Virus genome (UHGV): UHGV-1430452
Length of the DNA stretch: 64,000 nucleotides
Strand: one strand, 5' to 3'
DNA from: a virus
The notes under the pieces were generated by a model. The model saw only the letters and a list, made by a program, of their open reading frames with translations, was not told the origin of the DNA and did not search any database. Made by a program: the position numbers and the translations under genes. This document shows, one piece after another, positions 1 through 64,000 of this stretch. How positions within the stretch are numbered: the first letter of the stretch is position 1; each line of letters begins with the position of its first letter.

Positions 1-46
1 ATAATGATTATCACTGCTATTAAAATATCAATCATACTTACTCCTT

Positions 47-499
47 TCATCTATGCTGATCGCAGCACCCATTATCGTAATCGAATTCTTCTCGATCTAA
101 TGCGCAGTAATAGCCAGATATGTTATCGCAAGTCTCTTCATCATAATAGTCTTCAAAATCACAATGAACACACTCCCCGCAGCAATGTTTTTCTCTAATA
201 TCTTCAACATTCGCATACTCATCATCTCCGGTTAAACGTAATAATTCTTTAATCTCATCGTCTGTTAAATCGAGTTCACCAGAGTTAAGTCTACTTCTCA
301 AATATTCTGAAAATACAACATCCGAATTACTTGTATAATCAGAAATGATATCACCTAACTTGTCATAAGCATCCGGTCCTTCTCCATATTCCTCAGCACA
401 TTTCTTACTATTCGGAATATAGTACATACACTGATCTCCGGAAACATCACAATAGTATCTTCCTTCATCCGGATCAAATTTTGCAGCTTTACAAGACAT
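47..499 (-). CDS. Cys-rich hypothetical protein; start moved to internal Met preceded by RBS AAGGAG
   Basis: ORF 47..550 overlaps the upstream gene; the internal ATG (MSCKAAK...) has a good RBS; many CxxC pairs. Confidence 0.4.
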   Translation of the reverse strand: MSCKAAKFDPDEGRYYCDVSGDQCMYYIPNSKKCAEEYGEGPDAYDKLGDIISDYTSNSDVVFSEYLRSRLNSGELDLTDDEIKELLRLTGDDEYANVEDIREKHCCGECVHCDFEDYYDEETCDNISGYYCALDREEFDYDNGCCDQHR

Positions 500-518
500 A
501 GTTTTCTCCTTTCTACAA

Positions 519-803
519 TTAACAAAATTCAAGTCCATACCAAGTATCATTGATTTTAGTTACTTTTAATTTGTCTTCATAATACTCGTTTTTATAATTA
601 TCAATCAGCTTCTTTTTAGCTTTTGATAAATTTGTAAACCATTCCTTATCATACATATCGTAATCCCATTCCCAACTGTCTGGTTCAGTCGCTGTACCGA
701 AGCTATCAATAATAAAGCTATCCTTGCCTAAGAACCCGACAGTATCGACTAAGATACCATCGTCGTAAATACAATATACTTTTCTACCAAGCTTTGGTTT
801 CAT
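519..803 (-). CDS. hypothetical protein
   Basis: 94-aa ORF in compact minus-strand array. Confidence 0.4.
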   Translation of the reverse strand: MKPKLGRKVYCIYDDGILVDTVGFLGKDSFIIDSFGTATEPDSWEWDYDMYDKEWFTNLSKAKKKLIDNYKNEYYEDKLKVTKINDTWYGLEFC

Positions 804-1046
804 AGTTTCCCCTTTCCTATTTATTGCTCTTTAATTCGTTAGATAACGATAACACGATAAGTCCAGCAAATATCAACCAAGCATCCGGTGAAATATTTGA
901 AGTCTGTGCGTTAGTTCCAAAGACAAAACATAAAATTAATAGTATTAATATAGTAATCATATATTTATTCGAATCCTTTCCGTAAAAATAAAACAAAAGA
1001 GTCTCAACTAAATATCAATCTAGTTAAGACTCCTTTGTGTGATAAA

Positions 1047-1262
1047 TCATCTTTTTTTAGTAATCGGAATATTCAAATTCATACCACTCTCTTTCAAATC
1101 CTTACGGACATTATCGAATTCCTCTTTCCACTTATCAGTCCAGTCTCCGGCCTTTGTCTTTTCAGGTCTTGTGAACCTGATTTTAGACAGATCGCATCCC
1201 TTTTCTTTAAGTCCGTTTGCTACTTCGATAATTTCCTTAATAATTTTTCCATCAGTATTCAT
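1047..1262 (-). CDS. hypothetical protein
   Basis: 71-aa ORF; conserved upstream motif at 1298..1322 and RBS AAAGGAGG. Confidence 0.4.
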   Translation of the reverse strand: MNTDGKIIKEIIEVANGLKEKGCDLSKIRFTRPEKTKAGDWTDKWKEEFDNVRKDLKESGMNLNIPITKKR

Positions 1263-1322
1263 TTCAATTCCTCCTTTAATAAAAAAATGTTTTATTTCAT
1301 TAAAGTAGATGTTTTTTACGCG

Positions 1323-1580
1323 TTATTTCCTAATAAACTGTCCACATGATCCGCAATAATGATCATACTCAGCTGTAGGTATTGGTGCCTCGCATGTCGG
1401 ACATAATTTAAGAGATCCCTGGTCTGGATCGTCCGCCACTCGATATTTTAATTCACTAACTACTTCTGTAAAAAGATCGGCGTTAGGTCCACCGTTTTTA
1501 ATTTCCAAATCTCTAAGTTCTCTCATTCTATTTACAATATTGATTACTCTCTGATTTCTTTCTTCTAAATATTTTTTCAT
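1323..1580 (-). CDS. hypothetical protein with C-terminal zinc-ribbon (CxxC...CxxC)
   Basis: 85-aa ORF; C-terminus LCPTCE...YCGSCG. Confidence 0.45.
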   Translation of the reverse strand: MKKYLEERNQRVINIVNRMRELRDLEIKNGGPNADLFTEVVSELKYRVADDPDQGSLKLCPTCEAPIPTAEYDHYCGSCGQFIRK

Positions 1581-1581
1581 C

Positions 1582-2196
1582 TTATTTCTCCTTTCTTACT
1601 ACCCTAGCTCTCTCAAAAATATAATTGTTAATATTATCAGGACCGTTACCATAGCGTTGTACATATGGCACTCCTAAAACATTTCTACCATTTACAAATC
1701 TATGTTCTCCGATCCCGATAACTTCGTGTTTCTCATATCGTCCACTACTATTCATAATGAACACAATATCACCGACTTTAATCTCATTTACTGGAGTTTC
1801 TACAGCATCTAGGAATTCTCCGAGCTGTTCTTTTAATGGTTGACGAATATCAATCTCTTTAAGGAATTCGTCTAGATCATAACCTTCATGATAGTCTTCA
1901 CCACCAACATGTCTAACAATATCCCAGTCTTTTACGACATAAATACCATTATCCAACCAGTAATCCTCGACTTCACTTTCCCTTACATCAGTCTCAATTC
2001 CGATAGATAAGTTTCCACCAAAGAAATTACCTACGACCTGACAGAATCTAGCCATACCGTAGGAATCATCAAATCCTCTATGCTCTTTTAACTCACAGTA
2101 TTTAAGAAATGCAGTAACGCTATCAATACCTCCATTCCAATGCAAATATACTCCGATGTCTTTTCCTTCTGGTTTTACGATAGCTCTGTTACCCAT
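1582..2196 (-). CDS. hypothetical protein
   Basis: 204-aa ORF immediately upstream of, and probably coupled to, 1323..1580. Confidence 0.5.
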   Translation of the reverse strand: MGNRAIVKPEGKDIGVYLHWNGGIDSVTAFLKYCELKEHRGFDDSYGMARFCQVVGNFFGGNLSIGIETDVRESEVEDYWLDNGIYVVKDWDIVRHVGGEDYHEGYDLDEFLKEIDIRQPLKEQLGEFLDAVETPVNEIKVGDIVFIMNSSGRYEKHEVIGIGEHRFVNGRNVLGVPYVQRYGNGPDNINNYIFERARVVRKEK

Positions 2197-2219
2197 GTTA
2201 AGTCAGCTCCTAAGTTGAT

Positions 2220-2420
2220 TTATTTTAAAATGCCTTTATGTCTACATAACTCTAGCAACATTTCATTCTCTTCTTGTAAAGCCTCTAATTTATCGGCAGC
2301 ATTCTTACAGTAAATATGAATCGCATTAGACATTTTATCCGTTTCATCCAACGGAACTTTCGTTAATGGAAACATATTTACAAGCCAACGTAGAGACTTA
2401 GCTTCTGGTACTTCTTTCAT
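2220..2420 (-). CDS. hypothetical protein
   Basis: 66-aa ORF. Confidence 0.35.
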   Translation of the reverse strand: MKEVPEAKSLRWLVNMFPLTKVPLDETDKMSNAIHIYCKNAADKLEALQEENEMLLELCRHKGILK

Positions 2421-2451
2421 TCGTTTCTCCTTTCAAATATCAGCTCCTAAT

Positions 2452-2601
2452 TTAGTCTATCTTTACTATTTGTTCTATGCCGCCATCCCTAAGCTCACGA
2501 TTTACAACTTGTGCTCCGTAAATTTCAAAATAGTCTGATTCTACAATTTGCAAATCCTTTGGCAATTGTTCTAAAATATCGATAAGTTCACCTACTGTCA
2601 T
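2452..2601 (-). CDS. small hypothetical protein (49 aa), found by eye
   Basis: ATG preceded by GAAAGGAGAAACTAA; fills the gap between neighbouring genes; below the ORF-track size cutoff. Confidence 0.3.
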   Translation of the reverse strand: MTVGELIDILEQLPKDLQIVESDYFEIYGAQVVNRELRDGGIEQIVKID

Positions 2602-2626
2602 TTAGTTTCTCCTTTCAAATATCAAC

Positions 2627-2977
2627 TCACAAATCCTCATAGCTATGAGCAATCAATGCGTAAATACTTTTATCTAAAACAAACGCATTATCGCCATCAT
2701 TTCCGAAACCGATTACTCTATGATTCTTCAAGTTGTCACCGTGGAATTTCGCATCAATACAACTTTCATCTTTGCTAGTCTGCATAACACAAAAAGTGAC
2801 ATAATTATCGTTAGGAAGTTTTATAGATATAGTGTTCATCCAGTCTTTAGATTTATGGTCCAAATGAGACATATCAACTGTATAGTGATTACATTTGTTG
2901 AATGTCGGATAACCTAATTTCTCAGCTTCCTCGATTGAACATTTAGTAAATATCAATTCTTTTTGTGTTGCTTCCAT
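2627..2977 (-). CDS. hypothetical protein
   Basis: 116-aa ORF. Confidence 0.45.
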   Translation of the reverse strand: MEATQKELIFTKCSIEEAEKLGYPTFNKCNHYTVDMSHLDHKSKDWMNTISIKLPNDNYVTFCVMQTSKDESCIDAKFHGDNLKNHRVIGFGNDGDNAFVLDKSIYALIAHSYEDL

Positions 2978-3066
2978 TGTTGGTCAGCTCCCTAAGTTAG
3001 TTTTAATGCTTAACATTAAATATAAAAAGAAGAAGCCCCAGCTAAATATAGCCAGAGCTTCATACT

Positions 3067-3321
3067 TTACTTGCAATGAAATCCCATTACTACTTTTTCT
3101 TCAGATTCATTTTCCTTATTTTCTTCCGGTTCAACTTTGATTTTCGCTTTCTCGCATACCTCCTGTGCGATTTCGTTACCTTCTTTAGCAGCAAACTTCA
3201 ATGTACCAAGGCCGATACCTGTAATAACTGCCTGAGCCATTTCCGCTGCAAACTTACCCATAGCAACTCCAAATGACACTGCAAATGCTGCTTTGCGTAA
3301 ATCTTTAAATTGTCCATTCAT
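3067..3321 (-). CDS. hypothetical protein
   Basis: 84-aa ORF; conserved motif at 3358..3382 upstream. Confidence 0.4.
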   Translation of the reverse strand: MNGQFKDLRKAAFAVSFGVAMGKFAAEMAQAVITGIGLGTLKFAAKEGNEIAQEVCEKAKIKVEPEENKENESEEKVVMGFHCK

Positions 3322-3357
3322 TTTAAGTTCCTCCTTTAAGAAATATAGACTTCATTC

Positions 3358-3382
3358 CATTAAAGGCGATGTTTATGTCGCG
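3358..3382 (-). promoter_or_regulatory. Instance of conserved promoter-like motif
   Basis: CATTAAAGGCGATGTTTATGTCGCG upstream of 3067..3321. Confidence 0.45.
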
Positions 3383-3384
3383 TA

Positions 3385-3714
3385 TTATCTATTTTTCTTA
3401 CCGTAAGCGGAATAATCCCTACGCTTTGGAGTTACTGGTGCTTCTGGTTTTTCCGGACTTTCTTCCACCACCTCAACAGCATCGACGGGAGTGTCTGGCT
3501 TCTCTTCTTTTTTGACTTCTCCGTATGCGCTGCTAGTCTCGACTTTCTTACCGTTAACTCTTTTCTTCCATTCACAATCAAACTCTTCATCGATGCCAGA
3601 CTTGTAAGAAAACGTGCAAATATACTCCTGTCCTGTTTTTGAATCTGTGTAAATATCACCGATAGCTCCTTCTGTTCTTCTTGTTGGTGCTCCTACTCCT
3701 GTTAATTTAGCCAT
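3385..3714 (-). CDS. hypothetical protein
   Basis: 109-aa ORF, charged and Pro-rich C-terminal half. Confidence 0.4.
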   Translation of the reverse strand: MAKLTGVGAPTRRTEGAIGDIYTDSKTGQEYICTFSYKSGIDEEFDCEWKKRVNGKKVETSSAYGEVKKEEKPDTPVDAVEVVEESPEKPEAPVTPKRRDYSAYGKKNR

Positions 3715-3733
3715 TGATATTATCCTCCATAAT

Positions 3734-3952
3734 TTAAACTTTTTCTATTTTGCATTCATCACTGAGTAACCAGTTAAGACTTACTCCAGATAAACAAGGG
3801 TGTGGTGCAAAACCAGGTAATTTGATTAATGAACCCTGCTTACTATCGAAATAATAAATATCGTTACTCTTCTGATTTGTAAATCTGAAGTATTCAGACG
3901 GCCCAATACCGAGCCGCCTTCTGATTAAAAATATAATTAATCTATTTAACAT
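3734..3952 (-). CDS. hypothetical protein
   Basis: 72-aa ORF. Confidence 0.3.
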   Translation of the reverse strand: MLNRLIIFLIRRRLGIGPSEYFRFTNQKSNDIYYFDSKQGSLIKLPGFAPHPCLSGVSLNWLLSDECKIEKV

Positions 3953-3967
3953 ATCGCTCCTTTCTGA

Positions 3968-4465
3968 TTACTCTTCCGGATGTTCCTCCGCTGCAAATCT
4001 GGATGAGAATCTGTCAATATCCTGAGTTACACACATTGACTGCAAATATGCTGCACGGAATGGTTTACCGTTAATCTCAGAATCATACGGTCTGATATCA
4101 AGATCGACACTTGCAATATCAATTTCGTCGAGCATGGATACTGTTTCTTCATCAAGTTTGACTCTATTTCTACCAGACTGAAGATATACAATAGGGCCTC
4201 TGTCGTTAAATTTGACTTTAACTGGAAGATAGATAAATGGTTCATCTCCATCTTCTCTTGGCGGTTTGATCTTTACATTCCATCCTGCTCCAAACTTATT
4301 TACATCATTCTGCAAAGCTTCTGCCATTTCTTCGTTAGGGATAATCAAAGCGAAGTTACGGTCTCCTTCTTTGTTGAATTTACCGCCTTCTCCTCTGAAG
4401 TTTCTGAAAATGATTCTTGCGTCATCGATCTGTAATACTCCTCTTGGTGCGAATGTTAATTCCAT
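3968..4465 (-). CDS. hypothetical protein; possibly an ssDNA-binding or recombination-associated protein (acidic C-terminal tail)
   Basis: 165-aa ORF next to the replication gene; acidic tail ...FAAEEHPEE; functional guess is weak. Confidence 0.4.
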   Translation of the reverse strand: MELTFAPRGVLQIDDARIIFRNFRGEGGKFNKEGDRNFALIIPNEEMAEALQNDVNKFGAGWNVKIKPPREDGDEPFIYLPVKVKFNDRGPIVYLQSGRNRVKLDEETVSMLDEIDIASVDLDIRPYDSEINGKPFRAAYLQSMCVTQDIDRFSSRFAAEEHPEE

Positions 4466-4655
4466 AATGTTAATCTCCTTTTAAATAAATATAGTTTTTA
4501 ATGGATTTGATTTAATTGCTGCGTTGGACTTTTGTTTAACTTCCTCGCATATGATTGCTCCTTTCTTGTGATAGAAAAACAAAAAGAGTCTCAACCATAA
4601 TCGGTCAAGACTCCTTATCTCTTCATTAAAGCCGTTGTATTTTTCGCGATTCGTA

Positions 4656-4946
4656 CTATCGTAAAGATTTTGGGACAAGGCTTTTGATAATCTTTTTCTG
4701 ATGCTCGTCCAGATCGTGATATAGAGTGAAACCCGTTGCCCCATTATACTCATCGCCAAACTGTTTGTAGTACATAGATTGTTTCCATAACTCCGGATAC
4801 TCTTTTTTGTACTTTGCGAGTTCTTTTGCTTTCTTGTCATACTGTTTATCCGAAATTATATTATTATCTAACTCGTAATAAATATATGAATGAAGTATGA
4901 TATATCTTTGCAAGTAATCTATGTATTCGAGGGTTGTTAGTTCCAT
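4656..4946 (-). CDS. hypothetical protein
   Basis: 96-aa ORF overlapping the 3' end of the replication gene by a few nt. Confidence 0.4.
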   Translation of the reverse strand: MELTTLEYIDYLQRYIILHSYIYYELDNNIISDKQYDKKAKELAKYKKEYPELWKQSMYYKQFGDEYNGATGFTLYHDLDEHQKKIIKSLVPKSLR

Positions 4947-7900
4947 GGCAGCTCTACATCTTCATCATCGAATGGAATTTCCTCAGGAGATCCTTCCGGT
5001 ATGTTCATGAAGTCTGGTAAATGAGAATCTCTAAAAGGAGGTTCATGCCGATCTGAAGCATCCCAAGGCGGAGTACCAACATATGGATCGTCTGATATGA
5101 ACCACTCAGCGTCTCCGTATTGACCAATAGTTTCAAGAGCATCATCCACAAGCTTTCGATAATATGAACGATCAATATTTTCTTCATTTCCCGGAGACAT
5201 CATTAACTCGGATTCAAGCCAACGGAAACCAGTTGTTCCTGTAGCTGCATAATATTTACCGTTCTGTTCTCGCATCAATAGTCCTCCACCCTTTCCAGGC
5301 TTAACCGGACAAAATTGCCCAACTTTACCTACGAAATGATAGTCATGACCTTCAGCTATTAAATCGTTTAATCTTCGACACTCACTTTCGAAAGTTGTGT
5401 CCGATAACTTACCTTTCCTGTACTTATCTTCAAGTTTGGATAGTTCTTTTTCATACTCGGATACATCTGGAAGTTTTTCGTTCATATCCAAATATAAAGC
5501 AGATTTTACTGAGAATGCTTCGCACATATCTTTCAACTCAATTGGTTCTTTACTGAACAGTGTTTTAAATACATACGGAACTGCAAACTGTTTTCCAGTA
5601 GCTGTCCATTCTCCGGCATTCTTTCCATCTTTAAACCTAGCCACGTACACAGCATCATTTACTAAACAGAATTTTTCAAAGTTAGCCTCTGTTTCAAATG
5701 TATATCCGTATTCTTTACCGAATTTGGTTACGAAATCAATAATATCAGGAGTAGCATCGGGTATCTTTATGGAATCTGTCTTGATATGACAAACAGTAAA
5801 TCCTCGTTTCTGAACTTCTCTTTTCAATAATGTCATGAAGAGAGCTCCTCTTTTGGCAACAATGTTATCCTTATTTCTAGGATCTCTAAATTCATTTACG
5901 AAGCCAGCTGATGTCAAACCATAAATGGAATTGATAACAATCTTAAGTGCCTGCGCTAAATCAGCAGCCTGTTCTTCATTTAAGTATGGTTTCAACGCTC
6001 CACCTAATAATTGTCCAGCTGTTTCAAAGTCTTTATGCTTAATTGCAACACGAGCTTTTACAATATCCTCAAACCGTTTTGTATATTCTGGTCCAAATAG
6101 ACATTCGAATATAATACTGTGAGGATGCTGAGAAGCAATGTCTCCATCCCATACATTACCGTAATGCCCAGGTTCAGAGTAAACCCGACCGCCTTCTCCA
6201 ATGGCTTCGCCTAAATATGTTGATTTACCAAACTCAAAAGTATAGCCTTTAAAGAATGGAAGAATGCTATAACCTTCTGGAAGCTTTTCGCCAGGAACGT
6301 AAGATCGATATAATGGAAGACCCTCAGAATCAAATACTCTGAAATCATAATCATCTCCGAATTTAATTCTATATTCATCATAACGATCTGAGCTAACCGG
6401 TTCCGCCAAGTATCTATAGTTGAATACATTCTGCGGTTTTTTATTATTTCCAAATATAATTCTTTTAGAAAGAGTATTTGTCGTATCATTAACTGTAACG
6501 TTTGTAATATCATGTAAGAGTTTTACAAGATCAACCTGAATCTGTCTAGCAACAAAGTCTGCTTTTCTTGCATTGAATACAGCTTCCGTCGCAATGACAT
6601 CATTATCGCAATACTCAGCAACCTTTGCCCATAATTCTTCTGGAACTGGTTGATCCCAAGGAAGACCAAGCTCTTGATGATGAATACCCAGTTCAATCTC
6701 CCATTTCTTTAAACTCTGTTTCACAGTTGACATATCATATACATCAATGTAACCAAGATTATATGCCTCACCAAACATGCCATTATCACGGCTTCCCTTT
6801 GGAGCATTAATAATTCTTTGAGATAACTTATATATTTCCTCATTTGTGTATCCCATAAGTCTAGCATAAATGATATGTCTGTCGTATTTACGTCCATTAA
6901 AATCAACAAGTTTAAACTTTAGAAGATTTTCTATTTCTGCTGGTGTAGGATTAATTAATCTAACTACTGTTTTTCCTTCTCCAGCAAACTTATAGTTTAC
7001 CAAAAATAAATTTGGGAATACCTCACAATCATAGAATACAAGATCGTCAGTATCACCCTCATTACTTGTCTCTGAAGCCTCTTCACTCTTAAACGCCATC
7101 TGATTAACTAACTTCAAACACTCATCAGCCTGGTTACTACTACTCGCCGCCAAAGCAAATACAGCATTTTTCATATCAGACACATCATATCCAATACCAC
7201 TCTCATAAGCCTCATCCAAAAGTTTCTTAATCATTTGAATACTTGGAGCTGTGTTACCCATAATTTCTTTATTCAGATGTTTCTTAAGAACGGATCTCAA
7301 ATATTTCTCATTCTTAATACCATCAAAGTTAATCACATTTTTCACCTCTTTCAACGGAAGACCTGAGCTAATTGTACGAATAACAAGATTGACACACTTA
7401 GTAAGTTTTCTTCTAAGAGATGTTTTACCGGTAAATACCTTAATCTCGATATCCTCATCAAATATACGACTTAATTCACTCACATCACCGTTATAAATAT
7501 AATGAAGATGAATACCTCCACCACTTTTGCTTAACTCAGCATATGTTGGAGGCCATTTACTAGCTGCTTCAAGATTCTTCTCGAAACATTTATTACCATT
7601 CTCGTCCTTAATATCAAAGTCAATAACTACATGATTTTCAGGGACCTTGACGTAATGAAGTTTTGATGTGTCAAGTTCTGATAGGGTAGTTGAAACTTCA
7701 TCCCATGGCTTCGTCGGAGTTTCTTTTGAAGTAGCATATTGAGCTGGACAATCAGAACATTCTTTATCAAAAATAGACTCCTGTTCTTCAAATATAAGCC
7801 AGCTCTCAGTTTTCTCATCTCCAATAGGTTTCTCTGCTTTAACCTTTTTCTTCCCACCAATAGAGTCTTCGAAAATATCAGTCTTAAAACCGTCGTAATA

Positions 7901-9163
7901 ACTCAGCAGCTTACTTCCATCTTCTTTCTCCACCTTCTCATCAAATTCCAAAAAATAGTTTCTCAACTCGTCTTTGAATTTTGTCTTAGAAAATGGATAC
8001 GGCACTTTTGCTTCCTCACAGTAGTTTTTATACATCTCCCATGCTGCTTTTAGCGTAGTACCATCTTCTTTCTTGAAGACACTGAATGAATCACATACGA
8101 AGTTATAAAAGTCATTAGAAGCCATAAGCATGTCCTTCGGAGCGTAAGTATCGTAATACTCTGGATCTTCTTTAAAGACTTGTAAACAATGATATGCGAT
8201 TGCTCCCAACTCAAAATCAACCTGTTTGGTCAATCTACGATATTCTCGAATCGGTATCTTGTTTCCAGTAGGACGAACGTCAATCAAACGCCTTAGTAAA
8301 CCAGACTTAGCATCAGTGATCTTAACAGGTGTGTTTGTACCCATAAATAAAAAACATTTGAATCTTGTTTCATATTGTCCTTTAAATTTTTCATTCATGG
8401 TCATTATCTCGTGTGAAATCACCGAGTTTAAGCGCGTATTATCTTCGATTTTTGATAAATCACCATCATGTTGTATCGCTACAAGAGGGTTATTCTTAAA
8501 CGGTTCCAGAGCGAAAACATTATTCGGATTACCCAAAGCTTTTGCGTCAAAAGAACAACAATATCCTTCAAATAATTTCTCGATAATATTTATGATAGTT
8601 GATTTACCAGTACCACCAGCTCCGTAAAGCACCAGGAACTTTTGAAGTATTTTTGATTCCCCAGATACAACGGAGCCGATAGCCCATTCTATTTTACGTC
8701 GTTCTTCTTCGGAATATAGAGTACCGATGAGTTTATCCCATGCAGAAATATCGCCAGGTTCGAGAGGATACGGGAGTCTCTTGCTTGCGAAATTCTCTCT
8801 GCTTAATTCTGTGTTTGAAAATATAAGTTCATCATCGAGTACAGCAAAGTTATCACGCATCTGTTTCTGACAATATTTATGGAACTTATCGATTGAGCCA
8901 CTGTCAGCATCCCACATATACTTAATTACAGGAGTACCTTCAAGACGTCCTTCATTTTCAGCGACATATCTATCAAGTTCTCTATCTACAAGACGGGTTA
9001 CATCGTCTTCATCTGTACTCCACATCTTTCGATCTTCATCCCAGATAGCGTAAAAGTCCCTACCTCGAATCATGAGATCTTTAGATTTCAACATTTTGAA
9101 CTTAGGAGAAACATCAACACTGCTTTTATTCGTCTTCGTTGATACTGTCATGAAGTCCAACAT
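4937..9163 (-). CDS. Multidomain replication protein: SF3/D5-like helicase P-loop, primase-polymerase-like domain and family-B DNA polymerase (exonuclease + polymerase motifs)
   Basis: 1408 aa; Walker A VLYGAGGTGKST; prim-pol-like VIDFDIKD and SGGGIHLHY; Exo I YDCEVF, Exo II YCDNDVIAT; PolB motif B KIVINSIYG; motif C IKTDSI. Confidence 0.85.
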   Translation of the reverse strand: MLDFMTVSTKTNKSSVDVSPKFKMLKSKDLMIRGRDFYAIWDEDRKMWSTDEDDVTRLVDRELDRYVAENEGRLEGTPVIKYMWDADSGSIDKFHKYCQKQMRDNFAVLDDELIFSNTELSRENFASKRLPYPLEPGDISAWDKLIGTLYSEEERRKIEWAIGSVVSGESKILQKFLVLYGAGGTGKSTIINIIEKLFEGYCCSFDAKALGNPNNVFALEPFKNNPLVAIQHDGDLSKIEDNTRLNSVISHEIMTMNEKFKGQYETRFKCFLFMGTNTPVKITDAKSGLLRRLIDVRPTGNKIPIREYRRLTKQVDFELGAIAYHCLQVFKEDPEYYDTYAPKDMLMASNDFYNFVCDSFSVFKKEDGTTLKAAWEMYKNYCEEAKVPYPFSKTKFKDELRNYFLEFDEKVEKEDGSKLLSYYDGFKTDIFEDSIGGKKKVKAEKPIGDEKTESWLIFEEQESIFDKECSDCPAQYATSKETPTKPWDEVSTTLSELDTSKLHYVKVPENHVVIDFDIKDENGNKCFEKNLEAASKWPPTYAELSKSGGGIHLHYIYNGDVSELSRIFDEDIEIKVFTGKTSLRRKLTKCVNLVIRTISSGLPLKEVKNVINFDGIKNEKYLRSVLKKHLNKEIMGNTAPSIQMIKKLLDEAYESGIGYDVSDMKNAVFALAASSSNQADECLKLVNQMAFKSEEASETSNEGDTDDLVFYDCEVFPNLFLVNYKFAGEGKTVVRLINPTPAEIENLLKFKLVDFNGRKYDRHIIYARLMGYTNEEIYKLSQRIINAPKGSRDNGMFGEAYNLGYIDVYDMSTVKQSLKKWEIELGIHHQELGLPWDQPVPEELWAKVAEYCDNDVIATEAVFNARKADFVARQIQVDLVKLLHDITNVTVNDTTNTLSKRIIFGNNKKPQNVFNYRYLAEPVSSDRYDEYRIKFGDDYDFRVFDSEGLPLYRSYVPGEKLPEGYSILPFFKGYTFEFGKSTYLGEAIGEGGRVYSEPGHYGNVWDGDIASQHPHSIIFECLFGPEYTKRFEDIVKARVAIKHKDFETAGQLLGGALKPYLNEEQAADLAQALKIVINSIYGLTSAGFVNEFRDPRNKDNIVAKRGALFMTLLKREVQKRGFTVCHIKTDSIKIPDATPDIIDFVTKFGKEYGYTFETEANFEKFCLVNDAVYVARFKDGKNAGEWTATGKQFAVPYVFKTLFSKEPIELKDMCEAFSVKSALYLDMNEKLPDVSEYEKELSKLEDKYRKGKLSDTTFESECRRLNDLIAEGHDYHFVGKVGQFCPVKPGKGGGLLMREQNGKYYAATGTTGFRWLESELMMSPGNEENIDRSYYRKLVDDALETIGQYGDAEWFISDDPYVGTPPWDASDRHEPPFRDSHLPDFMNIPEGSPEEIPFDDEDVELPWN

Positions 9164-9374
9164 TCATCTTATGGCCTCCTTTCATTTTTTTAATATATGA
9201 TTCTAATGTTTCATAGCACCAGTCATAAAAATTATGGTAAGTAAAAACAAAATCCGAGCCGCTTTTTATGCGAACTCGGACACTATCTTTACCGTTGGGG
9301 AACCAGTCTTCTACATGAATTGCAATTTCCGGAAATTGTTTGCTAAATTGTTTATATACATCTTCGTGCTTCAT
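9126..9374 (-). CDS. hypothetical protein
   Basis: 82-aa ORF whose 3' end overlaps the polymerase start, suggesting translational coupling. Confidence 0.4.
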   Translation of the reverse strand: MKHEDVYKQFSKQFPEIAIHVEDWFPNGKDSVRVRIKSGSDFVFTYHNFYDWCYETLESYIKKMKGGHKMNVGLHDSINEDE

Positions 9375-9383
9375 ATCTTACCT

Positions 9384-9938
9384 CTAAACAAAAGTATCTA
9401 AATACCATAACATTTGAATCCAGATTTCAAATTTACGTAAGTCATGATCGCAATTCTTAACTCTGAATAATCCACCGCGGCCGTCGGGTTCATATTCACG
9501 TTTGAGAAATGTGTTGATCACTTCTCTAACATACTTTTTATCAAACCTGGAATCATACATACCGCCCAAACCGAGATTTACGATCATCTTCCAGAACCAT
9601 TGTCCTGTTCTATCGCCGACACTCGGATCGTCCATAATATCTTCGCAACGAATTGCAAGAGCTATTATCATTTCTAGGATACTACATGGACGAGATAACA
9701 TATCGACGATAACTTCTCGGCTTTCAGGGCTGTATATTTCATAAGCAAACCGACTTCTCAGATTTTCTCCGTCAGTTTCTCTGTTCTCATCTTTTGGGAT
9801 GCTGTATCTGAATTCAATCTCATGTAAATATTCCAAAAGCTTTTTATATGAATTTGCTTTGGCATATCTACCACTGCATACCAGATTATACATCCACTCG
9901 AAATATTCTATCTCAATTTCAGTCCTCGTCACCGCCAA
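9384..9938 (-). CDS. hypothetical protein
   Basis: 184-aa ORF. Confidence 0.45.
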   Translation of the reverse strand: MAVTRTEIEIEYFEWMYNLVCSGRYAKANSYKKLLEYLHEIEFRYSIPKDENRETDGENLRSRFAYEIYSPESREVIVDMLSRPCSILEMIIALAIRCEDIMDDPSVGDRTGQWFWKMIVNLGLGGMYDSRFDKKYVREVINTFLKREYEPDGRGGLFRVKNCDHDLRKFEIWIQMLWYLDTFV

Positions 9939-10512
9939 CTACCTCGCTGTAACTTCCGTAATCTCTAAGGATTTCGTAATATGACTTAAAATTAGGATTT
10001 TTGATATACACAGTATCGTCTTCATACTCTCCGAAATGGGAAGCGAAATCCTCTCCTACCATCTCGTCAATATTACCAATTATTCTGTCACGTTCATCCG
10101 CGAGCACTCCATCACCTTCATAATATGTCAGAGTGATCATCGGATAATCCTGCTCCCATGTCTCTTCTGGAGCAATTACTTCAGGTCCGCCCATGTCATC
10201 TGCTTCCTCCTTTTCTTTCTCTTTCATAGCCTGCTCGTTAATATAACCGAGCTCCTGTACTTTATCTCTGATTTCCTGAACAGTAAGTTTATCCGGATTT
10301 TCAATACCATCTTTTAAACCTTCCGTTAAAGCCTCTCCAACTTTTTTACAAGCTTTGCTCTCAGAATAGCGATCCCTAAGGAATTCATTCTCTTCGGTTT
10401 TGTCAGCAATGATCTGCTCGTACTTGGTTTTAACTAACTTCCATGTTACTACCGAACCGATTGCACCTCCAGCTAAGAATATCATTCCTTTAATTAATAA
10501 ATTCTTGTTCAT
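9919..10512 (-). CDS. hypothetical membrane-anchored protein
   Basis: 197 aa; N-terminal hydrophobic helix MIFLAGGAIGSVVTW; acidic C-terminus. Confidence 0.45.
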   Translation of the reverse strand: MNKNLLIKGMIFLAGGAIGSVVTWKLVKTKYEQIIADKTEENEFLRDRYSESKACKKVGEALTEGLKDGIENPDKLTVQEIRDKVQELGYINEQAMKEKEKEEADDMGGPEVIAPEETWEQDYPMITLTYYEGDGVLADERDRIIGNIDEMVGEDFASHFGEYEDDTVYIKNPNFKSYYEILRDYGSYSEVVGGDED

Positions 10513-10524
10513 TTGTTTCTCCTT

Positions 10525-10722
10525 TCACTCAGAGTATATAAGTTCGTACTCACCGCTATCATTTTGTTCCTCGTTTGGATCAGTCTTTACCGATAACACC
10601 GTCACTGCTAGTCCACCGAATAACAGTGAAATACTCATAAGAATCCCTCCTGCGATATGACGTCTTTTCTTTGTATTTAACGAATGGTCTATCATTGATA
10701 GAATTCTTCCGAGCTTCTCCAC
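10525..10722 (-). CDS. small membrane protein
   Basis: 65 aa; hydrophobic segment GILMSISLLFGGLAVTVL. Confidence 0.35.
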   Translation of the reverse strand: MEKLGRILSMIDHSLNTKKRRHIAGGILMSISLLFGGLAVTVLSVKTDPNEEQNDSGEYELIYSE

Positions 10723-10866
10723 TTATATCTCTCCCTTTGTTTTATTTAGTTGCTGTTGTAGTTTTTAAAATATGCGAATTCCCCTCAATAGGATGAGTAA
10801 GAATCATAAGTCCACTGACAAAACAAATCCCAGCAATAGTGGCAAACGTAATTGATAACTTTTCTT

Positions 10867-11118
10867 TCACGTTAAGTCAGTCCTTTCATTCTTTTCGAAC
10901 GGATTTGGTTGCAACGCTAAAACAAAGTAGTCATCGACGATTTTAGCACCTTTTACTTTGCCGATTTCAATCATTGCTTTAACTGTTGCAGTTCCACAAT
11001 TCCATCTCACAGCTGCTTTTTCTGCTGAGATAAATAACGGCGTAAGATTCTGACTGAATAACTCTTTGTCTTCCAAACCGTTCTCCAAAATATAAATGAT
11101 TAACTCTCTACCGGTCAT
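10867..11118 (-). CDS. hypothetical protein
   Basis: 83-aa ORF. Confidence 0.4.
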   Translation of the reverse strand: MTGRELIIYILENGLEDKELFSQNLTPLFISAEKAAVRWNCGTATVKAMIEIGKVKGAKIVDDYFVLALQPNPFEKNERTDLT

Positions 11119-11270
11119 AAATCTCTCTCCATTTTTGATATATACTCTTCAGGAAATATGGAATCGATAGACTTCAAGATGTCATTTAGATCATCTTCAT
11201 CCATCGGTTCACTTAGAGTACAGGCTACTGCAATTTTTAAGTTATTGAGTCTTTCTCGTAAATCGGTCAT
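11115..11270 (-). CDS. small hypothetical protein (51 aa), found by eye
   Basis: ATG with RBS GGAG; stop TGA overlaps the ATG of the next gene (ATGA junction). Confidence 0.3.
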   Translation of the reverse strand: MTDLRERLNNLKIAVACTLSEPMDEDDLNDILKSIDSIFPEEYISKMERDL

Positions 11271-11373
11271 TCAATTCTCCTTATACTTACCCTCAGCCTC
11301 ATGCACGAAGCCAAGGGTAGTCAAACATATCTCTGTAGGGATTCCCAGACCCGAGATTATCGAGTCCTGACAT

Positions 11374-12312
11374 TCAAATCATGTTGAGAATATCCCCATC
11401 CACATTGAAATCAAGAAGAATAGTTCTCTCATAACCGTTCACGAAGTTACGATTTGCCTCGTTGTAAGTGTTATAGATTCCGAAATCTACGAAATTATCA
11501 CCTACTGGATGTTTCTCGTCATAAATCCATCCAACAATCTGACCTGCCTGTGTACGCGGGATTCCGAGCATATCATATACTTCATTCAGGAACAGATGAC
11601 CTTTCGTTTTCAACATGTCATTTGCATAACGCTGCTGATCTTTAAGGAACATTAGATTGAATTCAGGATCTTTAGTCCATCCTGTACATCCATCATCGAA
11701 GAATTTAGCATAATCGCTGTAACTGTCGAGAGTTGCTACATTTGCTGTTTTCTTAACAGTAGTTTCTGTACCATCTTCATTTACAACAGTCTCTTCGATT
11801 TCTTTTGCTTTGATGTTGTACTTCAGTTCTTTATCAAGCTCTTCACCAAATCTCTCAATAACACGACCACGATATTCCTTGAAGCCTTTGTCAATAGTTG
11901 CATAAGCGGCTGCAAGTGCTAAGTTACGTTTACGAAGAATATGATGACCACTAAGAATAGCAGCGATAGAAACTGTTCCAAGGATTACTGCTGGAGCATA
12001 AAGTTTTGCTACCTTTACGGCTGTTTGAGTATACATGATAGTTAAATCTTTCTTACCATCTTCTTCTGTGTACTCTTTACCTTCTGGAACCATATCTGGA
12101 TTTTCCATAAATTCATGAATTTTCTCGATTTTTTCTTTTGGCTCAGCGAGCACCTCATCGAGTTTAGTAGTTGCTTTACATGCCATTACAGCAGAGCCAA
12201 CTACACCAACAATACCTGCGCCAACCAAGATTTCAGGGCTATGCTTTTTAAATTTAAAACCTACACGATGGAGGCTTCTAGTTACTGTGTTCATAATTTC
12301 TAATTTTGCCAT
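11374..12312 (-). CDS. Membrane protein, paralog family member 1 (two hydrophobic helices near N-terminus)
   Basis: 312 aa; shares SPEIL-hydrophobic-VKAT N-terminus and C-terminal G..GW region with 14387..15214 and 16675..17451. Confidence 0.55.
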   Translation of the reverse strand: MAKLEIMNTVTRSLHRVGFKFKKHSPEILVGAGIVGVVGSAVMACKATTKLDEVLAEPKEKIEKIHEFMENPDMVPEGKEYTEEDGKKDLTIMYTQTAVKVAKLYAPAVILGTVSIAAILSGHHILRKRNLALAAAYATIDKGFKEYRGRVIERFGEELDKELKYNIKAKEIEETVVNEDGTETTVKKTANVATLDSYSDYAKFFDDGCTGWTKDPEFNLMFLKDQQRYANDMLKTKGHLFLNEVYDMLGIPRTQAGQIVGWIYDEKHPVGDNFVDFGIYNTYNEANRNFVNGYERTILLDFNVDGDILNMI

Positions 12313-12314
12313 GA

Positions 12315-12761
12315 TTATTTACTCTCCTTTTCTAATTCTTTACAAAATTCCATTAAACTTTTACCGCGAATAAGAATATCGTTTGGTGTTAAAACAATAT
12401 CAGGTTCCTTGCTCTTATTCGGATTCTCAACATATTCAATAAGCCTATTGAGATACCACTGAGCTTTCTTTAAGTCCTCAATGCCGTTTTTCTTTTTCCA
12501 GCGACATAAATACTTCATTGCATTACCTGTACAAAATGCTTCTAATCCGTTAAGACCATCACAAAAGGCCTCGATAACGTCGATAGTTTCGAGACCTGAT
12601 TTTGACTGATAATGATCCGGATGATTCACCATATCGTTTTTGGCAACCCATTGTGTCGGAATACAAAAAGGATCATCGCTCGTTATACAGTGTTTACAAG
12701 CTTCCGATCCCATTGTACGACCACAATTGTCACAATCATATTTGCTTTTTGTTATACTCAT
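12315..12761 (-). CDS. DUF3310-like phage protein with N-terminal zinc-ribbon
   Basis: 148 aa; CDNCG...CKHC then HPDHY...IDVIEAF...GNAMKYLCRW...DLKKAQWYL pattern, recalled from memory as typical of DUF3310. Confidence 0.55.
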   Translation of the reverse strand: MSITKSKYDCDNCGRTMGSEACKHCITSDDPFCIPTQWVAKNDMVNHPDHYQSKSGLETIDVIEAFCDGLNGLEAFCTGNAMKYLCRWKKKNGIEDLKKAQWYLNRLIEYVENPNKSKEPDIVLTPNDILIRGKSLMEFCKELEKESK

Positions 12762-12771
12762 AGTTTTCCTT

Positions 12772-13080
12772 TCAAATATAATCTTTTACCTTCTTGCCAG
12801 TGTTATAAATCTCTCGTTCGATTCCTAGACCAAAAGGTAATCTAACACTCTCTAATTCAGACAGCATTACATAACCCCATTCCCATTCAAAAAGATGACA
12901 ATAACCGTATAATAACCAGTCACCGTCATCTTGTTTTTCACCTTCTGTAATTAACCAGGTACCTGTTCCAGTTGGATTAAAATACTTAACTACTACATCA
13001 GCTTCTTCCATCTTTCCTTCCTGAGAACCAATCGGATAATTTTCAAAAGTTTTCTCCAATTCATCGGTCATTAGTAGCAT
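12772..13080 (-). CDS. hypothetical protein
   Basis: 102-aa ORF. Confidence 0.4.
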   Translation of the reverse strand: MLLMTDELEKTFENYPIGSQEGKMEEADVVVKYFNPTGTGTWLITEGEKQDDGDWLLYGYCHLFEWEWGYVMLSELESVRLPFGLGIEREIYNTGKKVKDYI

Positions 13081-13112
13081 CGTAACGACACATCCTTATT
13101 GTGTATTTTTAT

Positions 13113-13721
13113 TTAGTCAATTGGCATAGCTTTTGGCAACTTAAGAACATATCCATCTTTAATTCTCACAGTCTCGGCAGTACGAATGTTTGTCCATCCG
13201 TATTTGTTACTTGTATACGGTGCTGGAAGAGCAGCCATATCATACATATCAGCTACAGTAACAAAGCCATATGTGTCTATAAGATCTACCATCTGTTCTC
13301 TTACAGCCTCACATTCACCGCGAGAATCAAACACAAGATCATCATAATCAAACCGGCCTTTTGCACGTAGACCACCATCACGTCGATCGTCTTTCTTATC
13401 GTCATAATAACTTCGGTAAGATATCTTGTTCCCAGTCTTACGCTTATTACTTCCAGAACCGCCGTAAAGAATCATGTCGGCACCATCAGTAACAATATCC
13501 AAGATTGCTTTCTTAATTGCTGGAATCAAAACATCCAAGACAATATATGATTTAACATTAGCTGCATCTTCGGAAATGAACATGCTTGCTAATTTACGTC
13601 CTTCGTTTTTCTTCGTTTTCACTTTACCATTAACAACTTTCTGCACCCTCTTTTCTTTCGTAGGCGCTTCAGTTGCTTTTTCTTCTTTGCTCTTATGAGA
13701 ATTCGGTTGATATTCTCTCAT
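13113..13721 (-). CDS. hypothetical protein, basic N-terminal region
   Basis: 202-aa ORF. Confidence 0.45.
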   Translation of the reverse strand: MREYQPNSHKSKEEKATEAPTKEKRVQKVVNGKVKTKKNEGRKLASMFISEDAANVKSYIVLDVLIPAIKKAILDIVTDGADMILYGGSGSNKRKTGNKISYRSYYDDKKDDRRDGGLRAKGRFDYDDLVFDSRGECEAVREQMVDLIDTYGFVTVADMYDMAALPAPYTSNKYGWTNIRTAETVRIKDGYVLKLPKAMPID

Positions 13722-13735
13722 TTTCTTATCACCTC

Positions 13736-13939
13736 TTAATTAACCATTTTGATTTCACCAGGCAATGTTATCCTCACACCTGGCAATAAATTTAATTGTT
13801 TCTTAGCCTGATAAGTTAAGTTACTCCTGGCTTTTTGTTTTGATGAAGCACTTGTTTCACCCTTCCAACGATCGATCATGCATTTATCAAACGACATTAC
13901 AGGACCTTCGTATGTGTATTTGTCATACTCTTCGTTCAT
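13736..13939 (-). CDS. hypothetical protein
   Basis: 67-aa ORF. Confidence 0.35.
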   Translation of the reverse strand: MNEEYDKYTYEGPVMSFDKCMIDRWKGETSASSKQKARSNLTYQAKKQLNLLPGVRITLPGEIKMVN

Positions 13940-14011
13940 TGTTACCTCCTAGAAACAAAAAGAGAAGAGTCCCATAATTGAGACCCGTCTCTTTTTCGAA
14001 TACTTTAAATG

Positions 14012-14359
14012 TTATTTCTCGGCTGCTTCCTCGTCGATTTCTTCCTCGATAACGGATTCATCTTCAGGTTCATCAACCTCTTCAACCTCGACCCATTTCA
14101 GTCTTTTCTTGGCTTTCTTCTTTTTAGGCTGCTCGTCTTTCTTTTTGGATTTGATTTTCTTGTAAGCTGCTGCTCCTAATGCAACTGCTCCAGCAATCAA
14201 TCCTACTGTCAGACCGATAGCCTTTCCAGATCCACCTTCTTCTACTGAATAGTCTTCCGGCTCCAGGTCAATAACCTCAACCTCGTTATCCATTACTTCG
14301 TCTTTGATTTCGCTCATAGCAAGATCCTCCTTTAAAATAATTTTAAGTATTTTCTTCAT
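14012..14359 (-). CDS. hypothetical membrane protein with acidic termini and basic KKKAKK stretch
   Basis: 115 aa; central hydrophobic helix GLTVGLIAGAVALGAAA. Confidence 0.4.
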   Translation of the reverse strand: MKKILKIILKEDLAMSEIKDEVMDNEVEVIDLEPEDYSVEEGGSGKAIGLTVGLIAGAVALGAAAYKKIKSKKKDEQPKKKKAKKRLKWVEVEEVDEPEDESVIEEEIDEEAAEK

Positions 14360-14386
14360 AAAGCACTGTGTATTTTTCGCGTATGA

Positions 14387-15214
14387 TTAATAGTAGCTAT
14401 CGAAACCATATTCCGGAGGCATCAGATGATCAATAACAATACACGGTTCATTATCTTCCGTAATTTGAGCACTATATCTCACATCGATTTTGCCTTTATC
14501 GATTCTCCAACCGATGCTATTACCAACTTCGGTATGCTTAAGACCAATTTCGTCATAGAAATCATTCAGAGAAATATACATCTCGTTACCGTTGATCATT
14601 CTCTCATTAAGAGTAAGAACAGCATTTTTAATCTTGTCGATATCCGATCTGAAATATCTGTCGGAATGACTGTCATAACACAACGTGTTACCTTTACCTG
14701 TCATGATAATCTGAGTGTCTGCAACCGGATGTTCTTCAACTTGCTTCTTAGCGACTTTATCTCTGATGTTATTTTCCTTCTTCTCTCCGATAGTCTCTAC
14801 CACTTTCTCTCTGTAGTCAGACAGTGCTGTTGTAGATAACTGATATGCTGTTGCCAATGCTGCGTTACGTCTTACATGTACGGAATTAGCACCGATAAGA
14901 CAAGCGACTGACGCAATGCCAGTGATAGCTGCTGGAATATAAGGTTTCCAAGCTGCTTTTACTGTTTCGACAGGTGTGAGATTTAAAGCGTTTCTTTCGT
15001 CTTCTTCTGTGAAAATACCGCCTTCATGAGCTTCTTTCTCTTTAAACTTCTTCTCTTCCTCGATTAACTCCATAGCTTTTGGTGTTGCTTTTACTGCAAG
15101 CACAACAGTAGATATCATACCTGCGATACCAATGCCAGTAAGAATTTCCGGACTGCGTTTTTTCATTACATATTTTGCAGTGTTTAAAAATTTTGTTACA
15201 TTTGGTTTGTTCAT
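14387..15214 (-). CDS. Membrane protein, paralog family member 2
   Basis: 275 aa; paralog of 11374..12312 and 16675..17451. Confidence 0.55.
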   Translation of the reverse strand: MNKPNVTKFLNTAKYVMKKRSPEILTGIGIAGMISTVVLAVKATPKAMELIEEEKKFKEKEAHEGGIFTEEDERNALNLTPVETVKAAWKPYIPAAITGIASVACLIGANSVHVRRNAALATAYQLSTTALSDYREKVVETIGEKKENNIRDKVAKKQVEEHPVADTQIIMTGKGNTLCYDSHSDRYFRSDIDKIKNAVLTLNERMINGNEMYISLNDFYDEIGLKHTEVGNSIGWRIDKGKIDVRYSAQITEDNEPCIVIDHLMPPEYGFDSYY

Positions 15215-15303
15215 TTTTTATCTCCTTTCATGAACAGTTAAATTGTTTTTACCAAAAATCCCACTCGGGAAAATTTTGATCTTGAAAAAATAGAAATCGA
15301 AAA

Positions 15304-15375
15304 GAAACAGTGTAGGACTCGAACCCACAACCTACAGATATAAGTCTGTTGCTCTACCAATTGAGCTAACTGTTT
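15304..15375 (-). tRNA. Probable tRNA; anticodon region reads CUUAUA (possibly UAU, Ile/AUA) but the loop looks one nt short in my manual fold
   Basis: Acceptor stem AAACAGT/ACTGTTT, D-arm GCTC/GAGC, T-arm GTGGG-TTCGAGT-CCTAC all pair; anticodon stem ACAGA/TCTGT. Confidence 0.55.
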
Positions 15376-15709
15376 CTTCTCATAATAGCGCTTGTAAATT
15401 TCGCGAATATAGATCTTCAGAAACAAAAAAGAAGAACCCCGAAGGATTCTCCTAGACTTTCTTCTGAAGCTCAGAAACTGCTTTCTTCAACTCTTCAAAC
15501 TCCTTTTCTTTTTTCTGATCTGATAATGCACCTGCTATAGCCATAATACCTGTTACTACAACACCTGCATATTTTCCGACAGACTTCAGAAGCGGATTAT
15601 TGATAATACCTTTGAATTTCATTTTTCTCGTCTCCTTTCTTCATTCCATTAAAGGAAATGTTTTTGTCGCGATACCGGTTTCGCTATATCAAAATATCAT
15701 CGTTTATCG

Positions 15710-16198
15710 TCACCCGTGTATGGGTAAATCCATTTTGATTTTGTCAGGATTCATAATGAGGATACTATCGCAGTCCCAGCCATACAGATCCCAATATAAC
15801 TGATGATCAGCTGATAAATTTAACTCGATGGCATCATAGCCAAGTTCAATGCATTTCTCGAAATCTATCAGTGTACTTATTGATTTCCATACCGGGTCAG
15901 CAATTGTTGGAAGTTCCTTTAATTTTTCTACGGAATCTATAACGAATATATTGGCTTCCGGAAGAGTGAATATGAAACTATTTTCTTCAATACATTCACG
16001 AAAATTTTCTCTTTCACACCAGTCTTTCCAACCTAATTTGGCATCTATCGGACTAGCCCAAAGACCTCCTCTAGGTTTAACCCAGCATTGCTCATTTTGA
16101 ATAGGTTTAAATAAGTTTGGATTAAAAGTTGCATGTCCGTAATGAATATAAATCTTGTCTTGCATATTACTATCCTTTCGTTCAAAAACATATGTCAC
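15710..16198 (-). CDS. hypothetical protein
   Basis: 162-aa ORF. Confidence 0.45.
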   Translation of the reverse strand: MTYVFERKDSNMQDKIYIHYGHATFNPNLFKPIQNEQCWVKPRGGLWASPIDAKLGWKDWCERENFRECIEENSFIFTLPEANIFVIDSVEKLKELPTIADPVWKSISTLIDFEKCIELGYDAIELNLSADHQLYWDLYGWDCDSILIMNPDKIKMDLPIHG

Positions 16199-16223
16199 TT
16201 AGTAACAAAAAGAAAAGAGGCCC

Positions 16224-16427
16224 CTATTTCAGGACCTCAAATTTCTCTTTTTTATTTTTCTTGATTTTATTCTCAACGGATTCTTTCCATTGATTCGCTT
16301 TAGTTGCCACTGCCTGTCTGACTTCTGGAATAGCAAGTGCCGAACCGACAACCGTTACTGCCGGCACAACAATCTGTCCAATCCAAAGTCTTACTTCTCT
16401 CATAGCATCAATATTTTTGCGTTTCAT
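16224..16427 (-). CDS. small hypothetical protein with hydrophobic segment
   Basis: 67 aa. Confidence 0.35.
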   Translation of the reverse strand: MKRKNIDAMREVRLWIGQIVVPAVTVVGSALAIPEVRQAVATKANQWKESVENKIKKNKKEKFEVLK

Positions 16428-16478
16428 AGTTTTATCCTCCTTTAAAAATATAATCTTTTCATTAAAGGCGTTGTTTAT

Positions 16479-16694
16479 TTAGCGAGTGTAATGGATATGC
16501 TCATTGTTTAATTCGTCGAGATGTTTAATAAAATCTAAATATCTTTTATTTCGTCTATTCTCCACAAAGTTTATAACTAACCAAGCAATCCCTACGATAG
16601 GCAAGCCAACGAATACTAATAGAAATAGTAAGCATGTAATCATAGAAACAAGCGTATTCATAAATCTTCTCCTTTCAATACTCTTCGTAATCAA
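16479..16694 (-). CDS. small membrane protein
   Basis: 71 aa; hydrophobic CLLFLLVFVGLPIVGIAWLV. Confidence 0.4.
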   Translation of the reverse strand: MITKSIERRRFMNTLVSMITCLLFLLVFVGLPIVGIAWLVINFVENRRNKRYLDFIKHLDELNNEHIHYTR

Positions 16695-17451
16695 TGAACG
16701 GCTCTGTGAAATCTACAATATAACATTCAATACCGTCGTCCATTTCTACTTTTGTATGGTGGAAATATAGCCAACCATCCCAGTACATTTCATACATCTG
16801 AGCTGCGGACCAACCCATAAATTCACCGTAATCCTGTCGATCAATCTCTAGTAAATCGTAATAATCGTTTAAAGATGCACCACCGGATTGAGATAGCATT
16901 TTATTAATCTCATACTCTGCTCTCAATTGAGTTTCTTTCGTCACACGGTAATAACGTTTGGAATATTCATCGTAGAATAGTGTTTTGCCATCCTCGTATT
17001 CGTCGTCATATTCTTCTTTGTCTTCTTCCTCGTAATGGTCTTTTGCTACAGCAGCACGAATGAGTTTGTCTCCGTCTTCACCATATAACTTTTTAACTTT
17101 GTTTTTGTACTCTTTGTGAGTTTGGTCTAGTAAGGCATAAGCAGATGCGATGGCTGCTTGGGAATGTTTGTTTAATAGATTCGCGCCAAATATGCAAGCT
17201 AGGGTTCCTGTTCCAATCAATAAGGAAGGAATATATGTTGGTCCTGCTACTCGAATAGTCTCCCATTTTGTTAATTCATCTCCTTTCTCTTCTTCAGCTA
17301 GTTCAATAAGTTCCATTGCTTTCGGAGTAGCTTTAACCGCCATTACAGCTGTACCTACCACTCCGGCAGCTCCTAATACTGTTAATATAGTAGAGCTGTT
17401 TTTCTTTACGAATCTTTTCGAAACTGTTAGTAAGTCATTCATTTCCAGCAC
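16675..17451 (-). CDS. Membrane protein, paralog family member 3
   Basis: 258 aa; paralog of 11374..12312 and 14387..15214. Confidence 0.55.
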   Translation of the reverse strand: MLEMNDLLTVSKRFVKKNSSTILTVLGAAGVVGTAVMAVKATPKAMELIELAEEEKGDELTKWETIRVAGPTYIPSLLIGTGTLACIFGANLLNKHSQAAIASAYALLDQTHKEYKNKVKKLYGEDGDKLIRAAVAKDHYEEEDKEEYDDEYEDGKTLFYDEYSKRYYRVTKETQLRAEYEINKMLSQSGGASLNDYYDLLEIDRQDYGEFMGWSAAQMYEMYWDGWLYFHHTKVEMDDGIECYIVDFTEPFIDYEEY

Positions 17452-17563
17452 GCTCCTTGGCGATAAATTTGGTAAAAATAAAAAGAGAAAGAAAAGAGTC
17501 AGCTTGTTGTGTAAACCAAGTCTAACTCAATTCTTTTTGTCATTATCCGAAATAACAATATCC

Positions 17564-17590
17564 CATAACAGGTGATGTAATTTTCGCGAA
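17564..17590 (-). promoter_or_regulatory. Instance of conserved promoter-like motif
   Basis: CATAACAGGTGATGTAATTTTCGCGAA. Confidence 0.5.
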
Positions 17591-17593
17591 TCC

Positions 17594-17824
17594 CTACTGC
17601 TCAAAAAATAAAACTACATCTACCGGATCTTTGAAGTGCTGCTCCTCCACTACTTCTTTAAATTCTTCAAATGATTCCGGTTCGTATTCTTGTAAATATA
17701 AAATCTGTTCAAGCAATCTTCCGTAAAATCCTTGAGAATTAGATAGCATTTTTACCACACCAATGACTTGTTCAACATCATAACCGTCTGCTTTCTTTTC
17801 CATAGCGTTTGCCATTTTGAACAC
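17594..17824 (-). CDS. hypothetical protein
   Basis: 76 aa; preceded by a long GC-richer leader. Confidence 0.4.
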   Translation of the reverse strand: MFKMANAMEKKADGYDVEQVIGVVKMLSNSQGFYGRLLEQILYLQEYEPESFEEFKEVVEEQHFKDPVDVVLFFEQ

Positions 17825-17993
17825 TCCTTTAATTGGTTTTTGATAAAAATAAAAAGAGAATACAATGACTTCAGGGTCGGCCCAACGAAAACCGTTGCCC
17901 GGTGGGTAGCATGTTTTATTACGTTATTACGTGCCGCTACGCCTTCGTGTCTCACCACTGGATTTCCACCAGTATCTATCCATTGCTTTCTCT

Positions 17994-18020
17994 CATAATA
18001 GGTGATGTAATTTTCGCGAA
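17994..18020 (-). promoter_or_regulatory. Instance of conserved promoter-like motif (minus-strand TTCGCGAAAATTACATCACCTATTATG)
   Basis: -10-like TATTAT and palindromic TTCGCGAA core; one of about 20 copies. Confidence 0.5.
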
Positions 18021-18047
18021 TAGAAAAAGAAAATGCCTAGTTTTTAA

Positions 18048-18311
18048 CTAGACAAATTCTTTAATAATTATTGTTCCACCAACTACATCGATTTTTATTT
18101 TATTCATCGCTTTCAACATACTAGCCACTTTTTGCACTGGTAACTTACTTGTGAAACCATAGAACACCAAGTCGCCCATGGTATATACATGCCCTACTGA
18201 ATACTTAACTTCAATATCGGCTGTATATTTGCCAAGGCAATCCATTGCTCCTAAATTTTTCACAACTTCGTTTTTATTCGCGCATAAAGTAATTTCATAT
18301 TTAGTAAACAT
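18048..18311 (-). CDS. hypothetical protein
   Basis: 87 aa; conserved motif 18347..18373 and RBS AAGGAGG upstream. Confidence 0.45.
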   Translation of the reverse strand: MFTKYEITLCANKNEVVKNLGAMDCLGKYTADIEVKYSVGHVYTMGDLVFYGFTSKLPVQKVASMLKAMNKIKIDVVGGTIIIKEFV

Positions 18312-18346
18312 ATAAATTCCTCCTTATTCGATTTCATTGTTTTTCT

Positions 18347-18373
18347 CATAATAGGTGATGTAATTTTCGCGAA
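18347..18373 (-). promoter_or_regulatory. Instance of conserved promoter-like motif
   Basis: Identical core CATAATAGGTGATGTAATTTTCGCGAA on the plus strand; 36 nt upstream of the ATG of 18048..18311. Confidence 0.5.
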
Positions 18374-18395
18374 AACAAAAGAGAAAGGGCCCATG

Positions 18396-18536
18396 TTACT
18401 GAGCCACTTTCGCTTTCTTATGATTTTTAACTGCTTTCTTAGAAACCTCTACTGCTTTATTCACTGCATCACTTGCCAAACTACCGACTACCAATCCGCC
18501 AGCAATCTCAATAATGTGTCTAACTAAAACATTCAT
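18396..18536 (-). CDS. small membrane peptide (46 aa), found by eye
   Basis: ATG with RBS GGAGGAATCT; hydrophobic IIEIAGGLVVGSLA; motif 18573..18599 upstream. Confidence 0.3.
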   Translation of the reverse strand: MNVLVRHIIEIAGGLVVGSLASDAVNKAVEVSKKAVKNHKKAKVAQ

Positions 18537-18629
18537 TTTAGATTCCTCCTGTTAAGCAATTTATTATCTTTCCATAATAGGACTTGTAATTTTCGCGAAT
18601 TAAAAGAAAAGACACCGTGTTTCAGGTGC

Positions 18630-18857
18630 CTAATCCTCTGAATCAACCATTTGTTCAATTTTCAGTAATACTTTCTGATCAATTTCTCCATCCGCATTGA
18701 TATGAAATCGTATTTTACCATCCTTCATCTCAGCTTCTATCTCACTAATACGGATGTCTGGTTTGACTCCAATATTTTTGTATATAGCTCTAGATATAAG
18801 TTTGGCTACCATACCTCTCATAAATCTAGTAGATAATTTAATTTTCATTTCGTCCAT
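18630..18857 (-). CDS. hypothetical protein
   Basis: 75 aa. Confidence 0.4.
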   Translation of the reverse strand: MDEMKIKLSTRFMRGMVAKLISRAIYKNIGVKPDIRISEIEAEMKDGKIRFHINADGEIDQKVLLKIEQMVDSED

Positions 18858-18943
18858 AATTACCTCCTCCTTCTAGGTTGTTTCCTATAATAGGGGAAGT
18901 TTAAGTCGCGAAAACAAAAGAAAGAGCAGTGGGTGACACCGCT

Positions 18944-19051
18944 CTAACTGTTTCTCAAAAATCGAATGAGAATCCATACAAGCCATAATCCTCCGGTTGC
19001 AAATACTAATACAAAGTCGATAAGCAATCCGAATAATCCACGCTTTTTCAT
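18944..19051 (-). CDS. small membrane peptide (35 aa), found by eye
   Basis: RBS GAAAGGAGAAG before ATG; hydrophobic LFGLLIDFVLVFATGGLWLVWILI; motif 19079..19103 upstream. Confidence 0.3.
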   Translation of the reverse strand: MKKRGLFGLLIDFVLVFATGGLWLVWILIRFLRNS

Positions 19052-19335
19052 GATTATCTTCTCCTTTCATTTTCTTTTCACAATAGGAGAAGTTTTTATC
19101 GCGTGCATTATCAGTTCCTTCAAATACAAAATAAAAGAGACCAATCGGCCTCTCTTACATGTTTCGTTTAGAAAGTTCTTCTGCTACCTTCTTTGCAATC
19201 TTTTCATCCAATAACTTATCTGTACTTTGTTTCCCTGCGAATGTTAATCCCGCACTAACAATAGCTGTTATAAGCTTTGCAATTCTAATTACTTTTGGTG
19301 ACATAAATATACCTCCTTTCTATAATAGAAGAGGT

Positions 19336-19695
19336 TTAAATCGCGCGTCTATCGAAGCAAGTTTCCCATCGTTCTCGCTTAACTGGCTTCATTTTCATAG
19401 TCCACATCATTTGTCGGACCGTTACGGTGGGATATAAACCGTTCTCAGGTTCTCCCGATCTATCCTCGAAGAACTCCAGGAATCTTTCATGTAAATATAA
19501 AGTGTCTGTCAGCCACGGATCAATCTCGCCCCACCAGGTATTTTTCGTCGCTGGATCATATCGCTGCTGAATAACAGCTAGTCCTTTTCGTCCCATTTTG
19601 AATAAAGTACATTTACTGTAAACTGGATGATCACATTCATAAGTTTCTCCGTACATCGATACATAAACTTTTGGCTTTTCGTAGTGATAACGCAT
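19336..19695 (-). CDS. hypothetical protein
   Basis: 119 aa. Confidence 0.4.
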   Translation of the reverse strand: MRYHYEKPKVYVSMYGETYECDHPVYSKCTLFKMGRKGLAVIQQRYDPATKNTWWGEIDPWLTDTLYLHERFLEFFEDRSGEPENGLYPTVTVRQMMWTMKMKPVKRERWETCFDRRAI

Positions 19696-19791
19696 ATTAC
19701 TATTATCCTTTCTTTAACTTTAGTTATATAACTTTTGTTTAAACTCTCGCGTTAGGAAATATAAAAGAAGAAAAAAAAAGAAAAGACTATG

Positions 19792-19868
19792 GGAATAGCG
19801 CGGGATTCGAACCCACGACGTTGAGTTTCCTCTTATTCTTCCATTAGAACTAACCGTCTTAACTATTC
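19792..19868 (-). ncRNA. tRNA-like element: acceptor stem and T-arm (GGTTCGAATCC) recognisable, anticodon arm not
   Basis: GAATAGT...GTGGG-TTCGAAT-CCCGC-GCTATTC-C; I could not fold a canonical D or anticodon arm by eye. Confidence 0.35.
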
Positions 19869-19988
19869 CAGAGACTTCTTCCGATATATTGCTATACGGG
19901 AATTGTTCTCTTCTTTTCTATAATAGGAAATGTTTATTTAGCGAAAGAAAATAGCCCAGGCGTTTAACCCGAGCTAATTCTCTTAAAC

Positions 19989-20357
19989 TTATTCGTTACC
20001 ATTGAGTTTCTCAATAGCTTCAACCTTCCTGCTGTCAAACATCGTAGAATTTACAATACTCATCACAGCTTTGTAATATGTTTTCGGCTGATCCTTCTTG
20101 AGCAACTCTATCGCCTGAACTTTACGACTATCAAACATGCTGCTGTTCATTATCGAAGCTACCGCACTGTCATAATCTGCTGTGCTAAATATATCCGCTA
20201 ATAAATCAACTTCATATGTGTCCTGTTTTCGTTTCTTTTCACGCAATACAACTGCCACAATTGGAATCGCAATACCAATCCCATTTGCTACATATTCTGT
20301 GATTTTCCATAAACTCTCTTTTGTTTTCTCGCTAGTTAAAACTTCTTTGATTTTCAT
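19989..20357 (-). CDS. hypothetical protein with internal duplication (STMFDSRKVEAIEKL twice) and N-terminal hydrophobic helix
   Basis: 122 aa. Confidence 0.4.
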   Translation of the reverse strand: MKIKEVLTSEKTKESLWKITEYVANGIGIAIPIVAVVLREKKRKQDTYEVDLLADIFSTADYDSAVASIMNSSMFDSRKVQAIELLKKDQPKTYYKAVMSIVNSTMFDSRKVEAIEKLNGNE

Positions 20358-20457
20358 ATCAATAACCTCCTATAAGTTTATTCTCATAACAGGCGTTGTA
20401 ATAATAGCGAAAAAGAAGAGCCTAAGTCATTTCGACTCAAGCCCTTCCATTTTGAAA

Positions 20458-20871
20458 TTACTTTTTTGGGAGTAACTTCTGAATGAATCCTCGACCCATT
20501 ATTGTTGTGATGGTTCCAGTCTCTTCGAATTTGATAGACTTGATTGTGCCCCAGATAGTAACCGCTGTCGGTATAACAATACCCGCTCCTGTTAAGCAAT
20601 TCTTAACAACTCGATCTTTTCGTTCATCTTTAAGCTGCTCTGCTCTTAATTCAGCATCAACATTTTGCTGATCCTTTTTAAGTTCTTGTTCAGCCTTAAT
20701 TTTCTCAAGTTCGATTGCTCGATCACATAACTTTGTCAGGCCGTCTACCGTATTTTTGTACTTATCTGTACCTACTTCAAGTTTTCCTAACTCTTCGAAT
20801 TCGTCCTGAATCTCATCTTTTAATAATGTTTCAATACTCATTTTGAACTCCTCCTTATATTCGTATTTCAT
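20458..20871 (-). CDS. hypothetical protein, coiled-coil with C-terminal hydrophobic helix
   Basis: 137 aa. Confidence 0.4.
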   Translation of the reverse strand: MKYEYKEEFKMSIETLLKDEIQDEFEELGKLEVGTDKYKNTVDGLTKLCDRAIELEKIKAEQELKKDQQNVDAELRAEQLKDERKDRVVKNCLTGAGIVIPTAVTIWGTIKSIKFEETGTITTIMGRGFIQKLLPKK

Positions 20872-20882
20872 AATAGGGAATG

Positions 20883-21092
20883 TTATTTTTGCGACAGATC
20901 TACTCTAAGCATTACGTGTTTATCTTTTCGTAGCTTATATGCCTTACCACTATCTATTTCTAAAAATAAATACGGTGCTGAGTCTGGATCTGAGCTGTCT
21001 ACTTTCAGTGTGCCGATTGGCTTTTTTACTAAGAGTGTCGTTGCCACAACTGCACCTATCAGCATACCTACTAATAAAAATAAAAGTTCCAC
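20883..21092 (-). CDS. small membrane protein; start reassigned to GTG preceded by RBS AGGAGG
   Basis: Track ORF 20883..21158 begins inside a conserved intergenic motif; the downstream GTG has a strong RBS and gives a 69-aa hydrophobic protein. Confidence 0.35.
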   Translation of the reverse strand: MELLFLLVGMLIGAVVATTLLVKKPIGTLKVDSSDPDSAPYLFLEIDSGKAYKLRKDKHVMLRVDLSQK

Positions 21093-21252
21093 TACGCTAC
21101 TTCCTCCTTTCTTCAATAGAATTGTTTTATCGAAAACTCCCTCCCGGGAAATTTTCACTTTAGAATTTTAATATTGTTTCCTGTCACCTATGTACGGAAT
21201 ATCTATTCTAGATTAGAGTTTGTTTTAATCTAGGTTAAAGAAAAAAGAGAGC

Positions 21253-21489
21253 CTAAGCCCTCTTATCTGTCATAAAACTTGGTAACTGAAGTTCTGGTTT
21301 ATAAGTCATTAACTCTGCTTCATATAGCCTCATGATAATAGCTATCTCATCTTCATGAATACTTTTTATCAACTTAAAGACTTTATCATAATCAACATCT
21401 GATTTATTCTTCATTTGACAAATATAATCCACGAGTCTGGTATACTTATCATCCGCAGTTCCTATCATTGCCGCAAATTTAACTTCCAT
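21253..21489 (-). CDS. hypothetical protein
   Basis: 78 aa. Confidence 0.4.
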   Translation of the reverse strand: MEVKFAAMIGTADDKYTRLVDYICQMKNKSDVDYDKVFKLIKSIHEDEIAIIMRLYEAELMTYKPELQLPSFMTDKRA

Positions 21490-21570
21490 AATTTATCCTC
21501 CTTAAATTTAAAGTTTTATGTTTCTATAAAGTAGTATGTATTTTTGGCGAAAAAGAAAAGAAGAGACCGA

Positions 21571-21771
21571 TTAGGCCTCCTCTTTAAATAACTCAGGGTA
21601 TTTCTCCATCAGTTCTTTTCTGTCTCGTTCAATGTCTTTTTCTATATGCTCGATTTCTGCTTCCAATTTACCTGTGCTTTTACCTAAACGGTAACCCAGA
21701 TAAGATCCTACAGCATAAACCAATCCGGCATATAAACCAAAACCTAAACCAGCTTTTAAATTAGCTTTCAT
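21571..21771 (-). CDS. small membrane protein
   Basis: 66 aa; hydrophobic LGFGLYAGLVYAVGSYLG. Confidence 0.4.
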   Translation of the reverse strand: MKANLKAGLGFGLYAGLVYAVGSYLGYRLGKSTGKLEAEIEHIEKDIERDRKELMEKYPELFKEEA

Positions 21772-21813
21772 GATAGATCACTCCTATAATTTATTCTCAT
21801 AATAGGCGTTGTT

Positions 21814-22062
21814 TTAGTCGCGATCATCAAACGGTACTTCTATGTTTTCAATCTCGTCAGAAATAATCTCCCCGTCACCGATAAGTAGTTCTCTTTTGTT
21901 TATTTGATTAACGCTAGTTCGATATATACCCTCAGCTACTGCTAGTCCGATAAATGTACTTACTCCCCAAAGAATTCCTTTGATTAATTTATTAGTATCC
22001 ATTTTGAATTTTCCTCTCATGATATATTCTCTATTGGAAATCAAAAGGAAGAGTATCTGCAT
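21814..22062 (-). CDS. small membrane protein
   Basis: 82 aa. Confidence 0.35.
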   Translation of the reverse strand: MQILFLLISNREYIMRGKFKMDTNKLIKGILWGVSTFIGLAVAEGIYRTSVNQINKRELLIGDGEIISDEIENIEVPFDDRD

Positions 22063-22082
22063 AGATACCCGCCTTTTTGTTT

Positions 22083-22298
22083 TTAATTATTGCTTGTGGT
22101 CCAACCCATGTTGTTCTGTGTGAATGAGTTGTTAATGCCGTTGATAGTTCTTACTCTATCCTCGTACAATGAATTGTCGCTAATGATGCTAACTCCGAAT
22201 TTCCATTTGAAGTCTGGAATTTCGTTAGCTGCTTTCATAGCTTCATCCCATTTCTCAAGGAAGACTTCTATCGCATATCCTCTCTCTACACTATCCAT
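22083..22298 (-). CDS. hypothetical protein
   Basis: 71 aa. Confidence 0.35.
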   Translation of the reverse strand: MDSVERGYAIEVFLEKWDEAMKAANEIPDFKWKFGVSIISDNSLYEDRVRTINGINNSFTQNNMGWTTSNN

Positions 22299-22325
22299 GT
22301 CGTTACCCTCCTTTATAATAATTTT

Positions 22326-22353
22326 CTATAAAGGAGCGTGTAATTTTCGCGAA
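22326..22353 (-). promoter_or_regulatory. Instance of conserved promoter-like motif
   Basis: CTATAAAGGAGCGTGTAATTTTCGCGAA upstream of 22083..22298. Confidence 0.45.
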
Positions 22354-22401
22354 TATCTAATCCCGTGCATTAATCAACTTCAGATTCTCACTTCGTTCTA
22401 A

Positions 22402-22821
22402 TCAATCCCTAGCATTCGATAGCAGCCAAAAGAACCTTCTGTACCTGTCGTAATACATGTCTCTACCGCACGGAATATCTAACTTTGACCGCAGGTAAGT
22501 ATACGATAAACCCTCTGTAACCGCTTTTAAAATGTAATCGTACAAATAACGGTCTGCATCCAAAGCTATCCTCTCGATTAGATCGATTTTCTCTTTATAA
22601 TAAGCTCTCAAGATTGCTCTCTTACCTGTTGGATCACCAGGCATATTGCTCGTTGGGATTTTCTCGATCATGGATAACGGTACAGAATGATCGTTAAAAG
22701 CAGCATAAGCACTCTTCCATATCGGATACTGTAAACAAAAATGTTTTAGTTCGTAATATCGATGTTTGCTAATCCAGTATTTGTTGTTCTCAGACAGCTC
22801 TGGACGTATTCTTGTTGCCAT
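22402..22821 (-). CDS. hypothetical protein, possibly an early transcriptional regulator
   Basis: 139 aa; second gene of the leftward early operon; functional guess rests on position only. Confidence 0.35.
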   Translation of the reverse strand: MATRIRPELSENNKYWISKHRYYELKHFCLQYPIWKSAYAAFNDHSVPLSMIEKIPTSNMPGDPTGKRAILRAYYKEKIDLIERIALDADRYLYDYILKAVTEGLSYTYLRSKLDIPCGRDMYYDRYRRFFWLLSNARD

Positions 22822-22962
22822 TTTGATTTTTCTCCTTCAATTTATTCTTCCTGCATTTATCTGCTTTCTTCATAAATTTAACAGTGGCTTTTTCCAACTT
22901 CTCTCTATCAACTTCTCCATAAACATTAACGATAGCATTCTTATAACGGTATGTTTCCATCA

Positions 22963-23181
22963 CTATTTACTCCGTGATAAGAATATGTCCAATGCTTCTA
23001 GGTTAGTTAATCCAAGAACCTCTTTTAACTTAGCCGCTTCATTTACCGTAAATGCATCAAATCCATTTAGCTTACGATAAAAAGAAGATCTGTTGATGTC
23101 GATCAGATCAGCGGTCTTAGCCACGTTCAATCCCTTTTCGACTATCTTGCCTTTTAATTTATTCGCATTCATGCACATCAC
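22963..23181 (-). CDS. Cro-like helix-turn-helix regulator
   Basis: 72 aa; HTH-like GLNVAKTADLIDINRSSFYRKLNG; divergent from the repressor gene across a 216-bp switch region. Confidence 0.55.
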   Translation of the reverse strand: MMCMNANKLKGKIVEKGLNVAKTADLIDINRSSFYRKLNGFDAFTVNEAAKLKEVLGLTNLEALDIFLSRSK

Positions 23182-23397
23182 CTCTCGCTGTATTTGTCGC
23201 TTATCTGCAACAACACGAGAATATCACCAGCTTACTTTTTCTGTCAATAACTTTTTCGCATAAAACGAAAACGATTTATTCTAGAATACAATTTATTTGC
23301 ATATATGCGATTTTGTGTGTATCATATGGATTGATAAGAGAAGAATAAGAAAGAGTCCTAAGACTCATCTTCGCGATAGTATAAAGGAGTTAACCGA
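23182..23397. promoter_or_regulatory. Divergent lysis-lysogeny switch region between the Cro-like and cI-like genes
   Basis: AT-rich 216-bp intergenic region flanked by divergent HTH regulator genes; contains TTCGCGATAGTATAAAGGAG just before the repressor ATG. Confidence 0.6.
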
Positions 23398-23994
23398 ATG
23401 ACAATAGGACAAAAAATAAAAGAATTACGCAATCAACTTAATATGTCGGTGGATGATCTTGCTGTGAAACTGGGTAAGAACCGTGCGACTATCTACCGCT
23501 ATGAACGAGGAGATATCGAGAACCTCCCTCTCGATGTACTAGAACCATTAGCAAATGCTCTTGAGACCACACCTGGTTATTTAATGGGATGGGAAGAAAC
23601 TACGAAAAAGAAAGAGCCTTCAATTATCGATGAAGTTACCATGGGTGACGTTTTTAAAGCGTTACGTCTAGGAAGTAATTTATCGATAGAGGAATTTTCG
23701 CATGAGATTGGATTATCTGCCCAAGACATAAGCAATTATGAAGCAGGAAAGACTCCTATACCTGTAAATATAATTAATCTTGTTGCTGATTTCTTTGGCA
23801 TATCAATAGCGGAAATAGTTAAGGCACACAAAAACAGCGAAAATAGAACGCCTTCTGGTTTCGAAATGAAAAAGGAACGATTTGAACGTTTTAAAGTTTG
23901 GAATAAAGAGTTTGGACGAATACATTTTACTGATGAAGAAATCAATAAAATAATGGAATATACAAGGTTCTTACTTAGCCAAAGAAGACAGTAA
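23398..23994 (+). CDS. XRE-family (cI-like) repressor with two HTH domains
   Basis: 198 aa; IKELRNQLNMSVDDLAVKLGKNRATIYRYERG and a second HTH EEFSHEIGLSAQDISNYEAGK; RBS AAAGGAG. Confidence 0.8.
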   Translation: MTIGQKIKELRNQLNMSVDDLAVKLGKNRATIYRYERGDIENLPLDVLEPLANALETTPGYLMGWEETTKKKEPSIIDEVTMGDVFKALRLGSNLSIEEFSHEIGLSAQDISNYEAGKTPIPVNIINLVADFFGISIAEIVKAHKNSENRTPSGFEMKKERFERFKVWNKEFGRIHFTDEEINKIMEYTRFLLSQRRQ

Positions 23995-24070
23995 GTCTAC
24001 ATAGGTTTACTCTATTTAAAGGAGGTGATGCCTGAATTCAGTTCATCGTAGAATTTACATCAAAGGAAAG

Positions 24071-25657
24071 GTGGAACCAATGACAACGTTTGATATGAAC
24101 AACGCTGTAGACAATGCGTTCGGTATGGACGTATATGCTATCTATCTTCGGAAAAGTCGAGCCGATGTAGAAGCAGAAAAACTTGGAGAAGGAGAAACAC
24201 TAGCAAGGCATAGAAAGATACTAACAGAACTTGCTGCTAGAAAAGGATTGTATATCGGTAAGATTTACGAGGAAATTGTATCTGGTGAAACAATCGAAGC
24301 TAGACCTGAAATACAAAAACTGATAGAAGATTGTTATAAAGGGAAATATAGAGGAATCCTAATAGTAGAAGTTACTCGTCTATCTCGTGGTAATCAAGGA
24401 GACGCTCAAAAAATACTCGACTGTCTCAAATATTCGAATAGAAACAATGGTGTATTAGTTATCACTCCTACTAAGACTTATGACGTTGCACACAGCCAAG
24501 AAGACGAAGAATATATGGAGTTTGAATTGTTTATGTCTCGTCGAGAATATAAGATGATTCAAAAGCGTATGGATCGTGGCCGTAAACAAGCAGTCGTAGA
24601 AGGAAACTTCATGGGTAGTTACCGTCCCTATGGATATGACATCTTAAAAACCAAGACCGGACGAACACTTATACCGAATGAAGATGAAGCTCCTATCGTG
24701 AAAATGATTTACGAATGGACAGTTAACGATAATTTATCTCCTTTCAAGATAGCTGAGCGTTTAACTAATATGGGTGTTCCTACTTATTATGGTGAGAAGG
24801 ATTGGTCTAAAGAAACAGTTAAAACCATTTTGACGAATCAGACATACATGGGTAAAGTTCGTTGGAATGATCGAATGACTGTTAAGACTATGGTCGACGG
24901 AGAACTTAAAGCTACACGACCTCGTTCAAATCATTCCGATCACTTCATGCTATATGATGGAAAACATATGAAACACGCACTCGTCGACGAAGAAACATTC
25001 AAAGCAGCCTCCTCTCGCTTTCATAACGATAGGACAAGATCAAATCTAAAACTTGTTAATCCTCTTGCAGGACTTCTATTTTGTAAGAAATGTGGTAAAT
25101 CTATGGGTTATCAATCATATAGACATAAGAAAAACGGACCAATGGATCGATACAATCATAGACAGTCTGCTAATGGATGCAAGGTTAAGTCAGCAGTTGC
25201 TGAGGATGTTATAAAAGCTGTTATACATGCTTTGAAACTTTATATAGAAGATTTCGAATTTAAGTTAGACAACACTCCAGATGTTGACGAAAATTCAATC
25301 AATACGCAGCTCGAAGCTTTACAAAAAGAAATACGAAAATCCGAACGAAAACTTGCTAAGCTATTCGATTCTTGGGAAGATGAGAAGATAACAGATAATG
25401 AATTTGTTCAAAGGAAAGCCGTCCATAATCAGAAGATAGAAAATATAAAGAGGCAAATGGAAGAACTCGAATATTCGATACCAGAAAGAGAAGAATATGA
25501 GGATAAAATAATATTGCTGTCTGAAGCACTTGTCGCTATCACAGACGAATCGCTTGACGCAGATATTAAGAACGAGTATCTTAAAAGAATCATTGATAGA
25601 ATAGAGTTTAGTAGAGAGAATAACTCAGAGTTTATACTAGATATAGACTTATGCTAA
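24071..25657 (+). CDS. Large serine recombinase (integrase)
   Basis: 528 aa; resolvase-like N-terminus with catalytic-Ser context YLRKSRADVE; C-terminal zinc-ribbon CKKCGKS and coiled-coil; true start may be the ATG at 24080. Confidence 0.88.
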   Translation: MEPMTTFDMNNAVDNAFGMDVYAIYLRKSRADVEAEKLGEGETLARHRKILTELAARKGLYIGKIYEEIVSGETIEARPEIQKLIEDCYKGKYRGILIVEVTRLSRGNQGDAQKILDCLKYSNRNNGVLVITPTKTYDVAHSQEDEEYMEFELFMSRREYKMIQKRMDRGRKQAVVEGNFMGSYRPYGYDILKTKTGRTLIPNEDEAPIVKMIYEWTVNDNLSPFKIAERLTNMGVPTYYGEKDWSKETVKTILTNQTYMGKVRWNDRMTVKTMVDGELKATRPRSNHSDHFMLYDGKHMKHALVDEETFKAASSRFHNDRTRSNLKLVNPLAGLLFCKKCGKSMGYQSYRHKKNGPMDRYNHRQSANGCKVKSAVAEDVIKAVIHALKLYIEDFEFKLDNTPDVDENSINTQLEALQKEIRKSERKLAKLFDSWEDEKITDNEFVQRKAVHNQKIENIKRQMEELEYSIPEREEYEDKIILLSEALVAITDESLDADIKNEYLKRIIDRIEFSRENNSEFILDIDLC

Positions 25658-25715
25658 ATGGTGGCTTTGCTGCCTGTAAGACCTGCACTAAAATGGTGTA
25701 GGTAACTTTTTCCCC

Positions 25716-25770
25716 GACATATATATCATGGTTGTGTTTCTTTTATATCGCCACCATGATATATATCACA
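25716..25770. repeat. Perfect 14-bp inverted repeat (ATATATATCATGGT) with 20-bp spacer downstream of the recombinase gene
   Basis: Arms at 25719..25732 and 25753..25766; candidate attP core or operator. Confidence 0.5.
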
Positions 25771-25813
25771 GGGAAACTATTCTAAACGTTGATATATCAA
25801 GGAGGAGATATAC

Positions 25814-26065
25814 ATGAGAATAGTATGGAAAGACAGTGCGCCTAAAACAAAACCTTGGTTGACGTTCAAATATAGAGAACATATCGTTAGCCAATATGGA
25901 GATGGATGGATTACCGATATACCTGGTGATAACAATATCTATTTTCCGAGAGAGTGTGCTTATAATGCAATCGATAAGTCTCTAGGTGGAAAGACACGAA
26001 AAGCTAATCCTCAAAGACATAAATTAGGAATAAAAGTTATTGGTAGAAAGGACGATGTATCATGA
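25814..26065 (+). CDS. Small hypothetical protein, tandem paralog A (MRIVWKDS...)
   Basis: 83 aa; RBS GGAGGAG; paralog of the next gene. Confidence 0.5.
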   Translation: MRIVWKDSAPKTKPWLTFKYREHIVSQYGDGWITDIPGDNNIYFPRECAYNAIDKSLGGKTRKANPQRHKLGIKVIGRKDDVS

Positions 26066-26313
26066 GAATCGTATGGAAAGATAGTCATAAGCCAAAAGAA
26101 TATGAACCTATGAAATATCGAAATATTTACATCTTCGGTACTCCTGAAGGATGGGAAGTAAATATAAAAGGAGATAATAATCTATACAAGACTCATTACT
26201 GTGCTATGAATGCGATTGATGATTACTTTGGAGATTTTGGAGAACGTGGTACAGAAAAACGTAAACGATATGGAATACAAATAATAGGTAAGAAAAATGA
26301 TGAGACTGCATGA
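26062..26313 (+). CDS. Small hypothetical protein, tandem paralog B (MRIVWKDS...)
   Basis: 83 aa; start overlaps stop of paralog A (ATGA); shared MRIVWKDS, GDNN.Y, NAID, G.RG.. K+.+ GI..IG+K.D. Confidence 0.5.
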   Translation: MRIVWKDSHKPKEYEPMKYRNIYIFGTPEGWEVNIKGDNNLYKTHYCAMNAIDDYFGDFGERGTEKRKRYGIQIIGKKNDETA

Positions 26314-26361
26314 ATCTCAAAAGCCACTTCCTTTTCTGGAGGTGGCATATTTTTATCTAGG

Positions 26362-26913
26362 TTAGACATTTCTATTTTCGTATGACGTAAATTTTACATT
26401 TGTGTACTCGTTAACCAAAAAGCTACATGCTTCATTAACTGTTTTAACGACGGATTCCCCTTCTATATAACTCTGATAATTCCTTCTTTGATTTTCAAAT
26501 TTAAGATCAGGTTCAACCATGGTATCTACACTTAACCATATTAGTTCCGTAGTATAGTCTTCGGTAAAATATCCTTTTATAAAAACCTCTTTCTTTCCAA
26601 CCGTTCCGATTAGTTTTATAAACGACATATCATGCTTCGTCAGATTAAACGCATATCTTATTCCTTTTACATATTGCCCGCCAAGTTTCCTCGACTTAAT
26701 TGTTTCATAGTAATTATCTTTATTGTTGTTCTTTTTATGCCACTCATCCGATATACAAATCCACATTAAAAGTTCGCTTAAAGTTGCAACCATGGATATG
26801 CTATTTTGTTTGTCGCTTGTGCTTAAATATTCATGAAATCTTTTATGAGATTCTCTTAATCCATGGTTTATATACATTAGCCTAAATTCTTCGACACTAT
26901 TCATTATCTGCAT
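26362..26913 (-). CDS. hypothetical protein (moron/accessory candidate)
   Basis: 183 aa; very AT-rich; convergent with the paralog pair; between the lysis and integration modules. Confidence 0.45.
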   Translation of the reverse strand: MQIMNSVEEFRLMYINHGLRESHKRFHEYLSTSDKQNSISMVATLSELLMWICISDEWHKKNNNKDNYYETIKSRKLGGQYVKGIRYAFNLTKHDMSFIKLIGTVGKKEVFIKGYFTEDYTTELIWLSVDTMVEPDLKFENQRRNYQSYIEGESVVKTVNEACSFLVNEYTNVKFTSYENRNV

Positions 26914-27009
26914 TCCTCCTTTTATCGTAATATTCGACCATATAGGAGAAATTTCCTTTTAACCATATGAAGAAAAATAAAAGGGGCTGTTTTATTCGCC
27001 CCAATTATT

Positions 27010-27318
27010 TTACATCTTGTGTGAAATCTCCTCGCAATGCTTTTCCAATGATTTGATTCGTTCTTCGTGACCCTGATTTTGAATTTTCAGCTCGTCTATT
27101 TCAGATCCATGATTCGTAACCCGAGTCTTCAAGTTATTAATCATCTCGGTCAAGAAGTTTATAGTCGCGTTGAGTTTGATTATGTTTTCGTTTAGCTTTT
27201 CGATAGGCTCATTTTTAGAATGTTCTTCCTGAGTAATATCCTTCCTCAGTTTCATATAGAAAGCGAACACTGAGCCTATGACTGTTAAGACAATGATTAT
27301 AACTTGATTCTCTGCCAT
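27010..27318 (-). CDS. Membrane-anchored coiled-coil protein (lysis-associated?)
   Basis: 102 aa; N-terminal helix IIIVLTVIGSVFAFY then coiled-coil; immediately after the holin. Confidence 0.45.
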   Translation of the reverse strand: MAENQVIIIVLTVIGSVFAFYMKLRKDITQEEHSKNEPIEKLNENIIKLNATINFLTEMINNLKTRVTNHGSEIDELKIQNQGHEERIKSLEKHCEEISHKM

Positions 27319-27320
27319 AG

Positions 27321-27614
27321 TTATTTTTCCTTCGCTGTATTATTATCGTCTTTCTTACCTTCTACAAATCTACTAAATCCCTGATGTAGACCTGTAGATG
27401 CCAGACCCATAACTGCACCATATACGATGGAATCGACAGAGATGCCGCTTACTGCCGTATTCAATGCTGCGCCGACAACAGCCAGGATGACTGGAATATC
27501 GTCGTTAGGGATACGTTTTAAAAAAGTCGCATGTTTGATGATATATCCAACCACCAGACAAGCGACCATTACTACAAGTACGAAATGTTCAGTTAAAATT
27601 TTTGCGAAATCCAT
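27321..27614 (-). CDS. Putative holin
   Basis: 97 aa; two hydrophobic helices and a charged C-terminus (KKDDNNTAKEK). Confidence 0.55.
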   Translation of the reverse strand: MDFAKILTEHFVLVVMVACLVVGYIIKHATFLKRIPNDDIPVILAVVGAALNTAVSGISVDSIVYGAVMGLASTGLHQGFSRFVEGKKDDNNTAKEK

Positions 27615-27638
27615 TTTGAATTACCTTCCTTTCTTTTA

Positions 27639-28274
27639 CTAATTAACTTTTTCCCATCCAGCAGGATATGCCTCAGGGGAGTACACGTTGTTATCGATAA
27701 GTGAAACGTACTTCTCGTTATTGAATGTTATCTTATCTCCCTTTTTATATGCCGTCTCAGCGTTGATCGGCTGTTTAAATTCTGGATACTCAACGTTAGG
27801 ATCTGAGATTTCAACATACAAGGACGGAGAAACATCCGGCTTCCATTCTTCAGTAGATGTGAACGGATCTGACGCGACAACCTTATAGAATTTATCCTGA
27901 TAGATAAAGCGATCTCCTTTGCTATATGTAACTCCCACAACATATTCCGGATACATATATCTCATAATATAAGCATCTTTGTCAGAAGCTTGTTTAAGTG
28001 TAAGATCGAACTGCAACTCTTCAAGTTTCTTAGTTCCTTCTTCGATAGCTGCTTCTTTTTCTTTTTCTTTCAGGATATTATTGTAATGCTCTTCGTCATA
28101 AACTAGATGGTATTTCTTATCCTCTTCGTTAAGTTTCAAAGCATAACAATGTAATTTGGAAAGATCCACAACAGTATCATCGAGAATCGCACAAATATAA
28201 TTATTGCGTAATTGACGAAGAGAAATGTTAGTTATCTCTCCATTGACGTTTTCCGCTTCAACATAAACATTCAT
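27639..28274 (-). CDS. hypothetical protein (tail/lysis region)
   Basis: 211 aa. Confidence 0.45.
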   Translation of the reverse strand: MNVYVEAENVNGEITNISLRQLRNNYICAILDDTVVDLSKLHCYALKLNEEDKKYHLVYDEEHYNNILKEKEKEAAIEEGTKKLEELQFDLTLKQASDKDAYIMRYMYPEYVVGVTYSKGDRFIYQDKFYKVVASDPFTSTEEWKPDVSPSLYVEISDPNVEYPEFKQPINAETAYKKGDKITFNNEKYVSLIDNNVYSPEAYPAGWEKVN

Positions 28275-28290
28275 TGCTCATCACCTCCCC

Positions 28291-28626
28291 TTAAACATCA
28301 ACAGCCCCCGTATAGGAAGGCTGAGTTTTTAACCAATCGTATGCATTTTGAATTAGATCGCCTATAAGTAGTTTCTGAGCCTCATCCCATTCAATGCTAA
28401 GATAATCCATGTTGGTGTATGGAAAAGATGGCTCTCCTATGATTCTACCAGCCATATAATCCTTATCGTATTGACGACCTTCTTTATCAATGTACGATTC
28501 TACAATAATAGTAGCTCGCTGATTAATTTCTACGTTAATGGCGGCAATATGATGATAGCTTACTACTACACCATTAGCGGTTTTAATGTTTACTTCTATA
28601 GCCAAAATATCACTCCTAAACTCCAA
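28291..28626 (-). CDS. Small protein, paralog of 31069..31350; possible fibre assembly or accessory protein
   Basis: 111 aa; shared SYID and C-terminal LKT.P...GA.D with 31069..31350; each sits just after a fibre gene. Confidence 0.45.
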   Translation of the reverse strand: MEFRSDILAIEVNIKTANGVVVSYHHIAAINVEINQRATIIVESYIDKEGRQYDKDYMAGRIIGEPSFPYTNMDYLSIEWDEAQKLLIGDLIQNAYDWLKTQPSYTGAVDV

Positions 28627-31048
28627 TTACTTGTCTAAGAACAAACCTGTTATTGGTATAAGCAACTCCATTGTTTCCCTGTCCGGTATAGTTATTTTCA
28701 ACCCCACCGGTGAGTTTGCCATCAGATATGTTCAATACTTTAACACTCGCATATCCGCAAACTTCAGACATAAGCGTGAAACACCACGGTTTTCCTGAGT
28801 ATGTAGAAACAGCGCTTTTAGGCACGAAGAAGCTATGTAATCTTGTATTAGTAGCAGACCCATTATAATAGTCAGAGAATATCAATACGATTCCATGAGG
28901 TTGATTTGATACAGGGCTACTAAAAGTTATGGTATGAGTATTACTCGGCCATAAACTTCCGGTCCATAGTGTATTATTTGTAAACCTTTCGGTAACTGAA
29001 CCTCTTACAAAGCCATTATCAGCAGTAAACGTCATAGCAGTTCTGATACTGTGAGGGGAATATGAATCTGTTGGGGTCATGAGAAAATAATTTTCGCTAC
29101 TCCCATCAACTTTTCTAGCAAACATTTTTACTGTAGGACTGACTCCTCCTCTATCCCCTTTAACGCTAACATAAGAAGCCACACCATCGTGTGACTCAAA
29201 ATTTGCTAACATATCAGCAATATCTGCTCTTAATACCACGCGATACTCTCCATCATAGCGGCTAGTGTAAATTGTTTCAGTAGTTGAGGCAGCATTAGCT
29301 TCGTATGTAATGATTGGATCATCATCATCTTCGAAATAAACGAGAACATCGTCTGTAAATGCTTCATCGTTTTCGATGACTAAAGTACCTTTTACAGTAG
29401 ATATCTTACCTCTACCGTTATTCATGGATATTACTGTATTATCTGAATTTTTCCCGAGATCTATTAACGATTCACCAAAAGTAGCCAACTCAGTAATTCC
29501 GTTTCTCATTTCGATGTCTGTACTACTAATAAGAATATTTCTGCCAAGAGTTGATGTTCTCTTATCAGCAACCATAAGTCCATTAGCATCGAAACCGAGG
29601 AAGTTTGTAGCGGTTTTAGCAGCTTCTACAGCCTGACCATAAGGATCAATCCAGCTACTCCATGTTGAAGTTGAAGTTCCAACACGCCAATATTCTTTTC
29701 CAGTACCTTCGACTTTGGCTGTCTGTCTCGGATATCCTCCGCTAGTATCTTTGTACGGCATATCAGTTCGTAAATGACAGTAAGTCCCTACTCCAGACAA
29801 TCCTATAGTAGAACAATACTTGAATTCGGCAACTGATGTACTAGGATAATTATTTATGTAATATAGCGGCGGGTAATTCGAATTTTTGGTATCTTTTACG
29901 TCAAGTCCGTCGCCTTTTGGTCCTTGTGGTCCAGTAGGTCCTTGTGGTCCTGTTGCGCCTGTACTACCAGTTTCTCCTCGTGGTCCAGTAGGTCCTTGTG
30001 GTCCAGTGGCTCCTGTGGCTCCGGTGTTACCAGTAATACATACACCATTAGATGATGGAGTATATGATGTAGTGTTGTCTGTGTACGTTACCAGTGTTCT
30101 TCTCCAAATATACTTTCCATCAGCCCACGTAGGTTGACTCGTACTCCATGATCCACCTGTTAATGTTGTCGGGGAATTGGATGAATAGAACTGTTCTTGT
30201 GTACTTTTTATGGTAGAACCCAGTGTTACGCTCAATCCATTAGCAGTCTGTTCTAGAGTAGAGACCTCGCCTTCCAAATCTGTTACTTTCGAACTTAAAC
30301 CACTGGCAGTCTGTTCTACCGTACTAACCCTGTTTCCAAGAGAAGTAGTTTCCTGTACATTTGCTTCTATTCTGTCAGCATTTTGATCGATACTGGATTT
30401 AGCGTTTGTTAGATCTGTAGTGAGCTTCGATACATCCGAAGTTAAGCCATCAGCAGTCTGTTCAAGCGTGCTTGTCCTGACACCTAATTCATTTGTGGCG
30501 TTCACATTTGCTGTAATACGTTCTCTTTCTATGTTCAGATCAGCTTCGTACTCCGTTCTGAGGTCATTCACGGCTTCCCATGAACTATCACAAACTGGGC
30601 TTGTGTATGCATTTGACGTTGGGTTCTTATACGTAATGAGATATCTCGTCCATAAATACATACCAGTAGACCAGGTAGGCATGGAAGTTACCCATGACCC
30701 GCCTGTCTGTGTTGTTTTGGAAGTGCTTAAATAATATTGCTGAGTGATGCTATCAATGCCAGTACCAGTAGGACCCTGAGATCCTGTTGCCCCGTCGGTT
30801 CCATTCTTAGGTATGTAAGATACTGAATATGTTGTAGATGTATCACCCTCTGTATATGTAATGACGGTTCTGCTCCACAAATACTGTCCAGGTGATACAG
30901 AGGGGATTGTCGTACTCCATGTACCGTTTGGAGGATTTGTGCCTGACGTACCAGCCTGATAAGTTATGACTGTGGATGTAATTCCCTTGCCGTCTATTCC
31001 GTCTATAATGTCCGAGATAGTAACCTCGGCTTTAGCTATCACAGCCAA
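28616..31048 (-). CDS. Tail fibre protein with collagen-like G-x-y repeats and repeated coiled-coil segments
   Basis: 810 aa; GATGATGPQGPTGPRGETGSTGATGPQGPTGPQGPKGDG; repeated LEQTA.GL.S.V..L motifs. Confidence 0.7.
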   Translation of the reverse strand: MAVIAKAEVTISDIIDGIDGKGITSTVITYQAGTSGTNPPNGTWSTTIPSVSPGQYLWSRTVITYTEGDTSTTYSVSYIPKNGTDGATGSQGPTGTGIDSITQQYYLSTSKTTQTGGSWVTSMPTWSTGMYLWTRYLITYKNPTSNAYTSPVCDSSWEAVNDLRTEYEADLNIERERITANVNATNELGVRTSTLEQTADGLTSDVSKLTTDLTNAKSSIDQNADRIEANVQETTSLGNRVSTVEQTASGLSSKVTDLEGEVSTLEQTANGLSVTLGSTIKSTQEQFYSSNSPTTLTGGSWSTSQPTWADGKYIWRRTLVTYTDNTTSYTPSSNGVCITGNTGATGATGPQGPTGPRGETGSTGATGPQGPTGPQGPKGDGLDVKDTKNSNYPPLYYINNYPSTSVAEFKYCSTIGLSGVGTYCHLRTDMPYKDTSGGYPRQTAKVEGTGKEYWRVGTSTSTWSSWIDPYGQAVEAAKTATNFLGFDANGLMVADKRTSTLGRNILISSTDIEMRNGITELATFGESLIDLGKNSDNTVISMNNGRGKISTVKGTLVIENDEAFTDDVLVYFEDDDDPIITYEANAASTTETIYTSRYDGEYRVVLRADIADMLANFESHDGVASYVSVKGDRGGVSPTVKMFARKVDGSSENYFLMTPTDSYSPHSIRTAMTFTADNGFVRGSVTERFTNNTLWTGSLWPSNTHTITFSSPVSNQPHGIVLIFSDYYNGSATNTRLHSFFVPKSAVSTYSGKPWCFTLMSEVCGYASVKVLNISDGKLTGGVENNYTGQGNNGVAYTNNRFVLRQVIGV

Positions 31049-31068
31049 ATAACATCACTGTCCTTTCT

Positions 31069-31350
31069 CTAAATATCTGTAGCTCCCTCGAATTCAGGAA
31101 GTGTTTTAAGATACTCATATGCAAGTTCAATTGTCATATTAGGACTATAATCTGTCTCATAAGTCTTGCTCTTTTTATAAGCAACAGAATCGAATGTGTC
31201 TTTTTCGTCATTCCTTGCATGTTCATCAATGTATGAGAGAACCGCTATGGAATTCTGCCGATTGATTGTCGACTGAATAAATAAGATTCTATGATAGTTT
31301 GTAGTAACGCCGTCCAGTTGTTTAATAGCTTTACATAATGCCATAATCAT
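31069..31350 (-). CDS. Small protein, paralog of 28291..28626
   Basis: 93 aa. Confidence 0.45.
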   Translation of the reverse strand: MIMALCKAIKQLDGVTTNYHRILFIQSTINRQNSIAVLSYIDEHARNDEKDTFDSVAYKKSKTYETDYSPNMTIELAYEYLKTLPEFEGATDI

Positions 31351-31358
31351 CAGTCTCC

Positions 31359-33143
31359 TTAACTAAAAGTAATCTTTCCGTCCCAATATATACCAATAGC
31401 ATCATTGTTTGTTACATTTGTTGTGTTAGTAAAAACTACTTTAATATAAACACCAACTCCATATGTAGCGTACGTATCATATGAATCGGGTTTCACATAA
31501 ACAGAAGCAGCCGATCCGTGTGTATACTTAGTGTTCTGCCTTAATACAAAACCGTCCAAACTGGTAGCCGTTGCAGTTGGTGATCCTATTATTGGTTTTG
31601 ACATAGGAACCCAGAATGAAATATCTCTGCCGGAATTAGTCACATAACCAGCAGTTCGTAATGTTATCGAAATGGTATCTCCACGCGAATAATATGGTTT
31701 GTATGTACCTGGACTAGCCAAGTCACTAATACCAAATGTTATGTTATGACCATAAATATTCGTGTTGCCCGTTCTAGCATCCCAGTTTCCATACCCGACA
31801 ATAGTATTACCATATTGGTTCTGAGCCTGGAATGCTTCGTGATAAGTCCCATCGGTAGCATTTTTAGCTATAATGGAATTCGGAGAATCCAGAACCACAT
31901 CTTGCCTAAAATAAGCTTTATAATTAACATCAAAAGCGTCATTTAACTCAGCTGGTTTACCAATTGATACACCTTTTCCTCCAGCTTTAAAGTCGATAGG
32001 AAATCTAGCACCACCAAGAGTTTTCTTAACCGATGTAGTACCATTCTTACTATCAGTTACTTTAATTGTGAATTCATAAGATTTATCAACGTTTAACGCA
32101 TTATCTCCTACTACTACAGAAGCGCTTCCACTATTACCAGATGCAGAGATGGTTTTCGTGTTGGTCAACCATGACACAGTTACTGATGTTACCGGGTTTG
32201 ATCCGGTTAACTGACTACAAGACCAATTAAATGTAATCTTACAATAAGTTCCGGTTTCCTGTGTCGTACCGCTTGAATTACAACGAGTAACTTTCACGCT
32301 TGATATAGTTGGAGGCTTATACGCAAGTTCCCATACAGCGTAAAGAGTAATAGCAGCATTTGAAGTATAGTTAGCTCCTGCCGCATAAGCTACAGCACCT
32401 GTCGCAGACTTAGCCCAACCTTTAAAGTTATAGTTCGTCCTGGTAGGTTTAGTAGTTGATAATTTAAGAGTTACACCGTACGTTTTCGTTTGCTGTGCAG
32501 GTGCTCCACTTCCTCCGTTAGCATTATAAGTAACTTTGTAAGTGATAGCCTGCCATACCGCATAAAGAGTAACACTCGCATTTGCTGTATAACTTGCCCC
32601 AGCAGCATAAGCCACACCCCCAGTAGAAGATGTGGCCCAACCTTTAAATGTATATCCTGTTCTCGTAGGTTTTGTAGACGATAATGTAATGTTTGTTCCA
32701 TGCCATTTTGTCTGTTGAGATGGAGCACCTGAACCTCCGTTTGCGTTATAACTAATCTTATAGGAAGTTTTAGCCGCAACCGAGATCGATCCACTGGCAG
32801 TCTTAGTTCCAGCGTAGGTTCCGCTCCATGTGAAATTCATTTCAAAGGAGAACCACAAAGCGATAGATCTTGCTGATGTTCCCTTTGTAATAGTTACGGT
32901 TCCACTTGTAATTGTCTGAGAACTTTTACCACCTATGGAGAATGTTCCAGATTTAACAACTTTACCATCTATTTTGACACTGTAATTTTTCGCAACGCTA
33001 GAGTTAACAGTATATCCATGAGTTACCCATTTGAGTGTCCAAGAAAGTGTGGCAGTGGTTGCAGTACTACTTGACTGAGTTACTACAAGTTGAACCTGCG
33101 GACAGGATGAACTACCAAATTGTGCCGTTGTTAAAGTTGCCAT
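31359..33143 (-). CDS. Tail protein with two Listeria-Bacteroides-type (Flg_new-like) repeats; probable receptor-binding protein
   Basis: 594 aa; duplicated YNANGGSGAP.QQTK...TKPTRTGY.FKGWA...AYAAGA.YT.NA..TLYAVW. Confidence 0.65.
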   Translation of the reverse strand: MATLTTAQFGSSSCPQVQLVVTQSSSTATTATLSWTLKWVTHGYTVNSSVAKNYSVKIDGKVVKSGTFSIGGKSSQTITSGTVTITKGTSARSIALWFSFEMNFTWSGTYAGTKTASGSISVAAKTSYKISYNANGGSGAPSQQTKWHGTNITLSSTKPTRTGYTFKGWATSSTGGVAYAAGASYTANASVTLYAVWQAITYKVTYNANGGSGAPAQQTKTYGVTLKLSTTKPTRTNYNFKGWAKSATGAVAYAAGANYTSNAAITLYAVWELAYKPPTISSVKVTRCNSSGTTQETGTYCKITFNWSCSQLTGSNPVTSVTVSWLTNTKTISASGNSGSASVVVGDNALNVDKSYEFTIKVTDSKNGTTSVKKTLGGARFPIDFKAGGKGVSIGKPAELNDAFDVNYKAYFRQDVVLDSPNSIIAKNATDGTYHEAFQAQNQYGNTIVGYGNWDARTGNTNIYGHNITFGISDLASPGTYKPYYSRGDTISITLRTAGYVTNSGRDISFWVPMSKPIIGSPTATATSLDGFVLRQNTKYTHGSAASVYVKPDSYDTYATYGVGVYIKVVFTNTTNVTNNDAIGIYWDGKITFS

Positions 33144-34516
33144 TATGAATCACTTCCTTTCCAAATGAGACCCATGTTACCGTTACTGCGCTCTGCAAAT
33201 GCAAATCCGCCAAATGCTAATTCATCCTCAACTTCTGCTTTTCCGATTTTTAACGATTGGTTAGTTACATATGCCGGGACGGTTGTACCATCCATGAATT
33301 TTATAGCTGTATTGGTGATTAGAACTTTAAACGAACTCTCATTTCCAAGCTCAATGCACGGTTCGTCTCCATCAGTTGTGATTCGAATATAATTCGTTAA
33401 CTCTTCCAAACCTGTCACAGCATTTTCCAATGCAGTGATATCTCCACCTTGAGCGTCAATATCATTCTCCAAAGACTTTATTCCATCAATAGCATTCTGT
33501 AATTGAGTTAAAGTCTCACCCATAGAAAATATCCATCCACTTGATGTTTGCTCCATTAACGAAGCTCCGCTACCGTCAACAACCATGGTAGATATTGAAT
33601 CAGCTATCTGTGAAATCCTAGATTCTGCTTGTTCGATACGTTCAGTCAATCTATCGGCTGCATCTTGAGCAGCATTTTCCGCTGCTTCTAAGCCATTAGA
33701 TGACGCTAAATCTTCCGGAGCCGGTGTCCAGTCGGTTGCTTTGTTTCCGAGTTCGAATTTAACATTTCGAATTTTGCAACCTACCTGTGTTGGACAATAT
33801 ATCTCTATTTTGTTACTACTAATCAAGTCAGTTCCTTCTTCTCCTTTATCAGCAACGGTAATGTCCAATTCTTGATGTACCCAAGTAGTTCCAACAGCCT
33901 GGATTGAATTGTTTATAGTCATTACATATCTGGGTGTTCCGTTCGTATTATATACATTGCAAGTTGTACTTCCGTTTGGACTAACGATATCAAAACTCAT
34001 TTTGACTTTTTCCCCAACGAAGTTACTCATAGGAACTGTCAGATTATAAAATTGTGAAAAAGAACCTGTATCTTGATATGTTGCTAAGACATATTCATTA
34101 TTTTCATCAAATGGTAAACCACTACGACCATCACCATCATAATCAACGTCTCTTGTTCCGAAATAGTTTCTTCCTCCTATTTCAAGTCCGTCAATCTTAT
34201 TATTAGTGCTATTCGCAGTGTTCTGTGCATTAACCGCTTTGTTGTATGCCTGCTTCGCCGCTTCATACGAGCTCGATTTCGAAACTGACGAATATCTAAA
34301 ATTCCCATTTGTAAATACAGTACAATCCACGAAATATAAAGTATTAGTAGATCCAGCACTGTATGAAGGTTCCGTCAATGACCAATTACCGCCTGGCGGA
34401 TTACTTGTGGGTTTGGCCGGGATGTTGGTAGTAGACGATTGTAACAGATAATATCGAGTTACAGATTCTATATCAACGATATGGGATATTGTTATCTCGG
34501 CCTTCCCCCTAATCAT
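33143..34516 (-). CDS. Tail fibre-like protein with coiled-coil
   Basis: 457 aa; position in fibre cluster. Confidence 0.55.
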   Translation of the reverse strand: MIRGKAEITISHIVDIESVTRYYLLQSSTTNIPAKPTSNPPGGNWSLTEPSYSAGSTNTLYFVDCTVFTNGNFRYSSVSKSSSYEAAKQAYNKAVNAQNTANSTNNKIDGLEIGGRNYFGTRDVDYDGDGRSGLPFDENNEYVLATYQDTGSFSQFYNLTVPMSNFVGEKVKMSFDIVSPNGSTTCNVYNTNGTPRYVMTINNSIQAVGTTWVHQELDITVADKGEEGTDLISSNKIEIYCPTQVGCKIRNVKFELGNKATDWTPAPEDLASSNGLEAAENAAQDAADRLTERIEQAESRISQIADSISTMVVDGSGASLMEQTSSGWIFSMGETLTQLQNAIDGIKSLENDIDAQGGDITALENAVTGLEELTNYIRITTDGDEPCIELGNESSFKVLITNTAIKFMDGTTVPAYVTNQSLKIGKAEVEDELAFGGFAFAERSNGNMGLIWKGSDS

Positions 34517-34526
34517 ATTAAGCTCC

Positions 34527-35651
34527 TTACTGCTCTAACTGAGCGGTATAAACTACAGAATTAGTAACCTCAGCCGCTGATACGCTCAATGTCTTACTGG
34601 TTTTAATTGCTGTAGTTGATCCCTGTTTATACCATTTAATACTTCCAAGAGATCCGCATACTCCGGCGTCCGTGATTGACTGTTCAATAGCGCCTTTAAA
34701 TACATGAGCTGTTAATACAGTAGAGCCGGAATTGTTCTTAAATATAGTTCCGTTTGAGGAAGTAATGGTAATTGTAATAGCATCAGCTCCAGCATTACCC
34801 TGAGCACCTGTTGCTCCATGAGTTCCGATGATTGCTGGAGTAGAAGAAGCTGTCTGACCATTTGTATATGTAGTCTTCTGATATGACCAAATATATTTGT
34901 TTGTTGTTGTAGTTGCTGTCGGTGTAGTTGACCATCCACTTGTAGATGTAGTCACTCCACTTGATGCGGATGTTGTAAGGTAGAAAGTTTCAACCTTCGA
35001 TATGCCATTACCTGTAGCACCTGTCTGACCTGTAGCTCCTGTTGCCCCATGAGTACCAATAATGACAGGTGTGGTTGTGGTCGGAGAACCTGTAGTATAC
35101 GAAATTTTCTGATAACTCCACAAATATTTGTTAGTTGTTGTAGTGGACTGCATTGATGTTGTCCATCCGGTAGTAGAAGTAGTAACACCAGAAGGAGATG
35201 ATGAAGCCAGGTAGTAGGTTTCAACTCCCGTAATACCTTTTCCCGGAGATCCAGTAGCTCCTGTCTGTCCAGTTGCTCCTGTCTGCCCCTTCATCGCTAC
35301 CGCAAACGAGAACTTCTTATTTACGGTGATTCCATCCACTACTACAGGTATTGTAGCCTCACAAGCTTCTGTAATTGCAGCTGTTGTTGTGAATGTTATT
35401 TTCACGGCTGATGTTCCACTGTTTGCCACAGATGCACTAATTCCTTCTGGACAAGTTATATTAGCTGCTGTAACACTAACCGATGAACACTGATTTGTTC
35501 CGCAGAATGCAACAGCTTCTGTAGTACAAGTCAGACCAGTAGCTGTACCGCTAGTACCTCCAACAAAAGTGTAAGCTTCACTAGTTAACATGACTGAATA
35601 CGCGTCTGTAACGTCTATAATCGTAATCTGATCAGCTGATCTAATTGCCAT
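34527..35651 (-). CDS. Tail fibre-like protein with tandem Thr-rich domain duplication and short G-x-y tracts
   Basis: 374 aa; two repeats of about 75 aa ending in IIGTHGATGA.G..GA. Confidence 0.55.
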   Translation of the reverse strand: MAIRSADQITIIDVTDAYSVMLTSEAYTFVGGTSGTATGLTCTTEAVAFCGTNQCSSVSVTAANITCPEGISASVANSGTSAVKITFTTTAAITEACEATIPVVVDGITVNKKFSFAVAMKGQTGATGQTGATGSPGKGITGVETYYLASSSPSGVTTSTTGWTTSMQSTTTTNKYLWSYQKISYTTGSPTTTTPVIIGTHGATGATGQTGATGNGISKVETFYLTTSASSGVTTSTSGWSTTPTATTTTNKYIWSYQKTTYTNGQTASSTPAIIGTHGATGAQGNAGADAITITITSSNGTIFKNNSGSTVLTAHVFKGAIEQSITDAGVCGSLGSIKWYKQGSTTAIKTSKTLSVSAAEVTNSVVYTAQLEQ

Positions 35652-35669
35652 TTTGATTTTCCTCCCTTA

Positions 35670-37244
35670 TTAAACAATTAATTGACATAGAAATGTGATT
35701 TTTGTATCGACGTCTTCAGGACTTAGTGTGAAGGTAAAACCATCGTTGCCAAGTCGCTCATCGTCGGCTGATATAACTCCAAATGAATCGTCATTAAGTC
35801 GTTGCCAGCTCCATTCAAGGTATGCACCAGGACCAACTGCCTCTTTAAGGGTTTTCATATCTGTAATTCTTCTGCTTCCACGATAAATAACCGCCGATAA
35901 TACGGTGGCTACTTGATCGTTCTTAAATACAGTTCCTCTCGATGATTCAATCCTCAAAAGAGTTGTTACTTCATCCTCAATCTGGGTCATATGATTTTTG
36001 ATGCTATCAATCTCTTCTTGAAGACTTGGACCGCTGCTACCACCAGCAGACATTGATATGCTGTTTGCTGATATTTCGAGCTTATAAGTACCGTCTTCTG
36101 TTTTATAATATTTCAAGAAATTGCTAGAGTCTCCGAAAGCTATTTGCCCCTCATTATCGAGATAAATACCACGAGTATTGTTATCTACAGTCTCTTTAAC
36201 TCCAGAATATATGGAATTGTTTGTTATATTAAGTCCACCAATAGTTGCGCCAAAAGCAACCAAATCGCTAACTGATATCTTCTCTGCTGTTACTGATTTC
36301 GCTCTAATGACTTGTCCATTAAGGCTGTTATAATCAGTTTGTTCGGCTTCTGTGGTAACTCCATCTGTATTAAGTTTGTAATATAGACCGTCTTCACCTT
36401 TCACCACTAACTTATCAGCAACAATAGTATTGGCTTCAATCATGTCACCACGGATAGTAACACCGACCAACTCTCCTGTGAGCGTTTGATCTCCTACAAC
36501 CAAATCTTTAATAAGACCACTTTCAGTAAATAAGTTTGTAATAGCAGCTTTTCCGATATTGGAAAAATCGATATTGGCATATTTACCGTCAAGGTTGGCA
36601 ATTGTAGCGTTGATGGCAGTTAAATCCTCTGTGGTAAGATTCTTGAAGTTACCAAAGTCAGATTCTAAATTATGAATATTAGCGTCGACAGCTTCCAGAC
36701 TTCCTATTGTCGCGTATTTAATATCAGCTATATCGGCATCGAGTTTCTTAGCGTTTAAGTTTTCTATTTCCGCAGAATTAGCGGTTAGTTTCCCTTCAAT
36801 TGTTGCATCATTGGCTTTTAATGTTTCAATATCGGCTTTGCTAGCAGTCAATGTATCTTTAATAGTCACATTATCACTGACTAAGTCATCGATACGACCC
36901 ATCTGAGCATCGAATTCTTTAGTACTTACTTTGTCAGCAATTACTATTTCGAATTCTGATATTTGATCACCAATTTCCGTAACAACTTTATTACTAGCCG
37001 ACGGGGATGACGTGCTACCAGTGACAGTCGCAGAATGGTCTTTAATTGTCACAATAACTCGGTCACCGTTTTCTACTACTGTAGTAGATTTCATAGGTGT
37101 TAATAGATCAGACCCATCAAGCTTTACAAATTTCTCACCATTGTAATCGACTATTGTTCCAAAAGAGGTGCTTTCGGAAGGTTCCTTTTTGGTATCTTTA
37201 GTCGCTTTTACGAATTGTGATATCAAATCGCTAGAGAGTCCCAT
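35670..37244 (-). CDS. Tail fibre or baseplate protein, coiled-coil rich
   Basis: 524 aa. Confidence 0.55.
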   Translation of the reverse strand: MGLSSDLISQFVKATKDTKKEPSESTSFGTIVDYNGEKFVKLDGSDLLTPMKSTTVVENGDRVIVTIKDHSATVTGSTSSPSASNKVVTEIGDQISEFEIVIADKVSTKEFDAQMGRIDDLVSDNVTIKDTLTASKADIETLKANDATIEGKLTANSAEIENLNAKKLDADIADIKYATIGSLEAVDANIHNLESDFGNFKNLTTEDLTAINATIANLDGKYANIDFSNIGKAAITNLFTESGLIKDLVVGDQTLTGELVGVTIRGDMIEANTIVADKLVVKGEDGLYYKLNTDGVTTEAEQTDYNSLNGQVIRAKSVTAEKISVSDLVAFGATIGGLNITNNSIYSGVKETVDNNTRGIYLDNEGQIAFGDSSNFLKYYKTEDGTYKLEISANSISMSAGGSSGPSLQEEIDSIKNHMTQIEDEVTTLLRIESSRGTVFKNDQVATVLSAVIYRGSRRITDMKTLKEAVGPGAYLEWSWQRLNDDSFGVISADDERLGNDGFTFTLSPEDVDTKITFLCQLIV

Positions 37245-37250
37245 TAAATA

Positions 37251-38327
37251 TCACCCCCATAATTTAGTTGTAAATACAGCTTTCTCTGTAACTGGACATC
37301 CAGGCTCACATTTGATAGATTGACTAACAACTTTGGCTTTTATGTTACTTATTCCAGCTCGTTTATAGTTAAGACGTACACAATCATTTAACCGTACAGG
37401 ACAATACGCGTGAGTATATGTCACCGTATATTCAAGGCAGGACACTTCACGGAGTAATTGCTCTGCATATTTTTGAATCTGTGATTCGGTCGGTATACCT
37501 GACAAGCTAGGATTAGTCACTCGATGTAAAATCTCTCGACCGCGATTGATAGTAGAAGTTGGACTATTTTCGTCGTCATTAACTGCCCTACCGTAATAAA
37601 TATCGTTAGCGTCAGAGTATACTACCTCAACAACATTCGGTATTCCGTACAGATCATGATTTACTGTTATCTCAGGATACAAGATAGAACTATTATTATC
37701 ATCATAGGTATGAACAGGTTGCAAAGAGGCCGTATCCTGATCGGGAGCGAAAAGAATACGACCTAATTCGTCTAAACTAAGTTTATATTTTGCATTTGAT
37801 ATCAAATCCGAAGTAAATGTTATCCAAGTATCATCCGTGTTTGCTACAAAATCGTTATATAATTCAGTCTCATTGTCTGCTTTTATAACTGGTGCTCTTA
37901 CGTTGTCACGACATATCTGATAGGCCATTTTCATGATGTTCTCGCCTTTTAATATGGAATATCCAAGAGGTGGTGGATTCTCCTTTAACTCAATCAGTGG
38001 TGTGTAAGCGTCAAGAGTGTTGTCTTGTTTCTTACCGTCGAATGATGAGGATGGGGTTTGAACTAAGTAAGTGCCTAGAGGATGTTTCTCAGTTAATCCA
38101 TTTTGAATCGTAATGAGATAAACCCTCACATAGCACTCACCGATAGTTTCCGTAATATCTAATGTAGCTGATCCAAGTGTTTCAGCCCCTGAGTCTCTGG
38201 AAATAGAACACGATTTCACGGTATCTATTCGTTTCATATCTTTCCATGTGCCTGGATCGACTATATAGTATTCAAATGTCTGTTCCATCGACTTAGTCCA
38301 ATCTGGCATATCAGATACCTCCTTCAA
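37251..38327 (-). CDS. Tail/baseplate structural protein
   Basis: 358 aa; second gene after the tape measure. Confidence 0.5.
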   Translation of the reverse strand: MKEVSDMPDWTKSMEQTFEYYIVDPGTWKDMKRIDTVKSCSISRDSGAETLGSATLDITETIGECYVRVYLITIQNGLTEKHPLGTYLVQTPSSSFDGKKQDNTLDAYTPLIELKENPPPLGYSILKGENIMKMAYQICRDNVRAPVIKADNETELYNDFVANTDDTWITFTSDLISNAKYKLSLDELGRILFAPDQDTASLQPVHTYDDNNSSILYPEITVNHDLYGIPNVVEVVYSDANDIYYGRAVNDDENSPTSTINRGREILHRVTNPSLSGIPTESQIQKYAEQLLREVSCLEYTVTYTHAYCPVRLNDCVRLNYKRAGISNIKAKVVSQSIKCEPGCPVTEKAVFTTKLWG

Positions 38328-40890
38328 CTCTTGTTATGTCTAGAGTAACCGGAATAGTGACATCGGAATGTTTCTGATTAAAAGATACAGTGATGTTTGC
38401 CCAATAGCCGCTTCCGGACGGTTCCCTAACATACACATCACCCATCCATACGGATAAACGCCGTAATGCATAAAGAGTCTCTTTGTCTTCCTTAGGAATA
38501 ACCATATTCCAAGTTGCAGAAGCGCCAACATGAGTGCCATAATAACTAACCGGATACTTTCTTCCGATATAATTTACGAGTGTACTATCCGGTTTGTTAT
38601 TGTCTGATACATCAATGTTGTAAGGGATTTTCAGCATCGAACCTACCCATGGAGGAGTTTCGAGTTCTTCGTCTTCAGTTGTGTTAAAATTGGTCCATTC
38701 ATCGTCCCACTGAATTATTACGGAATTGCCTCCTACTGGATACCCAGGTGGATCATAGTAACTAACAGAACCTGTACTTTTCGATGTGGCGACAATTCTA
38801 TATCGCGCGTAATCTAAAGCTGGGTGTGGATCAGTTACGTATGATTCATCTAAAGGAGATAGACCGGTAGCTAGCTCGGTAAATGTTCCATCAAACTCTT
38901 TCCTATAAACCGATAGCTCAACATCGGCCACAGCTTCCGACATTTCGTTCAAACAATATGGACTTATGTATGCTGTGTATGTTTCTTCGTCAATTCCTAT
39001 TTCTGCATCCGGTTCATATGTGAATTCAGTCCATGATACATCGAATTCTAATTCCGCTTCTGACGTAAGACCGGAATCCATAGAAGCAGTGCATTTAACT
39101 GTATAGCTGATGGCATTTTCGAGATCTATACTATGTGCAGAGATCTCCAATAACAACTGCTCTTTAGTGTCAAAGTACTGAGAATATAATGCTTCTCCTG
39201 CGTTTATTATTTTCTCATTGCCTATTTCATCAACTGTTGTGTAAACTTCATTCGATGTTATTTCAACATGATATCCAATTGGCATCTGAGTGTTAGGACC
39301 AGTTTCACACTTAAGATAAATAGGAAACGAATTTACTGTAGTGATAATATTATTTTGATTATCAGTCAAATTCATGGACAATGTGGCCGGAGCATAAACG
39401 TTAACTGTTCTCTGTATCGACCAATCGCCATACTGTTTAGTTACACCAGCAGTTCTAACTCGCCACTTTATAACAGTGCCTTCTTTGTATTGGGTAGTAT
39501 CCACAGAATAGAAACTGGTTCTATCTTTATCTTCTTCGACATTGGTATTTTCTATAGTGTGGGTTATTTTTTCTTCATCATAATATATCTCTAATTCAGC
39601 AAACGTCTGACTAGAGCCGTCTTCCGCATTATGAACCCAATATAGAAGTAACTCTTCCCCAGTAATCGCGGTAGTTGTTGAAGACCATGTTGTAGGAGCT
39701 GATGGACTTTTACCAATAACTATGGATTTAATCGATGTCCATGACGATTCTCCATTATCGTTTACAGCTCGTACTCTAAAGAAATATTCCTGTCCTGATT
39801 CCATCCCGGTTATCTGAGCATATTGGTAAGCAGTAGATGTCACGCTTTTAACCTCTCCAGGATTTTGATCGAAATACGATTGTTTTGTTGTATATTCGAT
39901 AGTAAAGCTTGTAGCATTCTCTACTTTTTCCCATTTAAGCTGCACAGACGTGTCCGACGTAGCCTTGATGAAAATTATTTCTTTAGGAGCTGCTGGTACT
40001 GTTCCTGCTGAATTCGAGTAATCAGACCATTCGCCATAGATTTTATCGCTTCCGTATAGGTTCACTGCTCTACAACGAACTCTGTAGTCTGAACCTGGAT
40101 TAATAGTAAAAGACGCCACAGCTCTACAGGTCTGAACCTTTACTGTCGACGTCTTAAACCGAGTTGCCCCACTATAAACTTCAAAAGCGATCTGGTCAGT
40201 TCTAGGATCATCAATGTTATCGATAGTTGCTGTTAATGTGTACTTATCGATTTTTACACTTGGTGCATTAGGCTTAGCAGGAGGATTACCTGCAAAATTC
40301 AAGTATGCACTAGCTTTAGTGGCAGTCCAATAAGCAACGTCTTTACCATTCACCTTATGCTTTTTAGCGACAGGTTTAACATATACCATGACACTTATCG
40401 CATTTGACGGGACGGTGTATGTAGATTGGTGTACTTTTTCTTGTGAATTACTTCCTACAAAAAATATTCCATCACCAGTGCTATAACGCCATTCAACTTG
40501 ATAATAATCTACATAAGAGGTAGCTCTTGGTGCTGCGAAAAAAGATACTGACCTGGTTCCATCACCGAAGTCAGTACCACTTCCATCTTTTATCAGATAT
40601 CCGACATTTATAGCGGACTGAATATTATGAGTACCACTTTTATTCCTGCCTAGAACAGCTCTTGCTCCTTTAATCTGAGTAATTTTCCATGTCTCATTAA
40701 AAACCCAGGAGGAAATGCTAACACCGTTATACCATGTAGCACCACTTTGAATTGTTACCCATTCGCCTACTCGATAGTTTCCAATTTGTTCTGCATATAT
40801 TTTTGCCGGTTCTTTAAAGTCCCATGTAGCGTAATATGTACTATCTGTACCAGACTGAAGCGCTAATTTAAGATTGGTAACTGACGCCAT
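38311..40890 (-). CDS. Distal tail (Dit-like) protein with fibronectin type III-like repeats
   Basis: 859 aa; immediately downstream of the tape measure; FN3-like segments (PSAP..W, EYTTKQ...RVRAVN). Confidence 0.6.
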   Translation of the reverse strand: MASVTNLKLALQSGTDSTYYATWDFKEPAKIYAEQIGNYRVGEWVTIQSGATWYNGVSISSWVFNETWKITQIKGARAVLGRNKSGTHNIQSAINVGYLIKDGSGTDFGDGTRSVSFFAAPRATSYVDYYQVEWRYSTGDGIFFVGSNSQEKVHQSTYTVPSNAISVMVYVKPVAKKHKVNGKDVAYWTATKASAYLNFAGNPPAKPNAPSVKIDKYTLTATIDNIDDPRTDQIAFEVYSGATRFKTSTVKVQTCRAVASFTINPGSDYRVRCRAVNLYGSDKIYGEWSDYSNSAGTVPAAPKEIIFIKATSDTSVQLKWEKVENATSFTIEYTTKQSYFDQNPGEVKSVTSTAYQYAQITGMESGQEYFFRVRAVNDNGESSWTSIKSIVIGKSPSAPTTWSSTTTAITGEELLLYWVHNAEDGSSQTFAELEIYYDEEKITHTIENTNVEEDKDRTSFYSVDTTQYKEGTVIKWRVRTAGVTKQYGDWSIQRTVNVYAPATLSMNLTDNQNNIITTVNSFPIYLKCETGPNTQMPIGYHVEITSNEVYTTVDEIGNEKIINAGEALYSQYFDTKEQLLLEISAHSIDLENAISYTVKCTASMDSGLTSEAELEFDVSWTEFTYEPDAEIGIDEETYTAYISPYCLNEMSEAVADVELSVYRKEFDGTFTELATGLSPLDESYVTDPHPALDYARYRIVATSKSTGSVSYYDPPGYPVGGNSVIIQWDDEWTNFNTTEDEELETPPWVGSMLKIPYNIDVSDNNKPDSTLVNYIGRKYPVSYYGTHVGASATWNMVIPKEDKETLYALRRLSVWMGDVYVREPSGSGYWANITVSFNQKHSDVTIPVTLDITRVEGGI

Positions 40891-40894
40891 TAGC

Positions 40895-43800
40895 TTATAT
40901 CCTCCTTTCTATCACGGCTGCTCTTACAATTTCTTTAACAGCTTCTGTAATATTGCTTCCATCATCATAAGTAAGACCGTTAATGTTATATGAAACACCA
41001 CCAACATTACCTAAGTCTTTACGAAGTCTGTTTATTGCTGAAACAACATCATCCATAGATCCATTTTGAATTCTTTCACCCATCATAGAATTTATGGTGT
41101 TTAGTCTTGACATTACTCCCAATGTAGGAGTTCCATTCAACATGCCGTTAATTGCACTAGCTCCAGATTTAATATCAGACAAATCAAGGACTGGTCTTAT
41201 TGTCGGCTGAGTGTTGATATCTCCGTCAAGAAGACTCGAAATTCTCGACATTGCTGTTTGAGTACTGTTAACAGCGTTATCGGACATTCTAGAAATAGAT
41301 TGTTTCACTAATCCTCCGAACATACCGATACCCTTAGCAAATCCAATAGGAACATATGAACCTATTTTCATGAACACCCTTGAAGGTGAATGAATAGCAA
41401 GATTAGCCCTAGCTGCTGCCGATGCTGCCGCTGCCATTGAAGCTGCTGCATTTGCCGCCGACCAAATGTTCGCTTGAATACCTGCTACAAATCCGCTAGC
41501 TACATAAGATCCAGAACTATAAAAGCTTGAATAATATCCTCTAGTAGAAGATACTGCTGAAGACAATATCGACGTTGTTGTGTTCACAACACTTGAAGCT
41601 CTACTTCGCATACCGTTTACGAATTGTGTCATTAAAGCAACGCCATTAGTTCCAAATACGGATCTTTTACTGCTAATAGCTTTAAGCATCGAGTTGATAA
41701 TATTGGTAGCTGTTGATGTTACCAATGCTTGTTTTGATTTCAAACCATTAGAGAAAGATGTAATTAAGTTCGATCCAATGTTCGACATCTTAGACGTTGA
41801 ACCACTAAATGATTTAGTAATACTATTCATAGAAGTTTGACCCAAAGTAGATACAGCAGTTTTAAACGATGCTACGCCGCTTGTGTTAAGTCCGGCCAAA
41901 CTACTAATAAAATTCTTAATCTTAGTAGCCGCTGTTATAGAGCTAGATATTGATCCGACATTTATACCTGCAACAGAATCAGAGTAACTTTTTAAAGTAC
42001 TTCCGATAGTTCCTATCTTAAAGTTTGAAACTCCACTAGAATCCAAACTTGATAGTCCCTGAATAAAAGTCTTTAATCTATTTGCCGCAGTAACAGAAGA
42101 TGTAACTTTACCAGAGTCCACATTTTCAACCGACTTAGAGTAGCTCTTCAAAGTAGTTCCAATAGATCCTATTTTGAAGTTACTAACACCACTACTATCC
42201 AATCCCGTAAGACTTGATACAAAATTTCTAAGTCTATTTGCTGATGATATGGATGATGAGACTATACCCGGGTCCATATCTTTAACGGAGTTTCCGTAGT
42301 CCTGCATAGCCTTACCTATGGAATTAATCTTGAAGTTTTCAATACCGCTTGTATCAAGACCCACCAGACTAGCTATTAAACTCTTAAGTCTTAAAGCTAC
42401 TGAGACTGCTGTGTTTACTTTAGCGATATCGATATCGGCTACAGATTCTCCGAACTTACCTATAGCCTGTCCAATATTAACCAAATGACCGTCTCCGGCT
42501 CCAACACCTGCAAAGCTACTAACACCACTTGCATCGAGATCGGCTAAAGCGGTAATCAGGTTTTTAATCCTATAAGCGGCTGTTATGGCGGTGTTTATAC
42601 CATCAGAGTTTATGTTTGCAGCGTCTGTTGAGAATGTAGTCATGGCCGAGCTGAATTTTTCGACGTATTTTGAGAATTCCTCAAGATTCATCTTACCGTC
42701 AAACCAGCCTTCTTCTGGAAGGGCTTCTTGAAGAGCTATAATAGCGCTACCTGCATTCGTTACGGATGTTACGACTGCTTCCGATATACCGTCCTCTCCC
42801 ATTCCGGTTTTAAGTTTGCCCATAGCTGTAGCAAATTGACCTATGTTTTCGCCAAAAGTTCCTAAGTCATCTTTTCCGGTAAACCAGTCGATTACTCCTC
42901 CCATATTCTCAAGAGAAGATTGTAATCCAGCAAGTTTAGTAGCCGCATTTATAATAGAAGTAATTGAATCATCATCTATTTTTGTATCTCCTAAATCGGC
43001 AAAAGCAGTTTTCATCGATCCCATAAAGCTAGCGACACTAGACCCAAAAGTCCCTAAGTCGTCCCTTCCAGTGAACCAGTCAACCACTCCTCCTATATTT
43101 TCAAGCGATGACTGCAAGCCTGATAATTTAGTAGCTGCGTCGATGATTATGCCGATTGCTTCGGTATTTATTTTGACTCCGTCTAAGCTTGAAAATGCTT
43201 TTGTCATAGATCCTATAAATAGACCTATATTTACACCAAATGTGCCGAGGTCGTCTCTACCTTTAAACCAGCTTATTACTCCACCTATTGGTTCGAGTGC
43301 TGACTGCAATCCTGCTAATTTAGTTGATCCATCGATAATGGTAGTCAAAGCTTCAGAATTAAATTCAACACCATCAAGACTCTGAAAAGCAGTTTTCATA
43401 GAGAATATAAATTGAGCTACGTTTGTTCCAAAAGTTCCAAGATCATCTCTACCTTTAAACCAACTTATTACTCCGCCTATAGGTTCCAATGACGATTGTA
43501 AATTAGCTAGAATAGTAGTAGCACTTATTATTGCGGTTAATCCTTCTGTGTTTAAAGTAATTCCTTCTAGATCAGAGAACGCAACTTTCATGGAAGATAT
43601 GAATTCTCCTACACTTTCTCCAAATGTGCCGAGGTCGTCTCTACCTTTAAACCAGCTTATTACTCCGCCTATTGGTTCAAGGCTAGATTGAAGTTTACTC
43701 AGTTCAGCAGCTCCAGTAATGATCGATGTTAAAGCTTCCGTATTGAAGGATACTCCGTCAAGACCTAGAAAAGCATTCTTCATTGAGAATATAAATTGAC

Positions 43801-46800
43801 CGACGTTAGTTCCGAAAGTCGCGAGGTCATCCCTGCCAGAGAACCAATCCATAACACCGCCTATAGGCTCCAATGACGATTGTAATTCGCTAAGTTTCGT
43901 TGCTACATTTATCACAGCGCCCATTGCCGCCTCGTCTATTGTGATTCCAGCAGAAGCTTGCGATATCGCTTTCATAGCATTGAAGAACGCAACACCATCG
44001 GTCTCAAACTTCTCCATAGAAGTACCACCGAGAGTGAATATGTCAGCGATAGAAGTACCAACTGTTGTAAATCCTATCTCTGCCATAGCACTCATTAAAT
44101 CGGACACGCCATCGAAAGATCCTGATTTAATACCACTAGCATTTTCGCTTGCTATAGCTAGTTTGTCCATGAAATCAGCAATATTTTGACCTATTTCCGG
44201 TAAACTTCCGGTAATACCTTCTCCGATTCCTCCTATGAATGCTCCGATTCCTTTGCCGATTGCGTTTCCTATTTTTCCTAATAATCCACCGCCAGCTTCA
44301 ACAAGGGACGAAAAACCTGGAATTTTAGATAACCCACCGATTGCTGCCAGAAGTACTGCTATCTCAGCTATTACAGCACCAACGGCTAATACTCCGGTCA
44401 TTGCTGGGCCGGCTAAAGCTCCAGCTCCGGCGAATACTTTCATCAATATTCCGATTACTCCGAATGCACCTATGCCTTTTAGCATAGTATCCATATCTAA
44501 ATTGCCTATCGAATCGACGATACCTTTGACAACTTGTCCGACAAAATTCATTATTGCCGATATTAATTCTGGAGTATGCTCGGCAAGACTATTAATAACT
44601 CCGATTATAAAACCGAGAAGTGAATCGACAATCTGTGGTGCATACTGTTCTAATGCGTCTAAAACGCCTAAGAGCAGTTTCAGAAAACTTTCAGCCAATT
44701 GAGGTGCATATTCTCCTATAACTTTTGCGATTTCGACGATACCTCGACCTATTACTTCAGCAATTTGTGGAATCAATCCTAAAATACCGGTGATTATAAC
44801 TGTTATTGATGCGACAAGCGCTGTGGCACCAGCAGTTCCAGCAGTAGCAAGAGCTGTGAATCCAGCTGATAGAGCAAGTATACCAACGCCAATTCCAGCT
44901 ATAGCTACAGCAAATATAGCCATCGCAGCGGATAAACCAAGTATTGCCGGAGTGAGTGGACTCAGAAGAGCTCCAGCTACTCCTATTACTACAAAGGCTC
45001 CAGCAAGAGTTACGAGACCTTTTACTATGCTCTCCCAACTCATAGATCCTAATGATTTCAATACAGGTGTTAAAATTGCTAATCCAGCAGCTGCAACAAC
45101 TAATGCGGCAGACCCCTTAAGAGATCCACTCATGGCTTTTAATCCAATAGATAGCTCGACCAAAGCTATTCCAAGTACAACGAGTCCTTTTCCTATACTC
45201 TCCCAGCTCATCGATCCTAATGATTTTAAGACTGGAGTTAATATAGCAAGTGCTGACGCCATCAAAAGCATTTGACCGCCGAACTTAGCGATAGATCCAC
45301 TACCCTTGCTCATAATTTTAGAAGCTAACACCAGCATTGTAACAATACCTAATATTCCAGCTCCACCTTTAGCTAATTCGTTCCAACTCATAGAACCCAA
45401 ACTCTTACCAACAGCAGCCAAAATGCCAACCGCAGCTGACATGATAAGCATCTGTCCAGCAAATTTGGTTATAGACTTACTTTCAGTATTCATGAGTTTG
45501 GCAGCACCAACTAATATAGCGACTATTCCTAATATTCCGGCCCCACCTTTGGCTAATTCTTCCCAACTCATTGAACTGAGAATTTTAGCGACTCCAGATA
45601 ACGCTGCTATTGCTGCTGATAATATAAGCATCTGTCCAGCAAATTTGGTTATAGACTTACTTTCGGTATTCATAAGTTTAGCAGCCGCGACGAGTATAGC
45701 TACCATTCCACCAATACCAACGAGGCCTTTTGCTACACCGTTCCAATCAAGTCCAGCTATAATTTTCATAGCGCCTGCTAATATAAGAATAGCTGCTCCG
45801 AGTCCAATCATCTGAACAGTTCTAGCTATACCTGACAAACTTGATACTATACCAGATAAAGGTTTGACACTTTTGCTGTTTATTTTTTCAAGCACTGCTA
45901 ATGCAGATATCAACTCTACAAACAAACCGCCTATTGCGCCTAAAGAACTTCCGAGTTTATCCTCGTCTATTCCAGATATGACAAAAAGAGCCGCTGCCAG
46001 TATTCCAATAGCACCCGCTATTTTTAGCAATGTTCCGGCTTTAAGATTCTGTTGCCATGATTCCAAACTTCCCTTAACGCCATCAAGTATTTTTTTAACG
46101 TTATCTAAGAAACTTATTTTTTCGAATGGATCAGATAATCCTTTAATAAAGTTTCTTATGGCTAGTAATATTCCAGCAAACAATCCGCTGTTTAATACTT
46201 CGAAAATATCGCCTTTACCAAAGGCATCGGCTATCATATTACCTATATCGGAAAAAGCTTCTCCGATGGCCGCGCCAACCGACTTTATAGTGTTCCATAG
46301 ACCGGAAAAGAAGCCAAGAAAACCTTGAAGTGTAGGAGAAATCTTAAAACTCTCAATAAGTGAGCGTCCAAACTCTGCTATTTTTGAAATCCCGTTGCTA
46401 AGAAATCCAACAATTTTATCAACTGCGTCGCCAAACAGATTTCCTTCTACTATGGAGTCTCTCACATTCGAGATAAAATCTCCAAAAGAACTCGTTGCAT
46501 CCAGTATTCCTCCACCAAGTCCGGTGAAGTTTCCAATAATATCTAGAGCGCCTTTTCCAACAGCTTTAAAAGCCTCTATAACAATATCGATAGCGGAAAA
46601 GATTCCTTTAAATGTAGATTTTATTTTAGATGCAGCGCCTTCACTTACTTTTAAAGTATCAGTGAAAGCTTTGAATCTATCAATCATACTTACTACTTGG
46701 TCGACTGTAGTAGGTGGAAATATCTCTCTAAAAGCTTCTTTTATCGGTTTTATTATATCTCCAAGGAATTTGAATATATTTTTCAAACCCTCTATAATTT

Positions 46801-48442
46801 TTTCTCTACCGCCAAGCTCGGTTATTCCATCGATAAGACCATCTATGTTGTCTTTTAATTTATTCGTAGATTCGTTTGCTTCATTTAGCGCTTTTAATGT
46901 AGCGTCATCAACGATACCTGTTATTTCTAAATCGTTAGCTTCCTGAAAAGCTTTAATAGCTGACTCTGTGGCACTTCCGAAAATTCCATCAGCACCAGAA
47001 TCGCCAATATCATAGTTAAGGCTTTGTAATGCTTTTTGTACTTTTGTTACGTCGTCTCCTGTATTACCTTTCGATAAACCGGCTTCGACTCCACTTAAAT
47101 CTACAAGTTCGCCTTTTAATCCGCTAACAGCTTCTTTTAAAATATCAGAAGATATGGCACCAGATTGAAAAGCTTTTTCTAGAGAACCATATTTTTTTAT
47201 GATCTCGTCCATATTAACGCCATGGTCCTCAGCAATCGATCTAACTTTTTCCTCAAAAGTATCGGTTTCTACACCAGCTTCATTTATTTTTTTTACAAGC
47301 TTATCCCAGTTAGAAGACATCGCGCCTTCCAATAATTCGTTACGAGATTTCGCTGATGATTCAACCATCTTTCCAATGGTATCTGAAATTCCAGTGAACA
47401 ATTCTTTGGAGTCTTCAAAATCACCGACAAGTATTCTCCAAGTTTGACCCCATCCAGATTGGAGAGATTCTTTTACCGTATCTATCAGCTGTGTGAATGT
47501 TTTTACTTTTGTAGCAGCGTCTTCAGCGTCCTTCGCTAAAGCCATAATATCGTTTGCTTGAGATTCGCTATAACCTTGGGCAATAAGATCGGCCTTACTA
47601 TATGCGCCAGACAATTGGTTAAGAGTTTCAGTTAATACCTCGGTCGTTAACCATTCACCTTTTGTTAGGCTTTCTCTAAAGCTGCCATATGTATCAATAG
47701 CTTGTTTAGCGCCTGTTCCCAAAAGTTCAGACGTTCTAACAAGTGCGTCCTGAAATACCTTACCACCCATACCGGCATTAACAACTGAGTTCCAGTCCAT
47801 AAGACTAACTTTACCTGCCGCCAATGCCTGAGAAAGCTGATACATCGCAGTAGATGCCTGTTGAGAAGTTGATCCAGAAACTGCGGCCAAGTTCGCAATA
47901 CCTTTAATAGCATTAACTGAGGTATCAAGTTTTACACCAGCTGCTGTAAACGTACCGATATTACGAGTCATTTCCGTAAAATTGTAAATCGTCTTATCGG
48001 CATATGTATTTAGCTCATCTAAAGCCTTATTTACAATATCAACATTAGTGCCTTCCTGCCTTGTATTGGATAGAATTGTCTGAATAGCACCAATCTGAGT
48101 TTCGTATTCTTGGAAACCGCTTTTAACCGGATCTATAGTTAATGCTGATATCATACGTTTACCAGTGTTAACAGCCTGGTTAGTGATGTTTGCTAAAGCA
48201 GTTACACCAGCGACCTGTAGTGCTGAAAATTTAGCCTGAACTGTCTCTATACCACTGCTCATTCCTGCAAAGCTAACACCTTTAGCAGCCTTACCGACAT
48301 TCTCCAACCCTTTGGAGGCACCAGATAGATTTAACTTTTGTTTGAGCTTATCGAGAGTTGACATACTGGTTGCGACTCCGCTCTCAAACTGCTTATTGTC
48401 GAACCGCATCTCCAAGACTCTGTTGTCAATAGTCGTACTCAT
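40895..48442 (-). CDS. Tail tape measure protein (2515 aa) with peptidoglycan-binding domain, hydrophobic segments and two internal repeat arrays
   Basis: TMP-like N-terminus; PG_binding_1-like GNTGDDVTKVQKALQSLNYDIGDSGADGIFGSATESAIKAFQ; repeated LQSSLEPIGGVISWFKGRDDLGTFG and SGVSNFKIGSIG units. Confidence 0.9.
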   Translation of the reverse strand: MSTTIDNRVLEMRFDNKQFESGVATSMSTLDKLKQKLNLSGASKGLENVGKAAKGVSFAGMSSGIETVQAKFSALQVAGVTALANITNQAVNTGKRMISALTIDPVKSGFQEYETQIGAIQTILSNTRQEGTNVDIVNKALDELNTYADKTIYNFTEMTRNIGTFTAAGVKLDTSVNAIKGIANLAAVSGSTSQQASTAMYQLSQALAAGKVSLMDWNSVVNAGMGGKVFQDALVRTSELLGTGAKQAIDTYGSFRESLTKGEWLTTEVLTETLNQLSGAYSKADLIAQGYSESQANDIMALAKDAEDAATKVKTFTQLIDTVKESLQSGWGQTWRILVGDFEDSKELFTGISDTIGKMVESSAKSRNELLEGAMSSNWDKLVKKINEAGVETDTFEEKVRSIAEDHGVNMDEIIKKYGSLEKAFQSGAISSDILKEAVSGLKGELVDLSGVEAGLSKGNTGDDVTKVQKALQSLNYDIGDSGADGIFGSATESAIKAFQEANDLEITGIVDDATLKALNEANESTNKLKDNIDGLIDGITELGGREKIIEGLKNIFKFLGDIIKPIKEAFREIFPPTTVDQVVSMIDRFKAFTDTLKVSEGAASKIKSTFKGIFSAIDIVIEAFKAVGKGALDIIGNFTGLGGGILDATSSFGDFISNVRDSIVEGNLFGDAVDKIVGFLSNGISKIAEFGRSLIESFKISPTLQGFLGFFSGLWNTIKSVGAAIGEAFSDIGNMIADAFGKGDIFEVLNSGLFAGILLAIRNFIKGLSDPFEKISFLDNVKKILDGVKGSLESWQQNLKAGTLLKIAGAIGILAAALFVISGIDEDKLGSSLGAIGGLFVELISALAVLEKINSKSVKPLSGIVSSLSGIARTVQMIGLGAAILILAGAMKIIAGLDWNGVAKGLVGIGGMVAILVAAAKLMNTESKSITKFAGQMLILSAAIAALSGVAKILSSMSWEELAKGGAGILGIVAILVGAAKLMNTESKSITKFAGQMLIMSAAVGILAAVGKSLGSMSWNELAKGGAGILGIVTMLVLASKIMSKGSGSIAKFGGQMLLMASALAILTPVLKSLGSMSWESIGKGLVVLGIALVELSIGLKAMSGSLKGSAALVVAAAGLAILTPVLKSLGSMSWESIVKGLVTLAGAFVVIGVAGALLSPLTPAILGLSAAMAIFAVAIAGIGVGILALSAGFTALATAGTAGATALVASITVIITGILGLIPQIAEVIGRGIVEIAKVIGEYAPQLAESFLKLLLGVLDALEQYAPQIVDSLLGFIIGVINSLAEHTPELISAIMNFVGQVVKGIVDSIGNLDMDTMLKGIGAFGVIGILMKVFAGAGALAGPAMTGVLAVGAVIAEIAVLLAAIGGLSKIPGFSSLVEAGGGLLGKIGNAIGKGIGAFIGGIGEGITGSLPEIGQNIADFMDKLAIASENASGIKSGSFDGVSDLMSAMAEIGFTTVGTSIADIFTLGGTSMEKFETDGVAFFNAMKAISQASAGITIDEAAMGAVINVATKLSELQSSLEPIGGVMDWFSGRDDLATFGTNVGQFIFSMKNAFLGLDGVSFNTEALTSIITGAAELSKLQSSLEPIGGVISWFKGRDDLGTFGESVGEFISSMKVAFSDLEGITLNTEGLTAIISATTILANLQSSLEPIGGVISWFKGRDDLGTFGTNVAQFIFSMKTAFQSLDGVEFNSEALTTIIDGSTKLAGLQSALEPIGGVISWFKGRDDLGTFGVNIGLFIGSMTKAFSSLDGVKINTEAIGIIIDAATKLSGLQSSLENIGGVVDWFTGRDDLGTFGSSVASFMGSMKTAFADLGDTKIDDDSITSIINAATKLAGLQSSLENMGGVIDWFTGKDDLGTFGENIGQFATAMGKLKTGMGEDGISEAVVTSVTNAGSAIIALQEALPEEGWFDGKMNLEEFSKYVEKFSSAMTTFSTDAANINSDGINTAITAAYRIKNLITALADLDASGVSSFAGVGAGDGHLVNIGQAIGKFGESVADIDIAKVNTAVSVALRLKSLIASLVGLDTSGIENFKINSIGKAMQDYGNSVKDMDPGIVSSSISSANRLRNFVSSLTGLDSSGVSNFKIGSIGTTLKSYSKSVENVDSGKVTSSVTAANRLKTFIQGLSSLDSSGVSNFKIGTIGSTLKSYSDSVAGINVGSISSSITAATKIKNFISSLAGLNTSGVASFKTAVSTLGQTSMNSITKSFSGSTSKMSNIGSNLITSFSNGLKSKQALVTSTATNIINSMLKAISSKRSVFGTNGVALMTQFVNGMRSRASSVVNTTTSILSSAVSSTRGYYSSFYSSGSYVASGFVAGIQANIWSAANAAASMAAAASAAARANLAIHSPSRVFMKIGSYVPIGFAKGIGMFGGLVKQSISRMSDNAVNSTQTAMSRISSLLDGDINTQPTIRPVLDLSDIKSGASAINGMLNGTPTLGVMSRLNTINSMMGERIQNGSMDDVVSAINRLRKDLGNVGGVSYNINGLTYDDGSNITEAVKEIVRAAVIERRI
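42800..43950. repeat. Tandem in-frame repeats of about 190 bp inside the tape measure gene
   Basis: Near-identical DNA blocks, e.g. around 43241 and 43610 (CCAAATGTGCCGAGGTCGTCTCTACCTTTAAACCAGCTTATTACTCC); boundaries approximate. Confidence 0.6.
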
Positions 48443-48816
48443 ATCTTAGTAACCTCCCTCCAGGCCTCTTCTGCCATTTTGTCAAAAATAGGCTGAATCG
48501 CAGGATTGATATAATCTCTCCCTTGAACCCAGCCTCCAGTACCAGTCCCATGACCATATTGCAAAATAATAGCGATTGGTACACCTTTATTAATGTTAGA
48601 GTTTGTAAAAGTAATCTTTGCTGATCCGGATGTATTCTCAATTTCGTATCCCCACGATTTAGCAGTCAATCCAGATTCTACAGGAGTAGCAGACATAAGA
48701 GCAGCCACCCCTTCCCGACCATATTTGTCGAGTACGCTGAGCTTTGCATTCCCTTTAAGTTTCTCAAAATATCGAGTAACTTTAGAGAAGTCTCCCTTAT
48801 GTCTGAAACTAATCAT
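48439..48816 (-). CDS. hypothetical protein, tail-module
   Basis: 125 aa immediately upstream of the tape measure gene. Confidence 0.5.
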   Translation of the reverse strand: MISFRHKGDFSKVTRYFEKLKGNAKLSVLDKYGREGVAALMSATPVESGLTAKSWGYEIENTSGSAKITFTNSNINKGVPIAIILQYGHGTGTGGWVQGRDYINPAIQPIFDKMAEEAWREVTKI

Positions 48817-48831
48817 TTTGATCTTTCTCCT

Positions 48832-50550
48832 TTACAGTAGCTCGTTAACTCGATCCTGAATTTTCTGAATCATGTTGTGATCGTATCCAGCTTTTGCGAG
48901 GGCATTAATTCGTGCATCTCCATTACCGTATTTTCCGGCAATGACATCACGGGCTACATTATCAATCACTATCTGATTTACTTTCTTCTGCACAGTGTCT
49001 GGATTATAACCAGCTTTCTTGAGAGCAGACACACGAGCATCACCATTACCCCATTTTCCAGCTAAAACCTCTTTAGCTACTTCATCGATAGATTTAGTAG
49101 GTTTTGCAGGAGCTTTAAGTAGTTCATTCACTTTCTTCTGTACAGTGTCTGGATTATAACCAGCTTTCTTGAGAGCAGACACACGAGCATCACCATTACC
49201 CCATTTTCCAGCTAAAACCTCTTTAGCTACTTCATCGATAGATTTAGTAGGTTTTGCAGGAGCTTTAAGTAGTTCATTCACTTTCTTCTGTACAGTGTCT
49301 GGATTATAACCAGCTTTCTTGAGAGCAGACACACGAGCATCACCATTACCCCATTTACCGGCGATTACTTCTTTAGCAATTTCATCGATAGATTTGGTCG
49401 GTTTTGGCGTAGATGTAGGTTTAGATGTTGGTGCTGGTGTGGAAGAACTTTTCGCATATTTTGGTCTAGCAAAACCACGAATCATACCCCAGCCAACCGG
49501 AATGGTACGTCTTGCTACTGCTTCTCCTCTGTTACCTTCAATCGCTGTGATTTGTCCGTTTGAAACAGATTCCACATACCCGATATGATCAGAATATCCG
49601 TCGTTTGGCTGAGTCTTATCATCCCAGTTATAAACAATTACATCACCAGGTTTCGGAGTAATGGTGCCGTCCTCGACCCAAATGCCTTTCTGCTTAAAAA
49701 TCTTAATATGTTCCTCACAACCAACTTCTGTACCGATGAGATCGACTGCTCCGGATTTGATAGCTGCTGCTGATACTGTACAATCACACCATTCATCATT
49801 AGGTTTAATAGCGTATCCGCGAGCCAAAGGTTTGTGAGAATTATAGATGTTAAGAATCTCAATATATTTACCGTTAGCTTCAGAATAACCGAGCCAACTT
49901 CTCATAACATTAAGAACGTCCTGTGCTGTTACACCCAATTCCGTATCCTCCTGTTTTCCGTAAAAATAGTTCATGTCGACTTTACCTTTAATACCGCCTA
50001 CAGTTCCGGAACTCGTATACTGATGAACCAAACAACCGTAATCTGCTTTTCCGTTATAATCAGCGAGCCAGAATTTGTACTGTTTAATCAGATCATGATT
50101 ATACCAATTTCGATAGTAGTCGATATTTGCGTAGATTCCAGCTTTGTATCCCTGAGATTCTACGTACTCACAAAAGATTCTTGTAAAGTTATTACATTCA
50201 TTTTTACCAAGTCTCACACCTTTTGCAGCTGCTTTCTTGACTGTGTCATATTCGAAATCTGCGAAGATGATTGTGTTTTTATCAAGACCAGCTTTTCTAA
50301 CAACATCAACACAGAATTTTGCTTCGTCAAGTGCGCCCTGTTCGTTTAAGGCATAAATAAAATGGTAAGTTCCTATAATCGGAATCTTGTTGTTTTTACA
50401 CCCATTGACATACTCATAGAATTTTGAATCTACTGTCTTCCTGTAAGAAGATCTAAGAATCGCGAACTCTATTCCGGAGGACTTGACTTTAGAAAAATCT
50501 ACATCTCCCTGCCAATAGCTGATATCAATTCCTTTCTTCACAATCATCAT
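48832..50550 (-). CDS. Endolysin: GH25 muramidase + Cys/His peptidase domain (CHAP or NlpC/P60-like) + tandem CW_7 cell-wall-binding repeats
   Basis: 572 aa; GH25-like GIDISYWQG; Cys...His block; repeated IDEVAKEVLAGKWGNGDARVSALKKAGYNPDTVQKKVNELL. Confidence 0.88.
   Translation of the reverse strand: MMIVKKGIDISYWQGDVDFSKVKSSGIEFAILRSSYRKTVDSKFYEYVNGCKNNKIPIIGTYHFIYALNEQGALDEAKFCVDVVRKAGLDKNTIIFADFEYDTVKKAAAKGVRLGKNECNNFTRIFCEYVESQGYKAGIYANIDYYRNWYNHDLIKQYKFWLADYNGKADYGCLVHQYTSSGTVGGIKGKVDMNYFYGKQEDTELGVTAQDVLNVMRSWLGYSEANGKYIEILNIYNSHKPLARGYAIKPNDEWCDCTVSAAAIKSGAVDLIGTEVGCEEHIKIFKQKGIWVEDGTITPKPGDVIVYNWDDKTQPNDGYSDHIGYVESVSNGQITAIEGNRGEAVARRTIPVGWGMIRGFARPKYAKSSSTPAPTSKPTSTPKPTKSIDEIAKEVIAGKWGNGDARVSALKKAGYNPDTVQKKVNELLKAPAKPTKSIDEVAKEVLAGKWGNGDARVSALKKAGYNPDTVQKKVNELLKAPAKPTKSIDEVAKEVLAGKWGNGDARVSALKKAGYNPDTVQKKVNQIVIDNVARDVIAGKYGNGDARINALAKAGYDHNMIQKIQDRVNELL
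48981..49430. repeat. Three near-identical 150-bp tandem repeats (plus one divergent copy upstream) encoding the CW_7 repeats
   Basis: CTTTCTTCTG(C/T)ACAGTGTCTGGATTATAACCAGCTTTCTTGAGAGCAGACACACGAGCATCACC units at about 48981, 49132 and 49282. Confidence 0.8.
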
Positions 50551-51107
50551 CCTTTCGAATTGAATTTCTTTCTTCGAGCTGCATTCATTTCAGCATAACG
50601 ACTCATTAATTCTCGCTTACTTGTCTGTTTAGGTGGCTCATTGTGAGCACTACATACCCTTATCAAAGTAATAAGTCTATTAAGATGCCATTTTTCACAC
50701 TCAAATGGAATATTGTTTGCAATCATCCAATAATATATAAGCTCTGACGTTATGATCTCTCGATTTTTCTTTCCAGATCTTCTGTCATTGATAGTAGTTG
50801 CTGTCATTGGAGCATAAATATAGTCAGTTATTTGCTTTAAGTTATCTTCACTTAACCGACCATACACACTTGGATCAACATTCTTATTGAGTGTCATACA
50901 CCTTATGTAATCTATTGTTTCTTCAATGGTTTTCTCTTTATTTGTATAAAAAGGTTTACACCATTTTGATTCCCATTTTGAAAGAGAGATGAGTGAATGT
51001 TCTAATTGTAGTGTCTGCTCTTTCTGAGCTGGCACGGGTATAAACACTTGATTTCCTTCATCCCATAATTCGTCAGCTTCTCTAGCAGGTACTATAATCT
51101 GAATCAT
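50547..51107 (-). CDS. hypothetical protein, tail-module
   Basis: 186 aa; own RBS GGAGGG. Confidence 0.5.
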   Translation of the reverse strand: MIQIIVPAREADELWDEGNQVFIPVPAQKEQTLQLEHSLISLSKWESKWCKPFYTNKEKTIEETIDYIRCMTLNKNVDPSVYGRLSEDNLKQITDYIYAPMTATTINDRRSGKKNREIITSELIYYWMIANNIPFECEKWHLNRLITLIRVCSAHNEPPKQTSKRELMSRYAEMNAARRKKFNSKG

Positions 51108-51136
51108 TACTCATCCCTCCATTGTGTTCGAATTTA

Positions 51137-51550
51137 TTAAGCTCCTGGAAGCAGATTCTTTGAATTAGCTTCCTGTGCAACATCAGCCGGAACGATGCCG
51201 TTAATAAATGCCGCTGCTGCTTCTGCGTCTGTAGCAAGTTCCATGAAGAGTGTGGAATAAGCTTCTGTCTGTGAAAACTTTCTTGACAGTGGTCTTCCGT
51301 CCTCATCAAGTTTCATGAAACCTTTACCATCCGGAGCCTTTTCTCCATATGCTTTAAGAATAAGATCTTTAAAGATAGCTACGATTGTCGGAGTATCCTG
51401 TGCTGCCACGACTTTCTCAATCATCTCAGCGAATCCACCAACTGTAGATAATTCCATCTCCATAATTTCTGCTTTAGAAAGGTTGAAGTAATATGTATCT
51501 TCTCTTTCTACTCCGTTGTAATCTGTGTATTTAATAGCTTTTTTTAACAT
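51137..51550 (-). CDS. Putative tail assembly chaperone
   Basis: 137 aa; size, acidic composition and position just after the major tail gene. Confidence 0.5.
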   Translation of the reverse strand: MLKKAIKYTDYNGVEREDTYYFNLSKAEIMEMELSTVGGFAEMIEKVVAAQDTPTIVAIFKDLILKAYGEKAPDGKGFMKLDEDGRPLSRKFSQTEAYSTLFMELATDAEAAAAFINGIVPADVAQEANSKNLLPGA

Positions 51551-51646
51551 GTTGTTCTCCTTTCAATTTTTCAACGTTTAATAATTAAAAAAAAAGACCC
51601 CACCTATTGCTAAGCGGGGCCTATCGTTATTCCATTACTTAGTTAC

Positions 51647-52312
51647 TTACGCACCTGTCGTAGTTTTCATCATAGTAGCAACCTCATCCGGGAGTGGAAG
51701 TCTTGCTTCTGTATCCTCGTCACCGTAAAGAACTGCCTCCAGTGCTGCCAGTTTAGTTGGATCAGCTGTGGTAGAGTCGATTATGAGATGAGATGTAGGT
51801 TTGAAATTAGCTACAGATACCGGAGTAGTACTACACTCCCAGGACATAGTAGCCGCTTCCGGACTATCATTTACAGTCGCACGAGATACTTCGGAAGGAG
51901 CTGCAAGAGCACCGTATACCAGATGCAGTTTGTAACCATGTGATTCGCCCTCTGTATCATTACCAATAAGGCTTCGATAAGATAAACCGAAATTTTTACG
52001 TTTCTGCTGTCCAATCTTAACGCCGGTTGCAATTTCTCCTTCACCGTTACATTCTGCGAATTCATCGGGATACATATAAGCTTCGATTGTGAAACCAAAT
52101 TCCTCAGCGGACATAAGTGTCACATACTTAATGTTATCTGCATAGAGCGGTGTCGGTTCTGCTCCAGATGGTGATTCTGTTACAGCTGTAAGACCATTCC
52201 ATGCTGCTCCTTTCGGATAGTTTCCATCAGTTCCCATTGGATAAATTACGCCATGATCGACGCCAGTTTCAAACAAACGTTCGCCTGTTGCGTCCCATAC
52301 AAGTTTAGCCAT
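51647..52312 (-). CDS. Putative major tail (tube) protein
   Basis: 221 aa; between head-tail connector genes and the chaperone. Confidence 0.55.
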   Translation of the reverse strand: MAKLVWDATGERLFETGVDHGVIYPMGTDGNYPKGAAWNGLTAVTESPSGAEPTPLYADNIKYVTLMSAEEFGFTIEAYMYPDEFAECNGEGEIATGVKIGQQKRKNFGLSYRSLIGNDTEGESHGYKLHLVYGALAAPSEVSRATVNDSPEAATMSWECSTTPVSVANFKPTSHLIIDSTTADPTKLAALEAVLYGDEDTEARLPLPDEVATMMKTTTGA

Positions 52313-52326
52313 ATTTGATTTCCTCC

Positions 52327-52647
52327 TTAATAATATAGCGTTAATACATCGTGATTGAGATTATCGGCTTTATACAGCCTATCGTAAGAGCAGTATGGAA
52401 GTTCCATAAGCTTCTGTATAACAGGATTATCCGGTAATTTACTAATCACGGTAATGTCATATTTCCTACGTGTTAAATATGTTGAGTTGTTAGCTTTCAT
52501 GGTTTCGATATCACTTAATGAATACACAATAGCTGGATAACTCATTTGAAGTGACGCTGGGGGTTGATAGAAAACCTGGTTACTACCAAGAAGTTCTTCA
52601 AGTTTCGCTTGTAGTTCTAATCTACTAGCCACGCCACACACCCCCAA
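52327..52647 (-). CDS. Putative head-tail connector/completion protein
   Basis: 106 aa; position. Confidence 0.45.
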   Translation of the reverse strand: MGVCGVASRLELQAKLEELLGSNQVFYQPPASLQMSYPAIVYSLSDIETMKANNSTYLTRRKYDITVISKLPDNPVIQKLMELPYCSYDRLYKADNLNHDVLTLYY

Positions 52648-52942
52648 TCGATAATATCAGTCTAGGATACTGAACTTCGACGTCTGTCACTTTCCATTTC
52701 TCATTTGAGAATTCAATCCAAGTCATGGCAGATACATGATCTCTGGCGTAGGGATCGGCCACTATACTAATCTGGTTTGAGATATTAATATCATCGTTAA
52801 CGTTTCCAGAATTCTGCCGTTTCCACCGATTGCTCATGATATCACCAAAATACTGACGTTCGACGATTTCATCTTCTATCCAGACACCAGGCTCAACCTC
52901 GCCAGTATAAGTAAATCCGATCTTCCCACACCATTTATTCAT
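52625..52942 (-). CDS. Putative head-tail adaptor/head closure protein
   Basis: 105 aa; first gene after the capsid gene. Confidence 0.45.
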   Translation of the reverse strand: MNKWCGKIGFTYTGEVEPGVWIEDEIVERQYFGDIMSNRWKRQNSGNVNDDINISNQISIVADPYARDHVSAMTWIEFSNEKWKVTDVEVQYPRLILSIGGVWRG

Positions 52943-52966
52943 GTTCTATCACTCCATTTTGAATTG

Positions 52967-54904
52967 TTAGGCAGTTTCTTTCACGAATTCAAGAGCTACT
53001 GCGGAATACGGTTTAACAAGTGTACCGGAGCAACGTGTCTCCATAAGATACTTCTGCTTGTTGTAATCGATATCGAAATCATCGAAGAAGTTGATTTCTC
53101 CACCCTTATCTGTACCTACGTTGTAATCTTTAAGATTTACATAGATACCAGCAAGCTCATATGTCTTATTTTCATCGTCTGTTCTTGTAAGACCTTCCAT
53201 TACCGGAACCGGAACGATTTCTCTTACGCGAAGAGATGCTGCAAGTTTCTGTACGCTATCATAGATAACACGTCCGTTTGTATCTTCAATGAGCAAGCAA
53301 TCTGTAAGCATATCCTCAGACATGAACATATCAGGGTTGCCAGATCCTTTATAATTCTTTCTGGATTTGATGCAAGCTTTGATGAATGCCTTAGCTTTCT
53401 CTTCAGCAGTAGCGGAATCGCTTACATTGATAGCTGCTTTAACTGTGAAAAGATCTTCCATCTTCCAGATAGGTCTGATGCAGTCCTCATTGATTTTATC
53501 GTTAGCCTCTTCAACCGGATCTCTTCCATCACCGATAAGGAATGCGCGAGCAAGTTCCTCATCAAGCATCATACGAACTTCTCTCTTCAGCCATGGAAGA
53601 ATATCGAAATCTGTAATATCAAGCATGTCATCGCGATCTAATGCCTGTTTCTTGTATACAGTTGTTGGATTTGTTACACGTTTGAGAAGCTTAAATACTT
53701 CTTCAATTTTAAGTTTGCCTTTCTGGTATCCCTTTGCTCTAGCCTGTGCTGCTGTGATGTCAGCAAAGATAGTTTTGATACGGGAGAACGGTGTGTGATG
53801 TACTCCGCCAAGTACTTTTGATACCCAATCGTCATTACGTTTGATAAATTCCGGTTCATTGTTAAGATTCTTTGCATCCGGGAATAAGATGTCAATGTCT
53901 GTGATACCATGAGCAAGCACTGCCTCTTTAAGAGAACCTGAGCGTTTCGCATCTTCGAAAATCGCAGTCATCTCGGAGTGTGTAAGCACATCATCTGCCA
54001 TAGGGGTTTCATTGTCGAATACGTTGTGTTTCATATTTTTGTTTCCTCCTTCATTTTCATCATCTTCTTCGGTTTCAACACCAGCATCTTCTAATGCCTG
54101 TCCGATCATAGCGTACACAACAGTTTTCTGTTTCTCAGAAAGAGTGTTGAATACATCAGCTACAGTTTCTTCTTTGTTTTCTCCCTTTGTTTCTTCCTCG
54201 GCATGTTTTACTTCTTCCTCAGAATGGGTTACTTCTTCTTTGTCTGGTTTATCATCGTTTTCTTCTTTGATACCAGCATCTTCTAATGCCTGTCCGATCA
54301 TAGCGTACACAACAGTTTTCTGTTTTTCAGAAAGAGTGTTGAATACATCAGCTACAGTTTCGTCCTTATTTTCTTCGGCATTATGTTTTTTGGTTTCTTC
54401 TGCCATTTTTTCTTCTCCTTTCTCAGAAGTATCTGCGTGGAACAATGACTCCACATTTTCGATATATTCGCCTGAGCTGATATATCCCTCTTCATAAGAA
54501 TCTTCGCCATGCATCATGACAGACTCTATTACTGCGCCTGGATTAGCACCAGCTAAAACCAAACTAAGCTCACGAATGACTCCGTGAACTACATTACTTC
54601 CCTGCTGTTTAAGTCTGTTGGCATATATGGAAAATCTATTCACATCACCATGCTGAACCAGCAATTTAGCATTCTGCCCTGATTCCGTATCGTTAAATGT
54701 GCAATATGCATACACACCTTCGTCCCTGTTTTCCAGCAAGGCATGACCGAGCACTTCATCTACGCTATTATGCTGATGATTCCAAACTAACGGTACAGTT
54801 TCACCATCGCACTCTTTGAATGCATCTTTCATGATGACTCTACCGTCCGCACACAGCATGTCAGCTTTAGTAGCCCAGCCAGAACAATCATATGACTTAG
54901 CCAT
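52967..54904 (-). CDS. Fusion of prohead protease-like domain, acidic scaffold-like duplicated linker and HK97-fold major capsid protein
   Basis: 645 aa; N-terminal S78-like block (WNHQH...VLG...GDVNRFSIY); duplicated EETVADVFNTLSEKQKTVVYAMIGQALEDAG; C-terminal 370 aa is the only capsid-sized candidate. Confidence 0.65.
   Translation of the reverse strand: MAKSYDCSGWATKADMLCADGRVIMKDAFKECDGETVPLVWNHQHNSVDEVLGHALLENRDEGVYAYCTFNDTESGQNAKLLVQHGDVNRFSIYANRLKQQGSNVVHGVIRELSLVLAGANPGAVIESVMMHGEDSYEEGYISSGEYIENVESLFHADTSEKGEEKMAEETKKHNAEENKDETVADVFNTLSEKQKTVVYAMIGQALEDAGIKEENDDKPDKEEVTHSEEEVKHAEEETKGENKEETVADVFNTLSEKQKTVVYAMIGQALEDAGVETEEDDENEGGNKNMKHNVFDNETPMADDVLTHSEMTAIFEDAKRSGSLKEAVLAHGITDIDILFPDAKNLNNEPEFIKRNDDWVSKVLGGVHHTPFSRIKTIFADITAAQARAKGYQKGKLKIEEVFKLLKRVTNPTTVYKKQALDRDDMLDITDFDILPWLKREVRMMLDEELARAFLIGDGRDPVEEANDKINEDCIRPIWKMEDLFTVKAAINVSDSATAEEKAKAFIKACIKSRKNYKGSGNPDMFMSEDMLTDCLLIEDTNGRVIYDSVQKLAASLRVREIVPVPVMEGLTRTDDENKTYELAGIYVNLKDYNVGTDKGGEINFFDDFDIDYNKQKYLMETRCSGTLVKPYSAVALEFVKETA
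54089..54365. repeat. Direct repeat of about 90 bp (two copies) inside the protease-capsid fusion gene
   Basis: CTTCTAATGCCTGTCCGATCATAGCGTACACAACAGTTTTCTGTTT(C/T)TCAGAAAGAGTGTTGAATACATCAGCTACAGTTTC at about 54089 and 54279. Confidence 0.7.
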
Positions 54905-54943
54905 TTTGATTTTCTGCCTCCTTTTTAATTAACTTAAACTGCA

Positions 54944-55279
54944 TTAAACCGAAGCAGTGAAAGTAACAGCTGTTGAACTTCCATCACTAGCGATAAGACC
55001 AGTAGACTTAAGGCATACCGGTTTGTAATATGTATCTGTCATGTAAACAGTTACTCCTTTAAGGAATAACTCCTGGAGATCTTCCTTCATGACTTTCTCC
55101 GCTTTTGCTTCCTTATCGTAGAACAGAACTTTTGAAGAATTTGCATATAAAACAACTGTTTTTACAAACTTTTCATCATATGCTGCATTAACTGTTTCTC
55201 TTTTAGCCATAATTATTTTCCTCCATTTGTTAATAATGTGTATTGTTTCACAATCATAGGTCCGAAATTGGTGTGTCAC
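54944..55279 (-). CDS. hypothetical head-module protein (true start may be the internal MAKRETV...)
   Basis: 111-aa ORF overlapping the portal 3' end. Confidence 0.4.
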   Translation of the reverse strand: MTHQFRTYDCETIHIINKWRKIIMAKRETVNAAYDEKFVKTVVLYANSSKVLFYDKEAKAEKVMKEDLQELFLKGVTVYMTDTYYKPVCLKSTGLIASDGSSTAVTFTASV

Positions 55280-56525
55280 CTAATGAGGGTTCTTCCTCTG
55301 GTGGAATATCTTCTTCACTTATATCCGGAGTTGGATTCAATCCAGTTCCTGTTTGATTGATGTTGCTATTTACTAACTGGTCAGCTTTTGGATCATCTGA
55401 TGGTTTCATACCAATAATCTGTCGAACCTCATTAGCTGTAAGTATTTCATTCTGCGTAAACACTCCAGCGATTTCAGCCAGTTTACTAAGAGGAACGAGT
55501 CTAAACGAATCTCTGAAGAATTTGATAGTCTGATTCTGAGATCGTGCTGTCTTTGTTAAAAACTTGCGTTTCATCTCATCGACGATTGCTGCGACAATTG
55601 GCTCAATAGTCCTTGAATAGTAGTTCAGCATTTCTTCTTCGCTCGCTGATCCATCGAGTATCGCCTGTGTGATTCCAAGCTGGCTGTATAGTTGAGCAGT
55701 TAGATATTCCACTTGTTTCATCAGGTTATTGTCGAGAGGTCTGTTTAACTGCACTATCTTTTCAGTTCCATCAACATAGCCAATACCGTAAGTGGAACCG
55801 CTTAGCTGTTGCTCCAGGTCCGCACGTCTTTCATTAGCTAGTTTTCGCCGAGCTTCAGATTTAATAGAATATGGTAGCTGAATAATCATGTCCAATTTTC
55901 CACTACTGATACGTTCGTCCATTCTATCGAGAAGGGCAAGTTTTCGCGTAAGACGCTGCATGGTAGAATTATGCTCATTGATAACCGCATATAAAGGATT
56001 CTCAACTATAGCTACCATTTTCTTTTCAAGCTTAATGTCTTCTCGTTCTCCTGTTCGTTCATTGTAAACTCTAACTTTCACATGGTTTGGATACCATTCA
56101 AGAATTTTACCAGTTCGCATGGAAAGTATTTTATATGATTCAGTTTGAGATGGATCTATATCTGTATCAACAGGAACTATTGCTACACAGCCCTCGTCAA
56201 GCATAGACATAACGATATCTTGTGTGAATGCTCTACCAGTCTGATCGATATTCGCTTCAAGATTCAGACATTTATTAAGAGTCGAATCAATCTTTTCTAT
56301 AAATCTACCGTTACTGTCTATACGACAGTGATTAATATTTATAGAAGAGACATCCAAAGCTATTCGATTAAAAATAGCAGTAACAACAGATCGCTCATTA
56401 CCCCTAGTGAATCTCGGCCTATCCGGTCTATTTGAATATCCTGGACCAATGTTACGAGAGTCATATGTCGGATCTCGGTTCATGAAAGCATTCCACGAAT
56501 GCCGAAGTCTATCTATAAAATCCAT
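55254..56525 (-). CDS. Portal protein
   Basis: 423 aa; between terminase and capsid/protease; acidic C-terminus. Confidence 0.7.
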   Translation of the reverse strand: MDFIDRLRHSWNAFMNRDPTYDSRNIGPGYSNRPDRPRFTRGNERSVVTAIFNRIALDVSSININHCRIDSNGRFIEKIDSTLNKCLNLEANIDQTGRAFTQDIVMSMLDEGCVAIVPVDTDIDPSQTESYKILSMRTGKILEWYPNHVKVRVYNERTGEREDIKLEKKMVAIVENPLYAVINEHNSTMQRLTRKLALLDRMDERISSGKLDMIIQLPYSIKSEARRKLANERRADLEQQLSGSTYGIGYVDGTEKIVQLNRPLDNNLMKQVEYLTAQLYSQLGITQAILDGSASEEEMLNYYSRTIEPIVAAIVDEMKRKFLTKTARSQNQTIKFFRDSFRLVPLSKLAEIAGVFTQNEILTANEVRQIIGMKPSDDPKADQLVNSNINQTGTGLNPTPDISEEDIPPEEEPSLGDTPISDL

Positions 56526-56539
56526 TTTGATTTTACCTC

Positions 56540-57136
56540 CTATGGTGTTGATGGATTAAGACTTTCAGCGATTTTAGCGTCTATGTATGAATGTATTTCA
56601 GCTATATCCGCTTCCGTCCAATAATCAGTACCTCTGACAGGTGTCTTCCCATCAGTACCAGGATCTCCTTTTGGTCCAGCATCACCAGTATCACCTTTTG
56701 GTCCCTGAACACCCTGTTCACCTTGAGGTCCGGTTAATCCTGTATCTCCCTTTGGACCCTGAATACCTTGTTCACCTTGAGGTCCAGTAGCTCCGGTATC
56801 ACCTTTTGGTCCCTGGATACCCTGTTCACCTTTCGGGCCTGTAGCTCCGGTATCACCTTTCGGACCTTTAAGACTAGCTAACCATTCAGTCTCGCTTCCT
56901 TCGAAACCAGTAGAAAGCGCTACTTGATAAGCAGAATCACCTGGATCTCCTTTTTCACCAGGAGGGCCAGGAGTGGTTGAACCAGTTCCTCCGTTAGTAA
57001 TGAGCTCGCATAATTCCCAAAGCAATTCTTCAGCTCTAGACTGAGGTCTCGGCAATCCTTCAGTACCTTTCTGTAAGATAGTATTTTTCATATATTCTTC
57101 AAATCTACTATCCGGTATGTATGTTTCATCGATCAT
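56540..57136 (-). CDS. Collagen-like repeat protein (G-x-y triple-helix repeats)
   Basis: 198 aa; GPKGDTGATGPKGEQGIQGPKGDTGATGPQGEQGIQGPKGDTG... Confidence 0.7.
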   Translation of the reverse strand: MIDETYIPDSRFEEYMKNTILQKGTEGLPRPQSRAEELLWELCELITNGGTGSTTPGPPGEKGDPGDSAYQVALSTGFEGSETEWLASLKGPKGDTGATGPKGEQGIQGPKGDTGATGPQGEQGIQGPKGDTGLTGPQGEQGVQGPKGDTGDAGPKGDPGTDGKTPVRGTDYWTEADIAEIHSYIDAKIAESLNPSTP

Positions 57137-57154
57137 TTTGTCACCTCTAAGTGC

Positions 57155-57400
57155 TTAGAGTTCAATTCCTTCAATGGCTGCTCTTACCTCAAGACATCTG
57201 AGATACTCGCCCATGTAACGTTTCTGCTCCTGAAGTTTTGCTATCGGGCAAGTTGGTTTGAAGTCGAGAACTCCTGCTTCATGTTTTACAAGCATCTGAT
57301 GTAATTTGTCATATCGAATCTTTGTCTGATAATACTCAGCTTTAAAACGATCTTTATAATCGGAACTATTCATAAGTTCAATCGTGTCTTTTAACTCCAT
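57155..57400 (-). CDS. hypothetical protein
   Basis: 81 aa; RBS AAGGAGG. Confidence 0.45.
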   Translation of the reverse strand: MELKDTIELMNSSDYKDRFKAEYYQTKIRYDKLHQMLVKHEAGVLDFKPTCPIAKLQEQKRYMGEYLRCLEVRAAIEGIEL

Positions 57401-57420
57401 TTTGAATTTACCTCCTTATC

Positions 57421-57477
57421 TTATTTACGGCCGCCTTTCTTACCGCCTTTTCCTTTACGTCCACCTTTACATGCCAT
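57421..57477 (-). CDS. Possible micro-ORF encoding an 18-aa Gly/Lys/Arg-rich peptide (MACKGGRKGKGGKKGGRK)
   Basis: ATG 7 nt after GAGGTG; in-frame stop; coding status unproven. Confidence 0.2.
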   Translation of the reverse strand: MACKGGRKGKGGKKGGRK

Positions 57478-57489
57478 AGTTTTTCACCT

Positions 57490-64000: not shown

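What the first reader, a model, noticed from the sequence alone, without database searches (positions are those of the whole stretch)
17825..17993. GC-richer, stem-loop-rich 170-nt leader between a promoter-like motif and the next gene
Most motif-to-start distances are about 30 nt, but here 170 nt separate motif 17994..18020 from the ATG at 17824. The interval is more GC-rich than its surroundings and contains several short inverted repeats (ACUGG...CCAGU, CAACG...CGUUG, GUAGC...GCUAC) and a tandem ACGUAAUA duplication. Candidate for a riboswitch, attenuator or small RNA.
Basis: seen in the sequence. Interest (0 to 1): 0.45.

Follow-up and report, generated by a model that had tools for sequence, protein, structure and literature searches.

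The report
New structured small RNA in gut phages
The 170-nt "leader" is a self-contained gene for a ~135-nt, intricately folded small RNA that about 45 human-gut phage contigs share and that matches no catalogued RNA family; its function is unknown.

Summary
On the minus strand, 175 nt separate a phage promoter-like motif (18020-17991) from the true ATG (17815; 17824 is a GTG inside the ribosome-binding site). The interval is GC-richer than its surroundings (0.48 against 0.36). It is not a gene-specific leader. It is a stand-alone small-RNA unit: promoter motif, then a ~135-nt four-helix-junction RNA (core 17989-17859), then a long closing stem P1 followed by a U-tract. The same RNA occurs in about 45 IMG/VR gut-phage contigs. 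Across 25 distinct sequences, 97% of pair cells are paired and 15 pairs show compensatory changes. Most copies are followed by another promoter motif, and some are flanked by tRNA-like mini-genes. Copies sit next to different genes. In one relative, the copy lies 1.3 kb from the homologue of the gene it precedes here. A shorter 102-nt subtype keeps the junction core but has a shorter P3 and a different P4 loop. Rfam 15 has no match. Unpaired core bases are more conserved than paired ones, which suggests a tertiary fold that binds a protein or ligand in trans. That function is inferred, not shown. In this window, the 73-aa gene has no promoter motif of its own, so it probably depends on read-through.

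The parts
17991..18020 (-). Promoter-like motif TTCGCGAAAATTACATCACCTATTATGAGA. It contains the palindrome TTCGCGAA and a TATTAT box at 18000-17995.
   Evidence: 8 copies on the minus strand against 0 expected. One copy ends 2 nt before a tRNA-like gene. A motif of this or a second flavour precedes most homologous RNA copies. Promoter function is inferred.
17859..17989 (-). Core of the structured small RNA (the covariance-model match). With the full closing stem P1, the RNA body spans 17993-17855 (139 nt).
   Evidence: Model R1 scores 152.7 bits, E = 2e-42, and finds a single copy in the window. The alignment of 25 distinct homologues has 97% of pair cells paired and 15 covarying pairs.
17980..17993 (-). 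P1 5' strand, AGAGAAAGCAAUGG.
   Evidence: It pairs with 17868-17855 in the MFE fold. Six of the nine core P1 pairs show compensatory changes.
17974..17979 (-). J1/2 junction, AUAGAU. It is nearly invariant and is kept in both subtypes.
   Evidence: Alignments A3 and A4; type 2 alignments.
17957..17973 (-). P2 hairpin: 5-bp stem ACUGG/CCAGU with the 7-nt loop UGGAAAU. The loop is T-loop-like: U1, purine 4 and A5 are kept in every 7-nt loop variant (L162 has a 6-nt loop).
   Evidence: Two covarying pairs and 100% of cells paired. The T-loop reading is an inference. The hairpin resembles the cobalamin-riboswitch P4/L4 consensus.
17944..17956 (-). J2/3, GGUGAGACACGAA. It is conserved and purine-rich. 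Type 2 reads GGCAAGCUACGAA.
17904..17943 (-). P3 arm: GG.GUAGCG ... UGCUAC.CC, with the apical hairpin P3b ACGU-AAUA-ACGU at 17932-17921. Its length varies; type 2 has a 3-bp hairpin here.
   Evidence: Four covarying pairs in P3 and one in P3b. Type 2 data are.
17874..17900 (-). P4 arm, GGGCAACGGUUUUCGUUGGGCCGACCC. The outer GGG/CCC and inner CGG/CCG pair. The competing local hairpin CAACG/CGUUG is unsupported.
   Evidence: CGG/CCG shows a G-C to A-U exchange in L142 and L155. The alternative hairpin was tested.
17869..17873 (-). J4/1 junction, UGAAG. It is nearly invariant and is kept in both subtypes.
17855..17868 (-). P1 3' strand, UCAUUGUAUUCUCU.
17842..17860 (-). Pyrimidine/U-tract UUCUCUUUUUAUUUUUAUC, running on from P1. 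It is the inferred intrinsic-terminator tail.
   Evidence: The same 22-mer recurs only after the hairpin RNA at 17489-17468. 16 of 21 homologues have a T-tract directly after P1. The other 5 have one after an extra tRNA-like element or hairpin.
17594..17830 (-). Downstream gene: ribosome-binding site AAAGGAG 17830-17824, ATG 17815-17813, 73-aa protein of unknown function. It is not part of the RNA. It has no promoter motif of its own.
   Evidence: the gene is called as 73 aa in public assemblies; 157 homologues. Pfam, PHROGs and NCBIfam give no hit above threshold.

Best explanation
The interval holds an independent gene for a structured non-coding RNA of about 135-140 nt, made from the minus strand.

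Inferred: transcription starts at or just after the promoter-like motif (18020-17991). The RNA's ends pair in a long stem, P1 (17993-17980 with 17868-17855). P1 closes a four-way junction carrying P2 (a T-loop-like hairpin), a long variable arm P3 and P4. The U-tract that follows P1 ends the transcript.

Shown: the RNA belongs to a family shared by about 45 gut-phage contigs. The helices covary, and the junction and loop bases are almost invariant.

Inferred from that conservation pattern, from the RNA's independence of any particular neighbouring gene, and from its place among early genes and tRNA-like mini-genes: the RNA acts in trans as a folded particle that binds a host or phage protein, or a small ligand, early in infection. 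It would be a decoy, sponge or scaffold, not a base-pairing or cis-regulatory RNA.

In this phage, the 73-aa gene behind it has no promoter motif of its own. It is probably expressed only by read-through of the RNA's terminator.
For: Structure (shown):
- RNAalifold on 21 sequences predicts 38 pairs, 13 of them compensatory.
- On the 25-sequence alignment, 97.0% of cells are paired and 15 pairs change on both sides. Slid controls give 2-5 such pairs. None of 500 shuffles reaches the observed value on any of the five measures.
- About 130 of 929 pair cells are G-U. These would be A-C mismatches on the other strand, so the minus strand is the functional one.

Family (shown):
- Three pattern scans with different sequence anchors (the first two share the hexamer CCGGGC) return the same roughly 41 type 1 contigs. 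The third scan adds 4 contigs of a 102-nt type 2. A fourth scan adds one more type 1 contig.
- Model R1 scores these at 139-164 bits for type 1 and 55-59 bits for type 2.

Independence from neighbouring genes (shown):
- The L008 copy is 86.7% identical but lies 1.3 kb from the homologue of the 73-aa gene.
- R1 finds no copy near 80 more distant homologues of that gene.
- Downstream of the RNA there is usually a T-tract and then another promoter motif. Otherwise there is a tRNA-like mini-gene, or one of three unrelated genes.

Constraint (shown):
- Against L007, the core is 96.9% identical while the next leader (17560-17452) is 75.9% identical.
- 39 of 53 unpaired core columns are invariant, against 41 of 76 paired columns.
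- L175 (type 2) replaces type 1 within nearly identical flanks (those of L165) and keeps the junction core.

Not coding:
- Public gene calls leave the interval empty.
- The ATG inside P1 is ACG in many copies.
- The two subtypes differ by 29 nt, which is not a multiple of three.

Unit boundaries:
- In this region, terminator-like sites are enriched (12 found against 3.3 expected) and alternate with the motifs.
- A motif abuts the 5' end of every tRNA-like gene examined.
Against: - No transcript data exist. The 5' and 3' ends, and promoter and terminator activity, are inferred.
- The motif is not a sigma-70 consensus. The spacing between TTCGCG and TATTAT is 14 nt, and TATTAT ends only 2-5 nt before the tRNA-like 5' ends.
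- The single-sequence folding energy is unremarkable.
- The family was retrieved with exact sequence patterns. The apparent invariance of some core bases is therefore partly ascertainment.
- With 25 closely related sequences (mean pairwise identity 89% among the 21 type 1 sequences of A3), several 'compensatory' counts may trace back to few evolutionary events.
- No partner, ligand or target is identified. The trans-acting binder function is a guess from the conservation pattern and carries perhaps 40% confidence.
- In four contexts, including this window, a gene follows directly. A cis effect on read-through is not excluded.
Confidence: 0.8

Rival explanations
1. Cis-acting riboswitch or attenuator. 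The four-way junction would be an aptamer. Ligand or factor binding would stabilise P1, which together with the U-tract is the terminator. That would tune read-through into the gene behind it.
For: The junction has highly conserved unpaired bases and a closing P1 directly followed by a U-tract, which looks like an aptamer. In the window and L007, in L127, L167 and L226, and in L107, a ribosome-binding site and gene follow with no new promoter. P4 has two mutually exclusive pairings in both subtypes. P1-J1/2-P2 resembles part of the cobalamin aptamer.
Against: The genes that follow directly belong to three unrelated families: the 73-aa protein, DUF6353 and a 103-aa unknown. Most copies are followed by another promoter motif. 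In L008/L146 and L142/L155, P1 is followed by a tRNA-like RNA and not by a U-tract. No antiterminator alternative to P1 was seen. No Rfam riboswitch reaches threshold; the best is AdoCbl at 13 bits against a cut-off of 50.
Confidence: 0.12
2. Base-pairing regulatory sRNA, for example an immunity-type antisense RNA such as P4 CI or P1 c4. A conserved loop would pair with phage or host mRNAs.
For: It is a stand-alone sRNA unit in the early region next to the lysis-lysogeny switch. It has conserved single-stranded stretches.
Against: Complementarity of the RNA to minus-strand transcripts of the window is at chance level. There are 12 matches of 10 nt against 9.9 in shuffles, and none falls in a conserved loop opposite a ribosome-binding site. 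Conservation is spread over all junctions and loops and is not confined to one seed. Host targets could not be searched.
Confidence: 0.1
3. tRNA-related stable RNA. It would be a partner or mimic within the phage's cassette of non-decoding tRNA-like RNAs, acting on tRNA-handling machinery such as RNase P or Z, modification enzymes, anticodon nucleases or the ribosome.
For: tRNA-like mini-genes abut the RNA on the 5' side (L129/L145, L152/L165/L175) or the 3' side (L008/L146, L142/L155). P2 is a 5-bp stem with a 7-nt T-loop-like loop. Every tRNA that ARAGORN calls in these phages has a 6- or 8-nt anticodon loop.
Against: The RNA itself is not a cloverleaf. ARAGORN and the Rfam tRNA models find nothing in it. 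The adjacency may only reflect a shared habit of RNA gene cassettes. This overlaps with the best explanation and is not exclusive of it.
Confidence: 0.15
4. Self-cleaving or otherwise catalytic RNA of a new class, sitting between transcription units.
For: It has a compact multi-helix junction with nearly invariant junction bases. Phage intergenic regions are rich in small ribozymes (own knowledge).
Against: No known ribozyme model matches. The RNA has its own promoter and terminator, so no processing role is needed. No conserved cleavage-site context is evident.
Confidence: 0.04
5. Not an RNA: a small protein-coding ORF, or a DNA-level site such as an origin, operator array or recombination site.
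For: ORFs of 68, 76 and 49 aa overlap the interval. The motif contains a palindrome.
Against: Substitutions are compensatory across helices. G-U pairs are strand-specific. The subtypes differ by 29 nt. The internal ATG is not conserved. Gene callers leave the interval empty.
Confidence: 0.02

Closest known systems
Orphan structured ncRNA motifs found by comparative genomics in phages and metagenomes (the Rfam 'motif' RNAs; the 8,495 unnamed IMG/VR candidates of Fremin and Bhatt 2023, PMC10690425)
   Same: Intergenic and covarying, about 100-150 nt, of unknown function, found in IMG/VR phage contigs, often near tRNA-like structures and terminators.
   Different: It matches none of the 4,227 Rfam 15 families. 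I could not check whether it is one of the unnamed 2023 candidates, because the supplements are not held.
Phage T4 stable RNAs 'species 1 and 2' (rnaC/rnaD), encoded in the T4 tRNA gene cluster (own knowledge, not re-read here)
   Same: Stable phage RNAs of about 120-140 nt and unknown function, co-located and co-expressed with tRNA genes.
   Different: No sequence similarity to any GenBank phage record, even at E <= 10. Here the RNA has its own promoter motif and terminator. The neighbouring 'tRNAs' have non-canonical anticodon loops.
Cobalamin riboswitch receptor domain (Rfam clan CL00101; AdoCbl RF01482)
   Same: A four-way junction whose second arm is a hairpin, CUGG-UG(A/G)AAAU-CCAG, preceded by a purine-rich junction. 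In the sub-threshold alignment P1-J1/2-P2 lines up with the family consensus.
   Different: The score is 13 bits against a gathering score of 50, and only on the L008 copy with its 3' tRNA-like flank. The window copy gives no hit. By eye there is no B12 box, and no kissing-loop or expression platform was identified. The rest of the core differs.
Riboswitch-containing trans-acting sRNAs (EutX in Enterococcus, Rli55 in Listeria; own knowledge)
   Same: A precedent for an aptamer-like fold inside a stand-alone small RNA that ends at a terminator and acts in trans.
   Different: Those carry a recognised AdoCbl aptamer and a known protein-sequestering site. Here no ligand or partner is known.
Bacterial and phage Y RNAs (YrlA; PMC4201824)
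   Same: An RNA of about 100-130 nt whose ends form a long stem, combined with a tRNA-like module. Some are phage-encoded.
   Different: There is no Rfam hit. P1 is not sequence-conserved, so there is no Ro-binding helix. No Ro60 gene appears among the called genes of the locus. The tRNA-like element is a separate and optional neighbour.

Membership tests
Any Rfam 15 family (4,227 covariance models) | Score at or above the family's gathering threshold | tested here: not met
   Whole window: only the tRNA at 15304-15375. The interval at E <= 10: only noise of 8-18 bits. Homologues with their flanks, and type 2: nothing.
Cobalamin riboswitch (CL00101) | Covariance-model score above threshold | tested here: not met
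   AdoCbl RF01482 scores 13.0 bits, E = 5.3, against a gathering score of 50, on L008 only. The window copy gives no hit.
Cobalamin riboswitch (CL00101) | B12 box (about AGYCMGGNGACCKGCC) and the J6/3 core | tested here: not met
   Read by eye in alignment A4. J4/1 is UGAAG followed by P1, and no B12-box string is present. The consensus was recalled from memory.
Cobalamin riboswitch (CL00101) | T-loop hairpin GGUGNNAAUCC next to a purine-rich junction in a four-way junction | tested here: met
   The P2/L2 hairpin CUGGUGGAAAUCCAG aligns to the consensus CuGGUGaaAAUCCaG. The four-way junction comes from RNAalifold. This feature alone does not define the family.
Riboswitch (generic) | Consistently located upstream of functionally related genes | tested here: not met
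   The element downstream is another promoter, a tRNA-like RNA, or one of three unrelated genes.
Riboswitch (generic) | Conserved aptamer-like junction with covarying helices | tested here: met
Riboswitch (generic) | Specific ligand binding and ligand-dependent switching | not testable with these tools
   This needs in-line probing or ITC.
Intrinsic terminator / attenuator leader | Stable stem immediately followed by a U-tract | tested here: met
   A 14-bp P1 with one mismatch is followed by UUUUUAUUUUU. The simple scanner did not list it, because its loop limit is 8 nt.
Intrinsic terminator / attenuator leader | Alternative antiterminator pairing, or a leader peptide | tested here: inconclusive
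   None is apparent in the MFE or centroid folds. The only competing helices are inside P4.
tRNA / tRNA-like | Cloverleaf recognised by ARAGORN or Rfam tRNA models | tested here: not met
   Searches find nothing inside the RNA.
Antisense immunity RNA (P4 CI, P1/P7 c4 type) | Complementary target sites in the phage's own early transcripts | tested here: not met
   Antisense k-mer matches are at shuffle level. The c4 model in Rfam gives no hit.
Retron msr-msd ncRNA | Reverse transcriptase gene adjacent to the ncRNA | tested here: not met
   No RVT domain appears among the called genes within +/-10 kb in L001. The neighbours are the 87-aa and 73-aa genes and DUF6353.
Y RNA (YrlA) | Rfam YrlA match, a conserved Ro-binding stem and a linked Ro60 gene | tested here: not met
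   No Rfam hit. P1 varies freely in sequence. No Ro60/TROVE domain in the locus.

The most novel reading that the evidence does not exclude
The RNA is a stand-alone, riboswitch-grade aptamer or protein decoy that the phage makes in bulk early in infection. It would neutralise a host defence or take over a host machine. For example, it could soak up an immune signalling nucleotide, or block a tRNA-targeting nuclease, working together with the phage's cassette of non-decoding tRNA-like RNAs. That would make it an RNA-only anti-defence factor of a new structural class.
Probability: 0.12. Interest if true: 0.85.

Novelty: new variant of a known kind. Interest (0 to 1): 0.6.

Why it matters
Complex RNA folds whose junction bases are more conserved than their helices are rare. 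In the past such folds have turned out to be riboswitches, ribozymes or RNP cores. This one is carried by temperate phages of human-gut Clostridia. It is expressed as its own unit among early genes. It is exchanged between phage lineages that use different promoter motifs, and it sits beside tRNA-like RNAs that cannot decode normally. It offers a concrete, cheap target of 102-135 nt for biochemical study of what phage RNAs, as opposed to phage proteins, do to their hosts. It also corrects a likely annotation error: a 'long 5' UTR' that is in fact a gene.

Tried and rejected
- Rfam, at gathering and at E <= 10, on the window, on the interval, on homologues with their flanks and on type 2: no family.
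- blastn and tblastn against GenBank phages with the locus, the RNA alone and the 73-aa protein: no match.
- An exact scan of IMG/VR for the promoter motif: none.
- A covariance-model search around 80 distant homologues of the 73-aa gene, and in the closest GenBank relative MT835485: no copy.
- Antisense-target search in the window: chance level.
- An L2-L4 kissing interaction (GGAAA with UUUUC). It fits type 1 (98% paired, but only one-sided changes). Type 2 has no U-run in the P4 loop, so I dropped it.
- The mini-hairpin GUG-AGA-CAC in J2/3. It is invariant in the 21-sequence type 1 set (one broken pair in L116) and partly broken in L226, so it stays undecided.
- Clustering of neighbouring ORFs to find a constant protein partner. 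No universal neighbour emerged. DUF6353 is often downstream, but it is multi-copy in these genomes.
- The cobalamin link. It reduces to one shared hairpin module.
- The 139-aa ORF upstream of the first motif, as a possible sigma-like activator. Pfam, NCBIfam and PDB give no hit, and the AlphaFold model has pLDDT 65, so I did not pursue it.
- A search for a phage RNA polymerase among the large ORFs of the window: none.
- A literature search for the conserved strings and for tRNA-like decoys: nothing specific.

Full report
**Setting.** The window is part of a temperate siphophage, free or integrated, of roughly 90-100 kb from human-gut metagenomes. It encodes a serine integrase (24071-25657, plus strand) and a two-HTH repressor (23398-23994, plus strand). 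These face a long minus-strand early region. That region is followed by replication genes (DNA polymerase-primase 9163-4937; ssDNA-binding protein). Further on come the lysin, tape-measure, capsid, portal and terminase genes. Identical or near-identical contigs occur in several human-gut assemblies. By DNA polymerase, the closest cultured relative is Faecalibacterium phage FP_oengus at 53% amino-acid identity. The finding lies on the minus strand of the early region.

**Checking the observation.** The 30-nt motif TTCGCGAAAATTACATCACCTATTATGAGA is at 18020-17991. With up to 3 mismatches it occurs 8 times. All copies are on the minus strand between 15378 and 22353, and none is expected by chance. 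Five copies end 24-33 nt before a start codon, and this one ends 175 nt before its start codon. The true start is the ATG at 17815, 8 nt behind the ribosome-binding site AAAGGAG. Public gene callers call the 73-aa product and leave the interval empty. The core has GC 0.48, against 0.36 for the early region. Folding of this sequence alone is not better than chance: z is -0.94 for 169 nt and -1.87 for the 139-nt P1-to-P1 stretch.

**Homologues.** The 73-aa protein has 157 relatives. Fetching DNA around them gave the first decisive result. In L007 the interval is 97.6% identical and in the same place. In L008 (73-aa homologue 74% identical), a copy that is 86.7% identical over 165 nt lies 1.3 kb upstream of the homologue, in front of other genes. 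By eye, the differences between the window and L008 were compensatory in four helices.

Three scans of IMG/VR followed, each with a different sequence anchor, although the first two share the hexamer CCGGGC. The anchors were:
- GAGACACGAAGG...CCGGGC;
- CCGGGCAACNGTTTTNNTTGGGC;
- AGATGCNGGTGRAAATCCNG.

These returned essentially the same roughly 41 contigs. A fourth, looser scan added one more (L226). The remaining matches to the scan patterns were coding sequence or unrelated RNA.

The third scan also uncovered a 102-nt 'type 2' form (L170/L193, L175/L192). The covariance model built on type 1 recognises it at 55-59 bits. GenBank phages hold nothing similar. The closest GenBank relative, MT835485, has no copy. 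So the RNA is an accessory element of one group of gut phages.

**Structure.** RNAalifold on 21 distinct type 1 sequences gives a four-way junction closed by P1. On the 25-sequence alignment, which includes L167, L226 and two type 2 sequences:
- 97.0% of 929 pair cells are standard pairs;
- 15 of 38 pairs have changes on both sides;
- sliding the 3' partners by 1-3 columns leaves 34-47% paired and 2-5 such pairs;
- none of 500 column shuffles reaches the observed values.

Support is strongest for P1 (6 of 9 pairs) and P3 (4 of 8). P2 has two covarying pairs. The apical P3b hairpin and the inner CGG/CCG of P4 have one each. About 130 cells are G-U, which fixes the minus strand as the functional strand.

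The 'tandem duplication' is the P3b hairpin.

The P2 loop UGGAAAU keeps U1, a purine at position 4 and A5 in every 7-nt variant; L162 has a 6-nt loop. That is the T-loop pattern (my inference).

Unpaired core columns are more conserved than paired ones: 39 of 53 are invariant, against 41 of 76. About 18 of those positions were fixed by the first search pattern, so this comparison is partly biased.

Type 2 keeps P1, J1/2 AUAGAU, P2/L2, GG-N7-CGAAG, GGCAACG...CGACCC and J4/1 UGAAG. It shrinks P3 to a 3-bp hairpin and changes the P4 loop. L175 (type 2) lies in nearly the same flanks as L165 (type 1). The junction is therefore the conserved heart of the RNA, and P3 is peripheral.

**A transcription unit, not a leader.** Upstream of the RNA there are two arrangements. 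One is a promoter-like motif in either of two flavours: TTCGCGAAAWTTACA-N5-TRTTATGRGA, or CCGCAGATTTTGCAA-TTCCTWTTATGGA. The other is a tRNA-like mini-gene that itself follows such a motif.

Downstream, 16 of 21 type 1 contexts have a T-tract directly after P1. The other five have a tRNA-like RNA or an extra hairpin first, and then the T-tract. After the T-tract most copies have the next promoter motif. Only the window/L007, L127/L167/L226 and L107 run straight into a ribosome-binding site. The genes there belong to three unrelated families.

In the window, a motif ends 2 nt before the tRNA-like gene at 15376-15303. The same holds for every tRNA-like gene inspected in relatives. Terminator-like sites are enriched in the region, with 12 found against 3.3 expected. 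That the motif is a promoter and that P1 plus the U-tract is a terminator are inferences from this layout.

Against L007, the RNA core is 96.9% identical, much like the flanking genes at 93-96%. The neighbouring long leader (17560-17452) is only 75.9% identical.

**Comparison with what is known.** Rfam 15 has no match at any threshold tried. The only recurring sub-threshold resemblance is to the cobalamin aptamer (13 bits against 50). It comes down to the P1-J1/2-P2 module, which is a T-loop hairpin behind a purine-rich junction. The B12 box and the rest of the core are absent, so membership fails. Antisense targets in the phage are at chance level. No reverse transcriptase or Ro60 gene is nearby. 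The RNA is not a cloverleaf. No paper in the library contains the conserved strings. The RNA could still be one of the 8,495 unnamed IMG/VR candidates of Fremin and Bhatt 2023, whose supplements I could not read.

**Mechanism.** Shown: this is a conserved, covarying, four-way-junction RNA that is independent of its neighbouring genes. Inferred: it is transcribed from the motif, ends at the U-tract and accumulates as a ~135-140-nt particle with paired ends. My best guess, at about 40%, is that its function is to bind a host or phage protein, or a small ligand, in trans early in infection. This rests on three things: a conservation pattern that favours unpaired junction bases, its accessory distribution and exchange between phage lineages, and its company of non-decoding tRNA-like RNAs. 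In this window there is a side effect: the 73-aa gene has no promoter motif and must be read through the RNA's terminator. The rival readings are ranked in the report sections: cis riboswitch or attenuator, base-pairing sRNA, tRNA-machinery mimic, ribozyme, and non-RNA.

**Verdict.** The finding is real and more interesting than a leader. It is a well-supported, uncatalogued structured small-RNA family in gut phages. Its function is unknown.

Noticed in passing
window 15303-15376 (-); relatives L096:5696-5768, L103:5604-5679, L117:9513-9587, L118:10975-11067, L165:8461-8535, L008:2339-2422: Every tRNA that ARAGORN or Rfam finds in these phages has a non-canonical anticodon loop. ARAGORN labels them 'tRNA-???'. 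Most loops are 6 nt (the window's is CUUAUA), one is 8 nt, and two are much larger (about 18 nt in L008). Each starts 2-5 nt after a promoter motif and ends in a T-tract with no encoded CCA. They look like non-decoding tRNA mimics.
   Followed up: partly
window about 19787-19870 (-), with a degenerate motif at about 19945-19916 and a T-tract at about 19783-19760: An aberrant tRNA-like RNA: acceptor stem GGAAUAG/CUAUUCC, a canonical T-arm GUGGGUUCGAAUCCCGC, and a 46-nt non-canonical middle. It lies between a promoter-like motif and the 119-aa gene at 19695-19336. ARAGORN and Rfam do not call it.
   Followed up: partly
L008:1193-1245, L155:~4487-4550, L165:~2563-2618, L129/L145 upstream flank: Mini tRNA-like RNAs (acceptor stem plus T-arm, no anticodon arm) directly abut the four-way-junction RNA on its 5' or 3' side in several phages. 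They may serve as processing handles or as terminators.
   Followed up: partly
window 17452-17560 (-): A second long leader. After the motif at 17590-17561 come a hairpin, a terminator-like hairpin (GAGUUAGaCUUG...CAAGCUGACUC) and the same T-tract, TTCTCTTTTTATTTTTAYCAAA, all before the DUF6353 gene. It is only 76% identical in L007 and no other homologue was found. It may be a fast-evolving small RNA or an attenuator.
   Followed up: partly
window 15378-22353 (-), motif copies; about 23253-23222 (-); ORF 22821-22402 (-): A sigma-A-like promoter (TTGACA-17-TGATATTCT) starts the early operon. It is followed by a Cro-like HTH gene, a small gene, and a 139-aa all-helical ORF (phrog_11237; no Pfam, NCBIfam or PDB hit). 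That ORF ends just before the first copy of the 30-nt motif, which makes it a candidate activator or sigma-like factor for the motif promoters. The motif's spacing does not fit sigma-70. Its 3' half (ATTACATCACCTATTATGAGAGA) loosely recalls single-subunit phage RNA polymerase promoters, but the window holds no such polymerase.
   Followed up: partly
window 16675-17442, 14387-15214, 11374-12312 (all -): Three paralogous DUF6353 membrane-protein genes lie in the early region. Two of them directly follow an RNA unit with no promoter motif of their own. In relatives, a DUF6353 gene is often the first protein gene after the four-way-junction RNA or after a tRNA-like RNA.
   Followed up: partly
L152:10701-10807, L111:2491-2571: RT-18 RNA (RF03021), a reverse-transcriptase-associated motif, is present in two related phages, several kb from the small RNA.
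   Followed up: no
L186:7417-7522, L174:307-445, L177:4151-4284: Unrelated viral contigs contain the same hairpin module, AGAUGCNGGUGAAAAUCCNG, in other contexts. They give weak hits with model R1 (12-26 bits). These may be other RNAs that reuse this T-loop hairpin, such as group II intron or cobalamin-like elements.
   Followed up: no

Follow-up and report, generated by a model that had tools for sequence, protein, structure and literature searches.

The 64,000-nucleotide stretch of DNA analysed here (the window) is that of a temperate siphovirus-type phage or prophage. It encodes a large serine integrase (24071-25657, plus strand) and a repressor (23398-23994, plus strand); a holin and a tail fibre are found upstream on the minus strand, and an early region, also on the minus strand, contains three DUF6353 paralogues as well as a fused primase-polymerase. 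Of named phages, Faecalibacterium phage FP_oengus is the nearest relative, with 55% identity for the protein encoded by 19336-19695. Between that gene and the gene at 20458-20871 lie a gene encoding a protein of 122 residues (P122; 19989-20357, minus strand) and a tRNA-like element of 78 nt, read on the minus strand from 19869 to 19792: GGAAUAGUUAAGACGGUUAGUUCUAAUGGAAGAAUAAGAGGAAACUCAACGUCGUGGGUUCGAAUCCCGCGCUAUUCC.

This sequence contains a T-loop 11-mer, GGTTCGAATCC, at 19803-19813 on the minus strand. Taken alone, this motif did not exceed chance, there being two matches with one mismatch or fewer against 0.57 expected, and two matches being reached in 10 of 100 shuffles. Although the T-loop motif alone is not significant, the whole element is: its minimum free energy, computed from the single sequence, was -24.2 kcal/mol (z = -2.95), and it scored 30.2 bits (E about 1e-5) with R2, a covariance model built on the phage's tRNA-like family with the element left out.

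Standard detectors did not recognize the element. Over the window, ARAGORN called one tRNA-like gene, at 15303-15376 on the minus strand, and made neither a tRNA nor a tmRNA call for the element; a search of Rfam at the gathering threshold also reported the 15303-15376 gene alone. In a permissive Rfam search the best match to the element was tRNA-Sec (RF01852), which scored 19.2 bits (E = 0.3), the threshold being 47. As this was the top-scoring member of the tRNA clan, the curated threshold of RF00005 (29 bits) was not reached either. The tRNA-Sec match rests on the acceptor and T arm, with the D, anticodon and variable regions unaligned. A selenocysteine tRNA was rejected: the acceptor/T helix of 8 + 5 bp is shared, but the 6-bp D stem, the UCA anticodon and the long variable arm are absent. 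Vault and plastid matches from Rfam were dismissed as chance similarity to the T-loop box.

Using pattern scans and look-ups via the neighbouring protein, we collected 13 distinct homologues from gut phage and metagenome contigs, which scored 93-109 bits with model R1. In IMG/VR the element was present on just five contigs, and an exact 25-mer scan of that database gave zero matches because the closest copy differs at G71. It was not found among GenBank phages by BLAST for near and distant relatives. A scan of a genome collection with the element returned one contig, probably a phage, and the human-gut contig OHES01000485.1 contained a stretch identical to that in the window. The copy in L089 was assigned to a Bacteroidales metagenome-assembled genome, which is probably a binning artefact. 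A search with a leader-hairpin pattern, described below, returned 21 stretches, of which L099 and L105 were the only new true copies; L095-L098, L100-L104 and L106-L112 were unrelated, with no tRNA-like body behind the match.

A single fold of 25 pairs accommodated all 13 sequences, with 99.1% of cells paired in an alignment (A5) that had been fitted to the model. Seven of the pairs showed compensatory changes, distributed over four helices; because the homologues are closely related (mean column identity of 94% among the first seven), these changes reflect few independent events. None of 500 shuffles matched the observed pairing values, and sliding the register in any way lowered the proportion paired to 33-55%. 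RNAalifold, given the first seven copies in a plain MAFFT alignment, returned the same fold.

The tRNA-like body (19792-19869, minus strand, as are all features of the RNA) is closed by an acceptor stem (helix 1, 97% of cells paired), whose 5' strand is GGAAUAGU (19862-19869) and whose 3' strand is GCUAUUCC (19792-19799). Here GGAAUAG pairs with CUAUUCC, and an eighth pair, U8-G71, extends the stem to 8 bp; this pair is U-G in ten sequences and U-A in three. The first pair is G-C in ten sequences, G-U in two and a G/A apposition in one, and the second is a G/A mismatch in two. Pair 3:70 is A-U in all 13, so that the G3-U70 pair is absent. In the window the 3' strand is followed by CA; among the homologues the base directly 3' of the stem is C or U, and CCA is not encoded. 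Variation in the terminal acceptor pairs and in the base that follows them, together with the lack of an encoded CCA, would be odd in a mimic whose acceptor was its business end. The T arm (helix 5, GUGGG-UUCGAAU-CCCGC, 19800-19816) has a 5-bp stem, with compensatory changes at four of the five pairs, and a 7-nt loop that fits UUCRANY; stacked coaxially, the acceptor and T stems give a helix of 8 + 5 bp. In one clade the loop is UUAGAAU, which should weaken the elbow.

Between the acceptor and T arms the structure departs from that of a tRNA. An additional 4-bp helix, P2, is formed by GACG (G12ACG15, 19855-19858), which lies inside an insertion of about 9 nt relative to the phage tRNA-like family, and CGUC (C50GUC53, 19817-19820) at the position of the variable loop, and thus links the 5' insertion to the variable loop. 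Support for P2 comes from one covarying pair, 14-51, which is C-G in ten sequences, U-A in two and U-G in one. P2 creates a second junction, on which two hairpins sit. The first (helix 3, 19835-19850) is a probable homologue of the D arm with the 5-bp stem GUUCU/AGAAU, two pairs of which switch between U-A and C-G, and the loop AAUGGA, which is AAYGGA (AAYGGM) across copies and retains the GG that forms the tRNA elbow. It lies 11 nt from the acceptor stem, against 2 nt in a canonical tRNA. The second, defined by pair counts and the R2 alignment, is a stub, GAG-GAAA-CUC (19823-19832), that takes the place of the anticodon arm. Its stem is invariant and of 3-4 bp, with a fourth pair that is G-C in five copies and G-U in a sixth (L118), and its loop is GAAA, AAAA, GUUA or UAAA in different copies, ranging from 4 to 6 nt.

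The single-stranded segments GGUUAG, AAYGGA and UAAGAG are invariant in copies whose T stem has changed at four of five pairs. Because of this invariance, and of the seven compensatory pairs, we conclude from the alignments that the element is under purifying selection. The preliminary description, which had reported a tRNA-like element at 19792-19868, was right about the presence of the sequence, which we now assign to the minus strand, from 19869 to 19792. It had also noted a good T arm and a 7-bp acceptor stem, and we find both, with the eighth pair in addition. It held further that the central region could not be folded canonically: a canonical anticodon arm of 5 bp and 7 nt is indeed missing, but the centre is not unfoldable, since it forms three helices supported by covariation.

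Several other ways of reading the body were considered. A cloverleaf with the D stem AGAC/GU(U)CU fails because U21 and U22 covary with A34 and A33, and not with A12. A mini-ORF encoding Met-Glu-Glu (AUG GAA GAA UAA, inside P2) has ACG in place of AUG in three copies and coincides with the D-like hairpin. GGA hairpins of the CsrA type were disfavoured because the second GGA varies among copies, and a T-box-like display of a codon (UGG/CGG) in the loop because the loop base varies between U and C. An anti-Shine-Dalgarno sponge, using AAGGAG in the leader and AAGAGG in the body, was set aside because AAGGAG is not kept across copies. As for a tmRNA, there is no G3-U70, no conserved tag reading frame and no ARAGORN call.

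The element appears to occupy a transcription unit of its own. On its 5' side the unit is bordered by an intrinsic-terminator-like hairpin with a T-run, which ends the P122 gene (19952-19976); a terminator scan of the window gave it a stem of ten pairs, five of them G-C, and the tail TTTTCTTTCG. A hairpin and T-run were also visible by eye upstream of several homologues, the scan having covered the window only. Next comes a promoter-like motif, TTCGC-N15-CCTATTATA (19919-19945). Six copies were counted on the minus strand, all between 15381 and 19945, and none on the plus strand, against 0.22 expected, and the motif was present upstream of every homologue. It is not sigma-70-like, and a consensus promoter scan did not call it at 19919-19945. 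We infer that the element is transcribed from this motif, with a start at about 19912-19914.

Transcription from that point would yield a leader of about 43 nt that contains a hairpin, YUCC-C-GUAY ... RUAU-C-GGAR (19879-19902), with nine predicted pairs and an internal C/C mismatch. Two of its pairs switch between C-G and U-A; a third, which closes the loop, shows compensatory changes, yet is broken or gapped in four of ten sequences. Conservation of the leader hairpin would be unexplained by a mimic from which the leader was simply discarded. Pairing of the leader with the body (AGAAC/GUUCU) was considered and rejected, because in L099 and L105 the leader does not track changes in the D-like stem. 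On the 3' side, a U-rich tract at 19763-19786, read from the sequence, is the likely end of the transcript. It lies directly behind the acceptor stem in nine of the 13 homologues, and is separated from it by a 7-nt spacer in the clade that includes the window. The terminator scan did not call this tract, and the acceptor stem ahead of it closes a branched fold. In most copies (L088, L089, L090, L093, L099, L118 and L126) the next promoter-like motif follows the U-tract. This arrangement suggests that the unit ends there.

The closest relatives of the element are the tRNA-like genes of the Oengus-like phages (GAAACAG... or GAAUAG...CUGUUUC), represented by 15303-15376 in the window and by 3792-3866 in contig L041. 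Related phages carry many genes of this family, of the form G-AAACAGU-UA-GCUC-AAUUGGUA-GAGC...GGUUCGARUCC...ACUGUUU-C. The R2 model of this family matched nine copies of the element at 29.5-46.5 bits (E from 1e-5 to 2e-10), and with high posterior probability it assigned the central hairpin to the D arm, the stub to the anticodon arm and CGUC to the variable loop. Similarly, MAFFT aligned UAG-UUCU-AAUGGA-AGAA-UAA of the element with the family D arm, UAG-CUC-AAUUGGUA-GAG-CAA, and the acceptor and T arm of the element are near-identical to those of a tRNA-Thr(CGU)-like gene in L041. Family and element have in common the acceptor sequence, U8-A9, the D-arm sequence UAG-YUC..UGG.AGAR, the T arm GUAGGUUCGAAUCCUAC, an extra -1:73 pair, the promoter-like motif and a trailing U-tract. 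They differ in that the element has the 43-nt leader with its hairpin, whereas family genes start about 6 nt past the promoter-like motif; in that the element has the 5' insertion of about 9 nt that forms P2, and the stub for an anticodon arm; and in that a DUF6353 gene is usually not next downstream of the element.

From these alignments we conclude that the element is derived from the phage's own lineage of tRNA or tRNA-like genes. Relative to that lineage it has undergone three changes, i.e., the anticodon arm has become a stub, about 9 nt have been added after the 5' strand of the acceptor, and four of these nucleotides clamp the variable loop. The R2 alignment starts at an inner (G)AGACGGU, which is able to pair imperfectly with the 3' strand of the acceptor, so that the 5' end of the element looks like a short duplication. 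The D and T arms are separated by 18 nt, compared with 23 in a canonical tRNA. Because the anticodon arm is reduced to a stub and there is no 7-nt loop, the element is unable to read a codon. An anticodon region of canonical length occurs in only four of the 32 distinct sequences matched by the family model, and decoding is therefore not what this lineage conserves.

We assign a probability of about 0.55 to the view that the element is a functional, trans-acting, non-decoding tRNA mimic, i.e., a small-RNA gene of a temperate Faecalibacterium-type phage that arose from the phage's tRNA(-like) family. RNase P, RNase Z and the CCA-adding enzyme recognize the acceptor/T-arm helix and the elbow. 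Transcription from the phage promoter-like motif would give a precursor of about 125-150 nt carrying the 5' leader hairpin and the U-tract; host RNase P would remove the leader, and RNase Z or exonucleases, together with the CCA-adding enzyme, would complete the 3' end. We infer this route of maturation by analogy with tRNAs. The mature RNA of about 78 nt might then act in trans by occupying or diverting a factor that reads the acceptor/T arm and elbow but not the anticodon, which is the weakest step of the scheme. Candidate targets would be an enzyme that processes or charges tRNAs, or else a toxin or defence directed at tRNA, and specificity could come from the invariant, purine-rich single strands. 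The gene would spread as a cassette, usually with a gene for a small membrane protein. We prefer a trans-acting mimic because the unit is self-contained, because in one homologue (L087) there is nothing to process downstream, and because the single-stranded purines are invariant while the stems drift.

It is possible, if unlikely, that the element is instead a cis-acting signal with no trans product, the tRNA shape serving as processing "punctuation" for RNase P and RNase Z, as a 5' stabilizer, or as a terminator or insulator between units. The U-tract behind the acceptor stem is compatible with this, as are the sister genes, with their starts about 6 nt past the motif. When we sampled 30 elements (23 sister genes and seven copies of the element), 12 were located 21-90 nt upstream of a DUF6353 gene; these were 11 sister genes and the copy in L089, where a second tRNA-like gene lies between the element and the DUF6353 gene. 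In the examples that were read, no promoter-like motif intervened between the tRNA-like gene and the DUF6353 gene, so that the tRNA shape there belongs to the 5' end of the mRNA. However, the element itself carries a conserved leader of 43 nt behind a promoter-like motif of its own, and in most copies a new promoter-like motif lies behind it. In L087 the next gene is a convergent integrase, which leaves no downstream target for processing. Moreover, a signal for cleavage or termination alone would need no invariant single-stranded bases.

The element was found in at least three genomic contexts, usually adjoining a gene of the P122 family. In eight contexts it is flanked by lysis genes and a convergent integrase gene, whose distance from it runs from 80 nt (in L087, where the gene is that of a serine integrase) to about 1700 nt. 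Four contexts, the window among them, place it in the early region, and in the window the integrase gene is about 4.2 kb away. This variable distance shows that the element is not a fixed attachment site. In about 25 relatives, homologues of the genes at 20458-20871 and 19336-19695 are only 64-106 nt apart, whereas the window has 762 nt between the two genes, filled by P122 and the element. Because the flanking genes are neighbours in those relatives, P122 and the element probably represent a cassette inserted in the window. Proteins of the P122 family (about 105-122 residues) have an N-terminal hydrophobic segment followed by two helix-loop-helix repeats, SxM[LF]xS[YR]K. P122 is a candidate small membrane protein. 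It had no match in Pfam, PHROG, PADLOC or NCBIfam, and an AlphaFold model, in which the C-terminal four helices have pLDDT > 90, had no match in the PDB at E < 3.

The element might thus be the RNA partner of P122 in a two-gene module, for example a toxin-antidote pair or a system for abortive infection or superinfection exclusion, with the RNA acting as a regulator of the protein or being used by it. This we regard as doubtful. A P122-family gene was present within about 1 kb, on either side, in seven of nine contexts found via the RNA alone, and conversely all four IMG/VR contigs recovered with P122 protein patterns carried the element; the pair also occurs together in two different regions of the genome, and in the window constitutes a single insertion. 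On the other hand, four of nine P122-family genes sampled from the protein database had no element within 1.5-2.5 kb, and L087 and L089 carry the element without P122. Gene order varies and other genes may intervene, each partner has a promoter-like motif and terminator of its own, and P122 lacks a recognizable RNA-binding fold. Much of the linkage could also be accounted for by a shared "moron" region.

It is very unlikely that the element is a chargeable adaptor, aminoacylated by an anticodon-blind synthetase (HisRS via G-1:C73, or SerRS, AlaRS or LeuRS), with the amino acid donated or sequestered outside decoding, including in a tmRNA-like role. Numbering relative to tRNA does yield G-1:C73 plus 7 bp in ten of 13 copies, the junction of acceptor, P2 and T arm resembles the tRNA-like domain of tmRNA, and AUG GAA GAA UAA is found within P2. 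However, in three copies position 73 is A or U, others have a broken first pair, G3-U70 is absent, and the supposed reading frame has ACG for AUG in three copies and is the D-like hairpin. ARAGORN reported no tmRNA and there is no encoded CCA. The extra -1:73 pair is also present in sister genes, whatever their loop, and is A:U in L041, so that it is more likely a consequence of where transcription starts and of the stem of the terminator.

That the element is a functionless, decaying tRNA pseudogene or a relic of an att site is highly improbable and largely refuted, since its going unrecognized by ARAGORN and Rfam, its location in L087, 80 nt from a serine integrase gene, and the mismatched terminal acceptor pairs of some copies are outweighed by compensatory changes in four helices, long invariant stretches, its own promoter-like motif and conserved leader, a full-length body and not a 3' fragment, a distance to the integrase that ranges from 80 nt to more than 4 kb, and retention of the unit in different phage backbones.

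The preliminary description had offered four options for the element, and a mimic of tRNA, regulatory or otherwise, is the only one to survive. A degenerate tRNA is half correct: the element is tRNA-derived, but the apparent purifying selection, the promoter-like motif and the conserved leader argue that it is not decaying. An intron-containing tRNA is untenable, because 78 nt leaves no room and no 7-nt anticodon loop flanks any insertion, and a relic attachment site or tRNA 3' fragment is contradicted by the full-length element and by distances of 80 nt to about 4.2 kb from the integrase. The suggested check with ARAGORN and covariance models gave no match to a library model, yet the resemblance of the element to tRNA-like genes of the phage itself is clear.

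An extended form of the trans-acting mimic is speculative, and we would not expect all of it to hold. The elements would represent a new class of anticodon-less tRNA mimics in temperate phages of the gut, a branch of a large tRNA-like family whose anticodon region varies freely. With or without P122, the RNA would neutralize or trigger a tRNA-directed immune or toxin system, as a decoy gripped by its acceptor, T arm and elbow, and the cassette would move by recombination at the repeated promoter-like motif.

If the trans-acting mimic is made and matured as we propose, it would provide a compact natural example of the parts of a tRNA that suffice to engage the host machinery. At the RNA level, it would also be a candidate participant in the conflict between phages and Faecalibacterium-type bacteria, which are abundant and health-associated in the gut and whose phages, to our knowledge, have barely been studied. 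The mostly non-canonical "anticodon" arms of the lineage, and the positions of its members at the 5' ends of DUF6353 mRNAs, suggest that the tRNA shape is used beyond translation. In gut phages, such genes may be overlooked by automated tRNA counts, or counted under the wrong label. We know of no described class of stand-alone, anticodon-less tRNA mimics in DNA phages. Our literature search found no description of the element; tRNA-like motifs are mentioned in a catalogue that lists 10,006 candidate phage RNAs (PMC10690425) and that may overlap with it.

Among known systems, the tRNA-like domain of tmRNA also has an acceptor and T arm joined to a third helix, and no anticodon. In both tmRNA and the element this third helix starts just past the 5' strand of the acceptor and ends just before the T stem. 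The element differs in having no tag frame and no pseudoknots, in its size (78 nt versus about 350), and in having a D-arm-like hairpin. In the bacterial Y RNA YrlA, the ends of the RNA form the stem that binds Ro60 and the "acceptor" is closed by a loop, whereas in the element the ends form the acceptor stem. Two reports concern the tRNA-like module of YrlA (PMC4201824; bioRxiv 10.1101/312249), and YrlA would likewise be a non-decoding mimic of the acceptor, T and D portions of tRNA. A permissive Rfam search of 19600-20050, with a cut-off at E = 10, returned no Y-RNA family.

Other tRNA-like RNAs, i.e., the mascRNA and MEN-beta tRNA-like RNAs and the tRNA-like structures of plant viruses, do not decode and are recognized by synthetases, the CCA-adding enzyme, RNase P or RNase Z. 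They belong to eukaryotes or RNA viruses and form the 3' ends of long RNAs, while the element is a stand-alone gene of a DNA phage (for viral tRNA mimicry, see PMC5723415). The tRNA-Other of Bacillus cereus, a pseudo-tRNA that has been recruited into a regulatory RNA, is also tRNA-derived, carried on mobile DNA, non-translational, and part of a longer transcript with 5' extensions (PMC3399842). However, it comes from another organism and has a different sequence, retains an anticodon arm, and is associated with iron regulation and mRNA targets (PMC3399842). Finally, phage tRNAs with altered anticodon loops have been proposed to evade the anticodon nucleases of the host (PMC10264068). Their loops also depart from the host pattern, but are of 7 nt and decode, whereas the element has no anticodon arm, so that escape from nucleases while still decoding cannot apply to it. 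The element resembles the known non-decoding tRNA mimics but falls within none of these groups; its family is the phage tRNA-like lineage defined here.

Most tRNA-like genes of these phages have a non-canonical anticodon region, as judged from matches to R2, the covariance model of the phage tRNA-like gene family built without the element. Searching sequence stretches from related phages and metagenome contigs (L001–L082 and L126) with this model gave 54 hits, representing 32 distinct sequences, i.e., 31 sister genes and the window element itself. The canonical 23 nt between the D and T arms occurred in only 4 of the 32, and the window element was alone in having 18 nt. The modal length was 20 nt, arranged either as 4 bp closing a 6-nt loop or as 5 bp closing one of 4 nt; in some family members, either GAAA or GAUA caps an 8-bp stem or 15–30 nt are inserted.

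A second such gene lies within the window at 15303–15376 (minus strand). It scored 62 bits with the Rfam tRNA model and was labeled "tRNA-???" by ARAGORN, and its "anticodon" loop, CUUAUA, has 6 nt. A gene for a DUF6353 protein (14387–15214, minus strand) is located 89 nt downstream, with no copy of the promoter-like motif described below between the two. In a sample of 30 elements (23 sister genes and 7 copies of the window element), a DUF6353 gene followed 21–90 nt downstream in 12. The window phage encodes three paralogues of DUF6353 (PF19880), the other two being at 11374–12312 and 16675–17451 (both minus strand), and aligned N-terminal sequences of the family revealed a hydrophobic segment close to the N-terminus.

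In one copy of the element, present in L105 (3372–3451, minus strand) and L117 (2111–2190, plus strand), the T loop reads UUAGAAU, a C56→A change, and the D-like loop is unaltered; the usual G19–C56 elbow pair would therefore be lost. On a 70.9 kb contig (L089; JAFZDU010000001.1), the element occurs together with another tRNA-like gene and a gene for a DUF6353 protein. The contig was deposited within a Bacteroidales metagenome-assembled genome from buffalo rectum, a binning that is doubtful because its genes resemble those of Faecalibacterium-type phages. We also considered a short reading frame, AUG GAA GAA UAA (Met-Glu-Glu-stop; 19835–19846, minus strand), within the D-like hairpin, but rejected it as a conserved feature because ACG replaces AUG in three homologues.

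The neighboring gene (19989–20357, minus strand) encodes P122, a putative membrane protein whose family combines a hydrophobic N-terminus with two helix-loop-helix repeats; in an AlphaFold model, pLDDT exceeded 90 over residues 60–120. Two database members (P0001 and P0002; 211 and 154 residues) have additional repeat copies, reflecting either variable repeat number or faulty assemblies. When positions 19696–20457 of the window were compared with L004–L082, the phrog_15866-type and phrog_17256-type genes were separated by 64–106 nt in about 25 relatives, and by 309–1429 nt, filled with different small genes, in others. This interval is a putative hot spot for cassette insertion.

An untranslated stretch of about 150 nt (17845–17992, minus strand) runs from a promoter-like motif to the ribosome-binding site of the next gene. 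In L061, similar sequence precedes a tRNA-like gene. The stretch in the window had a fold z-score of only −1.58, and an Rfam search of it gave no match.

The promoter-like motif, TTCGCG-N14-CCTATTATG, recurs on the minus strand of the window ahead of early genes and RNA genes, at 15381–15407 (about 6 nt before the start of the tRNA-like gene at 15303–15376), 17994–18020, 18347–18373, 18573–18599, 18886–18912 and 19919–19945; a further copy, at 17563–17590, was spotted by eye. The motif may have an additional role as a recombination linker between gene cassettes. Its spacer is shorter than a standard sigma-70 −35/−10 pair requires.

What the first reader, a model, noticed from the sequence alone, without database searches (positions are those of the whole stretch)
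25716..25770. Perfect 14-bp inverted repeat with 20-bp spacer immediately downstream of the serine recombinase: candidate attP
Arms ATATATATCATGGT and ACCATGATATATAT flank a 20-bp spacer, about 60 bp after the recombinase stop. Further GATATAT-like repeats follow, up to the next start codon. The size and symmetry fit large-serine-recombinase attP sites. The 20-nt loop and the lack of a following T-run make an intrinsic terminator less likely.
Basis: inference. Interest (0 to 1): 0.45.

Follow-up and report, generated by a model that had tools for sequence, protein, structure and literature searches.

The report
Phage attachment site of serine integrase
The inverted repeat just after the recombinase gene is the phage's attachment site (attP), used to insert the phage into the bacterial DNA-repair gene xth; it is an ordinary kind of site, but this integrase, site and target had not been described.

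Summary
A perfect 14-bp inverted repeat (25719-25732 / 25753-25766, 20-nt spacer) lies 61 nt after the integrase stop. It is the only perfect repeat of 12 bp or more of this type in the 64 kb (about 0.01 expected at 14 bp). It extends to an imperfect 68-bp palindrome, 25709-25776.

The attP interpretation is supported.
- All 24 attP-form sites compared (19 distinct; integrases 62-93% identical) carry a palindrome in the same register. It is centred on TT (AA in one), and its arms co-vary.
- In lysogens of relatives the palindrome is broken exactly at that centre and joined to exodeoxyribonuclease III (xth), inside the codons for GD(L/I)-NVAH. These are L022, L025, L024, L030 and a complete 38.7-kb prophage in GCA_965345855.1.
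- Joining the host flanks rebuilds an intact xth.
- TT/AA polarity predicts the integration orientation in every case.
- In two contigs arms 34-35/36 identical to the window's switch to other DNA at the same T-run.

Predicted crossover: TT at 25742-25743. A separate hairpin with a T-run (25681-25703) is the integrase terminator.

No simple lysogen of this exact phage was found, and nothing was tested biochemically. Verdict: a new member of a known kind, of moderate interest.

The parts
24071..25657 (+). Large serine integrase gene. The ORF from GTG is 528 aa; gene callers use the ATG at 24080, giving 525 aa.
   Evidence: Pfam Resolvase + Recombinase + Zn_ribbon_recom, all above their cut-offs. 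PHROG 95 'integrase', E = 1e-91.
25681..25713 (+). Terminator-like hairpin of the integrase gene. The stem-loop is at 25681-25703, followed by AACTTTTTCC.
   Evidence: Listed by the terminator scan. Predicted energy -13.2 kcal/mol, z = -4.45. Present in all relatives, with different stem sequences that stay complementary (for example L010, L014, L019).
25709..25776 (.). attP: a 68-bp imperfect palindrome. It contains the perfect 14-bp arms at 25719-25732 and 25753-25766.
   Evidence: for the palindrome and its conservation. Junctions in relatives break at its centre.
25709..25741 (+). P arm, the integrase-proximal half-site. Predicted to end up joined to the antisense of the 5' part of xth (attR).
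   Evidence: The L072 arm is 34/36 identical up to the TT and then switches to unrelated DNA. The homologous arms of L022, L024, L030 and L065 are joined to antisense xth N-terminal coding sequence.
25742..25743 (+). Predicted crossover dinucleotide TT (AA on the xth sense strand).
   Evidence: It is the best dyad centre in all 24 sites compared (19 distinct). From the near-identical arms in L057 and L072, the exchange is confined to 25742-25744. All reconstructed attB sites have AA at the first two bases of the Asn codon of GDxNVAH.
25744..25776 (+). P' arm, the half-site next to the small genes. Predicted to end up joined to the antisense of the 3' part of xth (attL).
   Evidence: L057/L080 is 35/36 identical to the right of the TT; to the left of the TT is antisense xth (NVAH...SDHCPISLEIDL*). 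L025, a true lysogen, carries a 29/36-identical arm joined to xth.
25789..25800 (.). Accessory 12-bp palindrome TTGATATATCAA, just before the ribosome-binding site (AGGAGG, 25800-25805). Function unknown; not part of the core site.
   Evidence: Seen. The motif scan flagged it in only part of the relatives, and it is absent from L001, L003-L005, L007-L011, L047 and L072.
25814..26313 (+). Two tandem paralogous 83-aa genes (25814-26065 and 26062-26313). They always lie next to the P' arm. Function unknown; a candidate directionality factor by position only.
   Evidence: Adjacent to the att site in every relative examined but one (L058, extra ORF), also where an xth fragment separates int from attP. 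No Pfam, PHROG, PDB-sequence or fold match.

Best explanation
The 68-bp imperfect palindrome at 25709-25776 is the attP site of the phage's large serine integrase (24071-25657).

Shown here:
- The site is a conserved dyad centred on TT at 25742-25743.
- Its strongest symmetry lies 13-23 bp from the centre, with two invariant symmetric positions (G at -6 and -8 of every half-site).
- In lysogens of related phages the dyad is split exactly at that dinucleotide.
- Each half is then joined to one half of the host exodeoxyribonuclease III gene (xth), inside the codons for the motif GD(L/I/M)-NVAH. No bases are gained or lost.

Inferred from what is established for serine integrases:
- Integrase dimers bind attP and the attB site in xth and form a synapse.
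- They cut all four strands at the central dinucleotide, leaving 2-nt overhangs.
- One pair of half-sites rotates by 180 degrees and the strands are religated.
- Because TT/AA is not palindromic, it fixes the orientation of insertion.

Prediction for this phage: the integrase-side arm becomes joined to the antisense of the xth 5' part, and the P' arm with the two small genes to the antisense of the xth 3' part. The gene is split and is not repaired, because this phage carries no xth fragment in the 64 kb seen.

The excision factor is unknown.
For: Integrase: it has all three LSR domains.

Statistics: the repeat is the only perfect one of its class in the window, with 0.01 expected by chance.

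Conservation: in 24 attP-form sites (19 distinct) of relatives with 62-93% identical integrases, the best dyad centre falls in the same register. The centre is TT in 18 of the 19 distinct sites and AA in L010.

Co-variation: each left arm matches its own right arm better than the right arms of other sites (19.05 against 15.7 of 30 positions; 0 of 5000 permutations reached the observed value).

Lysogen junctions, all at the centre:
- L025 (Lawsonibacter MAG): int, hairpin, arm, [AA], then sense xth 3' part, followed by metF and metH.
- L022 (integrase 72% identical): int, hairpin, arm, [TT], then antisense xth 5' part.
- L024 (Hominisplanchenecus faecis isolate), L023, L028 and L041.
- L030, which holds both junctions.
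- GCA_965345855.1, a 38.7-kb prophage with both junctions and chromosomal flanks. Its reconstructed attP has the inner sequence TTGTGTTTCA TT TATATCACCT, against TTGTGTTTCT TT TATATCGCCA in the window.

Target: the reconstructed host xth of L030 matches TIGR00633 over positions 1-254 of 255 in one stretch.

Polarity: orientation follows the TT/AA polarity in every case.

Near-identical arms:
- L057 is 35/36 identical to the right of the TT and 13/36 to the left.
- L072 is 34/36 identical to the left of the TT and 13/36 to the right.

Contig end: contig L020 ends exactly after the central TT.
Against: No simple lysogen of this exact phage was found. All contigs that carry its exact integrase or small gene are in the attP form.

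The two contigs with near-identical arms are not plain lysogens:
- L057/L080 carries the hybrid site inside phage-like DNA, 4.7 kb from another complete attP.
- L072 looks like an internal inversion.

The host of this phage and its attB sequence are inferred, not observed. No binding or recombination was tested. The site lies directly upstream of a conserved gene, so it could also have a second, regulatory role.
Confidence: 0.9

Rival explanations
1. The palindrome is an RNA hairpin that acts as the intrinsic terminator, or as a stabiliser, of the integrase transcript.
For: The region folds strongly as RNA: -27.5 kcal/mol with z = -7.0 on the + strand, and -29.5 kcal/mol on the - strand. It lies downstream of the integrase gene.
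Against: - No T-run follows on either strand, the loop would be 12-20 nt, and the terminator scan did not list it.
- A canonical hairpin with a T-run already lies at 25681-25703.
- Non-complementary positions in the arms show no wobble bias: G-T 29, A-C 27, other 77. Symmetry is therefore kept at the DNA level.
- In prophages the two arms are tens of kilobases apart.
Confidence: 0.03
2. The palindrome is, or also is, an operator or promoter region that controls the two small genes at 25814-26313, bound by a regulator other than the integrase.
For: The P' arm and the small gene are adjacent in nearly all relatives examined (L058 has an ORF inserted between them), also where int and attP are separated by an xth fragment. 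A second small palindrome resembling the arm ends lies at 25789-25800. In a prophage only about 47-70 nt of phage DNA precede the gene, so any phage promoter must overlap the P' arm.
Against: No sigma-70-like promoter was found between 25700 and 25813. The break at the centre in lysogens shows that the dyad as a whole is a recombination site. The extra palindrome is missing in many relatives. At most, this would be a second function.
Confidence: 0.1
3. The site serves intramolecular inversion or resolution within the phage genome (an invertase-type switch) rather than integration.
For: L072 shows a 3.8-kb segment, inverted relative to the usual gene order, bounded by the two attP arms.
Against: The partner site in L072 is unique and resembles xth attB with a 2-nt spacing defect, and no unrearranged copy was found elsewhere. 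Relatives show clean integration into chromosomal xth. The protein has the large-serine-integrase C-terminal domains, not those of a small invertase.
Confidence: 0.03

Closest known systems
attP sites of characterised large serine integrases (phiC31, Bxb1, TP901-1)
   Same: - The site lies next to the integrase gene.
- It is an imperfect inverted repeat of about 50 bp around a non-palindromic central dinucleotide that sets polarity.
- attP and attB share little beyond that dinucleotide core. The core concept is described in PMC10083194; phiC31 also uses TT (from my own knowledge).
   Different: The sequence, the host range (gut Clostridia) and the target differ. The arms are unusually symmetric here (14 bp perfect). 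Activity has not been tested.
Listeria phage A118 integrase with comK, and Bacillus SPbeta SprA with spsM (gene-splitting serine integrases; from my own knowledge)
   Same: A large serine integrase inserts the prophage inside a protein-coding gene and splits it. The phage supplies no replacement.
   Different: The target here is xth, at the codons of the conserved motif GD(L/I)NVAH. Whether excision is developmentally or stress-regulated is unknown. No RDF equivalent to SprB has been identified.
Sister phages in this data set that carry a 3' xth fragment (L023, L024, L026-L028, L030, L031, L041, L065)
   Same: They share the integrase family (56-73% identity), the half-site pattern, the TT centre, the attB in xth and the neighbouring small gene.
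   Different: In them attP lies about 365 bp after int, beyond a phage-borne 3' xth fragment. That fragment fuses in frame to the host 5' part and rebuilds the gene. The window phage has no such fragment.

Membership tests
Large-serine-integrase attP site | A cognate integrase with Resolvase, Recombinase and zinc-ribbon domains encoded nearby | tested here: met
   All three Pfam domains score above their cut-offs in the 528-aa protein that ends 61 nt upstream.
Large-serine-integrase attP site | An imperfect inverted repeat of about 40-60 bp around a central dinucleotide | tested here: met
   24-nt arms at 88% complementarity around a 20-nt spacer, centred at 25742/25743. The symmetry is conserved at positions 6, 8 and 13-23 from the centre in 19 distinct sites.
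Large-serine-integrase attP site | A non-palindromic core dinucleotide shared with attB that fixes orientation | tested here: met
   The core is TT in 18 of 19 distinct sites and AA in L010. attB has AA on the xth sense strand. In every junction examined the orientation agrees with this polarity.
Large-serine-integrase attP site | Hybrid attL and attR sites in lysogens, broken at the core, from which intact attB and attP can be rebuilt without duplication or loss | tested here: met
   Met for relatives: L030 and GCA_965345855.1 hold both junctions, and the rebuilt xth is collinear with TIGR00633. For arms near-identical to the window's, it is met only through hybrid sites in rearranged phage-like contigs (L057/L080, L072).
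Large-serine-integrase attP site | No extended identity between attP and attB, unlike the core of tyrosine integrases | tested here: met
   Across the junction, identity to the window drops from 34-35/36 to 13/36. attB and attP half-sites share only TT, G at -6 and -8, and a few other bases (read directly from the sequences).
Large-serine-integrase attP site | Integrase-dependent attP x attB recombination, and RDF-dependent reversal | not testable with these tools
   This needs an in vitro or plasmid assay. No RDF has been identified.
Rho-independent terminator | A G+C-rich stem with a short loop, followed directly by a T-run | tested here: not met
   The palindrome has a 12-20-nt loop and no T-run, and the scan did not list it. 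The scan did list the separate hairpin at 25681-25703.

The most novel reading that the evidence does not exclude
The site may be more than a plain attP. With its always-adjacent pair of unknown 83-aa genes, it could form a unit in which those proteins are a new family of directionality factors.

The integrase may also use attP for rearrangements inside phage genomes. Two cases suggest this: inversion against an internal xth-like pseudo-site in L072, and capture of a neighbouring remnant carrying a hybrid site in L080.

Splitting xth would then give gut Clostridia a phage-controlled, reversible switch of a base-excision-repair gene.
Probability: 0.15. Interest if true: 0.6.

Novelty: new member of a known kind. 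Interest (0 to 1): 0.35.

Why it matters
It defines an uncharacterised trio: an integrase, its attP (about 25709-25776, core TT) and its attB (about 40 bp of xth around GD(L/I)NVAH). The trio comes from a widespread group of large human-gut phages. Such trios are the raw material for genome-engineering tools.

It also shows that this phage group targets the coding sequence of a conserved catalytic motif. That choice should allow a broad host range.

One branch of the group splits the repair gene, while a sister branch carries a spare 3' half that rebuilds it. No paper in the searched library links serine integrases or prophage integration sites to exodeoxyribonuclease III.

Tried and rejected
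- Megablast of 23300-27000 against GenBank phages found no match.
- The first genome scan, with the single integrase, found nothing.
- Exact-pattern scans for the two arms in IMG/VR and in JGI/ENA metagenome contigs found only attP forms and two chance hits.
- Look-ups of the window's exact integrase and small protein found only attP forms. The same was true for P0132 and P0145.
- I first took L057 to be a lysogen. With longer flanks it turned out to sit in phage-like DNA next to another attP, so it is used only as a hybrid-site breakpoint.
- The xth 3' fragment of L057 found no full-length, near-identical xth, so no empty attB of that host was obtained. P0341 turned out to be an unrelated frameshifted xth, but it does show an unoccupied attB-type sequence.
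- The small 83-aa protein gave no Pfam, PHROG or PDB-sequence match. Its AlphaFold model (pLDDT 76.8) gave no Foldseek match.
- The RNA-structure reading was rejected on the mismatch spectrum.
- A search for a shifted zinc-ribbon motif in attB compared with attP gave no clear answer and was dropped.

Full report
**Observation**

The sequence is as described. ATATATATCATGGT lies at 25719-25732 and its perfect reverse complement at 25753-25766, separated by 20 nt. The integrase ORF (24071-25657) ends 61 nt before the left arm. The repeat extends imperfectly to 24-nt arms at 25709-25732 and 25753-25776, 88% complementary. It is the only perfect inverted repeat with arms of at least 12 bp and a spacer of 3-40 nt in the whole window. 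Simulated sequences of the same first-order composition gave a mean of 0.01 such repeats at 14 bp.

**Setting**

The 528-aa protein has the Resolvase, Recombinase and zinc-ribbon domains of a large serine integrase.

The whole window looks like phage DNA. Almost all genes are on the minus strand. Late and lysis genes lie to the right of 26362, and early genes to the left of 23181. A short plus-strand block holds a cI-like repressor (23398-23994), the integrase, the repeat, and two paralogous 83-aa genes (25814-26313).

This position, between the lysis end of the late genes and int, is the classical place for attP in a phage-form genome.

**What lies between int and the repeat**

A 10-bp stem with a 3-nt loop at 25681-25703, followed by AACTTTTTCC, was found by the terminator scan. 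It folds at -13.2 kcal/mol, z = -4.45. Relatives keep it, with different but still complementary stems. This hairpin, not the large repeat, is the likely integrase terminator.

**Relatives in the phage form**

A scan of IMG/VR gave 21 loci with integrases 62-93% identical. Genome, metagenome and protein look-ups gave further phage-form contigs. These included copies identical to the window from human-gut metagenomes.

All 24 attP-form sites compared in register carry a long imperfect palindrome at the same place, and the further phage-form contigs inspected show the same site. When the best dyad centre was computed blindly for each, it fell in the same register. The central dinucleotide on the integrase strand is TT in 18 of 19 distinct sites and AA in one, L010.

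Symmetry is strongest 13-23 bp from the centre. It is also invariant at positions 6 and 8, where every half-site has a G (read directly from the sequences).

The arms co-vary. For example, TATATA/TATATA in the window corresponds to TCTCTA/TAGAGA in L002 and GTGTATAT/ATATACAC in L007. Each left arm matches its own right arm better than the right arms of other sites: 19.05 against 15.7 of 30 positions, and 0 of 5000 permutations reached the observed value.

The non-complementary positions show no G-T or A-C excess (29, 27, and 77 other). The symmetry is therefore a property of the duplex DNA, not of an RNA from either strand.

**Lysogens of relatives**

A scan of species-representative genomes with the integrase alignment gave loci with 56-77% identical integrases.

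*Two loci with the window's architecture* (int, hairpin, arm):
- In L025 (a Lawsonibacter MAG) the arm ...TATCATGG TGGCGATATA is followed by AA and then CGTGGCTCAC.... This reads in frame as NVAHEEIDLKNP...SWWSYRF...SDHCPV, the 3' part of exodeoxyribonuclease III. Next come metF, metH and other housekeeping genes.
- In L022 (integrase 72% identical) the arm ...GATGG ATGGGTGATA is followed by TT and then TAAATCCCCGCAATAGAT..., the antisense of ...KKPVIYCGDL.

*A sister group with a phage-borne xth fragment.* Here a 3' fragment of xth lies between int and the palindrome.
- Free forms (L026, L027, L031) have the full palindrome about 365 bp after int.
- Integrated forms (L023, L024 from a Hominisplanchenecus faecis isolate, L028, L030, L041) have it broken at the centre. 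The host 5' part is fused in frame to the phage fragment.

*Loci with both junctions.*
- L030 holds both ends of a 6.5-kb remnant.
- Assembly GCA_965345855.1 holds both ends of a 38.7-kb prophage on one 168-kb contig, with bipA on one side and a giant Big_2 protein on the other.

*Reconstructions from these junctions.*
- Joining the host flanks of L030 gives an xth that matches TIGR00633 over positions 1-254 of 255 in a single stretch. The insertion is therefore conservative.
- Joining the phage flanks gives palindromes of the same pattern as the window's. The inner sequence of the GCA_965345855.1 site is TTGTGTTTCA TT TATATCACCT, against TTGTGTTTCT TT TATATCGCCA in the window.
- In all reconstructed attB sites the core is the AA that starts the Asn codon of GD(L/I/M)-NVAH.
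- An unoccupied example of this sequence is seen in L076: TGTGGAGACCTA AA TGTGGCACAT.

**Polarity**

The core is AA on the xth sense strand in every case. Elements with TT on the integrase strand (L022, L024, L030, L065) have the integrase-side arm joined to antisense xth. L025, with AA on the integrase strand, has it joined to sense xth.

This is the behaviour expected of a non-palindromic core dinucleotide of a serine integrase (concept: PMC10083194).

For the window, with TT on the integrase strand, two things follow:
- The P arm (25709-25741) should become joined to the antisense xth 5' part.
- The P' arm (25744-25776), with the small genes, should become joined to the antisense xth 3' part.

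**Arms nearly identical to the window's**

Two contigs give breakpoints for essentially this phage's own site.
- In L057/L080 the sequence to the right of the TT is 35/36 identical to 25744-25779. To the left of the TT it is 13/36 identical and is the antisense of NVAHTSYDLKNS...GSDHCPISLEIDL*. This is the predicted partner and orientation.
- In L072 (integrase 95% identical) the left arm is 34/36 identical up to the T-run and then switches to unrelated DNA.

Together they confine the exchange to 25742-25744. The dyad centre selects 25742-25743.

Neither contig is a simple lysogen.
- With 10-kb flanks, L080 shows the hybrid site inside phage-like DNA, 4.7 kb after int and a second, complete attP. 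The module in between is shared with L073.
- L072 has the P' arm and the small genes inverted 3.8 kb further on, joined to a sequence that resembles attB with a 2-nt spacing defect. Undoing the inversion restores collinearity with window 355-520 / 800-1090 and the all-minus-strand gene order.

I read both as products of past integrase-mediated exchange at this site. Their history is not resolved, and mis-assembly cannot be excluded without the reads.

Contig L020 ends exactly after the central TT. This would be expected if integrated and free forms coexist in that sample.

**Alternatives**

*Terminator or RNA hairpin.* The region would fold strongly (-27.5 kcal/mol). Against this reading, it lacks a T-run, a real terminator lies just upstream, the arms show no wobble bias, and the arms are separated in prophages.

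*Regulatory role toward the small genes.* This cannot be excluded as a second function. The P' arm is next to that gene in nearly all relatives examined (L058 is the exception). In a prophage only about 47-70 nt of phage DNA precede the gene. No sigma-70-like promoter was found there. The extra palindrome TTGATATATCAA (25789-25800) is missing from many relatives.

**What is not known**

- The host of this phage and its actual attB were not observed. Pattern scans and exact-protein look-ups gave only attP forms.
- The directionality factor is unidentified. The two 83-aa proteins are candidates by position only. They have no family, sequence-structure or fold match.
- The window holds no xth-like sequence, so integration should split xth without repair. 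This was not observed directly.

**Comparison and novelty**

This is a typical large-serine-integrase attP in every feature that could be tested. It resembles A118/comK and SPbeta/spsM in splitting a host gene (from my own knowledge).

The integrase, its site and its target appear undescribed. No paper in the searched library combines serine integrase or recombinase, or prophage integration site, with exodeoxyribonuclease III.

The finding is a new member of a known kind. The side observations are more unusual than the site itself:
- the sister phages that rebuild xth;
- the conserved unknown gene pair;
- the apparent intragenomic rearrangements.

**Verdict**

Interest is moderate (0.35).

Noticed in passing
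window 25814-26065 and 26062-26313; also L030:571-1052, L066:3001-3252, L072:14908-15404: A pair of paralogous genes of about 83 aa (MRIVWKDS...GWxxxxPGDNNxY...NAxD...G...GK) lies directly beside the P' arm in nearly every relative (L058 has an ORF inserted), also where an xth fragment separates int from attP. It has no Pfam, PHROG, PDB-sequence or Foldseek match (model pLDDT 76.8). It is a possible directionality factor, by position only.
   Followed up: partly
L023, L024:11515-12330, L026, L027, L028, L030:6706-7530, L031, L041, L065:4546-5367: Sister phages carry a 3' fragment of xth (about 125 codons, ...KKPVIVCGDxNVAA...SDHCPV*) between int and attP. After integration the host 5' part fuses in frame to it, through a linker encoded by the P arm, and this rebuilds a full-length xth. 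The phage copy reads NVAA where hosts read NVAH. That changes the attB-like sequence and may prevent self-targeting.
   Followed up: partly
L072:11652-15480 (ENA ERZ27297804 k141_285088; a second contig of about 90 kb is similar): A 3.8-kb segment next to int appears inverted. The P arm is joined at the T-run to TCCAGGTCAACC.... The P' arm with the small-gene pair lies 3.8 kb away in reverse, joined to ...GTGTGTTACA. The reconstructed partner site resembles xth attB with 2 extra bases. Undoing the inversion restores collinearity with window 355-1090 and the all-minus gene order.
   Followed up: partly
L080:3587-10252 (ENA ERZ27317063 k141_24985, 96.5 kb); L073: One phage-like contig holds a complete attP next to int. 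About 4.7 kb further on it holds an attL-type hybrid site: antisense xth 3' fragment, TT, then a P' arm 35/36 identical to the window. In between lie one small-gene homologue and about 4 kb of unknown ORFs, including a DUF7211 gene. L073 shares the module. This could be capture of a neighbouring remnant by excision between non-cognate sites, but the origin is unresolved.
   Followed up: partly
window 25646-25680: Compared with L001 and most relatives, the window (and L046, L055, L056) has about 28-35 extra bases at the end of int. The extra bases are flanked by the repeat AAATGGTG (25656 and 25691). They change the last residues (...LDIDLC* instead of ...LDIDLH*) and move the stop codon out of the terminator stem.
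   Followed up: no
window 25789-25800: The 12-bp palindrome TTGATATATCAA directly precedes the ribosome-binding site of the first small gene and resembles the outer ends of the attP arms. Similar copies occur in L002, L013, L014, L015, L016 and L056; a weaker one is in L012 (CCGATAGATCAA). It is absent from L001, L003-L005, L007-L011, L047 and L072.
   Followed up: partly
L020 (IMGVR_UViG_3300045988_148360), contig end: The contig stops exactly after the central TT of its palindrome (...CATCATAAGTATCTTCCT TT). This is what an assembly graph would give if free and integrated forms coexist in the sample.
   Followed up: no
L058:3560-4000 and L081:9632-9934: In one close relative a 100-aa minus-strand ORF with its own terminator is inserted between the P' arm and the small gene. 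The adjacency of attP and the small gene is therefore not absolute.
   Followed up: no
window 26323-26346: A terminator-like hairpin (GCCACTTCC...GGAGGTGGC followed by a T-run) lies between the convergent ends of the second small gene and the minus-strand gene at 26362-26913.
   Followed up: no
L074-L079 (for example L076:866-1655): A gut bacterium found in many samples has xth split into two ORFs of 129 and 111 aa by a frameshift upstream of the att region, not by a prophage. Its GDLNVAH region is an intact, unoccupied attB-type sequence.
   Followed up: partly

What the first reader, a model, noticed from the sequence alone, without database searches (positions are those of the whole stretch)
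25814..26313. Translationally coupled pair of 83-aa paralogs next to the integrase, on the opposite strand from nearly all other genes
Two tandem genes both start MRIVWKDS and share GDNN.Y, NAID and a basic C-terminal I(G/I)(R/K)K(D/N)D motif. They overlap by ATGA, have a strong RBS, and lie between the candidate attP palindrome and a convergent AT-rich gene. The position is typical of lysogenic-conversion or defence/anti-defence cargo; function unknown.
Basis: seen in the sequence. Interest (0 to 1): 0.5.

Follow-up and report, generated by a model that had tools for sequence, protein, structure and literature searches.

The report
Orphan small-protein pair welded to serine-integrase attP
Two paralogous 83-residue proteins of a previously undescribed gut-phage family always sit directly after the phage attachment site of one clade of large serine integrases, which suggests, without proving, that they are integrase cofactors rather than ordinary prophage cargo.

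Summary
Genes 25814..26065 and 26062..26313 are 83-aa paralogs (42% identity, E 7e-21) that overlap by ATGA. They lie between two hairpin terminators, directly after a 54-bp palindrome.

Four attP/attL comparisons in related phages show that this palindrome type is the integrase's attP. In prophages the gene is the first one inside attL.

The proteins belong to an orphan family of about 100 clusters at 50% identity, mostly from gut metagenomes. Nothing matched in Pfam, PHROGs, NCBIfam, PADLOC or PDB sequences, and no fold match reached significance.

In 47 loci seeded with the integrase, 42 carry the gene right after attP. Four carry a 20-31-codon mini-ORF with the same N-terminus, and one is an attR junction. 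The DNA beyond the gene falls into 21 unrelated contexts.

The N-terminal MR[IV][VI]WKDS is held by amino-acid-level selection (all six Arg codons are used), yet it is disordered in the monomer models.

My best reading, at 0.38, is an integrase-coupled cofactor resembling a recombination directionality factor that docks through this peptide. The main rival, at 0.30, is a lysogeny-module accessory gene. The function is unproven.

The parts
23398..23994 (+). CI-like repressor with two HTH domains; first gene of the + strand lysogeny operon
   Evidence: Pfam HTH_3 4e-24; PHROG 8 transcriptional regulator 6e-33
24071..25657 (+). Large serine integrase (Resolvase + Recombinase + Zn_ribbon_recom); closest solved relative is SPbeta SprA
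   Evidence: Pfam; PHROG 95 integrase 1e-91; PDB 9dxh SprA E 1.7e-47
25681..25711 (+). Hairpin plus T-run after the int stop codon: a likely intrinsic terminator of the CI-int operon
   Evidence: Terminator scan. RNA fold -13.2 kcal/mol, z -3.5. Relatives keep the hairpin through differing stem sequences, judged by eye and not counted.
25716..25769 (.). attP: imperfect inverted repeat (arms 25716-25732 and 25753-25769, 20-bp spacer, centre about 25742/25743 in CTTTTATA)
   Evidence: Sequence. Homologous palindromes in relatives are the crossover sites in attP versus attL/attR comparisons: L004 vs L003, L018 vs L019, L063 vs L001/L117, and L020/L105. The P' arm is almost identical to that of attL in L021. 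The window phage itself was not found in integrated form.
25789..25800 (.). Perfect 12-bp palindrome TTGATATATCAA between attP and the RBS; resembles the attP arm motif; role unknown
   Evidence: The only exact copy in the window. Also present at the same place in L033 and L039, and in altered form in L009, but absent in most relatives.
25800..25805 (+). Shine-Dalgarno AGGAGG of gene A
   Evidence: Sequence
25814..26065 (+). Gene A, 83 aa, pI 9.8; A-type paralog (…LGGKTRKANP.RH…)
   Evidence: AF2 model pLDDT 78.8: four strands, two helices, one strand; residues 1-16 disordered.
26062..26313 (+). Gene B, 83 aa, pI 8.6; B-type paralog (…HYCA.NAID..G.FG..GTEKRKRYGIQIIG…); start overlaps the stop of A (ATGA)
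   Evidence: AF2 model pLDDT 75.9 with the same topology; residues 1-16 disordered.
26323..26356 (.). Bidirectional hairpin terminator closing the A-B unit and the convergent gene
   Evidence: Terminator scan. RNA fold -17.6 kcal/mol (z -5.4) on + and -12.8 kcal/mol (z -3.9) on -.
26362..26913 (-). Context only: convergent 183-aa ORF that lies inside a segment with no counterpart in the closest relatives (the variable cargo slot)
   Evidence: Homology with L007/L009 stops at the end of B and resumes about 1 kb further on. Only a weak PHROG 30856 hit; no PADLOC or NCBIfam hit.

Best explanation
A and B are two paralogous members of an undescribed small-protein family. That family is a fixed component of the integration module (CI - integrase - terminator - attP - small gene - terminator) of one clade of SprA-like large serine integrases in gut Clostridia/Lachnospiraceae phages.

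**Shown.**
- The gene is always the first ORF after the P' arm of attP, on the integrase strand. After integration it becomes the first gene inside attL, at the opposite prophage end from int.
- Its promoter has no room except within or over attP.
- Its N-terminal octapeptide MR[IV][VI]W[KQ]D[ST] is under amino-acid-level purifying selection and is not part of the folded core.

**Inferred.**
- The proteins act on the integrase or its att complexes. The most likely role is that of a recombination-directionality-type cofactor, favouring attL x attR and/or blocking attP x attB.
- The exposed N-terminal peptide docks on the integrase, for example by strand addition near the DBD2/coiled-coil base or the conserved C-terminal tail.
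- The small beta-alpha core and basic tail add affinity or DNA contacts.
- Because the promoter or 5' leader overlaps attP/attL, integrase occupancy and the recombination state could feed back on expression.
- The conserved A-then-B duplication suggests a heterodimer or division of labour.
For: **Reciprocal synteny.**
- Every phage-form locus seeded with the family has a homologous integrase (E <= 1e-195) directly upstream on the same strand.
- Of 47 integrase-seeded loci with at least 700 bp after int, 42 have the gene. Four have a mini-ORF with the same N-terminus. One is the attR end of a prophage whose attL end carries the pair.

**The module travels.** The 2 kb beyond the gene fall into 21 unrelated DNA clusters. 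Integration targets differ: an exoA-like gene, an MFS gene and a pilin locus. In the window clade the homology block ends exactly at the end of B.

**The slot differs in distant relatives.** More distant integrase phages (29-37% identity) have no such gene. They show convergent genes in that slot, including a RexA-like protein in Roseburia phage Jekyll.

**The N-terminal motif.** Across 58 distinct genes, Arg2 uses all six Arg codons (57/58 Arg), Asp7 is 58/58 and Trp5 is 56/58. Positions 9-10 are hypervariable. Residues 1-16 are unstructured in both AF2 models.

**Mini-ORFs.** They keep the RBS, the motif, a basic tail and a terminator.

**Transcription unit.** It is bracketed by terminators, and attP ends only about 20-45 bp before the ATG in most loci.

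**Precedent.**
- The closest solved integrase, SPbeta SprA, has its 58-aa RDF SprB at the opposite prophage end, so the two genes flank attP (PMC4191935).
- RDFs share no fold, and all bind the DBD2/coiled-coil junction.
- One predicted RDF adds a beta strand there (PMC12286644).
Against: - No interaction or activity test was possible, because complex modelling is barred by the tool rules.
- RDFs of serine integrases usually lack synteny with int and sit in damage-inducible early operons (PMC12286644, PMC4191935). Here the genes read inward from attL, and no element is shared with the CI/cro control region.
- No sigma-70-type promoter-like site was found between the int terminator and the ATG of gene A.
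- Family and integrase divergence are sometimes discordant: integrase 91% identical versus family 49%, with homology breaking at attP.
- Core-only homologues without the N-terminal motif sit among early genes of apparently lytic phages with no integrase nearby.
- Variants that have lost CI and int still keep the genes, although those deletions look recent.
- There is no similarity to SprB or any solved RDF.
- Many uncharacterised small early ORFs could be the real RDF.
Confidence: 0.38

Rival explanations
1. Lysogeny-module accessory cargo. The proteins are expressed from the prophage end, or early after infection, and act on the host or on competing phages (superinfection exclusion, anti-defence, host modulation). 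They have no role in recombination. Their linkage to int-attP would reflect co-inheritance of a lysogeny cassette.
For: - The position between attP and the lysis cassette is the classical moron slot.
- The unit has its own RBS and terminator and lies on the strand opposite the structural genes.
- The family diverges fast and is duplicated.
- Core-only homologues lie among early genes of apparently lytic phages.
- The genes are kept in int-deleted variants.
- Some relatives with longer spacers carry a -10-like TATTATA between attP and the gene, seen by eye. That would allow expression in the lysogen.
Against: - The gene is not patchy. It or its N-terminal mini-ORF is present in all 46 phage-form integrase-seeded loci, across 21 downstream contexts.
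- The truly variable segment starts after gene B.
- There are no hits to PADLOC or to any PHROG or Pfam family.
- Composition is not atypical.
- No signal peptide or membrane segment stands out in the sequences, unlike known lysogeny-module exclusion proteins. This rests on reading the sequences and on general knowledge, not on a prediction tool.
- The mini-ORFs keep only the N-terminal peptide, which is hard to reconcile with a globular effector.
Confidence: 0.3
2. Small nucleic-acid-binding regulators. A basic beta-sheet-plus-helix domain binds DNA near attP (for example the TTGATATATCAA palindrome or the attP arms) or binds RNA. It would control transcription of neighbouring genes or integrase expression, as an architectural or Cro-like factor.
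For: - pI is 9.8 and 8.6, with a basic C-terminal tail.
- The family motif YR..I...GW....IY...A.NAID..LG superficially resembles the YRG/RAYD elements of AP2, a resemblance I recalled from memory.
- A perfect 12-bp palindrome lies next to the RBS in the window and in some relatives.
- The phiRv1 RDF, as I recall it, binds DNA next to the att core; I did not check this in a paper.
Against: - hhalign of the family profile against the AtERF1 AP2 domain gives probability 0.2%.
- No Pfam AP2 or HTH hit in any of 93 members.
- All fold matches are below significance.
- The palindrome is absent from most relatives.
- This reading does not explain the invariant disordered N-terminal peptide.
Confidence: 0.15
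3. A toxin-antitoxin-like or otherwise selfish two-gene cassette, or non-functional ORFs.
For: Two small, overlapping, co-transcribed genes lie at a prophage end.
Against: - The two genes are paralogs of each other, and most relatives carry a single copy. That is not toxin-antitoxin architecture.
- No toxin-antitoxin family was hit.
- Strong purifying selection across more than 200 clusters excludes non-coding artefacts.
Confidence: 0.03

Closest known systems
SPbeta SprA/SprB (large serine integrase and its 58-aa RDF, Bacillus subtilis)
   Same: - The window integrase's closest solved relative is SprA (E 1.7e-47).
- In SPbeta the integrase and its small cofactor lie at opposite prophage ends, so they flank attP in the phage genome (PMC4191935).
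- SprA is expressed constitutively, and int here sits in the same operon as the repressor gene.
- The cofactor is small and has no known domain.
   Different: - No sequence or fold similarity. SprB binds through an N-terminal and an essential C-terminal helix, per 10.1101/2025.01.03.631226, whereas A and B have a beta-rich core plus a disordered N-terminal peptide.
- sprB is read outward toward attL, from a repressor-controlled early promoter and a sporulation promoter. A-B read inward from attL, with no room for a promoter outside attP.
- RDF activity is proven for SprB and untested here.
Other serine-integrase RDFs identified by virtual pulldown (PMC12286644; PMC11795197)
   Same: They are a functionally defined class without a common fold. 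They are small phage proteins that bind the DBD2/coiled-coil junction. One predicted RDF (Enc3) adds a beta strand, which is a plausible mode for the MRIVWKDS peptide.
   Different: Those RDFs generally show no synteny with int. The family here is strictly syntenic, is duplicated in some clades, and is reduced to a 20-31-residue mini-ORF in others.
Prophage-end morons / lysogeny-module exclusion genes (e.g. the RexA-like gene next to attP in Roseburia phage Jekyll)
   Same: They share the genomic slot between attP and the lysis genes, in a separate transcription unit.
   Different: Morons are patchy and replaceable. This gene is invariant within the integrase clade, lies on the integrase strand, and matches no defence or exclusion family.
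AP2/ERF-type three-strand-plus-helix DNA-binding domains
   Different: The profile comparison fails (probability 0.2%) and there is no Pfam hit. Not a member on present evidence.

Membership tests
Recombination directionality factor of a large serine integrase (functional class) | Binds its cognate integrase at the DBD2/coiled-coil junction | not testable with these tools
   Complex prediction needs a fused or paired input, which structure prediction does not accept (only window or found proteins). No experiment is available.
Recombination directionality factor of a large serine integrase (functional class) | Stimulates attL x attR and inhibits attP x attB recombination | not testable with these tools
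   Requires an in vivo inversion assay or an in vitro recombination assay.
Recombination directionality factor of a large serine integrase (functional class) | Encoded by the same element as the integrase and co-inherited with it | tested here: met
   Of 47 integrase-seeded loci, 42 carry the gene, 4 carry a mini-ORF and 1 is an attR junction. Every family-seeded phage-form locus has the integrase.
Recombination directionality factor of a large serine integrase (functional class) | Expressed on induction rather than during establishment or maintenance of lysogeny | tested here: inconclusive
   The unit is bracketed by terminators and the promoter must overlap attP. No sequence is shared with the CI/cro control region, and the scan found no promoter-like site upstream of gene A.
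SprB / known solved RDFs | Sequence or fold homology | tested here: not met
AP2/ERF-like DNA-binding domain | Profile match to the AP2 domain | tested here: not met
   hhalign against the AtERF1 domain gave probability 0.2%. No Pfam AP2 hit in 93 members at E <= 10.
AP2/ERF-like DNA-binding domain | Three-stranded sheet packed on a helix | tested here: inconclusive
Prophage moron / lysogenic-conversion cargo | Located at a prophage end next to att, in an autonomous transcription unit | tested here: met
   It is the first gene inside attL in L001, L002, L003, L019-L022, L066 and L071. It has a terminator on each side.
Prophage moron / lysogenic-conversion cargo | Patchy presence among otherwise related phages; replaceable cassette | tested here: not met
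   Present in every evaluable member of the integrase clade. The variable segment begins after gene B.
Known anti-phage defence systems (PADLOC) | Match to a defence-protein model | tested here: not met
   0 families at E <= 1 for A and B.
Type II toxin-antitoxin pair | Two unrelated small proteins (toxin and antitoxin) that always occur together | tested here: not met
   A and B are paralogs. Most loci have one copy. No toxin-antitoxin family was hit.

The most novel reading that the evidence does not exclude
The family is a new class of serine-integrase directionality cofactor, defined by an invariant N-terminal octapeptide that docks on the integrase. It is encoded immediately across attP, so that its promoter or leader overlaps the attachment site. 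Expression would then be wired to integrase occupancy and to whether the genome is integrated or circular. In some phages the cofactor would be reduced to a 20-31-residue peptide, and in others split into a heteromeric A/B pair.
Probability: 0.25. Interest if true: 0.75.

Novelty: new variant of a known kind. Interest (0 to 1): 0.5.

Why it matters
Large serine integrases are leading tools for inserting large DNA payloads. Reversing them requires the cognate directionality factor. That factor is hard to find, because such factors share no fold and are usually not syntenic with the integrase.

If this family is a cofactor, three things would follow:
- It would give dozens of ready-made integrase/att/cofactor sets from gut phages.
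- It would supply a synteny rule for finding them.
- It might define a minimal peptide that switches direction.

If it is not a cofactor, it is still an undescribed, strongly conserved component of the lysogeny module of abundant human-gut phages. Its invariant N-terminal motif points to a specific partner.

Tried and rejected
- **Family libraries.** Pfam, PHROGs, NCBIfam and PADLOC gave no hit for A, B or 93 relatives.
- **Solved structures by sequence.** The profile search of PDB sequences gave nothing.
- **Multi-repeat proteins.** The large repeat proteins hit by the profile (P0263, P0272, P0305, P0306) look like partial matches of a short strand-helix motif inside surface or tail-fibre repeats. 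I did not pursue them.
- **Shared operator.** I looked for a common operator between the CI/cro region and the region upstream of A. Only the terminator T-run is shared.
- **Promoter.** The consensus scan found no site upstream of A. Manual candidates overlap the P' arm and cannot be separated from integrase-binding constraints.
- **Integrated form of the window phage.** Exact-protein look-up and a metagenome scan with the P' arm returned only phage-form contigs.
- **GTDB species representatives.** Only one locus was found.
- **Integrase-family covariation.** Identities correlate (r 0.65). This is uninformative for linked genes, and there are discordant pairs.
- **Integrase-cofactor fusion modelling.** Abandoned, because structure prediction accepts only window or found proteins.
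- **Supplement of the virtual-pulldown paper.** It is not held as text, so I could not check whether any predicted RDF belongs to this family.

Full report
**1. The observation**

The window is most of a temperate phage genome. The exact proteins recur on contigs up to 96,655 bp from human-gut metagenomes. Nearly all long ORFs are on the - strand. The exception is a + strand block made of a CI-like double-HTH repressor (23398..23994), a large serine integrase (24071..25657) and the two genes in question.

Gene A (25814..26065) and gene B (26062..26313) each encode 83 residues and both start MRIVWKDS. They overlap by ATGA and are 42% identical (BLASTP E 7e-21). Gene A has AGGAGG 8 nt before its ATG.

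The unit is bracketed by two hairpins followed by T-runs:
- 25681-25711, after the int stop codon: -13.2 kcal/mol, z -3.5.
- 26323-26356, between B and the convergent 183-aa ORF: -17.6 kcal/mol on +, -12.8 kcal/mol on -.

**2. The palindrome is attP, and the gene is the first one inside attL**

Between the first terminator and gene A lies an imperfect inverted repeat. Its arms are 25716-25732 and 25753-25769 (15/17 complementary), separated by a 20-bp spacer centred on CTTTTATA.

Related phages carry the same architecture. For four of them both recombination states are on record:
- L004/L005 (int, palindrome, gene) versus L003/L006 (host MFS-gene fragment, right half of the palindrome, gene). 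Identity starts at TTTTATAG in the palindrome centre.
- L018 versus L019.
- L063 (attP) versus L001 (attL) and L117 (attR). The latter two are the GenBank scaffolds MT835495.1 and MT835485.1.
- L020 (attL) and L105 (attR) on a single 48-kb contig.

Further attL junctions lie in a host exoA/xth-like gene at the codons for GDLNVAH. These are L002, L021/L022, L030/L031, L066 and L071/L072. The P' arm of L021 is almost identical to that of the window.

I did not find the window phage itself in integrated form, so its own attP is inferred by homology. In every integrated case the family gene is the first gene inside attL. It reads inward and diverges from the host fragment. In most loci the P' arm ends only about 20-45 bp before the ATG, including the RBS. 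The promoter must therefore lie within or upstream of attP.

**3. The protein family**

Word-indexed searches with A and B returned 135 and 92 clusters. All are about 80-90 residues long and all are unnamed. An exhaustive profile search of 1.84 billion representatives found only 98 proteins. A scan of 185,579 species-representative genomes found one locus. One member is annotated in Frisingicoccus, a Lachnospiraceae genus.

Invariant positions are W5, R21, G31, W32, Y43, A49, N51, D54, G58 and G72.

No library recognises the family:
- Pfam, including all 93 aligned members individually: nothing.
- PHROGs, NCBIfam and PADLOC: nothing.
- PDB sequences: nothing.

AlphaFold2 gives the same topology for A (pLDDT 78.8) and B (75.9): four short strands, a 12-residue helix, a short helix and a final strand. 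Residues 1-16 are unstructured in both models.

The fold searches found nothing significant:
- Foldseek against BFVD gives nothing at E <= 0.001.
- Foldseek against PDB gives nothing at E <= 0.001.

Recurrent weak AP2/ERF hits and a YR…GW…NAID pattern suggested an AP2-like domain. hhalign gives probability 0.2%, so I do not file the family there.

**4. Linkage to the integrase**

In every family-seeded viral contig that is in the phage form, a close homologue of the window integrase (E <= 1e-195) lies directly upstream on the same strand.

I also seeded with the integrase, first alone and then as a 12-member alignment that reached down to 57% identity. Of 47 loci with at least 700 bp after int:
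- 42 have the family gene right after attP.
- 1 (L105) is an attR junction.
- 4 (L077, L098, L081, L082) carry, at the same place and with the same RBS and a downstream hairpin, a mini-ORF. The sequences are MRVVWKDSAQLANKQVKKEVKKVDKKNSKTA (31 aa) and MRIVWQDTNPKVKKPKNKTA (20 aa).

So all 46 phage-form loci have an ORF that begins with the octapeptide.

The 2 kb beyond the gene fall into 21 DNA clusters without detectable similarity. Between the window and its closest relatives, homology runs from int through attP, A and B. It stops exactly at the end of B, and the 183-aa convergent ORF lies in a variable insert.

Phages with more distant integrases (29-37% identity) lack any same-strand gene after attP and show convergent genes there. 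These are Dorea DO134P1, THSA-485A and Roseburia Jekyll. Jekyll has a RexA-like protein in that slot.

This pattern is that of a module component, not of patchy cargo.

**5. The N-terminal motif**

Across 58 distinct genes:
- Arg2 is encoded by all six Arg codons (57/58 Arg).
- Asp7 is 58/58, using both codons.
- Trp5 is 56/58.
- Ser8 is Ser or Thr in 57/58.
- Positions 9-10 are hypervariable.

Selection is therefore on the peptide, not on the DNA or RNA. Both tandem copies carry the motif, so proximity to attP does not explain it. It is outside the folded core in both models, and it is what the mini-ORFs retain. Distant homologues of the core alone, without the motif, sit in long arrays of small early genes of apparently lytic phages with no integrase nearby. 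I read the motif as a docking peptide for a partner specific to this module.

**6. The paralogs**

About 15 of the family-seeded loci have the tandem pair, always in the order A-type then B-type and always overlapping. Single-copy loci are mostly B-like. The duplication is old and is maintained in several clades (the window clade, L014/L016, and L017/L018/L020/L066). That suggests a heteromer or divided roles.

**7. What it most likely does**

The closest solved relative of the integrase is SPbeta SprA. Its 58-aa directionality factor SprB lies at the opposite prophage end from sprA, so the two genes flank attP (PMC4191935).

Directionality factors of serine integrases have no common fold, and all bind the DBD2/coiled-coil junction. 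One predicted factor adds a beta strand there (PMC12286644; 10.1101/2025.01.03.631226).

On this basis, and given sections 4-5, my best explanation is an integrase-coupled cofactor of the directionality type that docks through MRIVWKDS. Its expression would be coupled to attP/attL occupancy, because the promoter overlaps the site. I put this at 0.38.

Several points count against it:
- There is no interaction or activity test.
- RDFs normally sit in inducible early operons without synteny. The A-B unit reads inward from attL, and no operator is shared with the CI/cro region.
- Nearly identical integrases can accompany family proteins only 49-54% identical, with homology breaking at attP.
- Variants that lost CI and int keep the genes (L008, L015).
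- Many unknown small early ORFs remain as alternative RDF candidates.

Rivals:
- A lysogeny-module accessory function (exclusion, anti-defence, host modulation): 0.30.
- A small nucleic-acid-binding regulator: 0.15.
- A toxin-antitoxin pair or an artefact: 0.03. These are essentially excluded, because the genes are paralogs, are usually single-copy and are under strong selection.

**8. Novelty and verdict**

The family is undescribed and unannotated. Its strict placement across attP from one integrase clade, its invariant disordered N-terminal peptide and the mini-ORF derivatives are new observations.

The overall arrangement (serine integrase, attP, small cofactor-like gene) resembles SPbeta SprA/SprB but differs in protein, orientation and regulation. 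I therefore rate it a new variant of a known kind, with function unproven.

The cargo interpretation is only partly supported.

Interest is 0.5. It would rise sharply if the virtual pulldown or an inversion assay shows directionality control.

Noticed in passing
L014:2760-3233(-), L017:4567-5025(-) and likewise L018, L024, L027, L028, L035, L042; L105:4064-4903(-): Relatives that integrate into a host exoA/xth-like gene carry its C-terminal ~110 residues (Pfam Exo_endo_phos positions 141-225) between int and attP, on the opposite strand. The attR junction of an integrated prophage shows a full-length 279-aa ORF. The phage therefore appears to restore the gene it splits. The window phage (157-bp gap) has no such piece.
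   Followed up: partly
L008:3404-5000 vs L010; L015:4325-5168 vs window 22421-23052; protein P0278: Natural variants have lost the lysogeny module. L008 lacks CI and int, with the deletion endpoint exactly at the attP core. L015 lacks CI, int, attP and the 5' end of gene A (product P0079, named 'Herelleviridae sp.' in nr). P0278 fuses the integrase N-terminus to a family C-terminus.
   Followed up: partly
L001 (MT835495.1 32808-45041) and L117 (MT835485.1 49459-56967): Two GenBank 'Bacteriophage sp.' scaffolds are the attL and attR ends of integrated prophages of the L063 type. They include host DNA (SpaA-type pilin and sortase genes).
   Followed up: partly
window 25789-25800: A perfect 12-bp palindrome, TTGATATATCAA, sits between attP and the RBS of gene A. 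It is the only exact copy in the window, resembles the attP arm motif, and recurs at the same place in L033, L039 and (altered) L009 only.
   Followed up: partly
window 25714-25772: If transcribed, the attP palindrome would form a -20 kcal/mol RNA hairpin (z -5.7) in a leader of A-B. That hairpin would be lost in the attL configuration.
   Followed up: no
window 26362-27340: The 183-aa convergent ORF, and probably the neighbouring 102-aa coiled-coil ORF, lie in a segment with no counterpart in the closest relatives. This is the real variable cargo slot next to the holin (PF16079) gene. There is only a weak PHROG 30856 match and no defence hit.
   Followed up: partly
window 28616-31048 (-); window 40895-48442 (-): The 810-aa tail-fibre-like ORF contains collagen-like G-X-Y repeats. 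A 2515-aa ORF lies among the tail genes.
   Followed up: no
proteins P0263, P0272, P0289, P0297: Large multi-repeat surface proteins match part of the family profile 5-9 times. An example is the repeats YTVRYEWG…P.DD.TY….A.AAMDK in a 1024-aa LRR protein. This may be a shared strand-helix motif or a chance match.
   Followed up: no
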